Shown here: positions 1 to 64,000 of the stretch, piece after piece | Numbering within the stretch: the stretch's first letter is position 1 | Layout: every line of letters begins with the position of its first letter | Assembly: GCA_039588215.1 (NCBI GenBank) | Contig: JBDHAD010000039.1 | Coordinates: 4,320-68,319, forward strand | Source of the DNA: Gemmatimonadota bacterium | GTDB taxonomy: Bacteria; Gemmatimonadota; Gemmatimonadetes; Palauibacterales; Palauibacteraceae | Direction: 5' to 3' | DNA length: 64,000 bases | Program-made: the position numbers and the translations under genes | Notes under the pieces: generated by a model | The model's input: the letters and a program-made list of their open reading frames with translations, nothing else | What the model was told of the DNA's origin: nothing | Databases searched by the model: none

Positions 1-254
1 TTCATCACCAACGTGGGGTCAACTCCCTGGCCGAGAGGGCCACACCAGAACAGATGATAGTGTCCCGGCAAATGCCAGCAGTCGCTACCCGGCTCGCCCG
101 GACTCTCGGCGTACACGAACTGGTATTCCGCAGGCGGACCCTTCTTGCCGCCTTTCGCGAATACGGGATCCAGAGTGGGGGCGGTGAAGCCGTCCTGACA
201 AGAAACGGCCATGAGCGCCAGCAGCGGGGGTAAGATCAAGCGCCTCAAGCTCAT
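1..254 (-). CDS. Putative lipoprotein, 5' part only (runs off window; absent from ORF track)
   Basis: Manual translation from ATG 254: MSLRRLILPPLLALMAVSCQDGFTAPTLDPVFAKGGKKG..., open to position 1; lipobox-like AVS-C; GGAGG RBS at 261-265. Confidence 0.75.
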   Translation of the reverse strand, partial: MSLRRLILPPLLALMAVSCQDGFTAPTLDPVFAKGGKKGPPAEYQFVYAESPGEPGSDCWHLPGHYHLFWCGPLGQGVDPTLVM

Positions 255-323
255 AACTGGCCTCCAACCGATGAATACATGCGCGCGTGCTGCCCTGTCA
301 GCCGCGTTTCTGTGAAAAACGTA

Positions 324-575
324 GGGCGGACTCAGAGTCCTGGCGTGCCAACGGCAGTTGGACGTCTCGGCTCGGGGAACCCTCGGATAGTCGGAAACAA
401 CGCGGGCCAGAAAGGGTCTCCGACCCGTCGGAAGGCAACTCAAAGAAACTGCTGTCGGGTACATCGCACCCCTAACGAGACGAGCGGAGGTGCAGACTCG
501 CCTCATTGGCCATCCTGCGCCGCAATTCCCGCCGGACGCAAGTCGGGAGAAGGTCTACGCCGGGTGTAGGGGAAA
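324..575 (-). promoter_or_regulatory. Conserved upstream/leader motif pair, also found at 28183-28310
   Basis: 538-558 identical to 28273-28293 (21/21); 335-373 matches 28194-28232 (33/39); both precede lipoprotein genes on the minus strand. Confidence 0.65.
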
Positions 576-667
576 AACGCGTCTTTGCGGGTGCCCTCGC
601 GCCGTTTGCCGGTAGGGACACCGGTGCCCGGCGTGAAGGAGACCTTCCCGAAGATCAGGAGCAAACC

Positions 668-952
668 CTAGGCACCCTCGGCCTTGCGCAGGAACCTCCG
701 AGCCAGCTTCGCCATGCGCTCGTCCTCCTGCGCGAGCGCCTCATCCAGGATGCCACGCATGTGTGGGATGAGCTGCGGCTCACCCCACATGTAGCCGGTC
801 GCGAGCTCCGCGCTCCTCGTATTACCGAGGTTCGCTCCTTCGATGAGGGCCCAGGCCGCCGCCTTGTCGAAGTGAGAGGAGTCCCGTTCGGGCAGGCTGT
901 ATCGAGGCTCTTCCTCCTCGAACGCGTCCTCGTTGACGAACGCTCGCGACAT
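668..952 (-). CDS. Small hypothetical protein
   Basis: 94-aa ORF starting 1 nt after the epimerase stop; MSRAFVNED start resembles that of some GreA/GreB-like proteins. Confidence 0.65.
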   Translation of the reverse strand: MSRAFVNEDAFEEEEPRYSLPERDSSHFDKAAAWALIEGANLGNTRSAELATGYMWGEPQLIPHMRGILDEALAQEDERMAKLARRFLRKAEGA

Positions 953-953
953 A

Positions 954-2126
954 TTACAGCTGTCGCGCCTTCCAGTCCGCGATGATCTGCGCTTCCCGCT
1001 GCACGAGAGAGCGCGGATCCTCGAGGAGGCCTTGACGCCGTTCTTCGGTGACCGCGTCCGAGAACCACCACTCCAGCGTATCCATCGAGGTCAGGGCCAG
1101 GGGCCGGAACGTCAGCCCGCTCGCGACCGCGCGATCGATGTTGATGCGGGCCGAGCCCACGTAGTCTCCCACCGGCATGAGCCACGGGATCGCGTACTGG
1201 ACCTCGTGTGCCTCGAGGAAGTCGTAGTCGGGGACCATCACCCACGAGACGGCGGACGAGGTAGCCGCGTGTACTCCGTGCACGAACGCGTGCATGCCCA
1301 TAGGAGAGGCGGGCCCCGCGGCGTTGAAGGTCCCGGCGGTCCGGTTCTCGATCAGCCGGATCATCCACTCGGTCAGGTCTCGCACGTCTACGAGCTGGAC
1401 GCGGTCGTGTCCTTTGCCTGGGACGAGCACCTCGCCGCCCCGGTGGAGGCGCACGGGCCAATACGGGAAGCGGTTCGTCGGGTCGGCCGGCCCGATGATA
1501 TACGTGGGTCGAACGATGATGGCGCGGTCGTCCCCGAACGCGGCGCGCGCCTCGATCTCCGACAGCGACTTCATCACGCCGTACGTCGGTCTCCGGTCCT
1601 CCGCGACCTCGGGCGGGTCCTCCAGCACGAGCTGGGTGTCCTCCGTGAGGTCATCGCCCAGATACGGCAGGTACACGCCGGTGGACGACGTATAGACGTA
1701 AATCTCAACGCGATCCTTGAGTAACTGGGCCGTGTCCCGCGTCCACTCCACCCGCCTCCCCGAGTTGTCGATGACCGCGTCCCATGTCCTGCCTTCGAGA
1801 GCCGTTAGATCGTCGTTTCGGTCCCCGGTCAGGTGCTCGACCTCGCCGAACAGCTCCCGGTGTACGGTGGGCTGGGTCTGTCCCCGCGTGAAGATGCTGA
1901 TCGAGTGCCCGCGCTCGAGGGCATAGCGGATCTGGTGCGGCCCCAGGAACGTCGTTCCACCCAGGATCAGGATGTCGAGCGGATGTGCGGCCGCAGCCGG
2001 CGCGCCGGTCCCGTCGGGCGCGGGTCCAACCGGGGATGAGGCGCCTCCCCGCGCCGGAAAGGCGAAAGTCAGCGCGCCGCTCACCGCGGCGGCGTTCTTC
2101 AGGAAGTCGCGTCGGACCATCGACAT
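954..2126 (-). CDS. Tat-exported NAD-dependent epimerase/dehydratase family protein
   Basis: RRDFLK Tat motif; Rossmann ILGGTTFLG; YGVMK (YxxxK). Confidence 0.85.
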   Translation of the reverse strand: MSMVRRDFLKNAAAVSGALTFAFPARGGASSPVGPAPDGTGAPAAAAHPLDILILGGTTFLGPHQIRYALERGHSISIFTRGQTQPTVHRELFGEVEHLTGDRNDDLTALEGRTWDAVIDNSGRRVEWTRDTAQLLKDRVEIYVYTSSTGVYLPYLGDDLTEDTQLVLEDPPEVAEDRRPTYGVMKSLSEIEARAAFGDDRAIIVRPTYIIGPADPTNRFPYWPVRLHRGGEVLVPGKGHDRVQLVDVRDLTEWMIRLIENRTAGTFNAAGPASPMGMHAFVHGVHAATSSAVSWVMVPDYDFLEAHEVQYAIPWLMPVGDYVGSARINIDRAVASGLTFRPLALTSMDTLEWWFSDAVTEERRQGLLEDPRSLVQREAQIIADWKARQL

Positions 2127-2303
2127 GGGATTCCTCTCGAGCTCGTTCTCGGTGGAGGAGCGTCCTGCATCAGCGTGAAGGTGGAACGGGGACGCCGACG
2201 ACGGTAGGGTCTCGTTTCCCGCCGCCCCGCGCGTCTAGTTTGGGGAAGACCGAACGGATTCATGGAGCCGCACCGCGTGGAGCCCTGCTTGGTGGAGTCC
2301 TGC

Positions 2304-3272
2304 ATGGCGGAGGACCCTTTCCTGGAACCCGAGATCGAGAACCCGATCGCACGGTTCATCACCCGTCAGGGATTCCTGCTGCTTGACGGTGGGCTGGCTA
2401 CGGCCCTCGAGGCCCGCGGTTGCGACCTCGACGACGACCTGTGGTCGGCCAAGATCCTCCTGGAAGCGCCGGAGGTGATCCGGCAGGTCCACCGCGACTT
2501 TTTGGTGGCTGGCGCCGATTGCATCGCCACGACCACATATCAGGCCACCATCCCGGGCTTCCGGAAGCGCGGCCTGACGGAACGCGAAAGCGTGGAGCTG
2601 TTCCGCCAATCGGTTCGCTTGGCGGTCGAAGCCCGGGACGAGTTCTGGAGCGAGCCCGGGAACCGCGCCGGTCGGCTCCGGCCCTTGGTCGCGGCCAGCA
2701 TCGGACCCTACGGCGCGTACTTGGCCGACGGGTCCGAGTACACGGGCGACTACCACCTCGGCACCGACGAGCTGTACGCGTTTCACCGGGACCGGTGGGG
2801 CGTGCTTGCACAAAGCGAGGCGGATCTCATCGCCTGCGAGACCATCCCCTCGCGATCGGAGGCTGGTGTGCTGCTGCGGCTGCTGGGTGAGACGCCCGGC
2901 AGGTGGGCCTGGATCAGCTTCAGTTGCCGGGACGGGACCCACGTGAGCGACGGGGGCGACCTGTCCGACGCGGCGCGCGACTGCGATGCCGAGCCGCGGG
3001 TCGCGGGCGTGGGCATCAACTGCACCTCACCGGTCTTGATCTCCTCGCTCATCCGCGAAGCCCGCTCGGGGACGGACAAACCCGTGATCGCCTATCCCAA
3101 TTCCGGCGAGGGATACGACGCGGCGACGAAGTCCTGGTTGGGGGCGCCCGCGGCTGACGACTGGGGACGGATGTGTCTGCAATGGGCCGACGGGGGTGCC
3201 TCGGTTGTGGGCGGGTGCTGTCGGGTGGGGCCCGAGCAGATCGCCCTGATGCGTCGGGCGCTGGCGGCCTGA
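2304..3272 (+). CDS. mmuM: Homocysteine S-methyltransferase
   Basis: LLDGGLATALE, SIGPYGA, GSEYTGDY, GINC, YPNSGE, GGCCR motifs; ATG 2304 preferred to ORF start 2262. Confidence 0.9.
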   Translation: MAEDPFLEPEIENPIARFITRQGFLLLDGGLATALEARGCDLDDDLWSAKILLEAPEVIRQVHRDFLVAGADCIATTTYQATIPGFRKRGLTERESVELFRQSVRLAVEARDEFWSEPGNRAGRLRPLVAASIGPYGAYLADGSEYTGDYHLGTDELYAFHRDRWGVLAQSEADLIACETIPSRSEAGVLLRLLGETPGRWAWISFSCRDGTHVSDGGDLSDAARDCDAEPRVAGVGINCTSPVLISSLIREARSGTDKPVIAYPNSGEGYDAATKSWLGAPAADDWGRMCLQWADGGASVVGGCCRVGPEQIALMRRALAA

Positions 3273-3397
3273 CAGGCAGCGTAGGCCGGGGCGGGTGGTT
3301 GCGGCTCCACACGGGCGGTACCTAACCTCTTTTGGGAGTCCCGCGTTACCTGGTCTGAATGTCCGTTGTGTCGGATCCCGATCGCCACCGTCGTGCC

Positions 3398-6187
3398 ATG
3401 GATGATATTCTCGAACGTATCCGTAGGGCGCTCGCGCAGAGCTACGACATCGAGCGGGAAATCGCCGCCGGCGGAATGGCCCAGGTGTTCCTCGCCCGGG
3501 ATCTGAAGCACGATCGCGCGGTCGCGATAAAGGTCTTCAATCCGACGTTCTCCGCGGCACTCGGGTCCGAGCGTTTCCTGCGAGAAATCTCCATCGCGGC
3601 CCGATTCAGTCACCCGCACATCCTGCCCCTGCACGACTCGGGCGAGGCCGACGGTCTTCTCTATTACGTGATGCCGTATGTGGAAGGCGAATCCCTGAAA
3701 CAGCGGTTGGATCGCGAAAAGCCGCTCTCGGTGCAGGAGGCGGTCAAGATCGCCTCACAGGTCGCCCACGCCCTGGATTACGCGCACTCCCATGACGTGG
3801 TGCACCGAGACATCAAGCCGGCCAACATCCTTATCTCGAGCGGCGAAGCCGTAGTGGCGGACTTCGGCATAGCCCGGGCGATCGATGCGGCGAGCGATGT
3901 CCGCCTCACCGCCGCCGGGACGTCCACCGGGACGCCCTGGTACATGAGCCCGGAGCAAGCCGCAGGAAACGACGATGTCGACGGGCGGAGCGACATCTAC
4001 GCGCTCGGCTGCGTCCTGTACGAGATGCTCGCGGGGACGCCTCCCTTCGCGGGCACCGAGGCGCAAAAGGTCATCATGCGCCAGATCTCCGAGGCGCCAC
4101 GGCCGATCCGCCAGATCCGTGAGGTGGTTCCGGAGAGTGTCGAGCGCGCGCTCCTGTGCGCGCTGGCGAAGCTGCCCGCGGATCGTTTCCCGGCAGCGGG
4201 GGAGTTCGCGCGTGCCTTGGAGCCCTCTGGTGGAGTACCTGGCTACGAGCATGTGGCACTCAAGCCCCCGGTTTCCCGGCGAGGCCGACTGAGCCGGGCG
4301 GCTGCCGTGCTGATTCCCGTCGCGCTGGCGGCGGGTTTCTTCCTGACACGCTCATCGGAAGGGCTGGGGTTCGCGGAGCGGGACTGGATCCTCATCTCCG
4401 ACCTCGAGAACAGCACCGGCGAAGAGGTCTTCGATCGGTCGCTCAACACGGCGCTCACGGTAGCCGTGGACCAGTCGCGGTACGTGAACGTGTATCCGAG
4501 ATCGAGAGTCGAGGAGACGCTGAGGCGCATGGGTCGCGACAGCGTGCCCGCCCTCGATGAGGCGCTGGCCCGCGAGGTCGCGGTGAGGGAGAACCTGAAG
4601 GCGGTTCTGGTCTTCGATATCTCACGGCTGGAGGAGACGTACCTCCTGAGCACCCGGGTGCTCGCTCCGGAGAGCGGAGTGGCGGTGCACTCCGAGACCG
4701 TGCAGGTGGATGGCAAGGCCGGTGTGCTCGAGGGGGTCGACGACCTCGCCCGGCGCCTCCGGGCGAACCTCGGGGAGTCGCTCTCCGCGATTCAAGAGCG
4801 GTCTATTCCATTGCCTCAGGCTACGACGTCATCCCTCGAGGCGCTCAAGAACTACGTCGACGGCTCGGTGGCATGGAGCGAGAGCCGGTGGGAGGAAGCT
4901 CGGTCTCTGTGGCAGGAAGCTGTAACCGAAGATTCCATGTTCGCGTGGGCGCACGCCTCTCTGGGAATGGCGGCGAACTGGCTGAACGGATTCGGTAGCG
5001 GGCAACCGCATTTCGAGCGTGCCCTGGGGTTGCTCGACAGGGTGACGGAGAAGGAGCGCCTGTGGATTCGCTCGCTCATCGAGGACGGGGAGCCGATGGT
5101 GGAGACGCTGCGCATCTATACCCAACTCTTCCCCGATGACCGGGACGCATGGTACAACCTCGGAAACGGACTGCGCAGTCTGCTCCGGCACCAGGAGGCT
5201 TTGGACGCATACGCCCGGGCGCTCGAGATCGACTCGCTCATGTCGTGGGCGCACGTCAATAGCGCGATGGCTTACGATGCCGTCGGCCGATACGTGGACG
5301 CGGCCCGCTCCTTCGAGAGGGCGTTCGAGTTGGATCCCCCGCAACGCACGCAAACCCGAGGCGATCTGAATCGCATCTCCGGCTTCGTGCAGGTCAAGAC
5401 CGGGGACACCGCGGCCGCACGTGAGACCTTCGAGCTGCTGTTGCCCGCCAGCGCCGATGAGCGGGCGAACGGCCTGCGCTCCCTCGCGCTTCTGGACATG
5501 TACGGGGGGCACCTGGCCTCCGCGGTGGAGCATCTGGAGGAGGCCGTGGCGCTGACCGAGACGACTGGCTCCCGGTTGAGCGAGTACCGAAACCGGCTTT
5601 ACCTGGCCTCCGTCTTCTCGGCTAAGGGCCTGCTCGCCGAGGCTGCGAGGGAAAGGGGCATCGCGGAGACGATCGGACGAGAGCTCGGCGCGGCCCCGTT
5701 CTGGCTGGCCATTCTGGCGAAGCAGTACGCTCGGAGTGGCGATCTGGAACGTGCGGCGGCGGTTCAGGACCTGATCGAGACACGAGCGGCAAGCGGCGAC
5801 CAGGAGCGCTCGCTCATCGAGCACATCCGGGGTGAGATCGCCCTGGCCCGCGGTCAACATGACGAGGCGGAGACGGCCCTCGAGACGGCCTACGGTCTTT
5901 GGCGAAGCGCAGATGGTCTCGAGTCACTGGCCTACAGTCATGCAACGAGCGGACGCTTCGAGGCAGCAAGGGACGCATACGAAGAGCTCCTCGAGGACAT
6001 GCCATTGGGGCGGGAGGCCCAGGCCTACTGGATCCCCGCACACTATCACCTGGGGCTCGTCCTCGTTGAGCTCGGGGAGCGGGAACGGGCAGCGGCGCTC
6101 TATCGTCGCTTCCTCGAGCTTTGGGGCGATGGCGACGACGATATCCCTCTGGTACGTGAAGCCACCGCCCGCCTCGCCGATCGGTGA
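3398..6187 (+). CDS. Ser/Thr protein kinase with TM segment and TPR repeats
   Basis: VAIK, HRDIKPAN, DFG, GTPWYMSPE, DIYALG; hydrophobic segment then TPR-like helical repeats. Confidence 0.9.
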   Translation: MDDILERIRRALAQSYDIEREIAAGGMAQVFLARDLKHDRAVAIKVFNPTFSAALGSERFLREISIAARFSHPHILPLHDSGEADGLLYYVMPYVEGESLKQRLDREKPLSVQEAVKIASQVAHALDYAHSHDVVHRDIKPANILISSGEAVVADFGIARAIDAASDVRLTAAGTSTGTPWYMSPEQAAGNDDVDGRSDIYALGCVLYEMLAGTPPFAGTEAQKVIMRQISEAPRPIRQIREVVPESVERALLCALAKLPADRFPAAGEFARALEPSGGVPGYEHVALKPPVSRRGRLSRAAAVLIPVALAAGFFLTRSSEGLGFAERDWILISDLENSTGEEVFDRSLNTALTVAVDQSRYVNVYPRSRVEETLRRMGRDSVPALDEALAREVAVRENLKAVLVFDISRLEETYLLSTRVLAPESGVAVHSETVQVDGKAGVLEGVDDLARRLRANLGESLSAIQERSIPLPQATTSSLEALKNYVDGSVAWSESRWEEARSLWQEAVTEDSMFAWAHASLGMAANWLNGFGSGQPHFERALGLLDRVTEKERLWIRSLIEDGEPMVETLRIYTQLFPDDRDAWYNLGNGLRSLLRHQEALDAYARALEIDSLMSWAHVNSAMAYDAVGRYVDAARSFERAFELDPPQRTQTRGDLNRISGFVQVKTGDTAAARETFELLLPASADERANGLRSLALLDMYGGHLASAVEHLEEAVALTETTGSRLSEYRNRLYLASVFSAKGLLAEAARERGIAETIGRELGAAPFWLAILAKQYARSGDLERAAAVQDLIETRAASGDQERSLIEHIRGEIALARGQHDEAETALETAYGLWRSADGLESLAYSHATSGRFEAARDAYEELLEDMPLGREAQAYWIPAHYHLGLVLVELGERERAAALYRRFLELWGDGDDDIPLVREATARLADR

Positions 6188-8673
6188 CTGGCGTGAAGCG
6201 ATTCAGCGCAATGGGTTCGTTTGCGCGCGGCCCGCGTCCACTCCGAAGCCTTTGGGTCCTCCTACCGGTCCTCGGTCTCGCCCTCCCGCTGGCCGCCGGT
6301 GCAGCCGCCCAAACGACCGAGCTCACGACTCCCGGGCTCACCGAGCCGGTCGAGATCATCGTCGACCGCTGGGGCATCTCCCACATCTACGCGGAGACCG
6401 AACCCGATCTGTTCTTCGCGCAGGGCTGGAATGCGGCCCGGGACAGGCTGTTCCAGCTCGAGCTGTGGCGCCGGCAGGCGACCGGCACCGTGGCCGAGAT
6501 CCTCGGGCCGCGAGAGCTGCAGCGAGACGTGGGGACGCGGCTGTTCATGTTTCGCCGCGATCTGGACGAGGAGCTGTCGCACTACCACGCCAGGGGGCGG
6601 GAGATCATCGAAGCCTTCGTGCGGGGAATCAACGCCTATATCGCCGAGACCGAGCGAGACCCTTCGCTCCTGACGGTGGAGTTCGAGCTCCTGGGCATCC
6701 AACCGGGCCGCTGGACGCCCGAGGTCGTGATCTCGCGGCACCAGGGGCTCCTGGGCAACATCGGGTCGGAGCTGGATTACGGCCGCGTCGTGAGCCTGAT
6801 CGGAGACGAACGACTCGAAGCGGTCTCGACGTTCGGCCCGGGCGATCCCGACCTGGGGCTGGAGCCGGCGATCGATGGGTCGCTGCTCTTCGATGACATC
6901 CTTGCCGTATACGACGCTTTCCGGGGTCCGGTGCGCTTCCTCCCGGAGGACATCGCCGAAGAGCACCGGGCCTCGCGCGACGCGTTCGAGCGGCTCGAGG
7001 CCGCCGCGACCCTGGCTTCGGTCGCCCCCGCCTGGGATCCGCGACAGGATGTCGGCAGCAACAACTGGGTCGTGAGCGGCCGGCTCACCGAGAGTGGCTA
7101 CGCGATGATGGCCAACGACCCCCACCGGGCGCAGGCCGCCCCCTCGCTGCGCTACTGGGTGCACCTCGTGGGGCCCGGCTGGAACGTGATCGGGGGTGGC
7201 GAGCCCAGCCTGCCCGGCATCTCGATCGGTCATAACGAGTACGGCGCCTGGGGTCTGACGGTCTTCCAGACCGACGGCGAGGACCTGTACGTGTACGAGA
7301 CCGACCCGGCCGACCCGAACCGTTATCGCTACGGGAACGGCTGGGAACGGATGACGGTGATCCGGGACACGATCAGGGTGAAGGGGCAGGAGCCCCACGC
7401 CGCCGAGCTCAAGTACACGCGCCACGGGCCGGTCGTATACGAGGACCCCGAGGCCCGGAAAGCGTACGCGGTGCGGGCCGCGTGGATGGAGATCGGCGGG
7501 GCCCCATATCTGGCCAGCCTTCGGATGGACCAGGCTCGATCGTGGGAGGAGTTCCGCGACGCCTGCAACTACAGCCATATCCCGGGCGAGAACATGGTGT
7601 GGGCGGATCGTGAGGGTAACATCGGCTGGCAGGCGGTGGGAATCGCACCGATCCGGAGGAACTGGAGCGGACTCATCCCGGTCCCCGGGGATCGCCGCTA
7701 CGAGTGGGACGGGTACCTGCCGATCGTGGACAAGCCGCACGTCTACAACCCGCCCGAAGGCTATTTCGCGACGGCCAACAACGACCTCATCCCGCGCGGC
7801 TACCCGCACATGGACGCGATCGGGTTCAGCTGGTCGGCTCCCTTCCGCTGGTCCCGGATCAACGAGGTGCTGGGAAGCGGGCGAAAGCACTCGTTGGTTG
7901 ACATGATGCGGCTCCAGACCGATGAGCTGTCGCTCCCGGCCCGCAGACTCGTGCCGCTACTGCGCGACATCGAGCTTGACCGTCTCGCGCGTCCAGGGGT
8001 CGAGGAGGCTCGCCGCCGGCTGCTCGAGTGGGACTTCGTCCTCGACCGGCGATCCGTAGCCGCAGGAATCTACGCGGCGTGGGAGGGACGGCTCCGGAGC
8101 GCGATCCGAGAGCTGATGGTGCCGGAGGAGACGCGTCGTTACCTGCGGGGCGTGTCGATGACGCGCCTGATCGACTGGCTCACGGTTCCACCGGCCGAAT
8201 TCGGACCCGATCCCATCGCGACCCGGGACGCGCTCCTGCGGACCGCGCTCGAGGGGGCAATCGCCGATCTGACCGAGAAGCTCGGTCCCGAGATGGCCGG
8301 GTGGCAGTACGGCCAGGAGGCGTACAAGCATGCGCTCCTCCGGCACCCGTTGGGTCGGGCGGTGGACGATGCTACGCGCCGCCGCTTGGAGGTGGGTCCC
8401 GCCCCTCGGGGAGGGTATGGGCTCACGGTGAACAACACCGGTAACGGGGACAACCAGACGAGTGGCGCCTCCTTCCGGATCATCGTGGACACACAGGATT
8501 GGGATCGGGCGGTCGGGATGAACGCCCCGGGGCAGGGGGGAGACCCGGACAGCCCTCACTACCGCGATCTCTTCGGGCAATGGGCCCGAAACGAGTTCCA
8601 CCCGATCGTGTACTCGCGCGGTCGCGTCGAGGCAGCCGCGGACCAGACCCTGAGGTTGGTGCCGCGGCAGTAG
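6184..8673 (+). CDS. Penicillin acylase family (Ntn hydrolase)
   Basis: DRWGISHIYA, GSNNW, ANDPH, TRHGPV motifs; signal peptide; GTGA overlap with kinase stop. Confidence 0.9.
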   Translation: MTGVKRFSAMGSFARGPRPLRSLWVLLPVLGLALPLAAGAAAQTTELTTPGLTEPVEIIVDRWGISHIYAETEPDLFFAQGWNAARDRLFQLELWRRQATGTVAEILGPRELQRDVGTRLFMFRRDLDEELSHYHARGREIIEAFVRGINAYIAETERDPSLLTVEFELLGIQPGRWTPEVVISRHQGLLGNIGSELDYGRVVSLIGDERLEAVSTFGPGDPDLGLEPAIDGSLLFDDILAVYDAFRGPVRFLPEDIAEEHRASRDAFERLEAAATLASVAPAWDPRQDVGSNNWVVSGRLTESGYAMMANDPHRAQAAPSLRYWVHLVGPGWNVIGGGEPSLPGISIGHNEYGAWGLTVFQTDGEDLYVYETDPADPNRYRYGNGWERMTVIRDTIRVKGQEPHAAELKYTRHGPVVYEDPEARKAYAVRAAWMEIGGAPYLASLRMDQARSWEEFRDACNYSHIPGENMVWADREGNIGWQAVGIAPIRRNWSGLIPVPGDRRYEWDGYLPIVDKPHVYNPPEGYFATANNDLIPRGYPHMDAIGFSWSAPFRWSRINEVLGSGRKHSLVDMMRLQTDELSLPARRLVPLLRDIELDRLARPGVEEARRRLLEWDFVLDRRSVAAGIYAAWEGRLRSAIRELMVPEETRRYLRGVSMTRLIDWLTVPPAEFGPDPIATRDALLRTALEGAIADLTEKLGPEMAGWQYGQEAYKHALLRHPLGRAVDDATRRRLEVGPAPRGGYGLTVNNTGNGDNQTSGASFRIIVDTQDWDRAVGMNAPGQGGDPDSPHYRDLFGQWARNEFHPIVYSRGRVEAAADQTLRLVPRQ

Positions 8674-8789
8674 CCATCGGATCTTGACCCACCGGCTCCG
8701 GACCGTCTTGCGTGGGCTCTGGCCCGTTCTCGTCAGCCATCCCACCTTCTGAGGATCGTAGTCCCCCCCAGCCACAGGAGGGAAGCCAC

Positions 8790-11700
8790 ATGTCCGGTCA
8801 TCGCCGCATCACTGCCGCGCTCTCGTCCGTATTCGCGTCCGGATTCGCGCTGACGCTGATCGTCGCGCCGTCGGTCGCGCAGCAGATCTCACCCGAACGC
8901 TACGAGCAGCTCCACTTTCGCCACATCGGGCCCGTGGGGAACCGCGCGGCCTCGATAGCGGGGGTCCCCGGTGACCGCATGGTCTATTACGCGGGCGCCG
9001 CCAGCGGTGGGGTGTGGAAGACGGAAGATGCCGGGCTCCACTGGAGGCCCGTGTTCGACGACCAGCCCGTCCACGCGATCGGAGCCCTGGCGGTGACCCC
9101 ATCGGACCCCGCGATCGTGTGGGCCGGGACGGGCGAAACCTCGATTCGCTCGAACGTCTCGATCGGGAACGGCATCTGGAAGTCGACCGACGCCGGCGAG
9201 ACCTGGCGACACATGGGCCTGGAGGGCACGGGCCGGATCGGCCGGATCGTCGTCCACCCGCTGAACCCCGACATCGTGTACGCAGCCGCGCTCGGACACG
9301 CGTACGCCCCGCAACAGGAGAGGGGCGTGTATCGGACGACCGATGGCGGCACGACATGGGAGCGCGTGCTGTTCGTGGACGAGAACACGGGCGCGTACGA
9401 GATCGCCATGGACCCGTCCAACTCTCGCAAGCTGTTCGCGACGATGTGGCAGATCGATCTCAAGACCTGGGGTCGGGAGAGCGGTGGGCCCGGAAGCGGG
9501 ATCTTCGTCACGGGCGATGCCGGCGACACGTGGACGCGTCTCGAGGGCCATGGGCTTCCGACGAGGCCGGTGGGGAAGATCGCGGTGTGTATGTCGGCGG
9601 ACGACTCGCGACGCGTGTACGGGCTGATCGAGACGGGTGACGGCGTCCCGATCCATGGGGAGGAGACGGACACCGGCGAGCTGTGGCGATCCGAGGACGG
9701 GGGAGAGAGTTGGCGGCTCGTTTCGTACCACCACGATCTCGCGACCCGGCAGGCGTACTACACCCGTTGCGCGGTCTCGCCAGACGATCGGGACGAGGTC
9801 TACTTCGCCTCGTCGAGCTTCAGCTGGAGCCTGAACGGGGGTGAGACGCATACGACGACGAACTTTCTCCGCGACAAATCCTCGCCGGGGTGGGATCTCC
9901 ATGACATCTGGATCGACCCCACCGATGGCGACCGGATCGTGATGGCGTTCGACGGGGGCGTCACGCTCACCGAGAACCGGGGGGACTCCTGGTTCCGGAT
10001 GCAGCTACCGATCGCGCAGATGTACCACGTGACGGCCGACAACGCCGTGCCGTACAACGTGCTCGGGAATCGTCAGGATGGCCCCTCCTTCCGGGGCCCC
10101 TCGAACACCCGCACCGGTGGCTTGTGGGCGCGCGGTATCATCCCGCGCGGCGATTGGCGTGCGGTGGGCGGGGGCGAGAGTGGCTTCGCGACCCCCGACC
10201 CGACGGATCCGAACATCGTATGGTCCAGCGCATCGGGGTCGGGCGCGCGCGGGGGGATCGTGGTGCGGCACAACGTCGCTGCGGGACAGTTCCGAAATGT
10301 GGAAGTGTGGCCGATGTCGACCGGGGGCTGGCCGGCGGAAGGCATCCGCTACCGCTTCCAGTGGACGTTCCCGCTCCTCATCTCGCCGCACGACCGTAAC
10401 ACCATCTACGTGACGAGCCAGCACGTCCACCGGACCACCAACGGAGGACAGAGCTGGGACGTGATCAGCCCCGATCTGACGACGAACGACAAGTCGAAGC
10501 AGGGCATCTCGGGCGGGCTCACGCCCGACAACATCGGGGTGGAATACTGCTGCGTGATCTACGCGTTCGACGAATCGCCGGTCGAGCAGGGCGTCCTGTG
10601 GGCCGGCTCCAACGACGGGCTCGTGCACGTGAGCCGCGACGGCGGCGACAGCTGGGACAACGTCACGATGAACATCCCGAACCTCCCACCCGACGGTGTG
10701 GTGCGAAGCATCGACGCCTCGAAGTGGAGCGCCGGGAAGGCCTACCTCACGATCGAACACCACCAGGTCGGCGACTTCGAAGCGCGGGCCTACAAGACCG
10801 AAGACTTCGGCGAGACGTGGACGCAGATCACGAGCGGTGTGGATGACGGCCCGCTCTCCTATACACGGCACCTGCTCGAGGACCCGGTCAGACCCGGACT
10901 CCTCTACCTGGGTACCGAGGGCTCCCTGTACGTGTCGTTCGACGATGGGGCCAACTGGCAGCCGTTCATGAACAACATGCCGCACACGCCCTACTACGGG
11001 CTCTTCGTGCAGGAGCACTTCAACGACCTGGTCGTCGGCACGTACGGACGGGGGTATTGGATCCTCGACGACCTGAGCGCCATCCAGCAACTGACGAGCG
11101 ACGTGGCCGCTTCCTCCGCCCACCTGTTCGAGCCCAGGGACGCGTACCGCTTCCGGCCCACGACGGAACCCATGATCATGTTCGAGGACTGGACCCACGG
11201 CGAGAATCCGCCCAACGGAGCCTCGATCAATTACTGGCTCGGGTCGACCCCCGAGGGAGACGTGAAGATCCGGATCGAGAATGCGGCCGGCGAGACCGTG
11301 CGGGTGCTCGACGGGACGAAGCACGCCGGGATCAACCGCCTGTGGTGGAACTTCCGGGGCGAGCCGGGCACGCAGATCAAGCTCCGGACGAAGCCTCTGT
11401 ATGCGGACTGGTATCCGATGCCCGATCAGGGTTGGCGCCCCGGAGGTGGGGGAGGGTTCCTCGGAGGCGGGACGGCGGTGCTCCAGCCACCCGGCACGTA
11501 CACGGTGACACTCACCGTTGACGGGAACGAGGTGGGCAGCCAAGCGCTCACCGTGCTCAAGGACCCGAACTCGGAGGGCAGCCAGGCCGACATCCAGGCG
11601 CAGACCGCGCTGGTGGAGGAGATCGTGGACGACCTCGACTCCGCCGCGGAGTTGGTGAACCGGATCGAGCTCATCCGCCGGCAGATGTACGATCTGAAAC

Positions 11701-12056
11701 CGGTCCTCCAGGAAGCCGGTGAGGCCGACAACTTGATCGAAGCTGCGGACGCGCTGGACGAGAAGCTCATCGACGTGGAGGAGGAGCTGCTCCAGCTCAA
11801 GAACACCGGCCCGGACGGGGTCCGGTGGCCCGCGATGATCGTAGGCCGGTTGCGCTACCTGATCGGCAACGTTGCGACGGCCGACTTCCCGCCAACTGAC
11901 CAACAACGGGAAGTACACCAGATCCTGAGGGAGCAGTTGAGCGCGGCTGGCGATCAGCTAGGTGCGGTGCTCCGGACCGATGTCGCCGCATTCAACAGTC
12001 TGTTGCGGGAGCGCGGGATGCCCTCCGTCATTACGGTGCAGAGGAGCTCCCGATGA
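8790..12056 (+). CDS. Secreted VPS10/BNR-repeat (sortilin-like) putative glycosyl hydrolase
   Basis: Many S/T-x-D-x-G-x-T/S-W Asp-boxes; signal peptide; C-terminal coiled coil. Confidence 0.85.
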   Translation: MSGHRRITAALSSVFASGFALTLIVAPSVAQQISPERYEQLHFRHIGPVGNRAASIAGVPGDRMVYYAGAASGGVWKTEDAGLHWRPVFDDQPVHAIGALAVTPSDPAIVWAGTGETSIRSNVSIGNGIWKSTDAGETWRHMGLEGTGRIGRIVVHPLNPDIVYAAALGHAYAPQQERGVYRTTDGGTTWERVLFVDENTGAYEIAMDPSNSRKLFATMWQIDLKTWGRESGGPGSGIFVTGDAGDTWTRLEGHGLPTRPVGKIAVCMSADDSRRVYGLIETGDGVPIHGEETDTGELWRSEDGGESWRLVSYHHDLATRQAYYTRCAVSPDDRDEVYFASSSFSWSLNGGETHTTTNFLRDKSSPGWDLHDIWIDPTDGDRIVMAFDGGVTLTENRGDSWFRMQLPIAQMYHVTADNAVPYNVLGNRQDGPSFRGPSNTRTGGLWARGIIPRGDWRAVGGGESGFATPDPTDPNIVWSSASGSGARGGIVVRHNVAAGQFRNVEVWPMSTGGWPAEGIRYRFQWTFPLLISPHDRNTIYVTSQHVHRTTNGGQSWDVISPDLTTNDKSKQGISGGLTPDNIGVEYCCVIYAFDESPVEQGVLWAGSNDGLVHVSRDGGDSWDNVTMNIPNLPPDGVVRSIDASKWSAGKAYLTIEHHQVGDFEARAYKTEDFGETWTQITSGVDDGPLSYTRHLLEDPVRPGLLYLGTEGSLYVSFDDGANWQPFMNNMPHTPYYGLFVQEHFNDLVVGTYGRGYWILDDLSAIQQLTSDVAASSAHLFEPRDAYRFRPTTEPMIMFEDWTHGENPPNGASINYWLGSTPEGDVKIRIENAAGETVRVLDGTKHAGINRLWWNFRGEPGTQIKLRTKPLYADWYPMPDQGWRPGGGGGFLGGGTAVLQPPGTYTVTLTVDGNEVGSQALTVLKDPNSEGSQADIQAQTALVEEIVDDLDSAAELVNRIELIRRQMYDLKPVLQEAGEADNLIEAADALDEKLIDVEEELLQLKNTGPDGVRWPAMIVGRLRYLIGNVATADFPPTDQQREVHQILREQLSAAGDQLGAVLRTDVAAFNSLLRERGMPSVITVQRSSR

Positions 12057-12655
12057 GGCGAAGACGCCTCACGCGGCGCGAGTTTCTGGAACAGGCCGCC
12101 CGTCGCACGGCCGGCGTCGGGCTGGCCGGAATGGTACTCCCGACCCTGTCGTGCTCTCCCGCCGATGAGGGAATACCGCTGCCGCCTTTGCCGTTGAACG
12201 AGGGCACGTTGACGGCCGTGATGGACGAGATCATCCCGGCGGGGGAGAGCATGCCCTCGGCCAGCGAGGCCCGCGTGCTGCGTTACTTCCGGCAACTTGC
12301 CGCGGGAGCTCCCGAGCAGTCCGCCCCTCCGGTGTCCGATCTTGTCGGGACCCTCGAGGGGGCACTCGAGGCGGTGGACGTGGGGAGTCACGAGCGCTTC
12401 GGCGGCCCGTTTCTCGAGCTCTCGGAGGTCCAGCGGGTCGAGGTGCTGGAGCGGCTCGAAGAGACCGATCCCGCGGTCTTCGGCGGGCTTTCAGTCCTCG
12501 TGTACGAGGCGTACTACGTGCAGCCGGCCGTATGGGAGCTTCTCGGTTACGAGCCGTTCCCCACAGACGAGAGCGGTCCCGGGATGGATCCGTTCGACGA
12601 AACGGCGCTCGACCGGGTTCGGAGCACGACCACCCTATACCGGGAGGTGCTCTGA
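12053..12655 (+). CDS. Gluconate 2-dehydrogenase subunit 3 family protein (Tat)
   Basis: TRREFL Tat motif; DEIIP, FLELS, YYVQPAVWELLGY pattern; adjacent to GMC gene. Confidence 0.75.
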   Translation: MRRRRLTRREFLEQAARRTAGVGLAGMVLPTLSCSPADEGIPLPPLPLNEGTLTAVMDEIIPAGESMPSASEARVLRYFRQLAAGAPEQSAPPVSDLVGTLEGALEAVDVGSHERFGGPFLELSEVQRVEVLERLEETDPAVFGGLSVLVYEAYYVQPAVWELLGYEPFPTDESGPGMDPFDETALDRVRSTTTLYREVL

Positions 12656-14241
12656 TGGCCCAGGATCGCGCGGATGTGCTGGTCATCGGATCGGGAGCGG
12701 CGGGTGGGGCTCTGGGCTGGCGCCTCACCGAGCTGGGGGCTCGGGTGGTCTGCCTCGAGCAGGGCGACTGGATCGCGCCCGAGACTATGGGCTCCACCGA
12801 GCCCACCTACGAAACGTATCTCCTCCGGGGAGACTGGAACCTCGAGCCCAACATTCGGAAGCGGCCCGAGGACTACCCCGTGACCACGGCGGGAGACGAC
12901 CCGCCACGCATCATGATGTTCAATGCCGTCGGTGGGACGACGATTCACTGGCAGGCCCACTTCCCGCGGTTCCACCCCTCCGATTTCCGTGCGCGCACCC
13001 TCGACGGCGTGTCGGTGGATTGGCCGATCGAGTACGCTGACCTGGTCCCGTACTACGATCGCAACGACAGCATGATGGGTGTGTCTGGTCTGGCGGGAGA
13101 TCCCGCCAACCCGCCCAGACCCGCGAGGCCCACACCTCCCCTGCCGATCGGGCGCCTGGGACGAACGCTGGTCGATGGGTTCGAGGCCCTGGGTTGGCAC
13201 TGGTGGGTCGCTGACCAGGCCATCGTTTCACAGGCGTACGAGGGGCGGGCCCCCTGCTTCCTGCATGGGAAGTGCATGTTCGGTTGCCCTATCGGGGCAA
13301 AGGCCTCGACCGATCGCGTCTACTGGCGCCCGGCGGTGGAGGGTGGCGCCGTGCTCACAACCGGGGCCCGGGTACGCGAGATCACGGTCGACCCGAACGG
13401 GCGGGCGCGCGGCGCCCTGTATTACGATGGTGACGGGAACCTGCAGGAAGCGCTCGCCCGCGTGGTCGTGGTGTGCTGCAACGGGGTCGGCACTCCGCGG
13501 CTGTTGCTCAACTCGACTTCGAACCTGTTCTCCGACGGCCTCGCCAACTCCTCGGGCATGGTGGGGAGGAACTTCATGATCCACCCGGCACGGTGGGTCG
13601 AGGGGACCTTCGAAGAGGAGATGGATGGGCACATCGGGCCGCTGGGCGTCCCGCTTTACTCGCAACAGTTTTACGAGACCGACCCGAGCCACGACTTCGT
13701 GAAAGGCTACACCCTCAACGGCGAGCGCACCTTCGGACCGCTATCACACGCGTTGTCCGTTCCCTGGGGAGAGAGCCACCACGGCATCATGAAGCGTCGC
13801 TTTCCGCACGCGGTGAGGATGAGCGTCCTGTGCGACGATCTGCCCGAGGAGCACAACCGCATCGAGCTTGATCCGGAGCTGACCGACTCGCACGGGATTC
13901 CGGCCGCGCGGGCCACCTACACGGTGAGCGAGAACACCCGGAGCATGCTCGACCACGGCCTGGAGCGGATCCGTGAAGTGCTCGAAGCCGCGGGGGCGGT
14001 GGAGATCTTGGAGCCAACCGGCACCAACATGGCTCACCTGATGGGGACGGCCAGAATGGGGGACGACCCTCGCACGTCCGTCGTCGATGCTTGGAACCGC
14101 GCCCACGACGTCCCGAACCTGTTCATCGTGGACGGAAGCTCGTTCGCGACCGGATCCGGCGTGAATCCCACCTCCACCATCGGGGCCCTGGCCTTGAGGG
14201 CCGCCGATGGGATCTGGGAGCGTCGCGGCGATTGGGTCTGA
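12655..14241 (+). CDS. GMC family FAD oxidoreductase
   Basis: IGSGAAG FAD motif, GGTTIHW, CMFGC, HLMGTARMG, NPTSTI. Confidence 0.9.
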   Translation: MAQDRADVLVIGSGAAGGALGWRLTELGARVVCLEQGDWIAPETMGSTEPTYETYLLRGDWNLEPNIRKRPEDYPVTTAGDDPPRIMMFNAVGGTTIHWQAHFPRFHPSDFRARTLDGVSVDWPIEYADLVPYYDRNDSMMGVSGLAGDPANPPRPARPTPPLPIGRLGRTLVDGFEALGWHWWVADQAIVSQAYEGRAPCFLHGKCMFGCPIGAKASTDRVYWRPAVEGGAVLTTGARVREITVDPNGRARGALYYDGDGNLQEALARVVVVCCNGVGTPRLLLNSTSNLFSDGLANSSGMVGRNFMIHPARWVEGTFEEEMDGHIGPLGVPLYSQQFYETDPSHDFVKGYTLNGERTFGPLSHALSVPWGESHHGIMKRRFPHAVRMSVLCDDLPEEHNRIELDPELTDSHGIPAARATYTVSENTRSMLDHGLERIREVLEAAGAVEILEPTGTNMAHLMGTARMGDDPRTSVVDAWNRAHDVPNLFIVDGSSFATGSGVNPTSTIGALALRAADGIWERRGDWV

Positions 14242-14515
14242 GCCCGGGGTCCGATTCCGCGCCGTAAACCGCAAGGGTAGGTGGCGCCCTGCGGTGCTTG
14301 ACGCGTTCGTAATCGAACGTGCCAAGAGCCTCCGCTCCCGCACCGATGCCGGATCCACGCTGGATGCCGCGAAATAGCAGCGAAAGGCCGGGGCGATCCG
14401 CCCCGCCGGACGGGGTCGAGTCGTGGCTCGGGATGTGCTTCCAGGAGGTGCCAGAGATCTGACCATTCGCCGACAGTGACATGGCGCGAACCTGCCGAGA
14501 TCGCCAGGAGGCTGC

Positions 14516-16318
14516 TTGCCCTCGACATCGCTCTGGATCACGGGGTTCAGCATCGCGTTCCCGGTGCTGGTGGTGATCGCCTGGTTCCGCCAACGCCTGG
14601 TGCTCGCCGGGCATGAGTCGCTGTTTGCCGAGCACACGGACGCCGTGGCGACCCTCGACGGAAAGGGTCGAATCCGGCGGGTCAACCGCGCGTTCACGAG
14701 CCTTACGGGTGTGGAAGAGTCACGTGTCCGCCGCGTCGCCTTCTCCGATACCATCCGGGAAGAAGACCGCGCACAAGCGATGTCTGCGGCGCGCGCCGCG
14801 CGTCGCGGTAAGGCCCGGACCATCGAGGCGCGTCTGTGCAGTGAGCAGGGAGAGCCGGTCGAGGTGGAGCTCACGTCGGTCCCCATCGTGGTATTGGGAC
14901 GGGTGGTGGGGACCCACCAGATCGCGCGCGACATCCGCGGTCGCAAGGAAACAGACCGAAAGCTCCAGGCGAGAGCCCTGCACGACTACCTGACCGGCCT
15001 GCCGAACCGGGCCCTGTTCGAGGACCGGCTCCGACATGCCCTCGATCGCGGTCGCCGCGCGGGTCAGATGGTCGGTCTTCTCTACTTGGATCTCGACCGC
15101 TTCAAGCAGGTAAACGACACCGCCGGTCACGAAGCTGGCGACCTGCTGCTTCAGACGGTCGCGTCCCGCCTCGAGAGCGTCCTGCGGGACGGGGACACGG
15201 TAGCGCGGCTGGGGGGCGACGAATTCGCCATCCTGCTGGAGGACATGGAGGACGAAGAAGAGGCGATCGCCGCGGCACGGCGCGTGGCGGATCTGTTGAG
15301 CAAGCCAGTCCGGCTCGAGATCGGCGATGTGAATGCCGGCGGCAGCGTGGGCCTGGTGATCAGCTCGACCCTCACCGAATCACCCGAAGAGTTGGTACGG
15401 CGGGCGGATCTCGCCATGTACGAAGCGAAGCGACGAGGAGGGCACCGGTACCAGCTCTACATCTCTGCGCTCGATGACCAGCAGGACGACCCCAGTCTGA
15501 ACTTGGAGACGGACCTGCGCCGCGCAATTGAAGCGGATGCGCTGCATGTCGAGTATCAGGCGATTATTGATCTGGCCGGAACCCTCATCGTCGGCATCGA
15601 AGCGCTGGCACGCTGGCAACACCCGAGGTTCGGCTCCCTTTCCCCTTCGGTCTTCCTCCCGATCGCCGAACGCTCGGATCTGATCGGAGCCCTCGACCGG
15701 TGCATCCTTCGGCGGGCTTGCCGCGAGGCGAGGACACTGCTCGAGGATCCGAAATCGATCGCACCCGGCTTCTTCCTCAGCGTAAACTGCTCGAAGCTCG
15801 GGCTCGAGGAGGGAGACGCGGCGGCGACGATCACTGGTATCCTCGAGGCGGAGGGGTTCGATCCCCAGCGGCTTCAGATCGAGCTTACGGAGAGTGTCGG
15901 GGGCGGGAGCCTGGAGACATTGGAGCGGCTGAGAGGGGCTGGCATCAAGCTCGCGATCGACGACTTTGGCACGGGCTACTCGTCGCTCGGCTATCTCGGG
16001 CGTCTTCAGGTCGACGTGTTGAAGGTCGATCGGTCGCTCGTTCGAGCGCTAGGAACCGACACGGCCTCGGGCGCGGTCGTTCGCATGATTCTCACGCTCG
16101 CTCAAGTCCTCGGTCTGGGTGTGATCGTGGAGGGGGTGGAGGATGCGGGACAGCTGAGGCAGCTACAGGAGCTGGGCGGACGATATCTCCAGGGCTTCTA
16201 CTTCGGCCAGCCGACGGATTTCGAAACGATTTCCAAGCTGGTGCGGCGCGGTCTGCCACCGGACTGGGCCTTCCGCGGTCCGGGCCCATCGCGTCAGGTC
16301 GCGGCTACGCCCGCATAG
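14516..16318 (+). CDS. PAS-GGDEF-EAL diguanylate cyclase/phosphodiesterase
   Basis: DYLTGLPNR, GGDEF, EAL, DDFGTG, EGVE, QGFY; TTG start after AGGAGG. Confidence 0.9.
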   Translation: MPSTSLWITGFSIAFPVLVVIAWFRQRLVLAGHESLFAEHTDAVATLDGKGRIRRVNRAFTSLTGVEESRVRRVAFSDTIREEDRAQAMSAARAARRGKARTIEARLCSEQGEPVEVELTSVPIVVLGRVVGTHQIARDIRGRKETDRKLQARALHDYLTGLPNRALFEDRLRHALDRGRRAGQMVGLLYLDLDRFKQVNDTAGHEAGDLLLQTVASRLESVLRDGDTVARLGGDEFAILLEDMEDEEEAIAAARRVADLLSKPVRLEIGDVNAGGSVGLVISSTLTESPEELVRRADLAMYEAKRRGGHRYQLYISALDDQQDDPSLNLETDLRRAIEADALHVEYQAIIDLAGTLIVGIEALARWQHPRFGSLSPSVFLPIAERSDLIGALDRCILRRACREARTLLEDPKSIAPGFFLSVNCSKLGLEEGDAAATITGILEAEGFDPQRLQIELTESVGGGSLETLERLRGAGIKLAIDDFGTGYSSLGYLGRLQVDVLKVDRSLVRALGTDTASGAVVRMILTLAQVLGLGVIVEGVEDAGQLRQLQELGGRYLQGFYFGQPTDFETISKLVRRGLPPDWAFRGPGPSRQVAATPA

Positions 16319-17412
16319 GTCTGCGCAAAAGGATAGTCGCTGCCGGCCAACTCGGCGGCGCACCAGCCCAGCACTCGCTCGCGAACCTCCTTGGGCACGT
16401 CCTTGTGACGGTCCGCCGTCCCCTTCACGAACAGCTCTGCGTCCGTGGCCAGGATGTGGGGCGGGTGCATCTCGAACGCCTCCTTGTGCGCCTGCATGTA
16501 CTCGAAGCCGCACTTGTGGACGACGTCCTCGAGCTCTGCGTCCGATAGCGGCTGCACTCCCAGGAAGCTCGCGACCTGGCGCACGATCGTGGGCAGGTCG
16601 CGCTTCATCTCCTCGAAGTGGACGAAGAGCACATTGTCGTTCGCCTGCGCGAGCTCCCACCAACCCTTCACGTGGTCCGGCCACGTCCCCCACCACATCA
16701 GCTCCTCCGAGCAGAACCACTCGTCGACGGCGCCCAGGTCGGGGGCCATCGCGCCCACGTTGGTCGCGATGAAGTCCGCGCAGCTCGCGAAACACGAGAC
16801 GGGGTGCCGGGCGACGTACACGTACCGTGCTTCGGGGCTGAACGGACACAGGGTGGCCGGAAGGTGCGTCTTGATCAGGCGCGACGGTCGCTCGATGCCG
16901 AGAAGCGGTGCTTCGTCGATCGGCACGCTCTTGAGCGCCTCGAGCCACGGCGACACCGCGTACAGGGCCGTTCCGGACCCTACGAGATCTCCGTTCCCGC
17001 GGTGCAGGATCTCGTACACGACGTGCTGCATCCACGTCGTGCCGCATTTCATCTGCGTGACGACGAACACGTCCTCCGGGCGTGCCTCGTACTCGTCGGC
17101 GCGCTGGAAGCTTTCGAGACTGCACGTCCCCTTGGGACCCGAGACACCTCGGTGCCGGAAGCTGGCCTTCTGGAACGTGAAGCTCGAGAACCTCCCGACG
17201 AGGCGGAGGATCGGGAAGAGCAGCCGCGCGTGTCGCCGGAGCGTCCGCTTGAAGTCGGCTCGTCCCTCGGGTGGGAGCCCGTAGTACTCGAGGCCCCGCG
17301 TCTTCTGGTCCTCCCACGAGAGGATTACACCCAGGTAGATCATCTGCGTGATGAAGAAGAGGACGAGTGCCCCCACCAGGACCGCGATCCACGTGATCGG
17401 GCTCCAACCCAT
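16294..17412 (-). CDS. Sulfotransferase domain protein with N-terminal TM
   Basis: PAPS-binding-like KCGTTW; LIKTHLP, YVARHP, HFEEMK. Confidence 0.8.
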   Translation of the reverse strand: MGWSPITWIAVLVGALVLFFITQMIYLGVILSWEDQKTRGLEYYGLPPEGRADFKRTLRRHARLLFPILRLVGRFSSFTFQKASFRHRGVSGPKGTCSLESFQRADEYEARPEDVFVVTQMKCGTTWMQHVVYEILHRGNGDLVGSGTALYAVSPWLEALKSVPIDEAPLLGIERPSRLIKTHLPATLCPFSPEARYVYVARHPVSCFASCADFIATNVGAMAPDLGAVDEWFCSEELMWWGTWPDHVKGWWELAQANDNVLFVHFEEMKRDLPTIVRQVASFLGVQPLSDAELEDVVHKCGFEYMQAHKEAFEMHPPHILATDAELFVKGTADRHKDVPKEVRERVLGWCAAELAGSDYPFAQTYAGVAAT

Positions 17413-17648
17413 CCGCTATTTAGCTCCCCCGTGCGCTGCCCAAGGTGATGCGGCCCGCCGCGACCACAGCTGATGGCTGGGGAATGTGGCGACGGTCGCA
17501 CGCGCGCGTCCAGTTACGGTCTCCTCCGCATGCGAACGGGCCTCGTGGACTCGAAACGCCGATCCTCCGCACCCATCGTCACCGGCGGGCCGGAACGGTA
17601 TCTTCTTAGGTCTTCCCTCCTTACCGAACTCCTTCAAGGAGGCCGGCA

Positions 17649-18497
17649 ATGAAGGCCATGGTTGATCCTCTTCCGACGTTCCTCCGGCGGTTTTTGAAGT
17701 CCAGCGCGCTCCGCGTTCTCTCCACCGCCACGGTCTCGACGCTCATCGCCCTCCCGTTCACGGCCTGCGGTGAGGACGAGATTACCGGACCCGGAGGCCT
17801 CGCGGTGATCAGCGTCCCGTTCCAGTTCGTCGAGGACGCGACCGGTAAGACCGGATTCCGGCTGATCGGGATCAACGGCAATGTCACCGTGATCGGCCTC
17901 TCAACGGGCGAGACGTTCACGGTGAGCGGATTCCGACAGGTGCAGAACTGCAGTCGGTCCCAGGCGGAGGCACAGATCGACGATCTGCAGGTCGATGTTG
18001 ACGTGACGGCGACCGAGATCCTCGTGCAGACGATCCAGCCCGTGAACACCGATCCGTGTAGCCTGGTTGTCCAGTACGACCTCACGGTTCCGGAGCGCCT
18101 CTTCGGCCAGATCATCAACGTGAACGGCGAAGTCTCGATCGAGGACCTGGACGAGGGCGTCTCTGTTGTGAACGTGAACGGACTCGTCACGCTGGAGGAT
18201 GTGGAGGACGACGTCACCGTTCGCCTCACGAACGGCGACATCGTGGCGGACGCGCGGATCAGCGGCGACGAGGAGATCGATCTGCTGACGGTGAACGGGA
18301 ACGTGGGCCTCACGATCCCGACGACGACCAATGCTCTGCTGTCGATCGCCCTGGCCAACGGAACGATCAGCGTGTCGAACCTGACGATCACGAATCAGAC
18401 GAGTACCACCAACACGCTGAACGGGACCCTGGGGACCGGGGAGGGCCTGGTCATTCTCCGCACCACGAACGGGAACATCACGCTCACGGGAGTCTGA
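17649..18497 (+). CDS. DUF4097-like beta-strand repeat lipoprotein
   Basis: Lipobox FTAC; repeated T/V-N-G-x-V/I motifs. Confidence 0.75.
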   Translation: MKAMVDPLPTFLRRFLKSSALRVLSTATVSTLIALPFTACGEDEITGPGGLAVISVPFQFVEDATGKTGFRLIGINGNVTVIGLSTGETFTVSGFRQVQNCSRSQAEAQIDDLQVDVDVTATEILVQTIQPVNTDPCSLVVQYDLTVPERLFGQIINVNGEVSIEDLDEGVSVVNVNGLVTLEDVEDDVTVRLTNGDIVADARISGDEEIDLLTVNGNVGLTIPTTTNALLSIALANGTISVSNLTITNQTSTTNTLNGTLGTGEGLVILRTTNGNITLTGV

Positions 18498-18518
18498 TCG
18501 CGCTCCCCCTCGAGGAAT

Positions 18519-18535
18519 GCGCCCGGGAGGACTCG
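18519..18535 (-). repeat. 17-bp relic of the tRNA-Arg 3' end (older att scar)
   Basis: gcgcccgggaggactcg identical to 34059-34075 and 18624-18640. Confidence 0.7.
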
Positions 18536-18623
18536 GGGAGCGAGCGTTGAGCGAGGACCGCGGCGCGGCCGCAGCTCCCACCCCCAAGCGTGAGAGTCAT
18601 GACGGGCGCTCACCCTCGTGAGT

Positions 18624-18666
18624 GCGCCCGGGAGGACTCGAACCCCCAGCCTTCGGATCCGAAGTC
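18624..18666 (-). repeat. att direct repeat (43-bp 3' part of tRNA-Arg)
   Basis: Identical to 34059-34101. Confidence 0.95.
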
Positions 18667-18750
18667 AGAACTTCCAGCGTGAAACAAGGAGAGACACCGG
18701 ATCTTCTGGTGTCAGCCCCGGCCCCTATACCGGAAGTTCCGGGGTCCAAA

Positions 18751-18772
18751 CAGATGCAGAAACAGATGCAGT
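18751..18772 (+). promoter_or_regulatory. Putative integrase arm-type site (tandem CAGATGCA, 12-bp period)
   Basis: 19/22 match to 33965-33986 near the other att; inverted copy at 19781-19802. Confidence 0.6.
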
Positions 18773-18779
18773 TAGCCTA

Positions 18780-19514
18780 CTACTCCGCTGGGGGCTCTGC
18801 AGTCGGTGGGGGTCCCTTCAGTCCTCCCCAGCCTATGTCGTCAAGCCTTTCCTTGAGTGCAGCTCGGCGGTCTTCGTTCCTGGCAGGAGCGACGTAGTAG
18901 AAGTCGAAGAGTCCTTCAAGTACTTCGAGGAGCCATTCGGCTTCTCCCGGTTCCACAGCTACGACCTCCCCAGTGTTCTCCGACTTGGAAGGGTGCACCG
19001 CGAAGTTCCCGATCTTCCGAACCGCATCGACATTCTCAGCCAGGTGTGTCGGGAGCTTGTCCAGAACGCTGTCAATCTGGACGGAGAGGTTCGGGCCAGT
19101 TGCATCCCCCGCCTCCACCAGGACGTGCTGGAGGCAGCGGCGCGAAAGAGCGGCGGAGGCCTTCTTGCTCTTTGGGAAGACGGCGACGGCTTCTCGAAAA
19201 TCTGTTGCCGCATCTGGATCGGCCTTCTCAACTGCTTCTGGCACTGGCCGCAGAGCGGACTCCGGCCACAGTGTCTGGTCTATGTCATGCCAGGTGTCAC
19301 CGTCCGGCCTCTGCCGGAATACCACCAGAATCGGCCTCCCACACGCAGGGCAGCCCGACGGACGAAGCAGGATGGCGTGGTTCGACAGCGTAATAGCCGT
19401 CAGTTCGCTGACCCCCTTCCCGTTCCACTGACCCGAGACAGAGCAACTGACGGGTTCAAACCGAACTGCGACACCACAGTGTGGACATTTTCCCGTGGAT
19501 TCGGCCTCGTACAT
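18780..19514 (-). CDS. DUF4145 (HEPN-like) protein with N-terminal Zn-ribbon
   Basis: CPHC and CPAC; ASAALSRRCLQ; RKIGNFAVH; ATG 19514 with AGGAGG. Confidence 0.8.
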   Translation of the reverse strand: MYEAESTGKCPHCGVAVRFEPVSCSVSGQWNGKGVSELTAITLSNHAILLRPSGCPACGRPILVVFRQRPDGDTWHDIDQTLWPESALRPVPEAVEKADPDAATDFREAVAVFPKSKKASAALSRRCLQHVLVEAGDATGPNLSVQIDSVLDKLPTHLAENVDAVRKIGNFAVHPSKSENTGEVVAVEPGEAEWLLEVLEGLFDFYYVAPARNEDRRAALKERLDDIGWGGLKGPPPTAEPPAE

Positions 19515-19780
19515 TCGGACTCGACCTCCTGGTGGCACGAGTTTGCGATAGTCTTTCGGCACGACAAGGTAGCTCCCTCTCCGCGTCTGGCAGAAGGGAA
19601 GCCTCGGCGGCCTCAGCCCAGCGCACCGCCGGAGGGCGCTCGTACGTCCGCCGCGGCCCGGCACGGCATCCGCGGAGCCTCCGTCGGATGGGAGATCCGA
19701 AGGCCGAGAGCTGACCTAGATCCCGGATCCCCGCGTTACGCCTGGAGATTCGCCACGTCTAAGCTTCCCGCTCTGCACCC

Positions 19781-19802
19781 CCTGCATCTGTTCCTGCATC
19801 CG
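19781..19802 (-). repeat. Inverted internal copy of the arm-type motif
   Basis: Reverse complement cggatgcaggaacagatgcagg is 20/22 identical to 33965-33986. Confidence 0.6.
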
Positions 19803-19837
19803 TTCGGCGGGTGTCGCGCCTGGCGCGGGAGACCCGC

Positions 19838-20242
19838 GTGAAGGCGCGGGAGCGGTCGTGTGCCGGAGCGAACGCGACAGGCAATCCGTGCCGGTCCCCC
19901 GTCGTGGGGAAGGACGGCTGGTGCCCGGCCCATCGACCCGGTGGACGTGCCGAGATGCGGCGGCGGGCGCTCCGGGGTGCGATCGCCTCCCGCAAGAAGG
20001 GCCTCTCAGAGGACGAGGTACCACCGCCCCCTCAGACCCTGGAGGACGCCGTGCATTGGGCATCGTGGGTGACGTGGGCTGTGGCGGTGGGGAAGGTCTC
20101 GGCCCGCACGGCCCGTGAGATCGGCTACAACCTCCGGGGGCTGATGGACGGTCTGGAGAAACGAGAGATCGCGGAGGAGATCGAACGTCTCCGGGGGCAA
20201 GTCGTGGAGTTGAAACGGAGGGGCAGCTTGAAAGCGGGTTGA
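19838..20242 (+). CDS. CCCH Zn-finger protein, putative small terminase-like
   Basis: C-x9-C-x10-C-x2-H N-terminus, C-terminal coiled coil, upstream of TerL; GTG start with GGGAG. Confidence 0.55.
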   Translation: MKARERSCAGANATGNPCRSPVVGKDGWCPAHRPGGRAEMRRRALRGAIASRKKGLSEDEVPPPPQTLEDAVHWASWVTWAVAVGKVSARTAREIGYNLRGLMDGLEKREIAEEIERLRGQVVELKRRGSLKAG

Positions 20243-20498
20243 GGGCGGGTTGCTCCGGCAGGGATCTGCGGGCGGTGCTCCTTATCGGGCTACGGCGTCG
20301 TGAGCATACCTCCCCCCGCCGAACGTAAGGGTCGGGCGGGCATCGAAGCCGTCTGCCTTCCCACCACAAACGACGAGTCCTGAGCGAGTTTCTGCGGCCC
20401 GAACAGGGCGGACTCTACCGAGGACACGAGGCCAGAGGCGGTCGGCCATATACCGGGCACCTGCGTCCATATATCCCAAGCGAGGGGGAGGGCAGGAT

Positions 20499-22022
20499 GT
20501 GAGCGGGTACAGCGGTGCGCTCCGGCGACTCGACCGGGACCTCGGGGACCTCCTGGAGCACCACGATCAGGCGCGGGATCTCCGCGAGTTCGAGCGGTGG
20601 CACGATGACCCCGTGGGCTTCGTCCGGGACGTGCTCGGCGGTGTGCCCTGGAGTCGGCAAGAGGAGATCGCGGAGGCGATCAGATCGAACCCTCTGGTGG
20701 CTGTTCGCTCGTGCAACGCATCGGGAAAAGACTGGATTGCCGCGCACCTGGCCCTGTGGTGGGTCTACGCCCGGCGGGGCCTCGTTCTCCTCACGGGTCC
20801 TACGGAGCGCCAGGTCCGGGAGGTGTGCATGGGCGAGGTAGCCCGCGCTTTCCACCGGGCGAAGGATCTCCCTGGCGAACTGTTCCAGCTTGCTCTCCGG
20901 CTCGGCCAGGGCGAACAGGCGGGGATCCTGGCCTTCACGTCTACTGAGGCGAGCCGACTCACAGGCTTCCATGCCCCTCGGGTGTTCGCTGTCCTGACGG
21001 AGGCGCAGGGCTGCCAGGACTTCGCCTGGGAGAGTGTCCTGGCGTGCGCCACGGGATCGGAGGATCGGGTCCTCGCGGTGGGAAACCCGCTCTCCCCGTC
21101 CGGGCGGTTCTATCAAGTCTCGCGGCCCCGTAGCAGCTGGGCTGCCATCCAGATCAGCGCCGAGGAGCACCCAAACCTCCAAGAGGGCCGCGTGGTGATC
21201 CCTGGCGGTCCCACACCGGAGTTCGCTGCGCGCATCGCAACCGAGTACGGGCGCGGGTCCGGGATCTACCGGGCTCGGGTCCAGGGCGAGTTCCCCGACC
21301 AGGGGGATGAAGGGCTGTTCCGGCGCTCGTGGATCGAATCGGCGGCCAAGCGATGGGAGGAGTGGCGGTACACGTTCGCGGAGGAAGTGCCCGTCGTCGG
21401 TGTGGACCCCGCACGGTTCGGCCCGGACCTCACGGTGGCAGCCATCCGTCGCGGTCCCGTCGTTGAGGAGCTTCTGGCCTGGAGCCAGTCGGATCTCATG
21501 GAAACCGTTGAGAAGCTGCGGGAGCTGCTCGAAAGGGCCGGGGTGACACCTGGGGAGTGCTGGACGGGGGACACGCTGCCGGTCTCTTGGGGGAAAGGTG
21601 ATCGCCTGTTCGGACCCCGACCCCTCGCTCGCCCGCTCGCTCGCGGGACCGTGATCGTAGACGAGGTAGGGCTGGGGAGCGGGGTCCTCGACCGCTTGAA
21701 GGAGCTAGGCTTTCATGCGTTCGGCTTCAACGGCGGTTCCAGCTCCGCAGATTCGGAACGGTTCGCGAACCTCAGAGCCGAGAGCTACTGGATGCTCGCC
21801 AGGCGGTTGGAGGCCGGGGAAGTGGCACTGCCTCCCGACGAACCCCTCACCGACGAGCTGCTGGCCGTCCGGTGGCGCCCTACGCCCGAGGGGAAGATCC
21901 GCATCGAAGCCAAGGACGATCTGAGGGGCCGCCTCGGACGCTCACCCGATCGGGCCGACGCCGTGGCGATGGCTCTCTGGGAGTCAGCTGCTCGGGAGGT
22001 TGCTCCGCCCCTGGTCTGGTAG
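20499..22022 (+). CDS. terL: Terminase large subunit
   Basis: Walker A SCNASGKD, GPTERQV, Walker B-like VLTEAQG, VGNP; nuclease GVDPARFGPD, IVDEVGLG, SPDRADA. Confidence 0.85.
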   Translation: MSGYSGALRRLDRDLGDLLEHHDQARDLREFERWHDDPVGFVRDVLGGVPWSRQEEIAEAIRSNPLVAVRSCNASGKDWIAAHLALWWVYARRGLVLLTGPTERQVREVCMGEVARAFHRAKDLPGELFQLALRLGQGEQAGILAFTSTEASRLTGFHAPRVFAVLTEAQGCQDFAWESVLACATGSEDRVLAVGNPLSPSGRFYQVSRPRSSWAAIQISAEEHPNLQEGRVVIPGGPTPEFAARIATEYGRGSGIYRARVQGEFPDQGDEGLFRRSWIESAAKRWEEWRYTFAEEVPVVGVDPARFGPDLTVAAIRRGPVVEELLAWSQSDLMETVEKLRELLERAGVTPGECWTGDTLPVSWGKGDRLFGPRPLARPLARGTVIVDEVGLGSGVLDRLKELGFHAFGFNGGSSSADSERFANLRAESYWMLARRLEAGEVALPPDEPLTDELLAVRWRPTPEGKIRIEAKDDLRGRLGRSPDRADAVAMALWESAAREVAPPLVW

Positions 22023-22059
22023 GGGGGCTTCTCCCAATGCAAGCGCGCCCGGACCGCTC

Positions 22060-22084
22060 CTCACCCCGCTCCGCCACGATCTCC
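22060..22084 (+). repeat. Cargo repeat, block A only
   Basis: Core gctccgccacgatctcc (22068-22084) also at 22954-22970 and 24127-24143. Confidence 0.8.
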
Positions 22085-22127
22085 TCCGGCCTGGGCTGGG
22101 CTGCCTGGGCACACTCGCCAGCGGACC

Positions 22128-22855
22128 TCACTGGACGATCAGCGTGGCTGTGGTTGACCGCACGAGCGACCCGGAGGTTGCCGTGATCGTGAAGGTGAAC
22201 GTTCCGGTGGGCGTACCCGGCGATGGCGGCTCCGTGACACCACCGTCACCACACGCACCGTAGGCCGTCATGCTTGCCAGTACGATCACGACCGTCAGGA
22301 GCAAGCCATGCCAACTTCTGTTCCTTCTCTTCGCCGCCCGTCCTCCGAGAACGACAACGATGAGTCCCAGCCCGGGCAACCCAAGCCACAGCATCCGTTG
22401 CCACAGAGCGTACACGGGTGCGTGATCGCCCTGGTGGGCGGGCGGTGTCAAGGAAGCCGTGGGTGCCCTCGTAGCGACGGTCAGCGTCGAGGTCGCGTCG
22501 CTCAGCCCCAGCGTGAGGGTGCTCGGGGAGAAGGAGTCGGTAGTGAAAGCGGGCAGGTCAGAGCAGGTGAACGACACCGGATCTTCCGGGGAGGCGCCCA
22601 GCGGGCTGATCGTGACCGTGTAGGTGGCTGAGCCGCCTTGTGTGACCGTCACACTGCTGGGCGATGCGGCCACGGTGTAGTCGGGTAACACGACGCAGTT
22701 GGAGAACTCCGACGTGTTGTTATCCGGATCGGTCGCCGTCGCTGTCATGTACGGATCAACGGCTGCTATGGCGGTGGTTACGGTGAAGTTGGCATCACCA
22801 TTGGCGTCGGTCGTCACGCTCGCGCTACCGAGGAAGCTCTCACCCTCCCCATAGC
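22128..22855 (-). pseudogene. 3' fragment of a large surface protein (Ig-like domains plus C-terminal TM)
   Basis: Recognisable coding begins mid-motif (GYGEGESFLG...TATATDPDNNTSEFSNC) right at the repeat boundary 22856; no RBS or signal peptide seen. Confidence 0.75.
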
Positions 22856-22970
22856 CGGCCGAACGACTTTCGGGGTATCTTCGGGTGTCCGGAGCCTAGA
22901 AAACCGGCCTGCGGGCCGCTCAGGCGGTCAGAACGGGATTCTGGCTCGCTCCAGCTCCGCCACGATCTCC
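22856..22970 (+). repeat. Cargo repeat, blocks B+A (~115 bp)
   Basis: Closely similar direct repeat of 24028-24143. Confidence 0.9.
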
Positions 22971-23090
22971 TTCGCGCGGGGGAGGGCCCGTCTTGACCGA
23001 CTCCGCGGATCCTCCGCACGTTGCTTCCTATTCCCCATTCGGCTGCGGGACGCCCGCAGTGTCCAGGTACGCCCTCGCAGCCTTTCAGGA

Positions 23091-23890
23091 GTTAGGTAGC
23101 CACGCGGACAGAGGCCAATGGATAAGACCAGATCGTATCGACGATACCTGGTCGAGAGTGCGGCGATTGTGATCAGTATTCTGATCGCATTTAGCATCGA
23201 CGCTTCCTGGGATCAGTGGCAGGAGGGGCGCGAGGAGCAGCAGATACTTCGCTCGTTGCACGCTGAGCTGCTGTCGAACCAGATGCGCCTGGCTGAGCAA
23301 ACTCGATTTCACGAGGACGTTCGACTCGCCATTCGCCTTCTGTTGACCGAGGCGGCCTCTCCCACCCCCACATTGAGCGTCGATTCGCTTGACGCCCTAA
23401 TCGGGAAGGCCAGCTGGTTTAACCCCGGGAGCACGTTCGAAATGTCCGCTTACGACGCGGTCGTCCTGGGGGGAAGCCTCACCGTCATCGACAACCGATC
23501 TTTACGCCAGAGGATTACGGCGTGGAGCAGGGAGGTCGCCAGAGTCACGCGAACCGAGGCACAGGACTACGACACGTTCTCCAACGTTTGGATGCCGTTC
23601 CTTAGAGACAATGCCTACCTGCCGCAGATCCACAACGCGATCACAGTACAACCGGGAAGTGGTGACGAGAACTACATTGGTGACGAGAACTACATTCCGG
23701 ACGTACCGTTGACCCGTCATGCGACACGCCACACCGAGCTCCTCCATGATCGCCGGTTTCAGAATGTGCTGTTGCACCGGCTCTGGGTTCAAGGTGACAT
23801 CCTGCACGAGTACGAGGAGCTTACGCCGAACCTCTCGTCGCTGGTCGAGTTGCTGGCCAGCGCGATTCGTGATTAATGCGGCTACCTAAC
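23091..23890 (+). mobile_element. Integron-type gene cassette with truncated attC
   Basis: GTTAGGTAGCC (23091-23101, GTTRRRY) before the gene and its exact reverse complement GGCTACCTAAC (23880-23890, RYYYAAC) just after the stop. Confidence 0.7.
23118..23876 (+). CDS. Hypothetical protein with N-terminal TM (cassette gene)
   Basis: YLVESAAIVISILIAFSIDASW TM; visibly lower GC; 18-bp tandem duplication at 23661-23696 (GDENYI x2). Confidence 0.8.
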   Translation: MDKTRSYRRYLVESAAIVISILIAFSIDASWDQWQEGREEQQILRSLHAELLSNQMRLAEQTRFHEDVRLAIRLLLTEAASPTPTLSVDSLDALIGKASWFNPGSTFEMSAYDAVVLGGSLTVIDNRSLRQRITAWSREVARVTRTEAQDYDTFSNVWMPFLRDNAYLPQIHNAITVQPGSGDENYIGDENYIPDVPLTRHATRHTELLHDRRFQNVLLHRLWVQGDILHEYEELTPNLSSLVELLASAIRD

Positions 23891-23961
23891 ACCATTAAGA
23901 AGGACTAGGTCAAGGGTGCACAGGCAATCACCGCGACGGGCAGCGCCCGTGTTCTGGCACC

Positions 23962-24143
23962 TCAGCCGTCTCGTGCGTCCCAGACCCAACCGGTAGGGGA
24001 AAGACGACGCACTCACGCGCCCGTGGACGGCCGAGCGACTTTCGGGGTATCTTCGGGTGTCCGGCGCCGAGAAAACCCGGCCTGCGGGCCGCTCAGGCCG
24101 TCAAGAAGGGATTCTGGCTCACCCCCGCTCCGCCACGATCTCC
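23962..24143 (+). repeat. Most complete cargo repeat unit, C-spacer-B-A (~180 bp)
   Basis: C core agccgtctcgtgcgtcccagaccca (23964-23988) followed by B+A (24028-24143). Confidence 0.85.
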
Positions 24144-24159
24144 CCAGCCGCCGCGACCC

Positions 24160-26628
24160 TCACCGGATGTAGCCCAGTCTCCGCAGTTGTTCGAGCTGTT
24201 CGGGCCGCAGCTCTACCGACTGACCTCCGCCCAAAATGAGCGCCCGCAGCGCCGCGTTGGCCTCGACCTGTGCCTCGAGGAGCTTTGTGTACCGCTCTAC
24301 CAGATCCGGTCGATTTTCGTTGATCGGGCGCTCCAGCAGTGGGTCGTCCCAGAGATCGTAGACCAGCAGGCGCTCACGAGGCGGGGTCCGGCTCTTCCTG
24401 TACCCGGACTCTGTGCATCTAAACAGCGCGTCGCCGCCCCCCACGGCGATAACTTCGACCTGGGGATCGTCGGGTCGGACGCACAGCGAGGCACCCCAGC
24501 GGCCGTCGATCACCTCCATGTTTCCCACCAGCTCCCCTGAGATCACATCGATCAAGAGCATCTCCACGAACACGGGGCCGTGCTCCCACTCTTCCTCCGT
24601 GACCTGCCCCAGCAGCAGGGGCGCGAGCGAGTGGCCCTGCCGTACCTCGGGCTGGGGAAGTCCCGTCAGGTCCAGCAGCGTCGGGAGCACGTCGATCATC
24701 GACACGGGCGTGCGGATTCTCCGCCCTCCCTCGATGTGGCCGGGCCAGACGAACAGGAGTGGCACGCGAGTAGCGAATGGGTGGATGTGAGGGGCGTCTC
24801 TCGCGTGACCGGGCATGCTCCGGCCACTCCCGGCAGGATACCCGTGATCGGACGCGATCACGAGGATCGTGTTCTCCCACCGACCCTCCGCCTTGAGCCG
24901 CGCCACGAACCGCTCCAGGTGGTGGTCCTGGTGTGCCATCCCCTCATCGTAGAGGGCCTGCTGCAAGAGGGCGTGCCGCTCCACCAAGACGGTGTCCTCC
25001 CAGTCCATGGCCTCGTCCAACTCGATGTACTGGGCCCTTCGTTCCGGCGTGATGAAGAGCCCGGAGAACGGGGCCATCGGCCGAAAGGGCCGGTGCACAT
25101 CGGTCGTCTGGAAGTGCGCCCAGTAGGGGGTGCCCGGATACGCCTCCCGCCAATCCCAGAAGGCGCGGTGCAGGTGCTGGGAGGAAACGGTGGGCACGGG
25201 CGGATCGAGCACACGGACCAGGTCAACTCCGCGCTCCAGGCCCGACGCGGTCGCGGCGAAGGGGTTCGAGACGAACACGCCGGTCTGGTAGCCGACTCTG
25301 CCGAAGTGCTCGGTCATCGTCGTCACGCCGTCGGGGATCTTGTCGGATATCGAGCGGAAGCGGTCGATCGCACTGTACAGCAGGGAGGTCATGAAGGAAG
25401 ACGTGGACAGCGGCGTCGAAGTGGCGTTGCTGTACGCGCTCTCGAACACCACGGCATCCTCGGCGAGACGCTCGAGAAAGGGCGTGGTCCGCCGATTGTA
25501 CCCGTACAGGCTCATCCAGTCGGCACCGGCGCCATCGATGACGTAGAAGATCACGTCGGGATTGCCAGAAGTCCGTGAGCCCGACACCGTCGGGGCTCCC
25601 CAGAACCCCACGGCACCGGGATCCTCGGCTTCGATCTCAAGGCCCAGGGTTACCTCCCGACCCGCGTACGCCGACAGATGCGCCGTGTGTTGGACCCAAG
25701 AGCTCGGATCCGTTAGCACCTCCTCCAGCAGCCTCTCGGCAGCACCGCCCGACGACGCCACGTCCACCCGGAACGTGACGGGCTGGTCTTCGCGATGAAC
25801 CCCGAGTGCAACATCGAGGCGAGGCGCTTCGGGCAGCGCGATCCTATACTCCAGGCGTCCGGGCGCATGCCCCAGGATCGCACGCTGGAGCCGATCGCCC
25901 AGTCCGACGGTCGCGACCCCCGAGGGAACATCGGCATACACGGCGGCTTTCGGTACGACGGTGATCGAGAGTAGCTCGATGGCCGCCTCCTCCGCTTCCC
26001 TGGTGCCGGTGAACCAAACGCCGAGATGCGTCAGGGGCCCCTCTAACTCCTCGGGAGCTATCCAGTCTTCGATCCAGTCGAGTCGGTAGGACTGGACGAC
26101 GCCGTCCGTGATCACAGGCACGCCCAAACCGCTGACAACGAAGGGTATGTCGTAGTAGTAGTGTGGATTCTTTGGATCGTGGTTGAAGGCCACCCCGATG
26201 TCCCACACCGGTCCGCGGGCGCGGGCTCGAACCTCGACGTATGCCCAGTCCTGGAGGGCCAACCCCGGCGGCAGCTCCACGTAGACGGCGCCGACCGGAC
26301 TCTCCGTGCTGGGCCAGGTGCTCTGCCTGACGGCGCGGACACGCAGGGCGTCCCCACTGTAGGAGGTTTCGACACTGCCTCGTCTCTCCAGCGTGCTTGT
26401 CGGCCTCCAGCCCGGCTGGGGCTCATCGAATCGCCATTCGATCAGCTCCGGCGGGTCCCGAGGCAGCTCGAGGCCAGACGCGGTGGCAGCCTCGAGATGA
26501 TCCTCCAGGTGGAGCGGCATCTCGACCGTGAGGACGGGAGCGCCGGACGGTGCGCCCGAGCAGTTGACGAGTGAGAGGCTCAGTAGGGTGGCGGGGAGGA
26601 TCCGAATAACGACGCAACCGAGGCTCAT
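24160..26628 (-). CDS. Sulfatase/alkaline phosphatase superfamily lipoprotein
   Basis: YVIDG, TTPFL, HFQTTDVHRPF, ASDHG, VSMIDVLPT, C-terminal LRRLGYI; lipobox LVNC; GGAGG RBS. Confidence 0.85.
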   Translation of the reverse strand: MSLGCVVIRILPATLLSLSLVNCSGAPSGAPVLTVEMPLHLEDHLEAATASGLELPRDPPELIEWRFDEPQPGWRPTSTLERRGSVETSYSGDALRVRAVRQSTWPSTESPVGAVYVELPPGLALQDWAYVEVRARARGPVWDIGVAFNHDPKNPHYYYDIPFVVSGLGVPVITDGVVQSYRLDWIEDWIAPEELEGPLTHLGVWFTGTREAEEAAIELLSITVVPKAAVYADVPSGVATVGLGDRLQRAILGHAPGRLEYRIALPEAPRLDVALGVHREDQPVTFRVDVASSGGAAERLLEEVLTDPSSWVQHTAHLSAYAGREVTLGLEIEAEDPGAVGFWGAPTVSGSRTSGNPDVIFYVIDGAGADWMSLYGYNRRTTPFLERLAEDAVVFESAYSNATSTPLSTSSFMTSLLYSAIDRFRSISDKIPDGVTTMTEHFGRVGYQTGVFVSNPFAATASGLERGVDLVRVLDPPVPTVSSQHLHRAFWDWREAYPGTPYWAHFQTTDVHRPFRPMAPFSGLFITPERRAQYIELDEAMDWEDTVLVERHALLQQALYDEGMAHQDHHLERFVARLKAEGRWENTILVIASDHGYPAGSGRSMPGHARDAPHIHPFATRVPLLFVWPGHIEGGRRIRTPVSMIDVLPTLLDLTGLPQPEVRQGHSLAPLLLGQVTEEEWEHGPVFVEMLLIDVISGELVGNMEVIDGRWGASLCVRPDDPQVEVIAVGGGDALFRCTESGYRKSRTPPRERLLVYDLWDDPLLERPINENRPDLVERYTKLLEAQVEANAALRALILGGGQSVELRPEQLEQLRRLGYIR

Positions 26629-26732
26629 CGGGGTGCCTCCTGCAGATACAGCGGCTCCGGGCCCAGCCCGGGCGGGCGAGTCGCTTGGTACCACCTCGGG
26701 CGAAGGGCGTCAGCTCACGCGAAACGGGGAGT

Positions 26733-26923
26733 TGTAGAACTGATTCTCCGGAAGGTAGATGATCCGTTCGAGAAGGTCGATGCTCGTGGACGGGCTCGCG
26801 CTCCGCTCGACCAGGCGCTGCGCGAGTTCCTGGGCGGGTTCTACTTCGCTAGATCAGCGTATCAGACCTCTAACGGTACGCTGGAATAGCGCACGAAGGC
26901 GCGTGGTGTATGCTGTTCCAGCG
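26733..26923 (+). pseudogene. 3' remnant of a cassette-like ORF running into an attC-like left half
   Basis: Frame VELILRKVDDPFEK...YQTSNGTLE* reads through CTCTAAC (26868-26874); inverted repeat 26879-26890/26912-26923; no GTT right end. Confidence 0.4.
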
Positions 26924-26945
26924 AGATACGCCGGGGTAGCGGGCC

Positions 26946-26985
26946 GATTCTAAGTCCGATGCGTCTACCGTTCTGCCACCCCGCC
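26946..26985 (-). pseudogene. 5' half of tRNA-Leu(TAG)
   Basis: Reverse complement GGCGGGGTGGCAGAACGGTAGACGCATCGGACTTAGAATC gives acceptor 5' strand, Leu-type D-arm and loop CTTAGAA; no T-arm or 3' half. Confidence 0.65.
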
Positions 26986-27066
26986 CATCTAACGGACGTG
27001 CGATGCTGCTGCGGACGAGGGGGCTGAACGGGCGAGGTGCAGGCAAGAGCGAGCATAGACCCGACA

Positions 27067-27103
27067 TCAGCCGTCTCGTGCGTCCCAGACCCAGCCGGGG
27101 AGG
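27067..27103 (+). repeat. Cargo repeat, block C
   Basis: 27069-27103 identical (35/35) to 28385-28419; 25-nt core shared with 23964-23988. Confidence 0.9.
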
Positions 27104-27122
27104 AAGCTGACCTGATGTGGAA

Positions 27123-27149
27123 AGGGGCGGCCCCGGTGGAGCCGCCCCT
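27123..27149 (-). terminator. Probable terminator hairpin of the lipoprotein gene
   Basis: 9-bp stem AGGGGCGGC/GCCGCCCCT with only a short T run. Confidence 0.5.
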
Positions 27150-27184
27150 CCTGCGTTGCCCAGCGGGGTCTGAGGATTGGGCGC

Positions 27185-28114
27185 TCAGGGCACGTAGCCG
27201 TAAAGGGTGAAGACAAGATTGCCGTTGCTGAATAGACCTGGCGCTGGGTAGGTGAGGTTGACCATACGGAAACCTAGAATCGTATCCGGCCCACCGTCCG
27301 TGTTGTCCCAGCCAGAGGGCCCCCCGTTTGTGTTCAGGCCAAGCCAGTATGTGCCAGGTGCAAGGTTGATGGAGAGTCCGCTGATTTCGTAGTCGAAACC
27401 GTCGTAGGCACCGAACGGCCCTGTCGCATTCGGCGCCCGATCAGCGACAATGGTTGAGCTGAACACGGGCGGGTCAGCGTAGGGTAGTCCTGGGAATATC
27501 AGAACTTCGGTGCTGACGTATGTGGATGGGTTAAGGTCGTGCTGCTGCCAGGTGATCTTCGTTATCACCGCATTCTGAGCGAGTGTGAAGTCCTCGAACA
27601 GTTCCTGACCGCTGGCATTGTTCCTGATATTGGACTGCGGCCCCGAGAACGAACCGTTGTCGAAGAAAATCGTGGTGGGGCTGATGGGCACGCAGGCATC
27701 GTCGAACACGTAGCCCGGCATTTCGGGCACCGGCTCTCCGGGTGCAGCGTCCCCGTGTTCAATATGCGCGTCGAAGGCTGGCGCGCCGATGGTGATCGGG
27801 TTGTACGATCCGTCCGTGTTCCGGTGGCAGACTTCGACCTTGGCCTTTCCGCCGCCTCCTCCGGGGCAGTCACCATTTGTGCAAGGCGGTGGCTCCGGAG
27901 GGCAGCCACCATTTGTGCAAGGCGGTGGCTCCGGAGGGCAGCCACCATTTGTGCAAGGCGGTGGCTCTGGCGGGCAGCCACCATTTGTGCAGGGGTCTTC
28001 ATCCGCCGATATGGTGTTTGGCCAGGACTGGTCGTCTACCCCAAGCGTATCGGTCGGAGCTTGCTGACACGCAACTAAGAACAGCAGCAGAGAAAGCAGC
28101 GTAAGCCGTCTCAT
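27185..28114 (-). CDS. Lipoprotein with Cys/Pro tandem repeats
   Basis: Lipobox LVAC; CTNG[G/D]CP x4; KVEVCH...AHIEHGD motif. Confidence 0.85.
   Translation of the reverse strand: MRRLTLLSLLLFLVACQQAPTDTLGVDDQSWPNTISADEDPCTNGGCPPEPPPCTNGGCPPEPPPCTNGGCPPEPPPCTNGDCPGGGGGKAKVEVCHRNTDGSYNPITIGAPAFDAHIEHGDAAPGEPVPEMPGYVFDDACVPISPTTIFFDNGSFSGPQSNIRNNASGQELFEDFTLAQNAVITKITWQQHDLNPSTYVSTEVLIFPGLPYADPPVFSSTIVADRAPNATGPFGAYDGFDYEISGLSINLAPGTYWLGLNTNGGPSGWDNTDGGPDTILGFRMVNLTYPAPGLFSNGNLVFTLYGYVP
27864..27991. repeat. 36-bp coding tandem repeat (~3.5 copies)
   Basis: caccatttgtgca at 27871, 27907, 27943 and 27979. Confidence 0.9.
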
Positions 28115-28182
28115 CTTTGCATCTCATTCTACCGATGCAGGTAGCTGCGCCTGCCACGGCGTCCGCCTCGGGGGGAAAGGCT

Positions 28183-28310
28183 GGGCAGACGCGGAGTCGT
28201 GGCGTGCCATCGGCAGCAGCACGTCGCGGCTCAGTGTGGAATAGGACGACGATGATGCGGCTGTCTCCCCGTGCAAGTCGGGAGAAGGTCTACACGGCGT
28301 GTGGGGAAAC
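28183..28310 (-). promoter_or_regulatory. Second copy of the conserved lipoprotein upstream motif
   Basis: Two blocks matching 324-373 and 538-575. Confidence 0.65.
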
Positions 28311-28384
28311 CCTCTGAACGGGCGCATCGGCAGGCTGCGCAGCGGGATCTGGCGGTGCGGGGAGGTCCGACTGACGCTGCCTCT

Positions 28385-28419
28385 AGCCGTCTCGTGCGTC
28401 CCAGACCCAGCCGGGGAGG
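28385..28419 (+). repeat. Cargo repeat, block C
   Basis: Identical to 27069-27103. Confidence 0.9.
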
Positions 28420-28479
28420 GCGCGGAAGAAACGGAAGTGGGGCCGGGCCCCTGCTGAGGCTTGGCGGTGAGTAAATCCC

Positions 28480-29205
28480 TCACTCTTCTTTGCTCTCCGC
28501 AGCACGCACCTGCGCTGGCTTGAAGTCAACTCTCTGATAGTTCGGGACAACGCCAAGGCGAGAGAAGAACTCATCTGCAAGTCCAAGCGCGGAGTCCACA
28601 GCCCACTGGGCACATCCGGCCCCAAGGCACTTGTCTGGAAAGAAAGGATTGCCGCAGGGTTCGGGAATAAGCGAGTTCAACCGGAACTTGCCCGCGAGAT
28701 GTCTTTGCAGTGCCTGCTCGTCATAGGCGGTTGCGGTCCTCGGTTTGAAGTGCAGAAGATGGTTTCGGAGATGCACCAGAGTAGCGGCGTCTTGATGAGG
28801 GAACTGTCCCTCCGTGAAAGGCTGGCGGCTGCAAGCCACCAACGCCTGCTGGTACTTCTTTAGCATGGGGATCCGACGACCCTCGGGGCCTTCGGTTTTA
28901 TCCCAGAGACGCTTGAGGCGCCTCAAGCCGTCGGACTCAAGCTCACCGACGTATGAGTGGTGTGCGTCCGCAGCATCCTTGAGGACTTCATTGATCGCAG
29001 CCTCCAAGAACGCGGCGGATGATACGACGCCGCTGGTTACATAGGCCCGCTGCTCGATGTCAAAGACGGGTGTAGACGCTTCAAGTGCCTTCTCCCGGCA
29101 AGCGGCTTCACGAGCGAAACGGAGCGCAGCCCAGAGATGATAGCTGGAGTAGTAGACTCTCATAGCGGGCATCACGCTTCCGGCCTGAGCCTGGATTTTG
29201 GCCAT
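28480..29205 (-). CDS. HEPN-like hypothetical protein
   Basis: SAAFLEAAINE helix and RNHLLH (RxxxxH); ATG 29205 assumed. Confidence 0.65.
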   Translation of the reverse strand: MAKIQAQAGSVMPAMRVYYSSYHLWAALRFAREAACREKALEASTPVFDIEQRAYVTSGVVSSAAFLEAAINEVLKDAADAHHSYVGELESDGLRRLKRLWDKTEGPEGRRIPMLKKYQQALVACSRQPFTEGQFPHQDAATLVHLRNHLLHFKPRTATAYDEQALQRHLAGKFRLNSLIPEPCGNPFFPDKCLGAGCAQWAVDSALGLADEFFSRLGVVPNYQRVDFKPAQVRAAESKEE

Positions 29206-29275
29206 GATTCCAGGGAGATAGGGTTGGCTCGTGTCCTTGCGCACTCCTTGTCGAGTGGCTAGCCGTTGAGACGGC

Positions 29276-29851
29276 CTACTGGATCTTGGGCATTCGCTCC
29301 CACGCCCGCCCAGCGATTTTTTCGCCAATGCTGCGGGTGAGTTCGATAAACTCGTCGACTGCCTCCTCACCGATTTCGAGGTCCGGATCATGCGCCGCAG
29401 CGTTGCGCAAGTTCCGTAGCCGTCCCAGCGCCTGTGCCCCCCGTTCGCTGAGCAGCTCACCATGTCGCAGAGCTGTTAGTAGCTTCGGAAACGGTACAGC
29501 GCCGTCGGGTGGAATCAGGTCAAGAGTCCGAACTGACGAGATCGCACTTGTCTCCATGCCGATCCACGCCTCGATGATTGCTGTCCGAGGCGACGTCTCA
29601 CCGACTGCCCGGTAGTAATCAGCGGCCTCTTGGTCGGCCTGGAGCTTCTTGGCGTCAGTAGCGGGTTTGATTTGCTGACGCACGGCCGCCAACTCCTGGC
29701 CAAACTCGACCTCAAGACCTTTGTATCGGAGGCGGTTCAAGTTAGGTAGCAAGGCGCGGAGGGGTCGCCGGAATAGTACGAGAACCGTGACCAGAGCCGC
29801 TGGCCACGCTAACGAATCAACGAGTGCGGCGACGAAGTTTAGGATTTCCAC
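29276..29851 (-). CDS. TM-anchored HEPN-like protein
   Basis: N-terminal TM (LAWPAALVTVLVLF), SPRTAIIEAW, RNAAAH; GTG 29851 assumed. Confidence 0.65.
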   Translation of the reverse strand: MEILNFVAALVDSLAWPAALVTVLVLFRRPLRALLPNLNRLRYKGLEVEFGQELAAVRQQIKPATDAKKLQADQEAADYYRAVGETSPRTAIIEAWIGMETSAISSVRTLDLIPPDGAVPFPKLLTALRHGELLSERGAQALGRLRNLRNAAAHDPDLEIGEEAVDEFIELTRSIGEKIAGRAWERMPKIQ

Positions 29852-29924
29852 CGTTATCCAGAGGCTTGGGAGAACACCTATATCTTTAGATGCCACGAGT
29901 AGGCAGATTTTTACATCTTTTGCA

Positions 29925-30695
29925 CTATAACCTCTTCTTCCGCCGCACGATCCCTCCTTCCACCCGAGGCTCACGGGGCTCGCTTGCCGTGGCTTCTCGC
30001 CATTCTTCCAGCCACTTAGTGAGAGATGACGCGCGCCGTTCGTCTTGATCGTGGTCTGAGTCTCGGAGCTTCGGGAGTGGCGACCGAGGCCAGGTGGTCA
30101 GCGGCTCGCCCTTGTGGAGTACCGGGATCAAAACCTCCAGGGCGGCAATGGCCCTATCTAGGTAGAGGACGAGGTTCGCAACCGCATTCGATTGCAGAGG
30201 CAGGTGAAGACCCCACGCCCTTTGGGGAAGTAGGAGTAGCTGGACGAGATCATCGGCAATAGCAAGCCGTTGTTCCTCCCACCCTGGCGGATCTTCTTTC
30301 CAGAGAACGCGCGCTCCTGGTACCTGGAGCGTGTAGTCAATCCAGAGGTCTCGGAACCGACGTTTTAGCGAACGCGGAAGAGCTTCGAGCCACGGATAGC
30401 GAGCGCAGAGCGCCAACAGGTCTTGCTCCAGTGGGCGATGCTTCTCCAAGCCCTGCTCTTGTGCCGTCATCTCGCCTTCGCCAGCGACGAGCCACGCGAG
30501 GCGCACCCCCAGCTCATTGGCGGCGGCCTCTAGGAACTCCAGCCCCGGCATCGTGCCACCCTGCAAATAGCCGTGGACACTGGCGTAGCTTTTCGACCCC
30601 GGGACATCCCGCTCCTTCAAAGTGAGGTGCAACTTCCTGATGGTGTAACCCTGCTCGTCAAGCGCCCGCCTGAGTCTCTCCTGGATCGCACCCAC
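29925..30695 (-). CDS. XRE-like HTH repressor with C-terminal extension
   Basis: SVHGYLQGGTMPGLEFLEAAANELGVRLAWLVAGEGEM; divergent from the rep/int run. Confidence 0.7.
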   Translation of the reverse strand: MGAIQERLRRALDEQGYTIRKLHLTLKERDVPGSKSYASVHGYLQGGTMPGLEFLEAAANELGVRLAWLVAGEGEMTAQEQGLEKHRPLEQDLLALCARYPWLEALPRSLKRRFRDLWIDYTLQVPGARVLWKEDPPGWEEQRLAIADDLVQLLLLPQRAWGLHLPLQSNAVANLVLYLDRAIAALEVLIPVLHKGEPLTTWPRSPLPKLRDSDHDQDERRASSLTKWLEEWREATASEPREPRVEGGIVRRKKRL

Positions 30696-30730
30696 CTAAA
30701 CCTCTCCTTATCGGCATATCGGATTGCTAT

Positions 30731-30774
30731 ATAATATGGCGAGATATTGACCCTTGCAACGATTGCACTAGGCT
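30731..30774. promoter_or_regulatory. Overlapping divergent promoters with operator-like palindrome
   Basis: Leftward TTGCAA-17-TATTAT (30759 to 30731); rightward TTGACC-16-TAGGCT (30747-30774); TGCAAcgaTTGCA at 30755-30767. Confidence 0.55.
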
Positions 30775-30783
30775 AGTCTGACG

Positions 30784-31140
30784 ATGGGCAGACGCGACCC
30801 CAGGGGAATCGAAGGCGTGCGCGAAAAGCGGATTACGACCCGATTCACGGAGACCGAGCGAGATCGGGCTGAGCGTGCCGCGGCGGTGTGCGGGGTGGGC
30901 CTTTCCGTGTTCGTTCGCGATGCGATACGGGAGGCCGTCAAACGTGAAGACGCCAAGGCGAAGAGGATCGACGCTAACGAACTCGGGTGCGTGCGGGAGA
31001 TCGTGAACAGGGCTGTGGATGATGTGTTCAGCCAGCTGCTCGGTGACAGGGCAGCTCCCACAGCGGGAGCGAACACGGAGGACGAGCTGGAGCGGCTGGA
31101 CGAGGAGGAGATGCGGGAGCCAGACGACGAGGACGAATAG
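30784..31140 (+). CDS. Ribbon-helix-helix (DUF1778/MobC-like) DNA-binding protein
   Basis: RITTRFTETERDRAERAAAVCGVGLSVFVRDAI pattern. Confidence 0.6.
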   Translation: MGRRDPRGIEGVREKRITTRFTETERDRAERAAAVCGVGLSVFVRDAIREAVKREDAKAKRIDANELGCVREIVNRAVDDVFSQLLGDRAAPTAGANTEDELERLDEEEMREPDDEDE

Positions 31141-31200
31141 AGAGGCCCAGCCACCGGACCGCGGGACCGTCGGGGCCGAGCCTTCGGATCGCATGGAGCG

Positions 31201-32058
31201 ATGTTGAAGGGTAGCGTCGAAAAGGAACTAGGGCAGCAGCCGTGGGAGCGGGCCTGGGAGGCTGGATTCCTGCCTGTGCCCCGCTCCGTGCTTCTGCCGA
31301 CCTTCGTGCTCCACCCGCAGCGTACAGGGGACCTCCGCCAGTTCGGAGCATTCGTCGATCTCCTCGGGCTCGCCCGGTACGGGGACGGCGACGGGCTTCG
31401 TCGTGGCGAGGTCGCGATCGGGACAAGAAAGCTCGCCAAGCGGTGGGGGGTGCATCGCACGACGGTTGGCCGGTGGATCCGCAACTGGGAGGGACTCGGC
31501 GTCGTGACTCGCGAGCAGTCCGAGGACCCGGAAAAGCCGCAGCGGATCCGTGTCAAGTTCTACGAGACATACACGACCCTCCGTGCACCGGGGTCTCACC
31601 CCCGCGAACTCCCAGAGCGACATGGCTTCAACGAGGGTGCTCCTGAGCGTCGTGCTCCACCCCCCACACCGGGGTGCACCCCGGCGTGGTACGGGCCGGA
31701 AACGACCGAGTGGTGCACCTTTTCGCCGGGTCCCGATTGCGGGCATGCTCCACCCCCCGAGTTCGCCAGCGGAACCGTGCACCGGGGTCACCGCAATCTG
31801 CTGCACCACCCCGGGGCACCTGAAAACCAGCGATCGGACGGGCGCGACGCCGGGTTCGATCCTGATCCGCGCACCGGGGGATCAACTCGCCGATGCACCG
31901 AAGAGAAGAGAGACCATATCACGGGAAGGGTAGATACTGACTTAGATGGGAGTCCTCCTCCGGATCCTGACGAGGACTACGCGGCTTTTGAACGTTGGGC
32001 GATTCAGGACGTTGAGCGAGAGGAGACGGCCTGCTTCCGAGGAACTGGGACAGGCTGA
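31201..32058 (+). CDS. Putative replication initiator (HTH) containing iterons
   Basis: GTRKLAKRWGVHRTTVGRWIRNW HTH; central TGCACC/GCACCGGGG repeats. Confidence 0.6.
   Translation: MLKGSVEKELGQQPWERAWEAGFLPVPRSVLLPTFVLHPQRTGDLRQFGAFVDLLGLARYGDGDGLRRGEVAIGTRKLAKRWGVHRTTVGRWIRNWEGLGVVTREQSEDPEKPQRIRVKFYETYTTLRAPGSHPRELPERHGFNEGAPERRAPPPTPGCTPAWYGPETTEWCTFSPGPDCGHAPPPEFASGTVHRGHRNLLHHPGAPENQRSDGRDAGFDPDPRTGGSTRRCTEEKRDHITGRVDTDLDGSPPPDPDEDYAAFERWAIQDVEREETACFRGTGTG
31581..31900. repeat. Iteron-like cluster (putative origin)
   Basis: ccgtgcaccggggtc at 31581 and 31775; palindrome CCGGGGTGCACCCCGG at 31669-31684; further GCACC copies near 31713, 31802, 31871, 31894. Confidence 0.55.
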
Positions 32059-32411
32059 TGGCTGGGGACGCTTTCGCCGCCGAGGTCGCCCGAATCCGCG
32101 AGGAATCGGAAACGCTCCGGGCCTACGGTGCCGAGCATCGGGCGGCGGCAGTGCAGCGAACCGTGGAAAGGCTGGAGGCGGCGCACCATGACTTCCTGGC
32201 GGAGGAGTTAAGCGCGGTAGAGGCCGCTGCGGAGACTGGCTATCGCGAGGAACACCTACGCGACCTGGCGAGGCAGGGGCGGCTTGTGGCCTCGAAGCAC
32301 GAGGGCGAGTGGCGCTTCCGACGGTGCGATCTTCCGCGAAAGGCTGCCGACCGTCCGAATCTCCGGGTGGTGGACGAGATGGCTGGACGGCTGGCGGAGG
32401 CTCGGAGGTGA
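32058..32411 (+). CDS. Excisionase-like HTH protein
   Basis: LSAVEAAAETGYREEHLRDLARQGRLVASKHEGEWRF. Confidence 0.7.
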   Translation: MAGDAFAAEVARIREESETLRAYGAEHRAAAVQRTVERLEAAHHDFLAEELSAVEAAAETGYREEHLRDLARQGRLVASKHEGEWRFRRCDLPRKAADRPNLRVVDEMAGRLAEARR

Positions 32412-32449
32412 GCTTGACGGGAACCGTGTCCGCTTATCATTTGGTAAGC

Positions 32450-32704
32450 ATGAATAGAGAGCAACTCTCGAACGCGGTTGCCGAGGCCGTCAGGCGGACC
32501 CCGAGCAGCATCCGAAGACTCGCCCGCGAGGTTGGTGTGTCGCACGTCATGCTGCTCCAGGTCCGAGACGGTGAACGCCCGGCTCCGCCTGCTCTGGCTG
32601 AACGGATCGCCACGATCATGGAGGGCTGGGGTGAGGAACTGGCGGATCTCGCCCACGGGATCCGGGAGGCGCTCGATGCGGAGCCCCCATCCGAGGAGGA
32701 CTGA
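32450..32704 (+). CDS. Small Cro/XRE-like HTH protein coupled to the integrase
   Basis: SIRRLAREVGVSHVMLLQVRDGER; TGATG overlap with int. Confidence 0.65.
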   Translation: MNREQLSNAVAEAVRRTPSSIRRLAREVGVSHVMLLQVRDGERPAPPALAERIATIMEGWGEELADLAHGIREALDAEPPSEED

Positions 32705-33948
32705 TGGCGCGGAAACGATGGAAGTGGGGCGTCGGACCACGAGGAGCCAGGGTGCGGGTGGCGGAGCGAAACTGGGGCGGCTCGGTCTATCTGTACGCTT
32801 GGAACCCGGAAAGCGGTGGCCCCGACATGCGCTCGCTCGGGTTCCGTGTCCGTGATGCGGACGGGCGGCTAATCTCGGAGGCCGTCGTGGAAGCGAAGCG
32901 GCAGGCATCGAACCTCTCGAACCTTCTAATCCGCAAGGAGCGTCCGACGCGCATTGTGACCGTCGCGGACCTGTTCCGCCTGTTCCAGCGGGATGAGGTA
33001 GCAGCGTTACACGGGAAACACGGTGACGAGACCGAGCGCGCGTTGGAGGCGTGGAAGCGATTTCTGGGGTCTCGGACACCCGTTGAGCGAGTAGGGGTGC
33101 GCGAGTGGAAGGCGTACAGTCGCGATCGCGCAAGCGGCGAGATGGACGCACGCGGCGGCCGGGTTTCTAACCCTGAAAAGCGTCGCCCGGTCGGACCCCG
33201 GACAGTTGCGAAGGATCTCAAAGTGCTCAGGCAAGCGTGCATCTTCGGCACGCGCTACCGGACCCGTGACGGGGGCTTCCTCCTTCGGGTGGACCCAACG
33301 CGGGGCCTCCCCCTCCCGTCTGAGAAGAACCCGGCCCGACCCGTAGCCGACGATGCGACCCTGACCGCGCTCATGGAGAAGGCCGCCAACGTGACAATGC
33401 GGCACGGTTCGGACGAGGTGCGGACGCCGCTGCGCGAGTTGCTTATCCTCGCCGCCTATACCGGCCGCCGGATCGGGAGCATCCTCGCTCTGCGCTGGTC
33501 GGATTGGCGACCCGACGAAGGAACTCACGGTGCGATGCGCTGGCGGGCCGACGCGGACAAACTTGGTCGCGAATGGTGGACCCCGGTGCATCCCGCTGTC
33601 CGCGGGACGCTGGAAGCCTGGCGGGCGGCGAGCCCAGGGCTTGGCGAGACCTGGGTCTTTCCAGCCCCTGAGAGCCATGGGCCAATCCGCGTGGACGTGG
33701 CTCGGCGGTGGCTCCTCCACGCAGAGAAGAAAGCTCGGATTCCGCATCGCCAGGGGTTCGGGTTCCACGCGTTTCGGCGCATGTGGGCCACGAAGCGAAA
33801 GCACTTGAGCCCGACGGACGTAGCGCACGTGGGTGGCTGGAAAGACACCGCCACCCTCCAGCGGGTCTACCAGCAGCCCGACCCCGACACGATGGAGGAC
33901 GTCGTACTCGGTGACCGGGAGCTTCGCTTCGGGGGCGGCGGCCGGTGA
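32704..33948 (+). CDS. int: Tyrosine recombinase / integrase
   Basis: YTGRR (R), HAFRR (HxxR), GGW, RVY (Tyr); ends ~110 bp from att. Confidence 0.9.
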   Translation: MARKRWKWGVGPRGARVRVAERNWGGSVYLYAWNPESGGPDMRSLGFRVRDADGRLISEAVVEAKRQASNLSNLLIRKERPTRIVTVADLFRLFQRDEVAALHGKHGDETERALEAWKRFLGSRTPVERVGVREWKAYSRDRASGEMDARGGRVSNPEKRRPVGPRTVAKDLKVLRQACIFGTRYRTRDGGFLLRVDPTRGLPLPSEKNPARPVADDATLTALMEKAANVTMRHGSDEVRTPLRELLILAAYTGRRIGSILALRWSDWRPDEGTHGAMRWRADADKLGREWWTPVHPAVRGTLEAWRAASPGLGETWVFPAPESHGPIRVDVARRWLLHAEKKARIPHRQGFGFHAFRRMWATKRKHLSPTDVAHVGGWKDTATLQRVYQQPDPDTMEDVVLGDRELRFGGGGR

Positions 33949-33964
33949 TTCTTGTGGGCCGATT

Positions 33965-33986
33965 CGGATGCAAAAACAGATGCAGG
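33965..33986 (+). promoter_or_regulatory. Putative integrase arm-type site
   Basis: cggatgcaaaaacagatgcagg; related copies at 18751 and 19781. Confidence 0.6.
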
Positions 33987-34057
33987 CGTCGAAACCGAAG
34001 GGATGACGAAGCGGTGAGTGGGCCTGTAAGTGCGTCTGCAATAGCGGTCTACCGAAA

Positions 34058-34131
34058 CGCGCCCGGGAGGACTCGAACCCCCAGCCTTCGGATCCGAAGT
34101 CCGACGCTCTATCCAGTTGAGCTACGGGCGC
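34058..34131 (-). tRNA. tRNA-Arg(TCG), CCA not encoded
   Basis: GCGCCCG acceptor, TAGCTCAACTGGATAGAGC D-arm, TCGGA-CTTCGGA-TCCGA anticodon arm, GGTTCGAGTCC T-arm; 74 nt. Confidence 0.95.
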
Positions 34132-34302
34132 AGGAGGGCATCGCACGGTAGACCACCCACTGACACTTCGCACCCTCGATCCGGAAGTCCGGACTTACGG
34201 GTCGCAAGACCCGAGAGCCCATTAGCCAGCCAGAGACGGTGCTCGAGGAGGGTGAGCGGGCTCGCCCGGGCGAACGACTCTGTGTGGTGAGGATGGAGCG
34301 GT

Positions 34303-34827
34303 ATGAACGCCGAGCGGGACGACGGGGTGAGTGGGCGAAAACGGCGTGTGTCGGGCCTGATCGTGAGTCATGGCCGACTCCGTAAGCCCAACGGGTTTAC
34401 CCTCTTGGAACTCGTTTCGGTACTGGTGATCATTGCCATCGGCACCACGATGGCACTCAAGACCTCCAAACGAGCCTCCGACTCCGCTCAGATCAAGCAG
34501 GCGATCGCAGAAATCCTTCAGCTCCAGACTCGCGTCGACGAGTTCGCCATGACGTGGGATCGCCTCCCGAACTCTCTCGGCGAGCTCGGTGGGGGCGTTC
34601 CGCAAGATCCGTGGGGAAACGCCTACGAGTACTTCCCGTTTCTGGATGGGGCCAACATGTCCATGGCACGGAGAGACCGCTTCTTGGTGCCGATCAACAC
34701 GCTCTACGACCTATACAGCAGAGGACGAGACGGCCTCACCACCAACAACCTCGTCTCACCCGAAGCCCAGGATGACGTGGTCCGCGCGAACGACGGCGCC
34801 TATATAGGGCTCGCCGCCGGTTACTGA
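34303..34827 (+). CDS. Prepilin-type GspG-like protein
   Basis: G-FTLLE cleavage motif; QDPWGNAYEY; YDLYSRGRDG; start may be 34363. Confidence 0.85.
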   Translation: MNAERDDGVSGRKRRVSGLIVSHGRLRKPNGFTLLELVSVLVIIAIGTTMALKTSKRASDSAQIKQAIAEILQLQTRVDEFAMTWDRLPNSLGELGGGVPQDPWGNAYEYFPFLDGANMSMARRDRFLVPINTLYDLYSRGRDGLTTNNLVSPEAQDDVVRANDGAYIGLAAGY

Positions 34828-34838
34828 TCGAGGCGAGC

Positions 34839-36968
34839 GTGCGGATAGAGGGAGCGTTCCTCCGATCTCGCCTTGGCCGACGGATTTTCGGCCTGTTCGT
34901 CCTTTGCGCGCTGATTCCGACCGGCTCGGCGCTCACATTCATGTACGTACAGGCCGATCGGCGGCTCGACGACGAGCGCCGGGAGCGCGTCCGCGAGCAG
35001 AGCAAGCTGGGCGCGGAGCAGGTGCTGCAGCGGATTCGGATCATCGAGCGAGAATTCGCGCGCACGGTGGGGCGGATCGAAATCACCGACCCTGAGGATT
35101 GGCGCGCGGTAGCCGATTCGGCCACCGCGCAGCTGATCGGCCTGGCCGCAGAGGCCGGCCTCGGGGACGTCGTCACGATCTTCGGCGATCCGCCCGACCC
35201 CCCGCCCCTCACGGAGTTCGTTCGTGAACGACTGGCCGATGGGCACAGCGTGTTGGCGACCGTCCCCGAGGCGATCGGCCAGGCGCGCGTGATTCTCGTT
35301 CACCAGGCCCAGCTCGACGACGGGCCGATTCTCATGTGGGGGGAGCTGAGCAGGGAGCGGCTCGCCGCCGAGACGGCCTCGTTCTCGGCGGCTATCGACC
35401 TGTGCATGCTGGATCACCGCAAGGTCCCCATCTTCTGCGACATCGATCTGCCCGTGGATCTCCTGCCCAACGTCGACGAGCGTCGAACCAGCGCGCAGGA
35501 TGCCTATCTGGAATGGCGGGACGGGGAGATCGCCCGGATAGGCGCATACGCGCTGGTGTTCGTGTCATACGACTACGCTGCACCGCCCTGGATGCTGGTG
35601 GCGGGGGAACGTACGAGGTCGGTGCTTTCGGAGCTGTCCGAGTTCCGAATCACGCTCGTCACGGCCGGAACCATGGGGCTCGTGCTCACCGTCCTCCTGG
35701 GAAGCGTCCAGATCCGCCGCAGCCTCGAACCCCTCCGGCGGCTCGGTGAAGGCACCCGGCGTGTGGCCGACGGGAATTTCGCGGCGCGGGTCGACATCAC
35801 CTCGGGCGACGAGTTCACCGACCTGGCGGACTCGTTCAATGAGATGACGCACAAGCTGGATCGGCAGTTCCGGATGCTGCACGCGCTGCGGACGATCGAC
35901 CAGGCCGTGCTGGAGTCCCCGAGCTTCGACGAGATCGCATCCACGTCTCTCGTTCAGGCGACGCAACTGACCGGTTGCCTCGTCGGTTGCTTGATCGTCA
36001 AGGAAGACCCCACGGGCTCGGACCGCGCACTGGGCTTCGTCCACCTGGCCGAGCAAGAGTCGCCTCGCCGGATCTCCGATCTACAGCTAGGGGACCGGGA
36101 TGACGAGATCCTGCAGGCTCACGGGCTCGCACTGGTCACCTCCGAGGAGTCGCTGCCTTGCCTGGGCTTCGAAGAGATCGCCGGCCGCTCGGAAGATTTC
36201 CTCGTCGTCGGGATCCGCCAGCACGACCACCTGCACGGCCTGCTCGCCCTCGGCTTCTCTCCCGAAGCGGCGCAAGTGGAGGCGGTCCTGAGTGAAGCGT
36301 GCCAGATCGCGAGCCAGCTTGCAGTGGCACTCTCGAATGTGCGCCTCGTGCGCGATCTGGACCGCCTGAGCGTCGGGGCGCTCCAGGCGCTGGCACGAAC
36401 CGTCGACGCCAAGTCCGCCTGGACGGCCGGGCACTCCGAGCGGGTGACTCGTCTCGCTCAGGCTCTTGCCTCAGAGCTGGAGCTGTCCGCCGTGGATCAG
36501 GATTGCCTGTACCGCGGGGGACTCCTGCACGATATCGGCAAGCTGGGGGTCCGCGAGGAGACCTTGGACTGGCCCGGAAAGCTCAACGACGAGCAGTGGG
36601 AGGAGATCAAGAGACATCCCGAAATCGGTGTCGAGATTCTCGAGCCCATCCCCGCGTTTCACGACATCCTCCCGATCGTCCGGTACCACCACGAGCGGTG
36701 GGACGGGGCCGGATATCCGACGGGGCTCGCCGGCGAAGACATCCCCCTGCTGGCCCGTGTCGTCGCGGTGGCCGACGTATACGACGCCCTCACCTCGGAT
36801 CGACCGTACCGCGCCGGGATGCCCCGAGAGAAGGCGATTCAGATCATCGAGGAGGGGTCGGGCACTCAGTTCGACGCCACGATCGTTCCGGTGCTGCGGC
36901 GGGCTCTGGGACGGCTGGAGAAGGTGGAAGACGCTGGTCCTGTGCGCCTGATCGCGGTTGGCGAGTGA
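34839..36968 (+). CDS. Membrane HAMP-GAF-HD-GYP phosphodiesterase
   Basis: Two TMs, HAMP (DEFTDLADSFNEM), GHSERV, LLHDIGK, HHERWDGAGYP. Confidence 0.9.
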   Translation: MRIEGAFLRSRLGRRIFGLFVLCALIPTGSALTFMYVQADRRLDDERRERVREQSKLGAEQVLQRIRIIEREFARTVGRIEITDPEDWRAVADSATAQLIGLAAEAGLGDVVTIFGDPPDPPPLTEFVRERLADGHSVLATVPEAIGQARVILVHQAQLDDGPILMWGELSRERLAAETASFSAAIDLCMLDHRKVPIFCDIDLPVDLLPNVDERRTSAQDAYLEWRDGEIARIGAYALVFVSYDYAAPPWMLVAGERTRSVLSELSEFRITLVTAGTMGLVLTVLLGSVQIRRSLEPLRRLGEGTRRVADGNFAARVDITSGDEFTDLADSFNEMTHKLDRQFRMLHALRTIDQAVLESPSFDEIASTSLVQATQLTGCLVGCLIVKEDPTGSDRALGFVHLAEQESPRRISDLQLGDRDDEILQAHGLALVTSEESLPCLGFEEIAGRSEDFLVVGIRQHDHLHGLLALGFSPEAAQVEAVLSEACQIASQLAVALSNVRLVRDLDRLSVGALQALARTVDAKSAWTAGHSERVTRLAQALASELELSAVDQDCLYRGGLLHDIGKLGVREETLDWPGKLNDEQWEEIKRHPEIGVEILEPIPAFHDILPIVRYHHERWDGAGYPTGLAGEDIPLLARVVAVADVYDALTSDRPYRAGMPREKAIQIIEEGSGTQFDATIVPVLRRALGRLEKVEDAGPVRLIAVGE

Positions 36969-36984
36969 AGACACGGAGACGACC

Positions 36985-37440
36985 ATGACGCAACGATTGA
37001 ATCGCAACCCAAAGCAGCCGCGAGCTGCGCCGCCATCGACGAGACGGAGGTCAACGACCCGGGGCGCGCTCGCAGCCGGCGCGTCGCTACTCGCGCTGGG
37101 GGCGCTGCTGCTGCTGCGAGGTCCCGGATCGGACGAGCTTCCACCGGAATTGTTCGGTCGCTGGACGACGACCAATCCGCGCTACGAGGGACGTGCGTTC
37201 ACCCTCAGCGAATCGACCGTGGAGATCCACACGAGCCCCTCGCGATCGACGGTGCATCAGGTACGCGGGGTGGAGAAGGACGACAGCGAGGGCCTGGTCT
37301 ATACGCTCCGCTACGAAGAAGACGGCGCCCTGGTGCCATTTGCGATCGCCTACGGAGCCCGGGCGCCCAGCGGCGCGCCTCAGTGGGTCCATTTCCCCCA
37401 TCAGCCGGAGATCGAATGGCGCAAAGCGAACGATCGCTGA
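36985..37440 (+). CDS. Hypothetical single-TM protein
   Basis: GGAG RBS; TM followed by a beta-rich domain. Confidence 0.65.
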   Translation: MTQRLNRNPKQPRAAPPSTRRRSTTRGALAAGASLLALGALLLLRGPGSDELPPELFGRWTTTNPRYEGRAFTLSESTVEIHTSPSRSTVHQVRGVEKDDSEGLVYTLRYEEDGALVPFAIAYGARAPSGAPQWVHFPHQPEIEWRKANDR

Positions 37441-37718
37441 CCGAGCGGGCGCGCTGGAAAATTGCAGAGCACGAGAATGTCGTGCATTTACCCGCACAGG
37501 GCCTGACGGATGCGGACCACAAACATTTGTCACGGTGCCCCTCGCGGGCCTGTAAACAGCTGTGTTGAAAGGGATTACATACCGTGCGCCACTCACCGTG
37601 CCACGAGTCTTCACCGTGCTCCAAGACGGGGTGCGTCGGTCGGCGTCGGAGTCACCGCCCCCTGGGGTGGTCGCGTCGGCCGCGGGGCTAGGAGAGGAGT
37701 CGAGCTGAGGACTGTGCG

Positions 37719-38219
37719 ATGCGGAACGATCAACTGAACAAGGCCAGCGGGTTCACGCTCCATGAGCTGATGATCGCGATCGCATTGATCGTGTCTGCGA
37801 TGGCGATCGTCGGTCCGCCGACCGTACGGACCATGCATCGATCGACCCTCCGCGCAGCGGCGGATGAGGTCCTGTCGATGCACGCGACCGCGCGAAGCCT
37901 CGCCATGCAGACGGGTCGGATCGCGATGTTGGAGTTCCTGCCACCCCAGGGGCAGCTTTCCAACACCATCTCCTTGAAAGCAGACACGTCGGGCACCGGA
38001 CTGGCCGAGTTACGGCGCTCAGCCCTCACACGGGCGGACTTCGTCACGGACCGGGCCATCCTGTGCTTCGATGCGCGCGGCCTCCCGACGACCAAGATGA
38101 TCCGCACGGGCAACCAGTCCTCCATGCAATGCGAGGCGCCCGACGCCACGATCATCGTGCGCAGCGGCGCGCTGGCGGACACCGTGCGCTATTCGCCGCT
38201 AGGGGACCTGATCCCATGA
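37719..38219 (+). CDS. Minor pilin, FimT/GspH-like
   Basis: G-FTLHE prepilin motif; ARSLAM; CFDARG. Confidence 0.75.
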   Translation: MRNDQLNKASGFTLHELMIAIALIVSAMAIVGPPTVRTMHRSTLRAAADEVLSMHATARSLAMQTGRIAMLEFLPPQGQLSNTISLKADTSGTGLAELRRSALTRADFVTDRAILCFDARGLPTTKMIRTGNQSSMQCEAPDATIIVRSGALADTVRYSPLGDLIP

Positions 38220-38599
38220 GCCGACATCCGCTCCGGTCACGGACCCGGGTGGGCGATCAGCGGGGGGCCTCGGCGCTCGAGGTCATGCTCGCCATCGTTC
38301 TCCTTTCCACCGCGATCCTCGGCGCGGCAGCCGCGCAGGCCGGCAGCTGGCGAGTCCTGGCTGGCGGTCGCCGGGACGCCGGCGCCTGGGCGGCTCTCCA
38401 CTATCAGGTCGAGGAGCTGATATCGGGCGGATACGACCGGGCGGTGTCGGGCTCGCGGGTCCTGAACGGCTATCCGATCCAGTGGGACGTCGCCGGCACA
38501 GACCCCAAGGTGGTCATGATCGTTGCGCGCTATCCGAACGGCTGGACGCTCGGGGCCGATACGGTGCGGGTCGTGCTCAGACCCCCTGCAGCCCCGTGA
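38216..38599 (+). CDS. Minor pilin, PilV-like
   Basis: G-ASALEVMLAIVLL; ATGA overlap with previous gene. Confidence 0.7.
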   Translation: MSRHPLRSRTRVGDQRGASALEVMLAIVLLSTAILGAAAAQAGSWRVLAGGRRDAGAWAALHYQVEELISGGYDRAVSGSRVLNGYPIQWDVAGTDPKVVMIVARYPNGWTLGADTVRVVLRPPAAP

Positions 38600-38616
38600 C
38601 GAGAGGGATCCGATTC

Positions 38617-39459
38617 ATGTCTCACGCAGCCACCGGCATGCGCCACGCCCGAGCGAGAAGCTCGGCAGGATTCACCCTGTTCGAGGCGCTTGTGTATCTC
38701 GTGTTCGGCGGCATGGTGGTGGCGGCCATCCACTCGGTCGTGTTCAAAAGCCAGCGTGACTTCAACGAACAGCGAGCGCTCGCCGAGGGGCAGGGCGTCC
38801 TGCGAAACGCCATGGCACTCCTCGTCGGCGAGCTCCGATCGGCGTCCGCCGCCGGCGGTGACATTCTACAGACCGATCCGAGCCTCATCCGCCTGCGGGC
38901 GATCCGGGGCGAGAGCATCATCTGCGGCTTCGTGGCGAACCAGACGGACCCGACGTATCGACTCGCGCTCGTGGGGGGCACACATGCGGCCGAGCCGGCC
39001 GATAGCGCGCTGCTCCTGGCGATCAACGGGGCCGGCCGGGACGATGACGCGTGGCAGGTCGTGAAGGTCACGCAAGTGAGCGTGACAAAGAACGCCGACA
39101 CTTGCGACTGGGCCGGCACCGCCAAGCCGGAGCTGGAACTCAGCGTGAGCGGCGATACCGCCGGGGTGAAGGTCGGCTCGCTGATCCGTCCGTTTCGGCA
39201 GACCGAGTACGGGTTGTTGGATTGGAACGGGGAATGGTGGCTGGGCCGCCGCCTACGGGGGCAACCGTGGGAACCGATGACAGGGCCCTTGCTCGCACCA
39301 GCCGACTCGGGGCTCGTGTTCACCTACCTCGCCGAGGACGGGACCGTCGCGGCGAGCGCCGCTGACATTGCGGCAATAGAGATCTTGTTGCGGGCGCGTC
39401 GATCCGGTCAATCTGCACGCGTCGACTCGCTCCGCACCAAGGTCGCGATCCGAGGTTAG
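38617..39459 (+). CDS. Minor pilin, PilW-like
   Basis: G-FTLFEAL; ELRSA; GLVFTY; alternative GTG start at 38596. Confidence 0.75.
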   Translation: MSHAATGMRHARARSSAGFTLFEALVYLVFGGMVVAAIHSVVFKSQRDFNEQRALAEGQGVLRNAMALLVGELRSASAAGGDILQTDPSLIRLRAIRGESIICGFVANQTDPTYRLALVGGTHAAEPADSALLLAINGAGRDDDAWQVVKVTQVSVTKNADTCDWAGTAKPELELSVSGDTAGVKVGSLIRPFRQTEYGLLDWNGEWWLGRRLRGQPWEPMTGPLLAPADSGLVFTYLAEDGTVAASAADIAAIEILLRARRSGQSARVDSLRTKVAIRG

Positions 39460-40760
39460 TGAAGATGTTCAACCGTTTAGACAAGCAGATGACGCTCGAC
39501 CGGGATGACCGTGGGCGCGGTGACGAGGGTGGGTACGTGCTCATCTGGGCGTTGTTCTCCTTCGTGCTGCTGGGCGGGATGGCTGCGGCCGCCCTCAAGT
39601 CGACGGGCTCGGAGCGCCGGCTCGCAAAGGCCTCCGCGGAGTGGAACGTCAGCTTCTACGCGGCCGAGGTTGGGCTCCAGCAGGCGCTCGGGATTGCGAC
39701 CGACACGCTCGTCGGGGCCCTCGTGCCGGGCGATTCGGTGGATCTTGGCTGGCAGTCGATCGACGGGTCGACGGACTATCGCGCGGTCGTCTACCGAATC
39801 GACAACGGGCCGCACATGCTGTATCAGATCCGCAGCACCGGGCGGTACGACAGGCTGTTCGCGGGTCAGACCGCGGTCACGCAGACCATGACCCTGGCTT
39901 CGGACAAGCCCGAGGCGCTCCTGATCGACGATCCCCTGCGCATCGATGGAACCGTCGACCTGAGCGGTGAATGTCGAGTGCATGCGCGCGATCAGCTTTC
40001 CGTCCCGGGGTTGATCAACACGGACGGACTCGTAAGCGCGGAGGGACTGGTGGATGGAAACATCAACCACCCGGACGGTCTCCCCCCGGAATCGTACGCG
40101 GATCCGATCCCCCCGGAGCCCTTTGACCTCGACGCCTACTGCGCATCGGCCGACTACAGGATTTCGAATGGCTGGCTGGTGACGAACGCGACGGGCGATA
40201 GCGCACAGCTCGGCAACCCGGGAGCCGCGAACTGGAGCGAGATCATCAACGGCGAGGGGTATCCTGAATACGTGTTCGACGGGGATGAGCTCACGTGGAA
40301 TCCGGCCGATCCCAATGTCAAGATGAGCGGTAGCTTCTGTGCGGATGAGAGCATCACGCTGATCGGGAGTCCGGGCCAGCCCGGGAGCCCCGCCCCCATC
40401 TCGCTTTTCGCGCGCGGGTTCGTCGAGGTGATCGGCAGCCCGTTCGTGGAGGCCGCGCACGCGGACGAAACCCTGTTCGCCACCTACGGGGACATTGTGC
40501 TGGATGGGTCGTTGGATGCCGTCACGCCCAACTACAAGGGCCACCTGCGCGCGCGAAGCGAGTGCAATACAGGGGGTACAGTTTGGGTTGACGGATCGCT
40601 CGCCTGCGGCGGCACGACGTACTCGGATCCGCCCGGCGTACGGACGATTGCGACCGACAACATCATCTTCGGCGACCTGAAGCTCACCACGACCTGCAAC
40701 GTCCACACCATCGTCGCGCCCCGCCCCATCACGCTGCGCTCCTGGCGACACGACTTCTAG
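39459..40760 (+). CDS. PilX-like protein with extended C-terminal domain
   Basis: G-YVLIWAL (no E5), SFYAAEVG, C-terminal SWR; position after PilW-like gene. Confidence 0.7.
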   Translation: MKMFNRLDKQMTLDRDDRGRGDEGGYVLIWALFSFVLLGGMAAAALKSTGSERRLAKASAEWNVSFYAAEVGLQQALGIATDTLVGALVPGDSVDLGWQSIDGSTDYRAVVYRIDNGPHMLYQIRSTGRYDRLFAGQTAVTQTMTLASDKPEALLIDDPLRIDGTVDLSGECRVHARDQLSVPGLINTDGLVSAEGLVDGNINHPDGLPPESYADPIPPEPFDLDAYCASADYRISNGWLVTNATGDSAQLGNPGAANWSEIINGEGYPEYVFDGDELTWNPADPNVKMSGSFCADESITLIGSPGQPGSPAPISLFARGFVEVIGSPFVEAAHADETLFATYGDIVLDGSLDAVTPNYKGHLRARSECNTGGTVWVDGSLACGGTTYSDPPGVRTIATDNIIFGDLKLTTTCNVHTIVAPRPITLRSWRHDF

Positions 40761-40952
40761 GCGTCGAGCCGGTACTCCCCCGCTGCTCTCCTATCGAGCG
40801 GGATCGACCAGGTTGCCCCAACAGGGGCACCGCTCTTGCACTTAGCGACCTGGCTCGGCTCGCACGAAGGCGTCATCCGCCGGCCACGCAGCCGGCCGAA
40901 TCGCGCTACTGAGCGGAGGAAACACAGGCTCGCTAGGGGTGATAAACGGCGT

Positions 40953-43208
40953 ATGCTGCGGATAGCGCGAGGCCGGAGCGGTCGAAAGGCGGGAGACAGA
41001 CGGGTGCGGTCGCGCGTGGCGCGTCGCATGGTCCTCCTGTTTATCGCATGTGCCCTGGTCCCGGTCTCCGCGCTTGCGCTGTTCTCCTATCGTCAAGTGT
41101 CCCGGCAGCTGGAGGCCCAGAGCCGGGCCGGCCTGCGGGAGGCTGGAAAGCTCGCGGGCATGCCCCTGCTGGAGCGGCTCGATTTCCTGGACGAGAAGCT
41201 CCGGGTCCTGGCCTCGACGGCCACTCCGGCATCGAACGGAACGGTCGCCGCATTGCGGAAGGCCATTGAAGCGACGGACGGCGGGCGACGTCACTTCCTC
41301 TCATTCGTGCTCCGATGGAACGGCGAGACGATTCCGATCGTCTCAGGGGACGATTTCGCCATCGATCCGAGCTCGTCCCTGCCCGCCGCGGCCAACGCAC
41401 ACTTCGCCGCCGGGCGCTCGTGGCTGCATGTCCTGCACGATCGCACCGGCCCCAGAATCTTCCTGATCCGAGGGATGGATCCAAGCGATCCGACAGCCGG
41501 AAAGCTGTGGGCAGAGCTGGAGCCGGAGTATCTGTTCACGGGTGGGTTGGGTGAGGATGGCATTCCCACGGGCATGGACCTCTGTGTTCTGGATGGCGAG
41601 GCGGGCCCGCTCTACTGTCCGAGTCCAACGGGCGATGAACAATTGCGCGCCCTCGCCGAGGCCATCGCTTCACGCTCCGTGGATGCGATCGGGTGGGAGG
41701 CGAACGAGGGAGAGTATTTGTCCGGCTTCTGGACGGCCTTCCTCGGATACTCCTATGGATCTAGCGACTGGACGGTGATGCTGAGCGAGCCGCGGAGCGT
41801 TGCGCTCGCTCCCATGGCGGAGTTCCGGCAGGTCTTCCCGCTCATCGCGATCCTCGTCGTCGTCCTGGCCTTTCTGTTCAGCAATATCCAGATACGCCAC
41901 AACTTGGAGCCGCTCGATCGACTCAAGGCCGCCACTGAGCGGATCGCGCGTCGAGACTTCGGAACGCCCGTGGAGGTCCGCAGCCGCGACGAGTTCGAGG
42001 TGCTCGCAGAGGCGATCAACACGATGAGCCAGAGCCTGGCCGCCCAGTTCGGCGCCATGGCCGCCCTCGGCGAGATCGATCGCGCCGTCCTGTCGGCCCT
42101 CCGCACCGAGGCGATCGTCGAAATCGTGCTGGCGCGAGCGAGCGATGTCACCGCGTGCGACGCCGTGGCGGTTGGCATCCTCGGGGACGATGGCAAGCTC
42201 CGGCTATCGGGGCCGGAAACCGATCGGCCGACTTCCGCCGCTCTCGCGCACGTGCCGCATGAGAGCGAGCTGTCGCCGCTGCGACGAGGAGACGTGCTTC
42301 GCTTCGGGCCCGACCTCCGGTGCCCCGGCTATCTGAGCCGCGCCTTGGCGGGCGAAGGGTCCACCGCTCAGGTGCTCGTGTTCCCGCTGCGAACCAGCGA
42401 AGCGCTCCTGGGGATCCTCGCTCTCGGGTACGATGGTGAGCCGCCAGAAGACGAGGAAGCGCTGAACCGCGACCGCAAGCTCGCAGACCAGATCACGGTA
42501 GCGCTGGAAAACGCGGGTCTGGTCGAGCGCTTGGATCGACTCACCCTGGGCACGCTCGAGGCGCTCGCCCGCACCGTCGACTCCAAATCTCGGTGGACGG
42601 CGGGTCATTCGAAGCGAGTGGCGGAACTGGCCCTGCGGCTCGGAGAGGCCGTCCAGCTGTCCGAGCTCGACCTCCAAGTCCTCTATCGAGGCGCGCTGCT
42701 CCACGACATCGGCAAGATCGGCGTACCGGCTGCGATCCTGAACAAGCCCGCGCGGCTCACGGACGAGGAGATGAAGAAGATTCGCGAGCATCCCGAGATC
42801 GGGTTTCGCATCCTCTCTCCGATCGAGAGCCTCGCGGACATCCTCCCGATCGTGCGGCACCATCACGAACGGTACGACGGAGGTGGGTATCCGGGGGGGA
42901 TGCCCTCCAGCCAGCTACCCGAGCTGGTGCGACTCGTCACGGTTGTCGACACGTACGACACACTCGTAAACGACCGTCCCTACAGGGCGGGCCTGGATCC
43001 CGAAGCCGCGCTCGAACTGCTCGTCGAAGGGGACGGTTCGCAGTTCGATCCCGAGCTCGTGACCGCGCTCGTGACCCTCGTCCGGGACCAGGGCGAGCGG
43101 CAGGAGGCGGAAGCCGGGGCCACACGGACCGAGACCGGGCCTCATGGGTCTGCGGTTGGCGGAAACACCTCGATCGAGACATTGCCCATGGAGGATGCCG
43201 TGGCGTGA
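40953..43208 (+). CDS. Membrane HAMP-GAF-HD-GYP phosphodiesterase (paralogue of 34839-36968)
   Basis: RSRVARRMVLLFIACALVP, HAMP, GHSKRV, LLHDIGK, HHERYDGGGYP. Confidence 0.9.
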   Translation: MLRIARGRSGRKAGDRRVRSRVARRMVLLFIACALVPVSALALFSYRQVSRQLEAQSRAGLREAGKLAGMPLLERLDFLDEKLRVLASTATPASNGTVAALRKAIEATDGGRRHFLSFVLRWNGETIPIVSGDDFAIDPSSSLPAAANAHFAAGRSWLHVLHDRTGPRIFLIRGMDPSDPTAGKLWAELEPEYLFTGGLGEDGIPTGMDLCVLDGEAGPLYCPSPTGDEQLRALAEAIASRSVDAIGWEANEGEYLSGFWTAFLGYSYGSSDWTVMLSEPRSVALAPMAEFRQVFPLIAILVVVLAFLFSNIQIRHNLEPLDRLKAATERIARRDFGTPVEVRSRDEFEVLAEAINTMSQSLAAQFGAMAALGEIDRAVLSALRTEAIVEIVLARASDVTACDAVAVGILGDDGKLRLSGPETDRPTSAALAHVPHESELSPLRRGDVLRFGPDLRCPGYLSRALAGEGSTAQVLVFPLRTSEALLGILALGYDGEPPEDEEALNRDRKLADQITVALENAGLVERLDRLTLGTLEALARTVDSKSRWTAGHSKRVAELALRLGEAVQLSELDLQVLYRGALLHDIGKIGVPAAILNKPARLTDEEMKKIREHPEIGFRILSPIESLADILPIVRHHHERYDGGGYPGGMPSSQLPELVRLVTVVDTYDTLVNDRPYRAGLDPEAALELLVEGDGSQFDPELVTALVTLVRDQGERQEAEAGATRTETGPHGSAVGGNTSIETLPMEDAVA

Positions 43209-43419
43209 CCGACCACCTGCTCACGAACCTCCGATTCGGCTAATCGAAACCTCACCGCCGAACTCCTCGTCATGATCACAGCCCGAGACGCGTCCCACGC
43301 GGCTGCAGCAGGACATGTTGGGGCGTGTGTCTGCTCATATGTCGGGCGATGGGCCCATGCACGCTCCCGGCGTATCTTGACTCGCACGTTTCCCGCCATG
43401 ATTCACCAGGGAGAGATTC

Positions 43420-45144
43420 ATGCAGCCGATGGCGTCGCAGCTGATCAAGTACCTTCCGCGTGCGGTGTTGATCGCCGCGCTCACGGGCGCTGGGCTTCCC
43501 TCCATCGCCGTCGCTCAGACCCTGAGCGCGGAGGCCTACCTCGACACCAATGAGCAAGCCGAGGCAGCGTACCGAGACGGCCGTTATGCGGATGCCGCGG
43601 CCGCGTTCCGGGCGCTCCTCGAGGCGAACCCGGGGGACGGCGACTTGTGGATCCGGCTCGCCAGGGCGCACGAACGGGCCGAAGACCGGCCCGAGGCCAT
43701 CGAGTCCTTCCAGCGCGCGAAGGCGTTGGGCTACGGGACGGGGTATACGATCGACGTCTGGATCGCCGCTCTGTACGCGGACATGGACGTTCCTGAGCAA
43801 GCATACGAGTGGCTCGAGCGGGCGCTCGCCGACGGGCTCGAGGGCCGCAACCGCATCAGCCAGCACCGCGCCTTCAAGCGCTATGAGGATGACGACCGGT
43901 ACCGTCGCCTGGCTGGTCTCCTGCCGCAGCGCGCGTTCACCCGTGAAGAGGGCTGGCGGTACGACCTCGACTACCTCGTCGAGGAGATCCGGCGATTGCA
44001 CGCGGCCTTCGAGCGCCCCGCGTTCTCGCCCGAGTTCGACGCGGCCATCGCCGACATTCGGGCTGGGATCCCGGGCCTGACGGACGAGCAGATCGCGAAC
44101 GAGCTCAAGCGGCTCGTGGTGATGCTTGGCGACGGTCACAGTGGGATCTGGTCGGTTCCTCAGGGCGAGGTGCGATTCTCCGGCCTCCCGATCGACGTCT
44201 ATTTGTTCAGTGATGGGCCATTCATCGTCGGAGCCGGGGGCGCGGATGCGCAGGAGCTGATCGGGAGCCGGTTGCTCGAGATCGGGGGCCGCCCGGTCGA
44301 CGAGCTGGTGCCCGGCGTCGAGCCGTACCTGGCGGTCGACAACCCGATGGGTGTGCGCTCGGGGACACCGGCCCTCATCACGCGGATCGACCTGCTCGAG
44401 GAGCTGGGAGCGACCCGTGACGGAGACGCCATGTCGGTGACCGTTGCCGACCCCGCCGGGACCACGCGCACCGTGACCCTCACCGCCGGTCTACCCCGAC
44501 GCACCTGGCGCCTGACCGGACCACCCGCCGGCGCGTCGACGCCCGCTCCGCTCTACCTCAGCAACCCATCGAGAAACATCTGGCTGGAAGAACTGCCCGA
44601 CGCCGACGCCGTGTACGTCCAGTATAACCAGGTGGGGAACGAGCGTGGAAATACGGTCGCCGCGTTCGCCGACACCCTGCTCGCGACGCTGGAACGCACC
44701 CGTTCTACGAGCGTGATCGTGGATGTCCGCCGGAACGGGGGTGGCAACAACTTCCTCAACTGGCCGCTGGTTCGGTCGCTCATCCGGTTCGAGAGCGGCG
44801 CCCCCGATCGGAGGATTTTCGTGCTCCCCGGACGCCATACGTTCTCGGCGGCGCAGAACTTCGTGAATTGGGTCGAGCGGCTGACCGATGCCGTGTTCGT
44901 GGGAGAGCCGACCGGTTCACGCCCGAACTTCACGGGCGAGACCACGCCGGTCACCCTGCCGTACAGCGGTCTCCAGGGGAGCATCTCGTCGCGCTACTGG
45001 CAGGATTCGCACTCGAACGACGACCGGCTGTGGATCGCGCCCGACATCCCCGTCGGGCTCTCCTCCGCGGACTACTTCTCCAACCGGGATCCGGTCCTGG
45101 CAGCGGTCCTACGTCTGATCGAGAGCGGTCGCGCCATCTCCTGA
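43420..45144 (+). CDS. TPR plus S41-like peptidase
   Basis: Signal peptide, TPR, LGDGHS, VDVRRNGGG, TFSAA, VGEPTG, PDI. Confidence 0.8.
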   Translation: MQPMASQLIKYLPRAVLIAALTGAGLPSIAVAQTLSAEAYLDTNEQAEAAYRDGRYADAAAAFRALLEANPGDGDLWIRLARAHERAEDRPEAIESFQRAKALGYGTGYTIDVWIAALYADMDVPEQAYEWLERALADGLEGRNRISQHRAFKRYEDDDRYRRLAGLLPQRAFTREEGWRYDLDYLVEEIRRLHAAFERPAFSPEFDAAIADIRAGIPGLTDEQIANELKRLVVMLGDGHSGIWSVPQGEVRFSGLPIDVYLFSDGPFIVGAGGADAQELIGSRLLEIGGRPVDELVPGVEPYLAVDNPMGVRSGTPALITRIDLLEELGATRDGDAMSVTVADPAGTTRTVTLTAGLPRRTWRLTGPPAGASTPAPLYLSNPSRNIWLEELPDADAVYVQYNQVGNERGNTVAAFADTLLATLERTRSTSVIVDVRRNGGGNNFLNWPLVRSLIRFESGAPDRRIFVLPGRHTFSAAQNFVNWVERLTDAVFVGEPTGSRPNFTGETTPVTLPYSGLQGSISSRYWQDSHSNDDRLWIAPDIPVGLSSADYFSNRDPVLAAVLRLIESGRAIS

Positions 45145-45204
45145 TCGAGCTTCGGAAGACTGACCCGGCAGGACCTCTCGCGCCGACCCGAGTTGGACCA
45201 CGGG

Positions 45205-46737
45205 TCACAGAGCCGCCTCGGTGGCCCGGAAGAGCACATCGTCGGGGATATCGGCCTCTCGTTTCCAGCGGGCGCTCGCCGTCCATGCACCGGGGTCGGC
45301 GCCACGGAGTCGGTTCTGCCGCGCGAGCGCGGCCACGGGCTGGTCCGGCAGCCTCGGCGGCGGTCTTCCTCGCCCCGCCAGATGGACCGACCCCTGGGGA
45401 TCGCGAAACGCCGGCCGTCCTGTTCCCCACCATTCGATAATCCAGCCGCCCTCGTGCACGAGGCGATGATGATGGCGGCACAAGAGCAGCGTGTTGTCCA
45501 GGCTCGTCTCACCGCCATCGGCCCAATGAACGACGTGGTGCGCCTCCGTGAAGCGGAGACCGCAGCCCGGGAACCGACATCCCCGATCCCGGATCTCAAG
45601 GGCCCGTCGTAGCGCCGGCGAGATCGTTCGGGTCCGGCGCCCCACGTTCAGCACGGGTCCCCGGTGCCCGTCACCCGAGCCGTTCGCCGCCCGGGTGAGG
45701 CAGACGAGGCCGGCGTCGCACGAGAGCCGGCGGGACGTTTCAGCTGAAACGCGCGTCCCGTCCTCCAGCTCCGAACGGCCCGGCTCACCGTCCTCGGCCA
45801 ACGTCTCGTGGTCGACGTGCAGGACGACCTGATACCGCTCGGCACGGGTTCCCGAGATCGGAGCGTCAGTCGAGTCTGTACCTTCACTCGAGCCGAATCC
45901 CGCCGCCAGCGCTCGCTCGGCCAACAGCCCCACCGCGTCGGCCCGCCGACGGGCCGCCTCTCGAGCGGTATCGGGGACAGCGTGACGCGCTGCCTCGGCC
46001 GCTGCCTCGGCCGCGTCTACGGGTGCCCGTTCCCGGACGCGCTGCCGCTCGCGGTACAGCGCGTCGCTCGCCGCCTCCACGGCCCGCATCAGGAGCGCCC
46101 CGACTTCGGGGTCCAGTCGGCCCTGCACCACGTACATACCGTCTTCGTCGGGGAACACCGACAGGGCGCGTGACCGGTGCCGCTCCCGCTCCCACGCCGC
46201 CTCGTCCTCGCGGCTGCCCTTCTTCCATGCCCGTACCATCCGCTCCAGCTGCGCGGTTGTGCACCCCTCGGCCAGCTCCAGCAGTTCGGCCTCCGTCTCG
46301 GCCTCCGCTACGCGGGACAGCGCACGGACCTGCGAAAAGGAGAGCTCGCCGCGCGACATCGCCGAACCGGTCCGGGGAAGCCCCTCGAGCGCACGGGCGA
46401 CCCGTACGTGCTCGCGCGCCGTACCCAGGTCGAGACCCGCTCGGAACGACAGCCAGTGGGCGCAGCTGCGGTGACCCGCCGGCTCCCACCCTCGCAATCG
46501 ATCGAACCGCGCGAGGAGGACCAGAAGGCGGTGTGTGCCCGCGTGGATGTGCGCGGCCAGCGTGGCAATCTCGTCACCCAGGTCCTCGACCACGTCCGGA
46601 CCTGGACCGAGGGATCTCCCACGCCCCGAAGCGGCCCAGGTCTCCTCGGCAGGCTCCAGCGCCGCGAGCGCGGCGTATCCCATCGCGTCCCTCTCTCTCA
46701 GGCAAACACCAGATTCCTCTATCCCTGAAAGATGCAC
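45205..46737 (-). CDS. DUF222 / HNH endonuclease (13E12-repeat-like)
   Basis: SCAHWLS, GELSFSQVR, RLSCDA, RDRGCRFPGC, AHHVVHWADGG, LLCRHHH. Confidence 0.85.
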   Translation of the reverse strand: MHLSGIEESGVCLRERDAMGYAALAALEPAEETWAASGRGRSLGPGPDVVEDLGDEIATLAAHIHAGTHRLLVLLARFDRLRGWEPAGHRSCAHWLSFRAGLDLGTAREHVRVARALEGLPRTGSAMSRGELSFSQVRALSRVAEAETEAELLELAEGCTTAQLERMVRAWKKGSREDEAAWERERHRSRALSVFPDEDGMYVVQGRLDPEVGALLMRAVEAASDALYRERQRVRERAPVDAAEAAAEAARHAVPDTAREAARRRADAVGLLAERALAAGFGSSEGTDSTDAPISGTRAERYQVVLHVDHETLAEDGEPGRSELEDGTRVSAETSRRLSCDAGLVCLTRAANGSGDGHRGPVLNVGRRTRTISPALRRALEIRDRGCRFPGCGLRFTEAHHVVHWADGGETSLDNTLLLCRHHHRLVHEGGWIIEWWGTGRPAFRDPQGSVHLAGRGRPPPRLPDQPVAALARQNRLRGADPGAWTASARWKREADIPDDVLFRATEAAL

Positions 46738-46788
46738 GACGCTATCAACGGGATATGAACATCAACCGGCTCTCAACGCGGCGGGGCG

Positions 46789-46881
46789 CGCCGCTCAGGA
46801 TGCCTCGCGCCGGGGTGCGCCGCTCAGGATGCCTCGCGTCGGGACGCCGCTCAGGATGCCTCGCGTCCCGGGACGCCGCTC
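46789..46881. repeat. Tandem repeat: 21-bp core x3 plus partial fourth (period 27-29)
   Basis: cgccgctcaggatgcctcgcg at 46789, 46818, 46845; partial at 46874. Confidence 0.85.
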
Positions 46882-46921
46882 GGCGGTGACGACCGTCCTC
46901 GCGACGCGCGCCTGGGCGTCT

Positions 46922-47335
46922 CTAGCCTGCCGAGAATGGTAGTGCCGGCTCTCGGTCACCGGCTGCGTAGCGCCACACGTCGATCAGGTCGATGATGAAC
47001 GAGATTCCATCTGCGATGATCACCGCGAGGAGCCAGCGCCCCAGGCCGCCGCCGGTGCCGGCCTCCTGAAACCGGCCCCAGAGCCAGAGCAGCATCGGCC
47101 CCCACGCCAGCAGGTGCGGCAGCCCCAGCAGTCGCACGAACCCCTTGGCTCGCACGATCACGAGCATGAAGAGAAACGAGATGGTCATCGCCCCCACGAT
47201 GATCTGCCCCTCCGTTCTCCCGATGTAGAGAAGGCCGGGGATCATGTTGACCGCTGCGAGCAGCGCCACCCATGCCCGCCAGAACCACCCCAGGGACCAG
47301 ATCCCGCGAACGAACTCCGACATCGCTTGGCCCAT
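46922..47335 (-). CDS. Small multi-TM membrane protein
   Basis: Four hydrophobic segments; GFVRLLGLPH; GAGGAG RBS. Confidence 0.75.
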   Translation of the reverse strand: MGQAMSEFVRGIWSLGWFWRAWVALLAAVNMIPGLLYIGRTEGQIIVGAMTISFLFMLVIVRAKGFVRLLGLPHLLAWGPMLLWLWGRFQEAGTGGGLGRWLLAVIIADGISFIIDLIDVWRYAAGDREPALPFSAG

Positions 47336-47427
47336 CACTGATCTCCTCTCTCGCTTCTTAGGCAAGACCGACCGCCGTGGTGCGCGGGCGTTGACGCGCG
47401 ACCGGCTGCGCCCTCCTCTTTGAGCCT

Positions 47428-48855
47428 ATGCCTTCAAAGCCGACAGACCACGTCGACGGTTCCGCGGGCGGCGCAGCGGGCCCCGACCCGAGCGCGGCCA
47501 AGTCCGCTTGGGACGATCTGCCGATGATCGTCGAGCCCGTCTACGGCATCGATGAGCGCCCAGAATCGTGGTGGGAGACCATCCTGTACGGCTGGCAGCA
47601 CACGCTGGTCGACATCTCGCCCTTCGTGCTGCCTCTCGCCGTCGCCGCGGCCATTGGAATGTCGGCGGGAGACTCCGCCCGGTTCATCAACTTCTGTCTG
47701 TTCTCGATGGGCGTCGCCACCCTGATTCAGACCACGATCGGAAATCGGCTCCCGATTATCCAGGGTCCCTCGGCCACGTTGACCGGCACCATGGCCCCGA
47801 TCGCCGCCCAAATCGGGCCGGCCGCCATGTGGGGGGGCGCGTTCCTCGGCGGCCTGATCGAGATGATGGTCGGTGGGGCACGGCTGGTCGGTCTCATGCG
47901 GCGTCTCTTCCCACCGGTGGTCGCCGGCGTGGTCGTCGTCACGATCGCGCTCGCGCTCGGACAGCTCGCCGTGCGGCTCATGGTGGGTGACGGGAGCGGG
48001 ATCAACTTCGCCCTCGCCGCCACGGTCCTCGGTTTGATCGCGCTCCTCCAGATCCGCTTTCGAAACGTAGCCGGGGGCCTCCTCGCACGTGGCGCGATCT
48101 TCATCTCGATCTGGGTCGTCGGTCTCGGGCTCGGTGGCGTACTGGGCGAAGTCGATTGGGCCCTGGTCCGCGACCGGCCATGGCTGGCCGCGCCCGCGCT
48201 GTTCCCCTACGGGGGACCGGGTCTCGGGTGGGCCTTCTCGTTCGCGGCCGCTGCGGCCATCCTCGCCGGCTACCTGGGCTCGATGGTCGAGTCGCTGGGG
48301 GACTACGCGGCCACCTGCGCCGTCGCCGGGGAGCGATACGAGGTGCGCCACATGAACCGCGGGATCTTCGCCGAGGGGCTCGGGAGCGCGATCGCCGCGA
48401 CCCTGGGCGGGCTTCCGTGCACGAGCTACACGCAGAACGTGGGGATCATCGCGGCCACCCGCGTGGCGAGCCGGACGGTCGTGCGGATCGCGGCCGTCAT
48501 CCTTCTCCTGTACGGGCTGAGCCCGAAGTTCGGGGCGCTGCTGGTCGCCCTCCCACGCTCGGTTCTGGGAGGCGTGTTCGTGCTCGTGTGCGGCATGATC
48601 GCGATCTCGGGTCTTCGGATTCTGGCCAGCGTGCCGGACAGCCCCTCCAACAACACGATCGTGGGCGCGACCCTCATCATTGCCGCGGGACTCCCCATCT
48701 ACGCGCAGTTCGGACTCGGCGAAGCCTGGTTGAGCGAGGTGCCGTTGCTCCTCCGGCTCCTGATCACGAACTCGGTGGTCTTGGGGGTACTGCTCGCGGT
48801 GGGTCTGCACGCGCTGTTTCGATTCGGGTTGCGCCCGACAGGAGGTGTCCCATGA
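47428..48855 (+). CDS. NCS2 family (xanthine/uracil-type) permease
   Basis: GWQH, RLPIIQGPS, ESLGD, TSYTQNVG signature. Confidence 0.9.
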   Translation: MPSKPTDHVDGSAGGAAGPDPSAAKSAWDDLPMIVEPVYGIDERPESWWETILYGWQHTLVDISPFVLPLAVAAAIGMSAGDSARFINFCLFSMGVATLIQTTIGNRLPIIQGPSATLTGTMAPIAAQIGPAAMWGGAFLGGLIEMMVGGARLVGLMRRLFPPVVAGVVVVTIALALGQLAVRLMVGDGSGINFALAATVLGLIALLQIRFRNVAGGLLARGAIFISIWVVGLGLGGVLGEVDWALVRDRPWLAAPALFPYGGPGLGWAFSFAAAAAILAGYLGSMVESLGDYAATCAVAGERYEVRHMNRGIFAEGLGSAIAATLGGLPCTSYTQNVGIIAATRVASRTVVRIAAVILLLYGLSPKFGALLVALPRSVLGGVFVLVCGMIAISGLRILASVPDSPSNNTIVGATLIIAAGLPIYAQFGLGEAWLSEVPLLLRLLITNSVVLGVLLAVGLHALFRFGLRPTGGVP

Positions 48856-49430
48856 CCGATTCGCAGGAAGCCGACCCGAGTACCGCCGGCGCCGGAATCC
48901 CCGCAGGCCCGGTCCCTTCGAGATGGCCGGACGTGATCGGGGCCATCGGTATCGTGCTGAGCGCCATCATCTTCATCGACAAGCTGGACGATCTGCTCAC
49001 CCTGACCTGGACGCAGGAGCAGTGGAGGGGGCTCGTCGGGGCGGATCTCGCCAACCTCATCGTCGACTCCCTGCCACCCTTGGCCGTGCGCCTGGTCACC
49101 AGCCTGGCGCACATGGCGCTCGCCGTGCTCCTGCTCGCCGGATGTCTGGCACTCAGGCGCCGCCGCCGCGCCGGGATCGCCCGATGCCGGGTCTGGGCCG
49201 CGCTCGCGATCGTCTGGGTCACGCTCGAGATCGGATGGGCCGCCTGGTGGCTCTCGCAGCGCACGGAGGAGATCACCCGAGCCGCTGGCGTCTCGCCCGC
49301 GGCGTGGCAGGGATACGCCGCGTTCGGGATCGCCGTGGCCCTCGTGCTCCTGCTCGCCTTCCCGGTGTTCCTGTTGATCTGGTTCGCGAGGAGGGACGTA
49401 AAGGCGGAGTACGAAACCTGGCCTGCTTGA
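48852..49430 (+). CDS. Hypothetical membrane protein
   Basis: ATGA overlap, GGAGG RBS, four TMs. Confidence 0.7.
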   Translation: MTDSQEADPSTAGAGIPAGPVPSRWPDVIGAIGIVLSAIIFIDKLDDLLTLTWTQEQWRGLVGADLANLIVDSLPPLAVRLVTSLAHMALAVLLLAGCLALRRRRRAGIARCRVWAALAIVWVTLEIGWAAWWLSQRTEEITRAAGVSPAAWQGYAAFGIAVALVLLLAFPVFLLIWFARRDVKAEYETWPA

Positions 49431-49515
49431 CCCGCGTTCCAGACCCGTACGAGGTCGCCTACTAGCCCACGCCGCCCTAGGATGGGCGGCCGTACTCCAG
49501 GCCCACGGAGGATCA

Positions 49516-50130
49516 ATGCAGCCGTCCATGCGACGTTACATCTGGCACACTCAGCATCTACGCGCGACTTTCCGATCCCGCTGGCTTCTGGCTCTGGTCC
49601 TGGCCGGGGCGCTGGGGGGCCTTCTGGTTCCACGTCGAGCCTACTCGCAGGAGGCCGAATGGCCCGACGCGGACCCTGAGGACGTGGCTTCGGTCGACGC
49701 GATCATCGCCGCCCTGTACGACGTGATCTCCGGACCCGCCGGAGAGGCGCGCCACTGGGATCGCTTCCGGTCTCTCCACGTCCCCGAGGCGAGGCTCATC
49801 CCCACGGGCGCGGACCAGGAGACCGGCCAGGTCGGCTACCAGATGTTCAGTGTCGAGGAGTACATCGAGCGGGCGGGCCAGTTTTTGGAGCAGCGCGGGT
49901 TCTTCGAGAGCGAGATCGGGCGTGTGACGGAGGAGTTCAAAAGCATCACCCACGCCTTCAGCACGTACCAATCTAGCTGGACCCCCGAGGACCCCGAGCC
50001 GTTCCAGCGCGGGATCAACAGCATCCAGCTCTTCCATGACGGCGACCGGTGGTGGATCGTGAACATCTTCTGGCGCGGCGTCCCGGGTGACGAGGCGATC
50101 CCGGACCGGTACCTGGGCCAGAGCGGCTGA
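49516..50130 (+). CDS. Secreted NTF2/SnoaL-like protein
   Basis: LYDVISGPAG, RGINSIQL...RWWI pattern; signal peptide. Confidence 0.7.
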   Translation: MQPSMRRYIWHTQHLRATFRSRWLLALVLAGALGGLLVPRRAYSQEAEWPDADPEDVASVDAIIAALYDVISGPAGEARHWDRFRSLHVPEARLIPTGADQETGQVGYQMFSVEEYIERAGQFLEQRGFFESEIGRVTEEFKSITHAFSTYQSSWTPEDPEPFQRGINSIQLFHDGDRWWIVNIFWRGVPGDEAIPDRYLGQSG

Positions 50131-50250
50131 GCCCCGCCGGAAGCTGTTGCGCGCGATTGAAACTGGTTCGCCCTGTATGGCGTTGATGAAGGTCGGCCAC
50201 TTCGGCCGAAGGAGATGAGGCACGCTGACAGAAACGAGACACGGAGAGCG

Positions 50251-51012
50251 ATGATGCGAATGTTTCGACGATTGGTGGTGCCGGGTGTGGTGCTCGGGGC
50301 GGCTCTCGCCCTCCCGAACCCTGCGGCGGCCCAAATCCCCGAGGAGTTCCACAACCTCCAGGTGCTGCCGGAGGACATCGCGCAGCGCGAGCTGATCGGG
50401 GTGATGCGGGGCTTCGCCCTGGGTCTCGGCGTCCGGTGCACGCACTGTCACGTCGGCGAAGAAGGCCAGCCGTTCTCCGAGTACGACTTCGAGTCAGATG
50501 ACAAGGAGACCAAGCGCAAAGCGCGCTTCATGCTCCAGATGGTCAGTTACCTGAACGACGAGCGGCTGCCCGGACTGACCGAGATCGCCGAGCGCGCCGA
50601 ACCCGCGGTCAAGGTCACGTGCGAGACCTGTCACAACGGCAAACCGCTTCCCCGGTCGATCGGCGAGGTCCTCGTCCAGACGATCGATGCCGATGGGATC
50701 GACGCGGCGGTCGCCAAGTACGGCGAGCTGCGGGAGGAGTTCTACGGCAGCGCGGCCTACGACTTCAGCGAGCTGGCTCTACTCCTGGTCGCAGGCGACC
50801 TGGGCCGGGCGCAGCCCGATGCGGCCAGGGCGCTCGCCGAGCTCAACCTCGAGCACTACCCGGAGTCGGTGAACAGCTGGCTGCTGCTCGGGCAGCTGAA
50901 CATGCAGAGCGGCGACACGGACGCGGTGCGCGCCGCGGTCCAGAAGGCGCTCGAGATCGATCCCGAGAACCCGCAGGCCGCGCGGTTACTCTCTCAGCTT
51001 GAAGGGAACTAA
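50251..51012 (+). CDS. Dihaem c-type cytochrome with C-terminal TPR
   Basis: CTHCH and CETCH; signal peptide; NLQVL and ARFM motifs. Confidence 0.8.
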   Translation: MMRMFRRLVVPGVVLGAALALPNPAAAQIPEEFHNLQVLPEDIAQRELIGVMRGFALGLGVRCTHCHVGEEGQPFSEYDFESDDKETKRKARFMLQMVSYLNDERLPGLTEIAERAEPAVKVTCETCHNGKPLPRSIGEVLVQTIDADGIDAAVAKYGELREEFYGSAAYDFSELALLLVAGDLGRAQPDAARALAELNLEHYPESVNSWLLLGQLNMQSGDTDAVRAAVQKALEIDPENPQAARLLSQLEGN

Positions 51013-51065
51013 CAGCCGGGCACTTTTTTCACACCCGGGCCAAACCGTAGCCTACCCACGCCCCG

Positions 51066-51094
51066 GGGACGCGTCGCGTGCCGCGACGCGTCCC
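51066..51094. terminator. 13-bp perfect hairpin downstream of the cytochrome gene
   Basis: GGGACGCGTCGCG-TGC-CGCGACGCGTCCC; no U tract. Confidence 0.4.
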
Positions 51095-51373
51095 ACCGTG
51101 ACACAGCCGCCGAGCTTCTTCCCGTAGCCAAGAACCGAACGGGACCCCGCTGAGTCCGAGTCGCCCCTAAAGCCCCAGTCGGATCTGACTTCCGACGCTT
51201 CCGAATCACGTGCCGATCGCCCTGAATCCGGTGGCCGATCGGAACTGGGGCCGTGACTCCGCACCAGAACGGGGCCTGAGGTCTCGCTTGGCATACGTGC
51301 TGCTCAACACCCCCCTAAGCTCGCGAGGTAACCGCAGTTTCGTTCGCCGTTTACGGGAGGCTGTTCGGCGCGC

Positions 51374-54064
51374 ATGCACCCCCGACCATCCACCAACGGC
51401 CGCGCGGGCGGACCCGTCACGACCGGCAGGGAGGCGCCGGTCGTGGCGGCTCCGCGACCGCGTGCGGCCGGCAAGTTCCTGTATGCCGGGGACGAGAAGC
51501 TCTTCGTTCGCGGCTTCACCTATGGGACGTTCCGCCGTAATCACGACGGGGAGCCATTCCCGTCACGCGAGGTGGTCGAGCGGGATTTCGCCCACATGGC
51601 CGAGGCCGGGGCGAACGCCGTCCGCACCTACACGCCGCCCCCTCGCTGGATGCTCGACGCGGCCTCTCGTCATGAGCTCCGCATCATGGTCGGGATCCCC
51701 TGGGAGCAACACGTGGCCTTCCTCGACGAGCCGGGCCGCGTCGCCCGAATCCGGGGGCGGGTGCAGCGTGCCGTGCGAGCGTGCGCCGGGCACCCGGCCA
51801 TCCTGTGCTACGCGGTCGGAAACGAGACGCCCGCGCAAATCGTCCGCTGGAGCGGCCGCGAGCGCATCGAGCGCCACATCCGATCGTTGTACGACCTGGC
51901 CAAGACCGAAGACCCGGATGGGCTCGTTACGTACGTAAACTACCCATCCACGGAGTACCTCCACCTCGATTTCCTCGATCTCCTGTGCTTCAACGTCTAC
52001 CTGGAGTCGCCGGAACGGCTGTCGGCCTACCTCGCGCGGCTTCACAACCTCGCGGGCAACCGTCCGCTTCTCATGGGAGAGCTCGGGTTGGACAGCCGCT
52101 CGCACGGTGAGTTCGGGCAGGCCTGTGGGCTGGATGCCCAGATACGAGCGGCGCACAGGGGAGGGTGCGCGGGGACGTTCGTGTTCTCGTGGACGGACGA
52201 GTGGCACACCGGCGGCCACGATGTCGAGACCTGGGGATTCGGGGTGGTCGACGAGCACAGGGAGCCCAAGCCCGCACTCCGCAGCGTGCGGCGCGCATTC
52301 GCGGCGAGATCTCTGAGCGATCGGCCCGCGACCGACGGTTTCGCAACCGATGAGAAGGAACGTCCGCGCGTCTCCGTCGTCATCTGTGCGTACAACGCCG
52401 AGAGTACGCTGCGCGACTGCCTCGAGGGGGTGACGGCGATCCAGTATCCGGACTACGAGGTGATCGTGGTCGACGATGGATCGACCGACTCGACGTCCGA
52501 CATCGCTGCCGAGTTCCCTGTCCAGCTGGTCCAGACGCCGAACCAGGGGTTGAGCAAAGCCCGCAACGCCGGCATCGAGGCGGCTACTGGGGAGATCGTC
52601 GCGTTCACCGATGCCGACGCGCGGCCAGACCCAGACTGGCTGACCTACCTGACCGTGGCGCTCGCGGACCAGACATTCGCGGGCGTGGGCGGACCCAACG
52701 TGGCACCACCGGGGGACGGCTTCGTGGCCGACTGCGTGGCCAACGCCCCCGGCGGACCCATCCACGTGCTGCTGTCCGATCAGGGGGCCGAGCACATCCC
52801 GGGCTGCAACATGGCCTTCCGGAAGAGCGCGCTCGAGGACGTGGGTGGCTTCGACGCGCGCTTCCGTGTGGCCGGTGACGACGTGGACATCTGCTGGCAG
52901 CTCCAGGAGCGCGGACATACGCTCGGCTTCAGCCCCGCCGCCATGGTCTGGCACCACGCGCGGGACTCTGTCGGCACCTACTGGCGGCAGCAGTCCGGGT
53001 ACGGGCGCGCGGAGGCCCTGCTCGAGGAGAAGTGGCCGGAGAAGTACAACTCGGCCGGGCACGTGACCTGGGGTGGCCGCGTGTACGGGGCGCCACGGCT
53101 GTTCGGTCTGGGCCGACGGGGGCGAATCTACCACGGAATCTGGGGGGCGGCCCCGTTCCAGGCGTATCACCCCCCTTCGCCGAGCTTCCTGAGCTCGCTC
53201 GTATCGACCCCGGAGTGGTACCTCGTGGTCCTGGCGCTCGCCGGGCTCAGCGCGCTCGGGGTCGCGTGGCGACCGCTGCTGTGGACGCTGCCGTTGCTGG
53301 CCCTGGCGGCGGGCGCGGTGCTTTTGCAGGCCATCGCAGGTGCAACACGCGCGCGTCCTGAGTCGGCGGGATCGAGCCTACGCGAACGGCTTTTCAAGCC
53401 GCCTCTGACCGTCGCGCTCCATCTCCTGCAACCCGCCGCGCGCCTGCGGGGGCGTCTGCGCTACGGCCTCACGCCATGGCGGCTTCGAACCCAGAAGCGC
53501 TTCGTGTTGCCGGAGCCACAGACCGTCTTCCTGTGGAGCGATCGGTGGACGGCTCCTTCCGAACGACTCGCGCGTCTCGAGTTCGTACTCCGCCGGATGC
53601 GCGCGGCGGTGCTTCGCGGTGGCCCGTTCGACGACTGGGACCTGCTGGTCAAGGGTGGTCCCTCTGGACGCGTCCGGATCCGCACGTGCACCGAGGAGCA
53701 CGGCGCCGGTCAGCAGTTCGTGCGCGTGCGGCTGCTGCCACGCGCATCGCGTCCGGGCGCAGGGTCGCTAGGTCTCCTCGGTACTCTCACCGTGTGGGCG
53801 TTCGCGGAGGGCGCCACGTTGGCCGGGCTGGCACTCGCGCTGGCGTTCGCCCTGTTCGCCGTGCGGGTCGTCCTCGAGTGTGGCGGTGCGATGACCGCTG
53901 TCCTCGAAGCGCTCGACGCGATGCACGACGCCGAGGTCCGGACCAAGGATGGCGCTTCGATCTCCGGGCAGGACGACGCCGGACCAGAGCAGGACGGTTC
54001 CAAACGGAAGCGCGACGAATCCGGCGCCACTCCCGACATCAAGTCCCGGGAGGCGGTCGGTTGA
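51374..54064 (+). CDS. Fusion of clan GH-A (GH2-like) TIM barrel, GT2 glycosyltransferase and TMs
   Basis: GANAVRTY, VGNE, LMGELG; VVICAYN, VDDGSTD, FTDAD, GDDVD. Confidence 0.85.
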   Translation: MHPRPSTNGRAGGPVTTGREAPVVAAPRPRAAGKFLYAGDEKLFVRGFTYGTFRRNHDGEPFPSREVVERDFAHMAEAGANAVRTYTPPPRWMLDAASRHELRIMVGIPWEQHVAFLDEPGRVARIRGRVQRAVRACAGHPAILCYAVGNETPAQIVRWSGRERIERHIRSLYDLAKTEDPDGLVTYVNYPSTEYLHLDFLDLLCFNVYLESPERLSAYLARLHNLAGNRPLLMGELGLDSRSHGEFGQACGLDAQIRAAHRGGCAGTFVFSWTDEWHTGGHDVETWGFGVVDEHREPKPALRSVRRAFAARSLSDRPATDGFATDEKERPRVSVVICAYNAESTLRDCLEGVTAIQYPDYEVIVVDDGSTDSTSDIAAEFPVQLVQTPNQGLSKARNAGIEAATGEIVAFTDADARPDPDWLTYLTVALADQTFAGVGGPNVAPPGDGFVADCVANAPGGPIHVLLSDQGAEHIPGCNMAFRKSALEDVGGFDARFRVAGDDVDICWQLQERGHTLGFSPAAMVWHHARDSVGTYWRQQSGYGRAEALLEEKWPEKYNSAGHVTWGGRVYGAPRLFGLGRRGRIYHGIWGAAPFQAYHPPSPSFLSSLVSTPEWYLVVLALAGLSALGVAWRPLLWTLPLLALAAGAVLLQAIAGATRARPESAGSSLRERLFKPPLTVALHLLQPAARLRGRLRYGLTPWRLRTQKRFVLPEPQTVFLWSDRWTAPSERLARLEFVLRRMRAAVLRGGPFDDWDLLVKGGPSGRVRIRTCTEEHGAGQQFVRVRLLPRASRPGAGSLGLLGTLTVWAFAEGATLAGLALALAFALFAVRVVLECGGAMTAVLEALDAMHDAEVRTKDGASISGQDDAGPEQDGSKRKRDESGATPDIKSREAVG

Positions 54065-55920
54065 AGTACTTCCTCCGTGTTCTCCGGTACGTGAAGCCTT
54101 TCTGGCGTTCGGCTCTGGCCACCGCCGCCCTCACGGTGGGCGTCTCGCTCGTCGCACTGCTCCAGCCCTGGCCGCTCAAGATCCTGTTCGACAGCGTGCT
54201 GGGGAACCATCCACTGCCACGGGTCCTCGAGCCGCTCCTAGCCCCGTTTGCTGATGACCGTCTACTGCTCCTCCTCGTGGTCGTGGCCGGTGGGTTCCTG
54301 ATCACGCTGATCGTGAATGGCCTCAGCGTGTGGAGCAGCTACGCGGAGACGAAGCTCGAGCAGGGGATCATTCTCGACTTCCGCAGTGATCTGTTCGCGC
54401 ACGCACAACGTCTCTCGCTCGCCTACCACGACAATCGACGCTCGGGCAATCTCATCTTCGCCATCAATTACCAAGCGGACTCCGCCGCGGGCCTCCTGAT
54501 GGCGCTCCAGCCTCTCGTACAGAGCGGCCTCACGATCGTCGGGATGTTCTGGATCACCTATGCGATCGACCCGCAGCTTGCGCTGCTCTCGCTCGTCGTC
54601 GTGCCGTTCCTCTACTACTCGGTGTCGTACTACATGCGACACATCGAGAGGCGACTCCGCGATGTGAAGGGGATGGAGGGGGAGTCCCTCTCGATCATCC
54701 ACGAAGCGATTTCGATGCTGCGGGTGATCGTAGCGTTCGGGCGCGAGCGCTACGAGCATACCCGATTTCGCGAGCACGGCGAGAAGACGGTCGACGCGCG
54801 CGTGGGTGTCACCGTGCGCCAGACGCTGTTCTCGCTCGTGGTGAACACGACGACTGCAGCCGGCATCGCCCTCGTGCTCGGGTTCGGCGTCTACCAGATC
54901 CTCCAGGGTAGGATGACGGCGGGCGAGCTCCTCGTCGTCTTCGCCTACGTTACCTCGATCTACCAACCGCTTGAAGCGATCAGCACGACGGTGGGGTCTC
55001 TGCAAGAGCGCTTCATCAGTCTGGAGATCGCGTTCAAGCTACTCGACACCGATCCGGACATCGTCGACAAGCCAGACGCGATGCCGATCGGCCGGGCACG
55101 CGGCGGGCTGCAGTTCGAGAACGTGTCGTTCGGCTATGAGGGGCGGGCGGAGACGCTCCGACAGATCGACTTCATCGCGCGGCCGGGGGAGGTGGTCGGG
55201 ATCGTCGGACCCACCGGAGCTGGCAAGACCACGCTCGTGAGCTTGGTGCCGCGATTCTACGATCCAGACGAGGGGCGGATCCTTCTGGACGGTCGGGACA
55301 TTCGTGACATCCGACTGGCGGCGCTCCGCAAACAGACAAGTATCGTCATGCAAGAGCCGCTTTTATTCTCGGGCACGATCGCGCAGAACATCCGATACGG
55401 CCGACTTGACGCGAGCCACGAGGAGATCGTCGAAGCCGCAAAGGCGGCGAACGCGCACGACTTCGTCATGCGCCTTCCAGAAAAGTACGCCACCGTTCTG
55501 GGCGAGCGCGGAGCGCGTCTTTCGGGCGGCGAGCGCCAACGCATCTCGATCGCGCGAGCGTTCTTGCGTAACGCCCCCATCTTGATTCTCGACGAGCCGA
55601 CCTCGTCGATCGACTCGCGAACCGAAGCGGTGATCCTCGACGCTCTCGAGCGGCTGATGAACGGCCGGACGACGTTCATGATCGCACATCGACTATCCAC
55701 GATCCGGAGTCCCGATTCGATTCTCGTGCTCGACAGTGGACGCGTCGTGGACCGGGGCACGCCCGAAGACCTGATTCGCCGCAGGGGCCTGTACCGCGAG
55801 CTCTGGGAGATGCAGTTGGGACCGGGCACCGGTTCGGCAGCGGGGATCCCGGAACCTGCCCGGCCCACCGGGCCGCAGAGTCCCGTCACGGCAGACGCGG
55901 TGGGGGCTCGAGGACCGTGA
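54061..55920 (+). CDS. ABC exporter, fused permease/ATPase (MsbA-like)
   Basis: TTG start overlapping previous stop; GPTGAGKT, LSGGERQR, ILDEPTS, IAHRLST. Confidence 0.9.
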   Translation: MKYFLRVLRYVKPFWRSALATAALTVGVSLVALLQPWPLKILFDSVLGNHPLPRVLEPLLAPFADDRLLLLLVVVAGGFLITLIVNGLSVWSSYAETKLEQGIILDFRSDLFAHAQRLSLAYHDNRRSGNLIFAINYQADSAAGLLMALQPLVQSGLTIVGMFWITYAIDPQLALLSLVVVPFLYYSVSYYMRHIERRLRDVKGMEGESLSIIHEAISMLRVIVAFGRERYEHTRFREHGEKTVDARVGVTVRQTLFSLVVNTTTAAGIALVLGFGVYQILQGRMTAGELLVVFAYVTSIYQPLEAISTTVGSLQERFISLEIAFKLLDTDPDIVDKPDAMPIGRARGGLQFENVSFGYEGRAETLRQIDFIARPGEVVGIVGPTGAGKTTLVSLVPRFYDPDEGRILLDGRDIRDIRLAALRKQTSIVMQEPLLFSGTIAQNIRYGRLDASHEEIVEAAKAANAHDFVMRLPEKYATVLGERGARLSGGERQRISIARAFLRNAPILILDEPTSSIDSRTEAVILDALERLMNGRTTFMIAHRLSTIRSPDSILVLDSGRVVDRGTPEDLIRRRGLYRELWEMQLGPGTGSAAGIPEPARPTGPQSPVTADAVGARGP

Positions 55921-57101
55921 TGACTCCCGCGCGGCCCCGCCTAGTCCTGCTGGGGATGATGACCAAGATGCCGGTCGCCGGGGTGGTGTGGCAGACCGTG
56001 CATTATCTGCTCGGCTTCCAGCGATTGGGGTACGACGTGTACTACGTCGAGGCCCATGCTCGCACGCCGTCGATGCTGATGCACTCGCCCGCGGACGACG
56101 GGTCGGTGAGCGCAGCCGCGTTCATCGCCGCCGTCATGCAGCGCTTCGGGCTCCGTGAGCGCTGGGCCTATCAAGCGCTCCACGACAATGGCGCTTGCTT
56201 CGGGATGACCCAGAGCGCGCTACGGCGGCTGTTCGATTCCGCCGAGCTCGTGATCAACCTGCACGGAGGCACGCTGCCAAGGCCCGAGCACTGCGCGACA
56301 GATCGTCTCGTCTACATTGGCACCGACCCCGTCCAGCTCGAGGTGGAACTCGCCGAAGATCGCTCCGAGGCGGTCGAATTCCTCGAGCCCCACTGCGCCT
56401 TCTTCACCTTCGCGGAGAACTACGGCCAACCCGACTGCCGCCTGCCACGTGACGACCGCTTCGATTTCGTGCCAACCCGGCAGCCGGTCATCCTCGATCT
56501 GTGGCCGGAGACGGAATCCACGCGGGAGGCCTTCACCACGATCGCGAACTGGGAGCAGCCCTGGCGCGAGGTTCGTTGGAAGGGCGAGATCTACCACTGG
56601 AGCAAACACCTCGAGTTCCTCAAGCTCGTGGACTTACCGTCGCGGACGTCGCAGCCCCTGGAGCTCGCGCTCGCCAACTGCGCGCCAAAGCATCAAGAGC
56701 TCCTGCGGCGGCGCGGTTGGCGAGTGCGCGATTCGCTCGCCTTCTCAACCGATCCCGACGCGTACCGCGACTACGTCGCGACCTCTCGGGCGGAGTTCAC
56801 CGTGGCCAAGGACCAAAACGTCCGCTTCCGGAGCGGGTGGTTCAGCGACCGGGCGGCCACCTATCTCGCGTCGGGCCGTCCGGTCGTGACCCAGGACACC
56901 GGGTTCGGCGGTGCGCTCCCGACGGGAGAGGGCCTCTTCGCATTCTCAGACGTAGAAGGGGCACTCAGCGCGATCGACGCCGTGAACTCGGATTACGAGC
57001 GACACTCGCGCGCGGCCCGCGAGATCACCCGCGATCACTTCGATGCTCGCCTTGTTCTCGCGCGACTCCTCGAGCACCTGGGGGCTCCATGCGCGTCTTG
57101 A
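55917..57101 (+). CDS. Uncharacterised GT-B-like protein
   Basis: WQTVHYLLG, EFTVAK, SGWFSDR, YLASGRPVVTQDTGF. Confidence 0.65.
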   Translation: MMTPARPRLVLLGMMTKMPVAGVVWQTVHYLLGFQRLGYDVYYVEAHARTPSMLMHSPADDGSVSAAAFIAAVMQRFGLRERWAYQALHDNGACFGMTQSALRRLFDSAELVINLHGGTLPRPEHCATDRLVYIGTDPVQLEVELAEDRSEAVEFLEPHCAFFTFAENYGQPDCRLPRDDRFDFVPTRQPVILDLWPETESTREAFTTIANWEQPWREVRWKGEIYHWSKHLEFLKLVDLPSRTSQPLELALANCAPKHQELLRRRGWRVRDSLAFSTDPDAYRDYVATSRAEFTVAKDQNVRFRSGWFSDRAATYLASGRPVVTQDTGFGGALPTGEGLFAFSDVEGALSAIDAVNSDYERHSRAAREITRDHFDARLVLARLLEHLGAPCAS

Positions 57102-58462
57102 TGGTGAGTCACCGATTCCCACCTGATGCCGTCGCGGGCGTGGAGCGGTATACGGAAGCGCTGGCGGCGGAGCTTCGACGTCGAGGCGACCAGGTCGCCG
57201 TGCTTACGCGCCGCCCGGGCCCGGGCCCCATTCGCACTGAAGTAGAGCGGCACGGCGACGGGACGCGGGTCTTCCGGTTGGCCGGTGGTGGCGTGGATCG
57301 GGAGCGGTTCCTGCGGCACACGGCGCCTGTCGAGCGAGCCTTTCAGCAGGTTCTCGCCGACGAGCAGCCCGACGTCGTGCACCTGAACCATCTGGTCGAC
57401 CTCTCGCCCCGCTTCCCGATGCTCGCCCGGGAGGCAGGCGCGGCCGTCGTTCTTACGCTGCATGACTTTTGGTTCGCGTGTCCGCGCATCACGCGGCAGC
57501 GGCCCGATGGCTCGCTTTGCGATGGTCCCGATGGTGGCCGTGCCTGCGCCTCCCACTGCTTCCGCGGGGGAAGCGATGCGGTGCACCGCTGGGGGCTTCG
57601 GGCGCTCTACTTCCGCCGTCTGCTGGCTACCGCCGATCGCGTGTTGTGCCCATCCGAGTACGTGGCAGAATGGTTCAGAGGCTGGGGATCGGATCCGAGT
57701 CGAACCCTGGCGGTACCGAACGGCATCTGGCTCGAGGGAGAGAATGCGGAGGGGCCGCGGGCAGTGTTCCTCGAACGCCGCCGCGCGGAACGGCAAAGGG
57801 GGGAGGGGCCACGTCTGGTCCTTGCGATCCTCGGCGCCGTGGTCTCGCACAAGGGGCATCACGTCGTGCTGGAGGCCGTACGGAAAGCGGGCGTAACCGA
57901 CATCGAGCTGCGGGTTCACGGACCGATCGGCGATGCGGAGTATGCCCGGAGGCTGCGTGAAGAGGCGGCCGACATCCCGGGTCTCCGGCTGCGGCTGTTC
58001 GGAGCGTACGAGCCCGCAGAGCTCCCCCTCCTGCTGGACGGGATCGATTGCGTAATCGTCCCCTCCACCTGGCCGGAGACGTTCTGTCTCGTGGCCCGCG
58101 AGGCGCTGGCACTCGGTCTCCCCGTGCTCGCAACGCGACTCGGCGCGCTGCCCGATGCGGTGACCGAGGGTGTGGATGGCTTCCTGTTTCATCACGATCG
58201 GCCGGAGACATTGGCAGCGCTCCTCCGAAGGCTCGTCGAGGAGGAAGGGCTCCTGGAGCGGCTGCGCCAAGGGGCGAGGCAAGCGCGGCCCACGACGATG
58301 GTCGAACACGCGAGCCGGGTGCGCGATGCGTACTCGCACGCCCTCGAGAGATCCGACGGCGCCTCAGGCACAAGCGAGGCGGAATGGGCCGAACTCGAGG
58401 TCTTGTCCGAGCTCCTTGAAATGTACGGCTTTGGCGGGGCGACCGTGGAGGTCGTCGCGTGA
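57089..58462 (+). CDS. GT4 glycosyltransferase
   Basis: HRFPP..GVE, TLHDFW, PSTWPETFCLVAREALALGLPV. Confidence 0.85.
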   Translation: MRVLMVSHRFPPDAVAGVERYTEALAAELRRRGDQVAVLTRRPGPGPIRTEVERHGDGTRVFRLAGGGVDRERFLRHTAPVERAFQQVLADEQPDVVHLNHLVDLSPRFPMLAREAGAAVVLTLHDFWFACPRITRQRPDGSLCDGPDGGRACASHCFRGGSDAVHRWGLRALYFRRLLATADRVLCPSEYVAEWFRGWGSDPSRTLAVPNGIWLEGENAEGPRAVFLERRRAERQRGEGPRLVLAILGAVVSHKGHHVVLEAVRKAGVTDIELRVHGPIGDAEYARRLREEAADIPGLRLRLFGAYEPAELPLLLDGIDCVIVPSTWPETFCLVAREALALGLPVLATRLGALPDAVTEGVDGFLFHHDRPETLAALLRRLVEEEGLLERLRQGARQARPTTMVEHASRVRDAYSHALERSDGASGTSEAEWAELEVLSELLEMYGFGGATVEVVA

Positions 58463-60615
58463 GCGGTCCGGGCCGGAGTTCTGAGGTGTCCACTGTTCCC
58501 CAGGCGATCGATCTTTCCGAGCCTGGAACGTCCTCCGGACCGGACGAAGTCGAAACGCAGCTCGAGTTGCAGCGGAGGATCCTGGAGACGCTGGCAGCGC
58601 GGGAGCGAGAGGTACGCGAGCTACGGCACAAGTTGGAGGAGTTCGAGGGGTCCGGAGAGCGCGTCGCCGCGGGATCGTTGAACGCTGCGGTGATCCTCCC
58701 TGCGCTCGAGACGGAGTGCGCGCGGTTGCGCGAGCTGTGGCTCACCGCCCGCGAGCGGTTGACCGAGCTGGAGGAGCGGCTGTGCCACGCCGGGACGGAT
58801 TCGGCGCCAAGGGCTCGCTCGCGAACGACTCGGCTGCCTGACCCGGCCCGAGGGTGGGACTCCCGGGCGGCGGACGAGGTCACGCGCGCCCCGGGCTCGC
58901 TGGCGGCGTGCACGATCATCGGGCGCAACTACCTGGCTCAGGCGTGCGCCCTGTTCGAGAGTCTTCGCAGGCACGAGCCGACCACGCGGCTCTATCTGCT
59001 CGTCGTCGACGCGGGTCCCGAGGACGTGGATCCGGGACCCGGGGTCACGGTGGTCGACCCGCGCCGCCTGGCCGTGCCCGACTTCGCAGAGATGTCGTTC
59101 AAATACGATGTCGTCGAGTTCAATACGGCCGTGAAGCCGTACTTCCTCTCGCTCCTCATGCGCGAGCACGGAGAGGAGCTCGTCGTGTACTTCGATCCCG
59201 ATATCATCGTGATGCGGCGCCTGGAGGAGCTTCGCGCGGCGCTCGCCGACGCGAGCATCGTTCTCACGCCACACATCACGCGTCCGATCCCCTCGGACGG
59301 GCTGACCCCGAGTGAGCAGGACATCATGGTCTCCGGCGCCTACAACCTGGGGTTCATTGGACTGCGCGGGACCGAGGAGAGCTTGCGCTTCCTACGGTGG
59401 TGGGAGGAGCGCCTGGCCGATGGATGCCGGATCGACGTGCCTAACGGGTTGTTCACGGACCAGAAATGGATCGATCTCGTACCCGGCCTGTTCCCCGACA
59501 CGCGGATACTACGCGATCCAACTTATAACGTCGCGTTCTGGAACCTGCACGAACGCGAGGTGGAACAGTCGGGCGCGGACTACCTGGTAAACGGTCGGCC
59601 TGCGGCGTTCTTCCACATCAGCGGGTTTGATCCGCAAGCGCCGGATCAGCTCTCGAAGCACCAGACCCGCATGAAGGTGGAGCCAGGGAGCGGGCTCGAC
59701 TCACTCCTTCGGAACTATGCCGAGCAGTTGCTCGATCATGGGTGGCGCGAGTCGAGCGCCGTCGAGTACGGCTTCGCACGCTTCGAAAACGGGGCTACGA
59801 TTCACCCGCTACTCCGCAAGCTCTACCTCCAGCTGGGATCGGAAGGCCGCTCCGCCTTCGCCGACCCGTTTCGCGCGGGCGGACCGGGCACCTTCCTGGA
59901 GTGGGCCACGACTCCACGGCCTGAACACGCCGGACTGAGCTACTTCCTGCAGGAGGTCTATCGCGCACGGATCGACCTGCAGGAGGCATTTCCCGACGTG
60001 AAGGGACGCGATCGGGACGGGTTTGTGACGTGGGCTCGCATCCAGGGGCCGGTCGAGATGGAGTACGGGCCCGAGCTCGTGCGTCTTCCCGAGGAGGGTG
60101 CCGAGGTGGGAGTGGCGCCGGCCGAGCCGACGACGGAAGGCAGCGAGGGCTCGGTGCTTGAATGGCCGGACGCCCTTCGAGCGACGCCCCGACACTACGA
60201 TGGACTAGTGGACCGGATCCGCGAGATCGTGGACGAGTCACTACCGCAAGGGGCCACCGTGGCCGTCGTCAGCCGTGGTGACTATCGGCTCATGCACCTG
60301 GGCGGGCGACAGGCGTGGCACTTCCCGCGCGCCGAGAACGGGCTGTACGCCGGGTTCCATCCCCGGGAGAGCCGCGACGCGATCGAGCATCTGAAGACAC
60401 TCCGGGAGGCGGGCGCCGACTTCCTCCTGTTCCCCGAGACCAGCCTGTGGTGGCTCGATTTCTATAACGAATTCCGGGTGTATCTCGACGGTCGGTATGC
60501 GGTGGCCGTCGAGCACCCTGAAGCGTGTCTGATCTACGATCTTCGTGACAGGGCGGTGCCCGAGAAGGGCGCGCTCGGGCGCGCAATGGCGAGAGACGAA
60601 CGGAGGGTCACATGA
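58459..60615 (+). CDS. Coiled coil plus GT-A-like domain plus unknown C-terminal domain
   Basis: CTIIGRNY, EFNTAVKP, YFDPD, LTPH, YNLGF, DQKW, YNVAFWN. Confidence 0.7.
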   Translation: MSGPGRSSEVSTVPQAIDLSEPGTSSGPDEVETQLELQRRILETLAAREREVRELRHKLEEFEGSGERVAAGSLNAAVILPALETECARLRELWLTARERLTELEERLCHAGTDSAPRARSRTTRLPDPARGWDSRAADEVTRAPGSLAACTIIGRNYLAQACALFESLRRHEPTTRLYLLVVDAGPEDVDPGPGVTVVDPRRLAVPDFAEMSFKYDVVEFNTAVKPYFLSLLMREHGEELVVYFDPDIIVMRRLEELRAALADASIVLTPHITRPIPSDGLTPSEQDIMVSGAYNLGFIGLRGTEESLRFLRWWEERLADGCRIDVPNGLFTDQKWIDLVPGLFPDTRILRDPTYNVAFWNLHEREVEQSGADYLVNGRPAAFFHISGFDPQAPDQLSKHQTRMKVEPGSGLDSLLRNYAEQLLDHGWRESSAVEYGFARFENGATIHPLLRKLYLQLGSEGRSAFADPFRAGGPGTFLEWATTPRPEHAGLSYFLQEVYRARIDLQEAFPDVKGRDRDGFVTWARIQGPVEMEYGPELVRLPEEGAEVGVAPAEPTTEGSEGSVLEWPDALRATPRHYDGLVDRIREIVDESLPQGATVAVVSRGDYRLMHLGGRQAWHFPRAENGLYAGFHPRESRDAIEHLKTLREAGADFLLFPETSLWWLDFYNEFRVYLDGRYAVAVEHPEACLIYDLRDRAVPEKGALGRAMARDERRVT

Positions 60616-61457
60616 GTCGTAGCCTGCACGCAGCCGCCGACCTGGCGGAGCCGGGATGCCTGACGCCCAACCCGGTCTTCGTGATCGGGTCACCTCGCTC
60701 CGGTACCTCGATCCTCGCCAAGTCCCTGGGTATACACAGCCAATTCTGGAGCGCTGACGAAACGCAGTTGCTCTGGGACCTGTTCCAGGACGACCGGGTG
60801 GCCGCACACTACCGACGAGGCGACTTGAGCTGGCTTCAACGACAGGGCGTCAGCCCGCGGGAGTTTCTCGCCTACCTCGGGCTCGGGCTGAACGTCCTCC
60901 TGACGGAGCGAGCGAAAGGCCGCCGGTGGATCGACGACACACCGATCTACGCACTCATCGTGGACCGCGTGGCCGCCCTGTTCCCGGGTGCCCGATTCCT
61001 GCACATCCTGCGTGACGGACGGCAGGTCGTCCGGTCGATGATGAACTACCTCAACATCTATCAAGGCGATCCCGCCACGATCCCATGGGCGAGCGACTTT
61101 CGGGCCGCCTGCGTCGCGTGGCGCGCCCACGTGGAGTCGGCCCTAGGCTTCGAAGAGGATGAGCCTGACCGGTTGCTGACGGTCATGTACGACCGGATGG
61201 TCGGCGACCCCGAGGGACAGTTCCAAGAGATCCTGCGCTTCCTCGACGCTCCCCTGGAAGACGGCCCGGCGGAGTGTTTCCGATCCACCCGCATCAACTC
61301 GAGCTTCCAAGGCAAGGAAGCGCCCCGCCCCGCGTCGGAGCCGTGGCAGGAGTGGTCTGCTGAAGAGCGCGGGATCTTCTGCGAGGAGGCCGGGGAGATT
61401 CTCGTGCGTACGGGGTTCGCGGAGACAGCGGAGCTCGAACTGCTGACGGCCTGCTGA
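60612..61457 (+). CDS. Sulfotransferase
   Basis: GSPRSGTS 5'-PAPS loop; RDGRQVVRS 3' motif. Confidence 0.85.
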   Translation: MSRSLHAAADLAEPGCLTPNPVFVIGSPRSGTSILAKSLGIHSQFWSADETQLLWDLFQDDRVAAHYRRGDLSWLQRQGVSPREFLAYLGLGLNVLLTERAKGRRWIDDTPIYALIVDRVAALFPGARFLHILRDGRQVVRSMMNYLNIYQGDPATIPWASDFRAACVAWRAHVESALGFEEDEPDRLLTVMYDRMVGDPEGQFQEILRFLDAPLEDGPAECFRSTRINSSFQGKEAPRPASEPWQEWSAEERGIFCEEAGEILVRTGFAETAELELLTAC

Positions 61458-61479
61458 GCGGAAGTACGGGCCGGCGATC

Positions 61480-62862
61480 ATGCCTGCGGCGGTGCGCATC
61501 AGCGTATGCATCCCAACCCGAGACCGGGCTGCATACCTGCGAGAGGCGCTACAAAGCGTGCTCATCCAGGAAGTCGACGGTCTCGAGGTCGTCGTGTGCG
61601 ACGACGGCTCTCGGGACGAAACTCCGGCCTTCCTGGGCGGGCTGGAGGATCCAAGGGTTCGTCGTCTCAGCCGGGCCCGTCCGGGCGGGGTCGCGGCAGC
61701 GCGGAACGCCTGCCTCGCGGTCGCCCGGGGAGAGTTCATCACCTGGCTCGACTCGGACGACTTGTACGAGCCCGGAGCCCTCGCCGAGCTGGCGGCCGTC
61801 CTGGAGGCGGACGCGACCATCGGGATGGTACACGCCGCGCACCACGTCATCGATGCACACGGCGCACCGCTTCCCGATTGGCCACAGGTGTTCAAGACCG
61901 ACCGCGTGGAGGAGGGCCACGAGGCGTTTGCCGAGCTGGTGCTCGAGAACTACGTGGCGGCCCCGACCGTGATGGTCCGCCGGAGCGCTCACGAGCGCGT
62001 CGGCCCGTACGACGAGGTGCTCGAGCAAGGCGAAGACTGGGAGATGTGGCTCCGCCTGACCCTGGACGCCGGGATCGCGTACCGAGCCGAGCCGCTCGCC
62101 CGCTACCGGTATCACTCGCGTTCCCTGTCGGGGTCGTCCCGCCGCTCTCTCGCCGCGGTACACGCCGATACGCGCGTGATCGAGCGGCTGTTCGCCCATC
62201 ACGGTGATCGGATGCCGGCGCGTGAGCGCCACCGTCGGCGGGCCGAGCTGGCGCTCGCCGCTCGTGCCCTGAACGCCGTTGGCGAGAGCTACACGCGCGG
62301 TGATGACGCGAACGCGATGAGGGCGGCTCGCTTCTCGGGCGAGCGCGCGGCCACGCTGGACAGGTCATCGCTGGCAGCGCTCATCGCCTCAATCGAGCGC
62401 AGGGACGACTACGGGGTGCACGAGACAGCGCGCTTGTTACTTCGCAGTCTCGCGGTGGAACTCGAAGGATCACGGTTCGCCGCACGCCTGCGAGCCCGGA
62501 TCGAGCCGGATCCGGCTTGGTGCCGTACGCTTGGCGAGATCGCCACGATCGTCCGACGCATCGTGCCTGCGGAGGCCCAGATGGCAGTCGTCGATAAGTG
62601 GGATCCGACGCTTCGGCAGCTGAGCGGCCGGACTGGTCGCACGTTCCCCGACCGCCGACAGCTTCCCGATGGGTATCCACGCGAGAGCGCGACAGCCAGG
62701 GGACACCTGGAGGCCATGCGGGCCGAGGGAGTGCAGTACCTCGTGTTCACGGTGGCCACACGCTGGTGGCTTGACCACTACGAAGAGTTCGCGAGATACC
62801 TCGCCCGGAGCTATCGCCTCGCATGGGAGGATCCACGATGCGTGATCTACGACCTCAGGTGA
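61480..62862 (+). CDS. GT2 glycosyltransferase plus unknown C-terminal domain
   Basis: CDDGSRD, WLDSDD, EDWEMW. Confidence 0.85.
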   Translation: MPAAVRISVCIPTRDRAAYLREALQSVLIQEVDGLEVVVCDDGSRDETPAFLGGLEDPRVRRLSRARPGGVAAARNACLAVARGEFITWLDSDDLYEPGALAELAAVLEADATIGMVHAAHHVIDAHGAPLPDWPQVFKTDRVEEGHEAFAELVLENYVAAPTVMVRRSAHERVGPYDEVLEQGEDWEMWLRLTLDAGIAYRAEPLARYRYHSRSLSGSSRRSLAAVHADTRVIERLFAHHGDRMPARERHRRRAELALAARALNAVGESYTRGDDANAMRAARFSGERAATLDRSSLAALIASIERRDDYGVHETARLLLRSLAVELEGSRFAARLRARIEPDPAWCRTLGEIATIVRRIVPAEAQMAVVDKWDPTLRQLSGRTGRTFPDRRQLPDGYPRESATARGHLEAMRAEGVQYLVFTVATRWWLDHYEEFARYLARSYRLAWEDPRCVIYDLR

Positions 62863-64000
62863 CGGAGCTCCACCGTGACCCGAACGAGGTCGCGGTCCAT
62901 CGGGTCAGTACGGTTGAAGCGCGTGAAGAAGAGGTAGAAGCGCGCATCGGTCGTGTCGAAGTTTCGGCCAGGCGAGTCGGGATCGAGAGCCGAGGGATAG
63001 CCGATGGGAGGCGGCCCGTCAGGATCGGCGTGACCACGGATCGGGGCCTCAAACAAGAGCGTTCGAGAGGTCCAACGCACGAGATCGTCCGACAGCGCGT
63101 AGTACACCCCGGCCGTCGTGTCGCCGGTCACCGCGTTGCGTTCCGTCCCGAGGCTGATGAGCAGAAAGCGGTCGAGCTGGGTGTTGTAGGTCAGGCTCGA
63201 AGTCATCTCCTTGATCTGCTCTCGCGAGACGGGCACCGGCCCGGCGTACCGTGTCGAGCGGTCTGGGTCGGCAGGGCCAGGCGGTTTCGTGCCGGCTGTG
63301 GGTCGAAGGAAGGACGCGAACTCGAGGCCGTCCCACCCACGCCAGCTCCCCGGATCGGCAAGGTCGTGCGTGCGGATCGCGGTGGTGCCTCTCGCGTACG
63401 GACCGTAACGCTAGTCCATCACGGGGGCTCCGCAGGATATTGCTGGGGCTGAAGGCGCCGGCGGGACCGCCCCCGGGCCGATACGGGCCTCCAGGCCCGA
63501 CGACCAGGTGCTCTGGAGACGGGCGATGCTGGTAGCTGTCGCCCCCGTCAACCGAAGCAGCCAGCGTGATCGCGTTCTGCCAGCAGGGGCGGTACTCACC
63601 CAGAGGGCAGCGCCCGAGGTGTCGGTGCCCGTGATACTCCGCGTGGACCAGGGCGTAGACCGTCCGTCCGTCGGACGTATAGGTCGAATAGAGCCACTCG
63701 TGGTCGTCGAAGCGCGTCGGGTCTGGGTCGTGATCCGAGCTGAAAACCACCGCACAGTCGCGTCGCAGGTCGTCGAGCTCCGGGCCGATCCAGCGACGAG
63801 CCCGGTGATGACTCGCGAGGAGCTGAACGCGATTCTCTGCGTCCCGGAAAGCGCGGGCCGGCGCGTCGGGGATGTCCTCGAGCTCGCACGCGTCACGGCT
63901 CCAGTCGAAGACGACGGACTCTTCCCCGGCCACGACGAACGAGGGCTCGCCCTCCGGCCGGCCGGCGAGGAGCCACACCGCCGCGGCCGCGACGAGCAGC
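62847..64000 (-). pseudogene. Frameshifted hypothetical protein (5' end outside window)
   Basis: Frame 1 reads to ...SNILRSPRDG (~63415); a plausible continuation IRTHDLADPGSWRGWDG...EMTSSLTY lies in another frame ending at 62847. Confidence 0.6.

Follow-up and report, generated by a model that had tools for sequence, protein, structure and literature searches.

A patchwork island with an integron relic and short lineage-specific repeats inside a tRNA-Arg integrative element of a Gemmatimonadota bacterium

The DNA analyzed here (the window) is a stretch of 64,000 nucleotides from a Gemmatimonadota genome, and its 6.4-kb part at 22060-28419 forms the cargo of an integrative element, 15.4 kb long, located in a tRNA-Arg gene. 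The ends of the element are an exact 43-bp direct repeat of the 3′ half of this tRNA, and a tyrosine integrase gene adjoins the tRNA, as in other tRNA-targeting integrative elements. The frame of the element comprises the following features.

18624-18666, no strand: far attachment repeat, an exact 43-bp copy of the tRNA-Arg 3′ half (34059-34101)
20499-22022, plus: terminase large subunit-like (TerL) gene (phrog_2, 2.2e-27)
29925-30695, minus: HTH repressor-like gene of the element
32704-33948, plus: tyrosine integrase of the element, next to tRNA-Arg
34058-34131, minus: tRNA-Arg (TCG), the integration target

Besides the 43-bp tRNA repeat and the position of the integrase, the element resembles tRNA-targeting elements and phage satellites in its lone terminase-like gene, its excisionase-like and repressor-like genes, and a third-position GC below that of the surroundings; sister copies of the TerL-like gene are found in G021, G015, G014, and G037 (G and C numbers denote genomes and contigs). 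This likeness covers the vehicle only. The attachment repeat at 18624-18666 shows no relation to the repeats of the cargo, blocks A, B, and C, and the suggestion of the original prediction that these blocks are ends of successive integrative elements does not fit them. A second copy of the tRNA-Arg attachment sequence, 17 nt long, lies at 18519-18535. The contig belongs to a bin assembled from short reads, and the arrangement of its pieces is the one given by that single assembly.

The cargo and the ORF next to it contain the following features.

22060-22084, plus: block A, copy 1 (A only); in the minus-strand view, 43 nt past the stop of ORF 22128-22817
22128-22817, minus: 5′-truncated surface-protein gene, no start, with only a C-terminal invert_tail anchoring domain (NF058595, 88 bits)
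22848-22970, plus: B-A module, copy 1, with a minus-strand intrinsic terminator at 22918-22905
22982-23097, plus: attI-like site ending in G/TTAGGT
23118-23876, plus: single integron-type cassette ORF, 252 aa, no family
23880-23956, plus: truncated attC of the cassette, with an R″-type box ACCTAAC at 23884-23890 and no end-to-end folding
23964-24005, plus: block C, copy 1, 76% identical to the reference beyond the core
24001-24143, plus: B-A module, copy 2, including what was earlier called a spacer, with a minus-strand terminator at 24091-24078
24160-26694, minus: sulfatase gene (PF00884, 6e-34)
26744-27068, plus: leader module Lead3/D3, upstream of the sulfatase gene
27069-27110, plus: block C, copy 2
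27111-27156, plus: H1 hairpin module, the terminator of the lipoprotein gene
27185-28114, minus: lipoprotein gene with a lipoprotein-type signal peptide, followed by a hairpin
28120-28384, plus: lipoprotein leader modules F (28120-28240) and D1 (28241-28384)
28385-28426, plus: block C, copy 3
28439-28451, minus: terminator-like hairpin of ORF 28480-29463
28480-29463, minus: ORF of 327 aa, no family, first unit of the minus-strand row described below

Alignment within the window confirmed that blocks A, B, and C recur where they had been predicted, all on the plus strand and with shared edges. The three copies of C are 76-100% identical to the reference copy, the two copies of B followed by A (the second aligning at 24020-24143) share 89-90% identity, and A alone aligns at 22065-22084 (plus strand). 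A 21-mer core of C begins at 23967, 27072, and 28388, each time preceded by AGC. A 17-mer core of A has its last base at 22084, 22970, and 24143. Both core patterns have three matches in the window vs. 0.00 expected from 100 dinucleotide-preserving shuffles. The shared left edge of C holds within the window but is less sharp elsewhere, with conservation reaching ~23 nt further left in at least 12 copies. As had been claimed, the pieces between the repeats are mutually unrelated (the truncated surface-protein gene, an integron cassette, a sulfatase gene, and a lipoprotein gene). A CRISPR-like array, which would have short repeats and short spacers at regular intervals, was considered and rejected on its layout, since 0.8-3.1 kb separate the repeats here, with entire genes as the “spacers”.

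Viewed from the minus strand, the stretch can be read as a row of self-contained units, each made up of a leader (F/D1 or Lead3), an ORF, and a terminator (H1/H2 or B-A), with a 35-58-bp junction motif, C, after each of three intact units. C lies between transcription units, where one gene's terminator has ended and the leader of the following gene has yet to begin, and it is predicted to form no stable hairpin. The lipoprotein gene, which contains three 36-nt tandem repeats (27864-27994), is such a unit: its signal peptide, F/D1 leader modules, and H1 hairpin were all found, in agreement with the prediction that it carries its own leader and terminator. The sulfatase gene, whose stop is 16 nt from the end of block A of the second B-A copy, has orthologues of 85% identity on two contigs, G015:C17 and G002:C38, and the homology does not extend beyond 24162-26600; in the G015 orthologue the ORF is kept, but H1 stands in place of the B-A and C found in the window. 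The surface-protein gene has lost its 5′ part, and its start-less frame remains open to ~22895, inside block B.

Across this genome the same modules recur, C at 17 places (9 contigs), H1 at 11 (9 contigs), F, D1, and Lead3 at 8 each, and B-A at 5 (3 contigs), and the order F, D, C, H1 is constant within each locus. H1 is also present many times in G015. The repeats are real, short, lineage-specific, and scattered between self-contained accessory genes of this Gemmatimonadota genome.

B-A is a separate module of ~145 nt that aligns over ~120-145 nt in four copies and carries a minus-strand intrinsic terminator, and the presumed spacer between C and B is part of it, because the copy on contig C50 has it as well. 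C and B-A lie side by side only once, after the sulfatase gene (minus-strand sense), and their different copy numbers and distributions (17 vs. 5 places) mark them as independent families. The original prediction had instead proposed one 180-bp unit, C-spacer-B-A, hit repeatedly by insertion at an A/C junction and then duplicated and eroded in the manner of a repeat-spacer array. All copies are indeed co-oriented, their order (A, B-A, C-B-A, C, C) resembles nested erosion, and in the sister TerL element on G015:C5 a copy of A (27 nt, 100% identical) is likewise located upstream of C, with different genes surrounding the two. The expectation that the same repeats would be found around different, unrelated genes was borne out by that element and by an array on G001:C53. 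However, a single duplicated unit does not fit two families that differ in copy number and location, nor B-A copies that have merely 89-90% identity, and A, B-A, and C are each explained by their ordinary position relative to minus-strand genes. No A abutting C, as at an empty site, was seen among the listed repeat matches in this genome, and C, B-A, and other intergenic pieces are dispersed genome-wide, an outcome that the original prediction had itself named as speaking against its model. We consider repeated insertion into such a unit very improbable.

A single integron relic in inverted orientation interrupts the row of minus-strand units. It consists of an attI-like site, one cassette, and a truncated attC, with the attI-like site and cassette oriented opposite to the row of C units. 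The attI-like site is homologous to the stretch of G002:C153, in a congener, that lies between a deleted intI and the first cassette; further homologues are on G000:C16 and on G002:C141, C41, and C38, which makes two such sites in G000 and four in G002. All of the attI-like copies (window, G002:C153, and five others) terminate in GAGTTAGG or a near variant, and relatives with an intact intI have the same kind of attI stretch downstream of the gene. The site at 22982-23097 followed by ORF 23118-23876 (plus strand) has the attI-then-cassette order of an integron platform, and the predicted integron cassette is present. The ends of the cassette form a 14-nt inverted repeat (23088-23101 and 23880-23893), and the attC body (23887-23934) recurs on G002:C101 beside C in the opposite relative orientation.

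No IntI was found in the window by profile search, as the original prediction had stated, and none scored over the TIGR02249 cut-off in the three genomes of the genus (85-91% complete), the search in the 85% complete own genome covering that part of it. The best match in the own genome, on contig C18, scores 117 + 103 bits without model positions 176-232, and tblastn with six IntI of relatives found there only the C18 protein and two weaker tyrosine recombinases. Among relatives, 7 of 41 have an IntI over the curated cut-off. The stretch is a patchwork island with an integron relic and not a demonstrated gene-capture machine.

Copies of C within 2 mismatches in 21 nt were found in 4 of the 41 genomes searched, namely this genome (16), two congeners (9, among them a co-oriented array of four units, and 2), and one sister genus (1), with 0 matches for a reversed-pattern control, and C was absent at this threshold from the 37 other relatives. 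Over 35 nt C is conserved at 93-100% across species whose coding DNA is ~80-85% identical, and conservation so far above coding identity calls for a sequence-specific function, either protein binding or base pairing. C is also polar with respect to genes: among 29 copies, 24 of 28 nearest right-hand ORFs run antisense to it, with a median distance of ~110 nt to the ORF stop, and so do 21 of 26 nearest left-hand ORFs, with a median distance of ~250 nt to the ORF start. The flanks assort independently: at least 3 left-flank classes are represented among the 16 copies of one right-flank family, and at least 4 right-flank classes among the 17 copies that make up the largest left-flank family.

The distribution, polarity, and flanks would be expected if C were the site of crossover in a cassette system that is active or was so recently, either an integron relative with non-canonical sites or another double-strand site-specific recombinase, with promoter-equipped gene units being captured at the junction just left of C. 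C follows an ORF 3′ end (24 of 28) and is co-oriented in arrays, as an attC would be, and its independently assorting flanks also fit; on G001:C53, four co-oriented C units are spaced like cassettes, 822-1232 nt apart. The small array ORFs include several SnoaL/DUF4440 proteins, the type of the canonical cassette behind the attI of G002:C153, and the genus-specific distribution of C recalls sedentary chromosomal integrons, whose attC sites are homogeneous and genus-specific. Integron platforms are common in the clade (the IntI of 7 of 41 relatives, the deleted intI of G002:C153, and the attI-like sites), and the position of C outside transcription units makes a role at the DNA level more natural. 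In addition, the cassette that follows the attI-like site in the window begins with the post-junction sequence TAGGTAGCC. These 9 nt come after C on the gene strand in seven exact copies, and in an eighth with one change, and the match indicates a genuine connection to integron-type junctions.

Canonical attC sites have a 3′ box GTTRRRY, with crossover after the G, and a complementary 5′ box RYYYAAC. GTT is at the junction in 0 of 16 C copies of this genome, with GCT, GCC, or other triplets in its place, and inspection of the printed flanks by eye gave no complementary box on the other side. With its flanks, C folds no better than shuffles (z −0.69 to +0.69 vs. 200 shuffles for the three window copies, both strands), unlike the canonical 116-nt attC of relative G034, used as a positive control, which pairs end to end (z −2.13 and −1.30). 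We therefore rejected C as a canonical attC. The absence of an IntI over the cut-off in the genus also argues against a cassette system, as do G015 arrays of the same build without C and the finding that three sharp left edges of C are IS481-family insertions at the junction CTAG. We regard such a system as a rather unlikely though serious contender. Its more specific form, in which the 58-bp C would serve in one Gemmatimonadota genus as the crossover site of a double-strand site-specific recombination system stringing promoter- and terminator-equipped units into arrays, we consider unlikely. Such a system would be a functional integron analogue without a folded attC or IntI, and since the post-junction sequence matches a canonical cassette start, it may have originated from integron junctions.

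The conservation of C without structure would also suit a base-pairing seed, and C could be the conserved core region of a small or antisense RNA encoded in multiple copies, transcribed from the plus strand, convergent with the neighboring gene, and ending at H1, H2, or another hairpin. A GC-rich hairpin does lie within ~10-60 nt after C in most copies, the orientation relative to genes is strictly polar, and a promoter could lie in the sequence to the left of C, which is conserved in half of the copies (17 of 34). Yet a sigma-70 scan of 21900-29600 gave 0 sites, an Rfam search matched no family, and the hairpins are explained as terminators of convergent genes, which leaves this RNA improbable in our view.

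To a similar degree we doubt that the repeats are REP/BIME-type palindromes or MITE remnants spread by a transposase and without a role in building arrays. The REP/BIME repeats of enterobacteria and pseudomonads are mosaic extragenic repeats with imperfect palindromes of 20-40 nt, present in many copies with a cognate Y1 (RAYT) transposase that has repeats on its flanks. The repeats described here share with them several short motif families in a fixed intergenic order, a polar and mostly 3′ position relative to genes, an extragenic and mosaic nature, and restriction to one lineage. Unlike REP/BIME, C is not a significant palindrome (z ~0), is found at only 17 places, clustered in accessory arrays and never as inverted pairs, and has no Y1 transposase beside its copies; the single Y1 transposase of the genome (PF01797) is on contig C1, which has no C, and no Tn3-family transposase was found in the genus.

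We favor, at roughly even confidence, the reading that these are modular junction repeats that allow gene units to be shuffled. Because unrelated genes carry interchangeable modules, recombination between the common leader, terminator, and junction modules, either homologous or by some enzyme, would join, swap, and delete whole gene units. Such events could leave arrays with wholly different content between related species, and the truncated copies (A alone, B-A without C) would be their breakpoints. In G015, of the sister genus, a 9.4-kb stretch lacking C has 8 small, unrelated ORFs set between the same F and H1 modules, which indicates that the arrays do not depend on C. We found no genome pair differing by exactly one unit with breakpoints in the modules, the arrays of G000 and G001 having only module-sized matches. 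The high conservation of C, to which this reading assigns no function, also weighs against it, as do the match of the 9 nt after C to a cassette start and the short-read origin of the contig.

Read as modular junctions, the arrays still resemble sedentary chromosomal integrons and CALIN, i.e., integron cassette arrays without integrase, in being co-oriented rows of unrelated, mostly small genes with a lineage-specific repeat after each and with content that turns over completely between related species. Integron parts are truly present in the form of the attI-like site, one cassette, the deleted intI in a congener, and the intact IntI of relatives. Unlike integron arrays, C has no GTT/AAC boxes and no single-strand folding, and the units bring long leaders and terminators.

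The analysis adds the undescribed intergenic repeat families C, B-A, H1, F, and D, all without a match in Rfam, as well as evidence of decayed integron platforms in a genus with no detected IntI and a conserved sequence that is a candidate leader for genes of secreted proteins. If the ordinary reading of modular junction repeats is true, it carries a caution that repeat-delimited “arrays” may arise anywhere in this lineage and break short-read assemblies. If the junction motif is instead a true recombination site, it would represent a second, structurally different solution to gene-cassette capture.

All three repeat blocks are present as the original prediction described them. A repeat search of the window recovered C, a 35–58-bp junction motif, together with B and A, which form a ~145-nt terminator-bearing module, all on the plus strand. 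The common right edge of the A copies (22084, 22970 and 24143) and the common start of the C copies are exact, and the window contains three matches to the core of C (21 nt) and three to that of A (17 nt), with 0.00 expected from 100 shuffles in each case. The contig is the product of a short-read bin, and the order of the pieces at 22060–28419 is that assembled there. The copies are as follows.

23964–24005, 27069–27110 and 28385–28426, plus strand: block C
22848–22970 and 24020–24143, plus strand: B+A, 89–90% mutual identity
22065–22084, plus strand: A alone

These blocks had been read as a single C-spacer-B-A unit of ~180 bp, with DNA fragments inserted at its A|C junction. A 211-nt version of the unit used as a query finds matches on many contigs of the source genome (G000), where 16 copies of C, with at most 2 mismatches in 21 nt, are spread over 9 contigs (17 places with one degenerate copy), whereas B-A occupies 5 places on 3 contigs, 4 of which align over about 120–145 nt. 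The "spacer" separating C from B is also present in the B-A copy on contig C50. Because B-A is a separate family and shares the spacer with that copy, the unit is not borne out and is instead two juxtaposed modules, and this genome-wide dispersal of C, an outcome that the original prediction had itself named as refuting, leaves insertion at an A|C junction unsupported. The wider idea that the repeats delimit swapped gene units does hold. Other modules in the row also recur in G000: the H1 hairpin 3′ of the lipoprotein gene at 11 places, Lead3 (the 325-nt stretch preceding the sulfatase gene) at 8, and F and D1, which precede the lipoprotein gene, at 8 each.

Among 41 genomes, C occurs in 4: G000, its congeners G001 (9 copies) and G002 (2) and the sister genus G015 (1). 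The remaining 37 have none at the same threshold, and a reversed-pattern control gave zero. The exact C 20-mer was found in 8 stretches from 4 Gemmatimonadota bins when 185,579 species genomes were scanned, and in 2 short contigs in a metagenome scan. The exact A 17-mer occurs in the same 41 genomes four times in G000, once in G002, twice in G015 and once in G020; allowing one mismatch gives matches in 35 of the 41, but these are noise, since many genomes match the reversed control as well. A search of the whole window against Rfam at gathering score returned only tRNA-Arg, and 21900–28700, searched with a limit of E 5, yielded two matches at chance level.

Next, we considered where the modules lie relative to genes, taking the nearest credible ORF on each side of 29 C copies across all sequences examined. 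The right-hand ORF runs antisense to C in 24 of 28 cases, with a median distance to its stop of about 110 nt; the left-hand one does so in 21 of 26, with a median distance to its start of about 250 nt. The order on the gene strand is thus ORF, terminator module (H1, H2 or B-A), C, leader (D, F) and next ORF. B-A holds a textbook intrinsic terminator on the minus strand (24091–24078 and 22918–22905), and A starts 16 nt past the sulfatase stop on the gene strand. Read on the minus strand from 29463 down to 22023, the row is as follows.

Unit 1: ORF327, H2 hairpin terminator, C
Unit 2: D1/F leader, lipoprotein gene, H1, C
Unit 3: Lead3 leader, sulfatase gene, A-terminator-B, C
After unit 3: inverted integron relic
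After the relic: a second A-terminator-B, abutting a surface-protein gene without its 5′ part
Last piece: A alone, adjoining the end of the terminase gene

A G001 array (contig C53) has 4 C copies between ORFs of 154, 156+164 and 228 aa, two of which are SnoaL/DUF4440 proteins, with intergenic gaps of about 130–145 nt. In G015, a 9.4-kb stretch carries eight repeats of F leader, small ORF with a signal peptide and H1 hairpin, without C. The gene fragment lacking its 5′ part (22128–22817, minus strand) is the sole G000 match above cut-off to NCBIfam NF058595 ("invert_tail", lipo-invert putative C-terminal anchoring domain); a literature search for the term "lipo-invert" found no paper. The lipoprotein gene contains three 36-nt tandem repeats (27864–27994) encoding a proline/cysteine-rich repeat.

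The F module, a leader of ~100 nt, immediately precedes the Shine-Dalgarno of genes for secreted proteins and lipoproteins. It has dozens of copies in G015, including co-oriented arrays with the H1 hairpin at 2372–11739 of contig C19 (locus L095), and lies in the window at two places.

28120–28240, gene strand minus: F
324–373: F

The 5′ half of F is invariant, the middle is variable and the 3′ half is able to pair back, with one double compensatory change; F, for which Rfam has no match, may be a new kind of cis-regulatory leader or a portable promoter. The idea of F-D1-C as one structured RNA was not supported: single-sequence folds gave z scores of +0.88 and +0.30, and RNAalifold on ten copies found local pairs only. 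In alignments examined by eye, a T-rich/CCC motif occurs twice in D1 (window 28241–28384 and modules m3 and m5 of L095), as direct repeats spaced by about 22 nt, which could be a regulator binding site.

The main rival explanation, a non-canonical active cassette system, draws on how C is placed. Its left- and right-neighbor families combine freely, it sits outside transcription units, and the 9 nt after it on the gene strand (identical in seven copies, with one change in an eighth) match those that open the cassette behind the attI-like site. Congener arrays have nothing but modules in common, and five G001 loci compared with G000 by blastn give only module-sized matches inside the arrays. 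However, none of the G000 copies checked has the GTT expected at a canonical attC junction, and the folds of C plus flanking sequence are no more stable than those of shuffles (z −0.69 to +0.69), whereas a control 116-nt attC beside the intact intI of relative G034 shows end-to-end pairing (z −2.13 and −1.30). Three of the sharpest C left edges are made by IS481-family insertions at a CTAG directly left of C.

G000 contig C34, 9407–10333: IS481-family insertion
G000 contig C42, about 63830: IS481-family insertion
G001 contig C70 (locus L072), 1–115: IS481-family insertion

IS481 elements prefer CTAG, and these cases suggest that the junction left of C is a preferred IS481-family target. Conservation runs 23 nt further left in at least 12 C copies, and G015 has the same array build without C. 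The missing GTT, the lack of a fold, the IS481-made edges, the leftward conservation and the C-less G015 arrays lead us to reject C as an attC. Another enzyme may use C; a non-canonical active cassette system is the main rival, at a low probability. Scans for attC boxes found one convincing attC, in G034, with the remaining matches GC-rich noise; they relied on the attC box consensus and, the output being noisy, were given no weight. C has what we take to be a resemblance to a Tn3-type terminal repeat, an idea dropped as G000, G001 and G002 have no PF01526 match; a link to RAYT was also set aside, the single Y1 transposase lying near no C copy.

The integron relic has its own relatives. The stretch at 22982–23097 is homologous to that running from an internally deleted intI to the first cassette on G002 contig C153, to a copy on G000 contig C16 that also precedes a cassette, and to three more copies in G002.

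G002 contig C153 (locus L093), 6847–7215: intI with an in-frame internal deletion, keeping 93 N-terminal residues and the conserved C-terminal motif
G000 contig C16, 13999–14053: attI-like copy with cassette

IntI scores over the curated cut-off in 7 of the 41 relatives and in none of the 3 genomes of the genus (85–91% complete). In relatives with intact IntI, the same kind of stretch lies downstream of intI, co-oriented, and ends in GTTAGG. The genus, with no detectable IntI, still has decayed integron platforms. Within this clade, intI and its cassettes share one orientation, and several attI-like sites in the genus each still have one cassette behind them (SnoaL-like or glyoxalase-like). 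In the window, the cassette ORF (23118–23876) lies between the two arms of a 14-nt inverted repeat. The 5′ box survives in the attC of the cassette, which shows no fold and looks truncated. The relic is oriented opposite to the C row. A "GVRS" frame in B resembling the IntI C-terminus had prompted the idea that B is the 3′ end of a deleted intI, which was ruled out by tblastn of seven IntI sequences against 22000–28700, with nothing below E 0.1.

The 3′ half of tRNA-Arg (34059–34101) has an exact 43-bp copy at 18624–18666. The genes between the two copies are as follows.

Adjoining tRNA-Arg: tyrosine integrase
HTH_17 excisionase-like gene and NikA-like gene
HTH repressor-like gene
DUF4145 gene
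Terminase large subunit-like gene

Third-position GC of ORFs is 0.65–0.81 inside this element vs. mostly 0.78–0.89 outside. From the 43-bp repeat, the enclosed genes and the lower third-position GC, we conclude that the repeat stretch is cargo of an integrative element of 15.4 kb. A further exact 17-nt copy of the tRNA-Arg 3′ end (18519–18535), ~90 nt outside the 43-bp attachment repeat, may be the trace of an earlier tandem element.

Related terminase genes occur in 5 other genomes of the 41 searched, G000 being among the 41. In one of these, G015 (contig C5), what comes after a terminase pseudogene is H1, F, a copy of A identical over 27 nt, a D-C block, pieces of integrase and tRNA-Val; the genes lying among them are different ones. 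The pseudogene (locus L098, 6983–8374) has one in-frame TAG. The tRNA-Val is flanked on either side by integrase fragments, and past it lie an excisionase and a second integrase, which is intact, an arrangement that indicates putative tandem or replaced elements at this site.

Among public sequencing runs, no RNA run shares words with the window, and the one DNA run that does, the sediment metagenome X1 in the form of contigs, contains 0.07 of the sampled words. Its matches cover mainly the sulfatase family and the F-D1-C repeats and differ at many positions, so its sequences are from relatives and not the source strain. In one X1 contig, 22091 is linked to 27123 across 16 other nucleotides; as one side is 22 nt at 88% likeness, it was not counted as an excision product. 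The two papers found on integrons, attC and Gemmatimonadetes do not appear, by title and opening of the abstract, to concern such arrays.

The mosaic structure and the independent assortment of the modules suggest that the arrays would have been built via recombination between modules. We give about an even chance to our best reading, in which modular junction, terminator and leader repeats permit the reshuffling of whole gene units in an integrative element with an acquired integron fragment.
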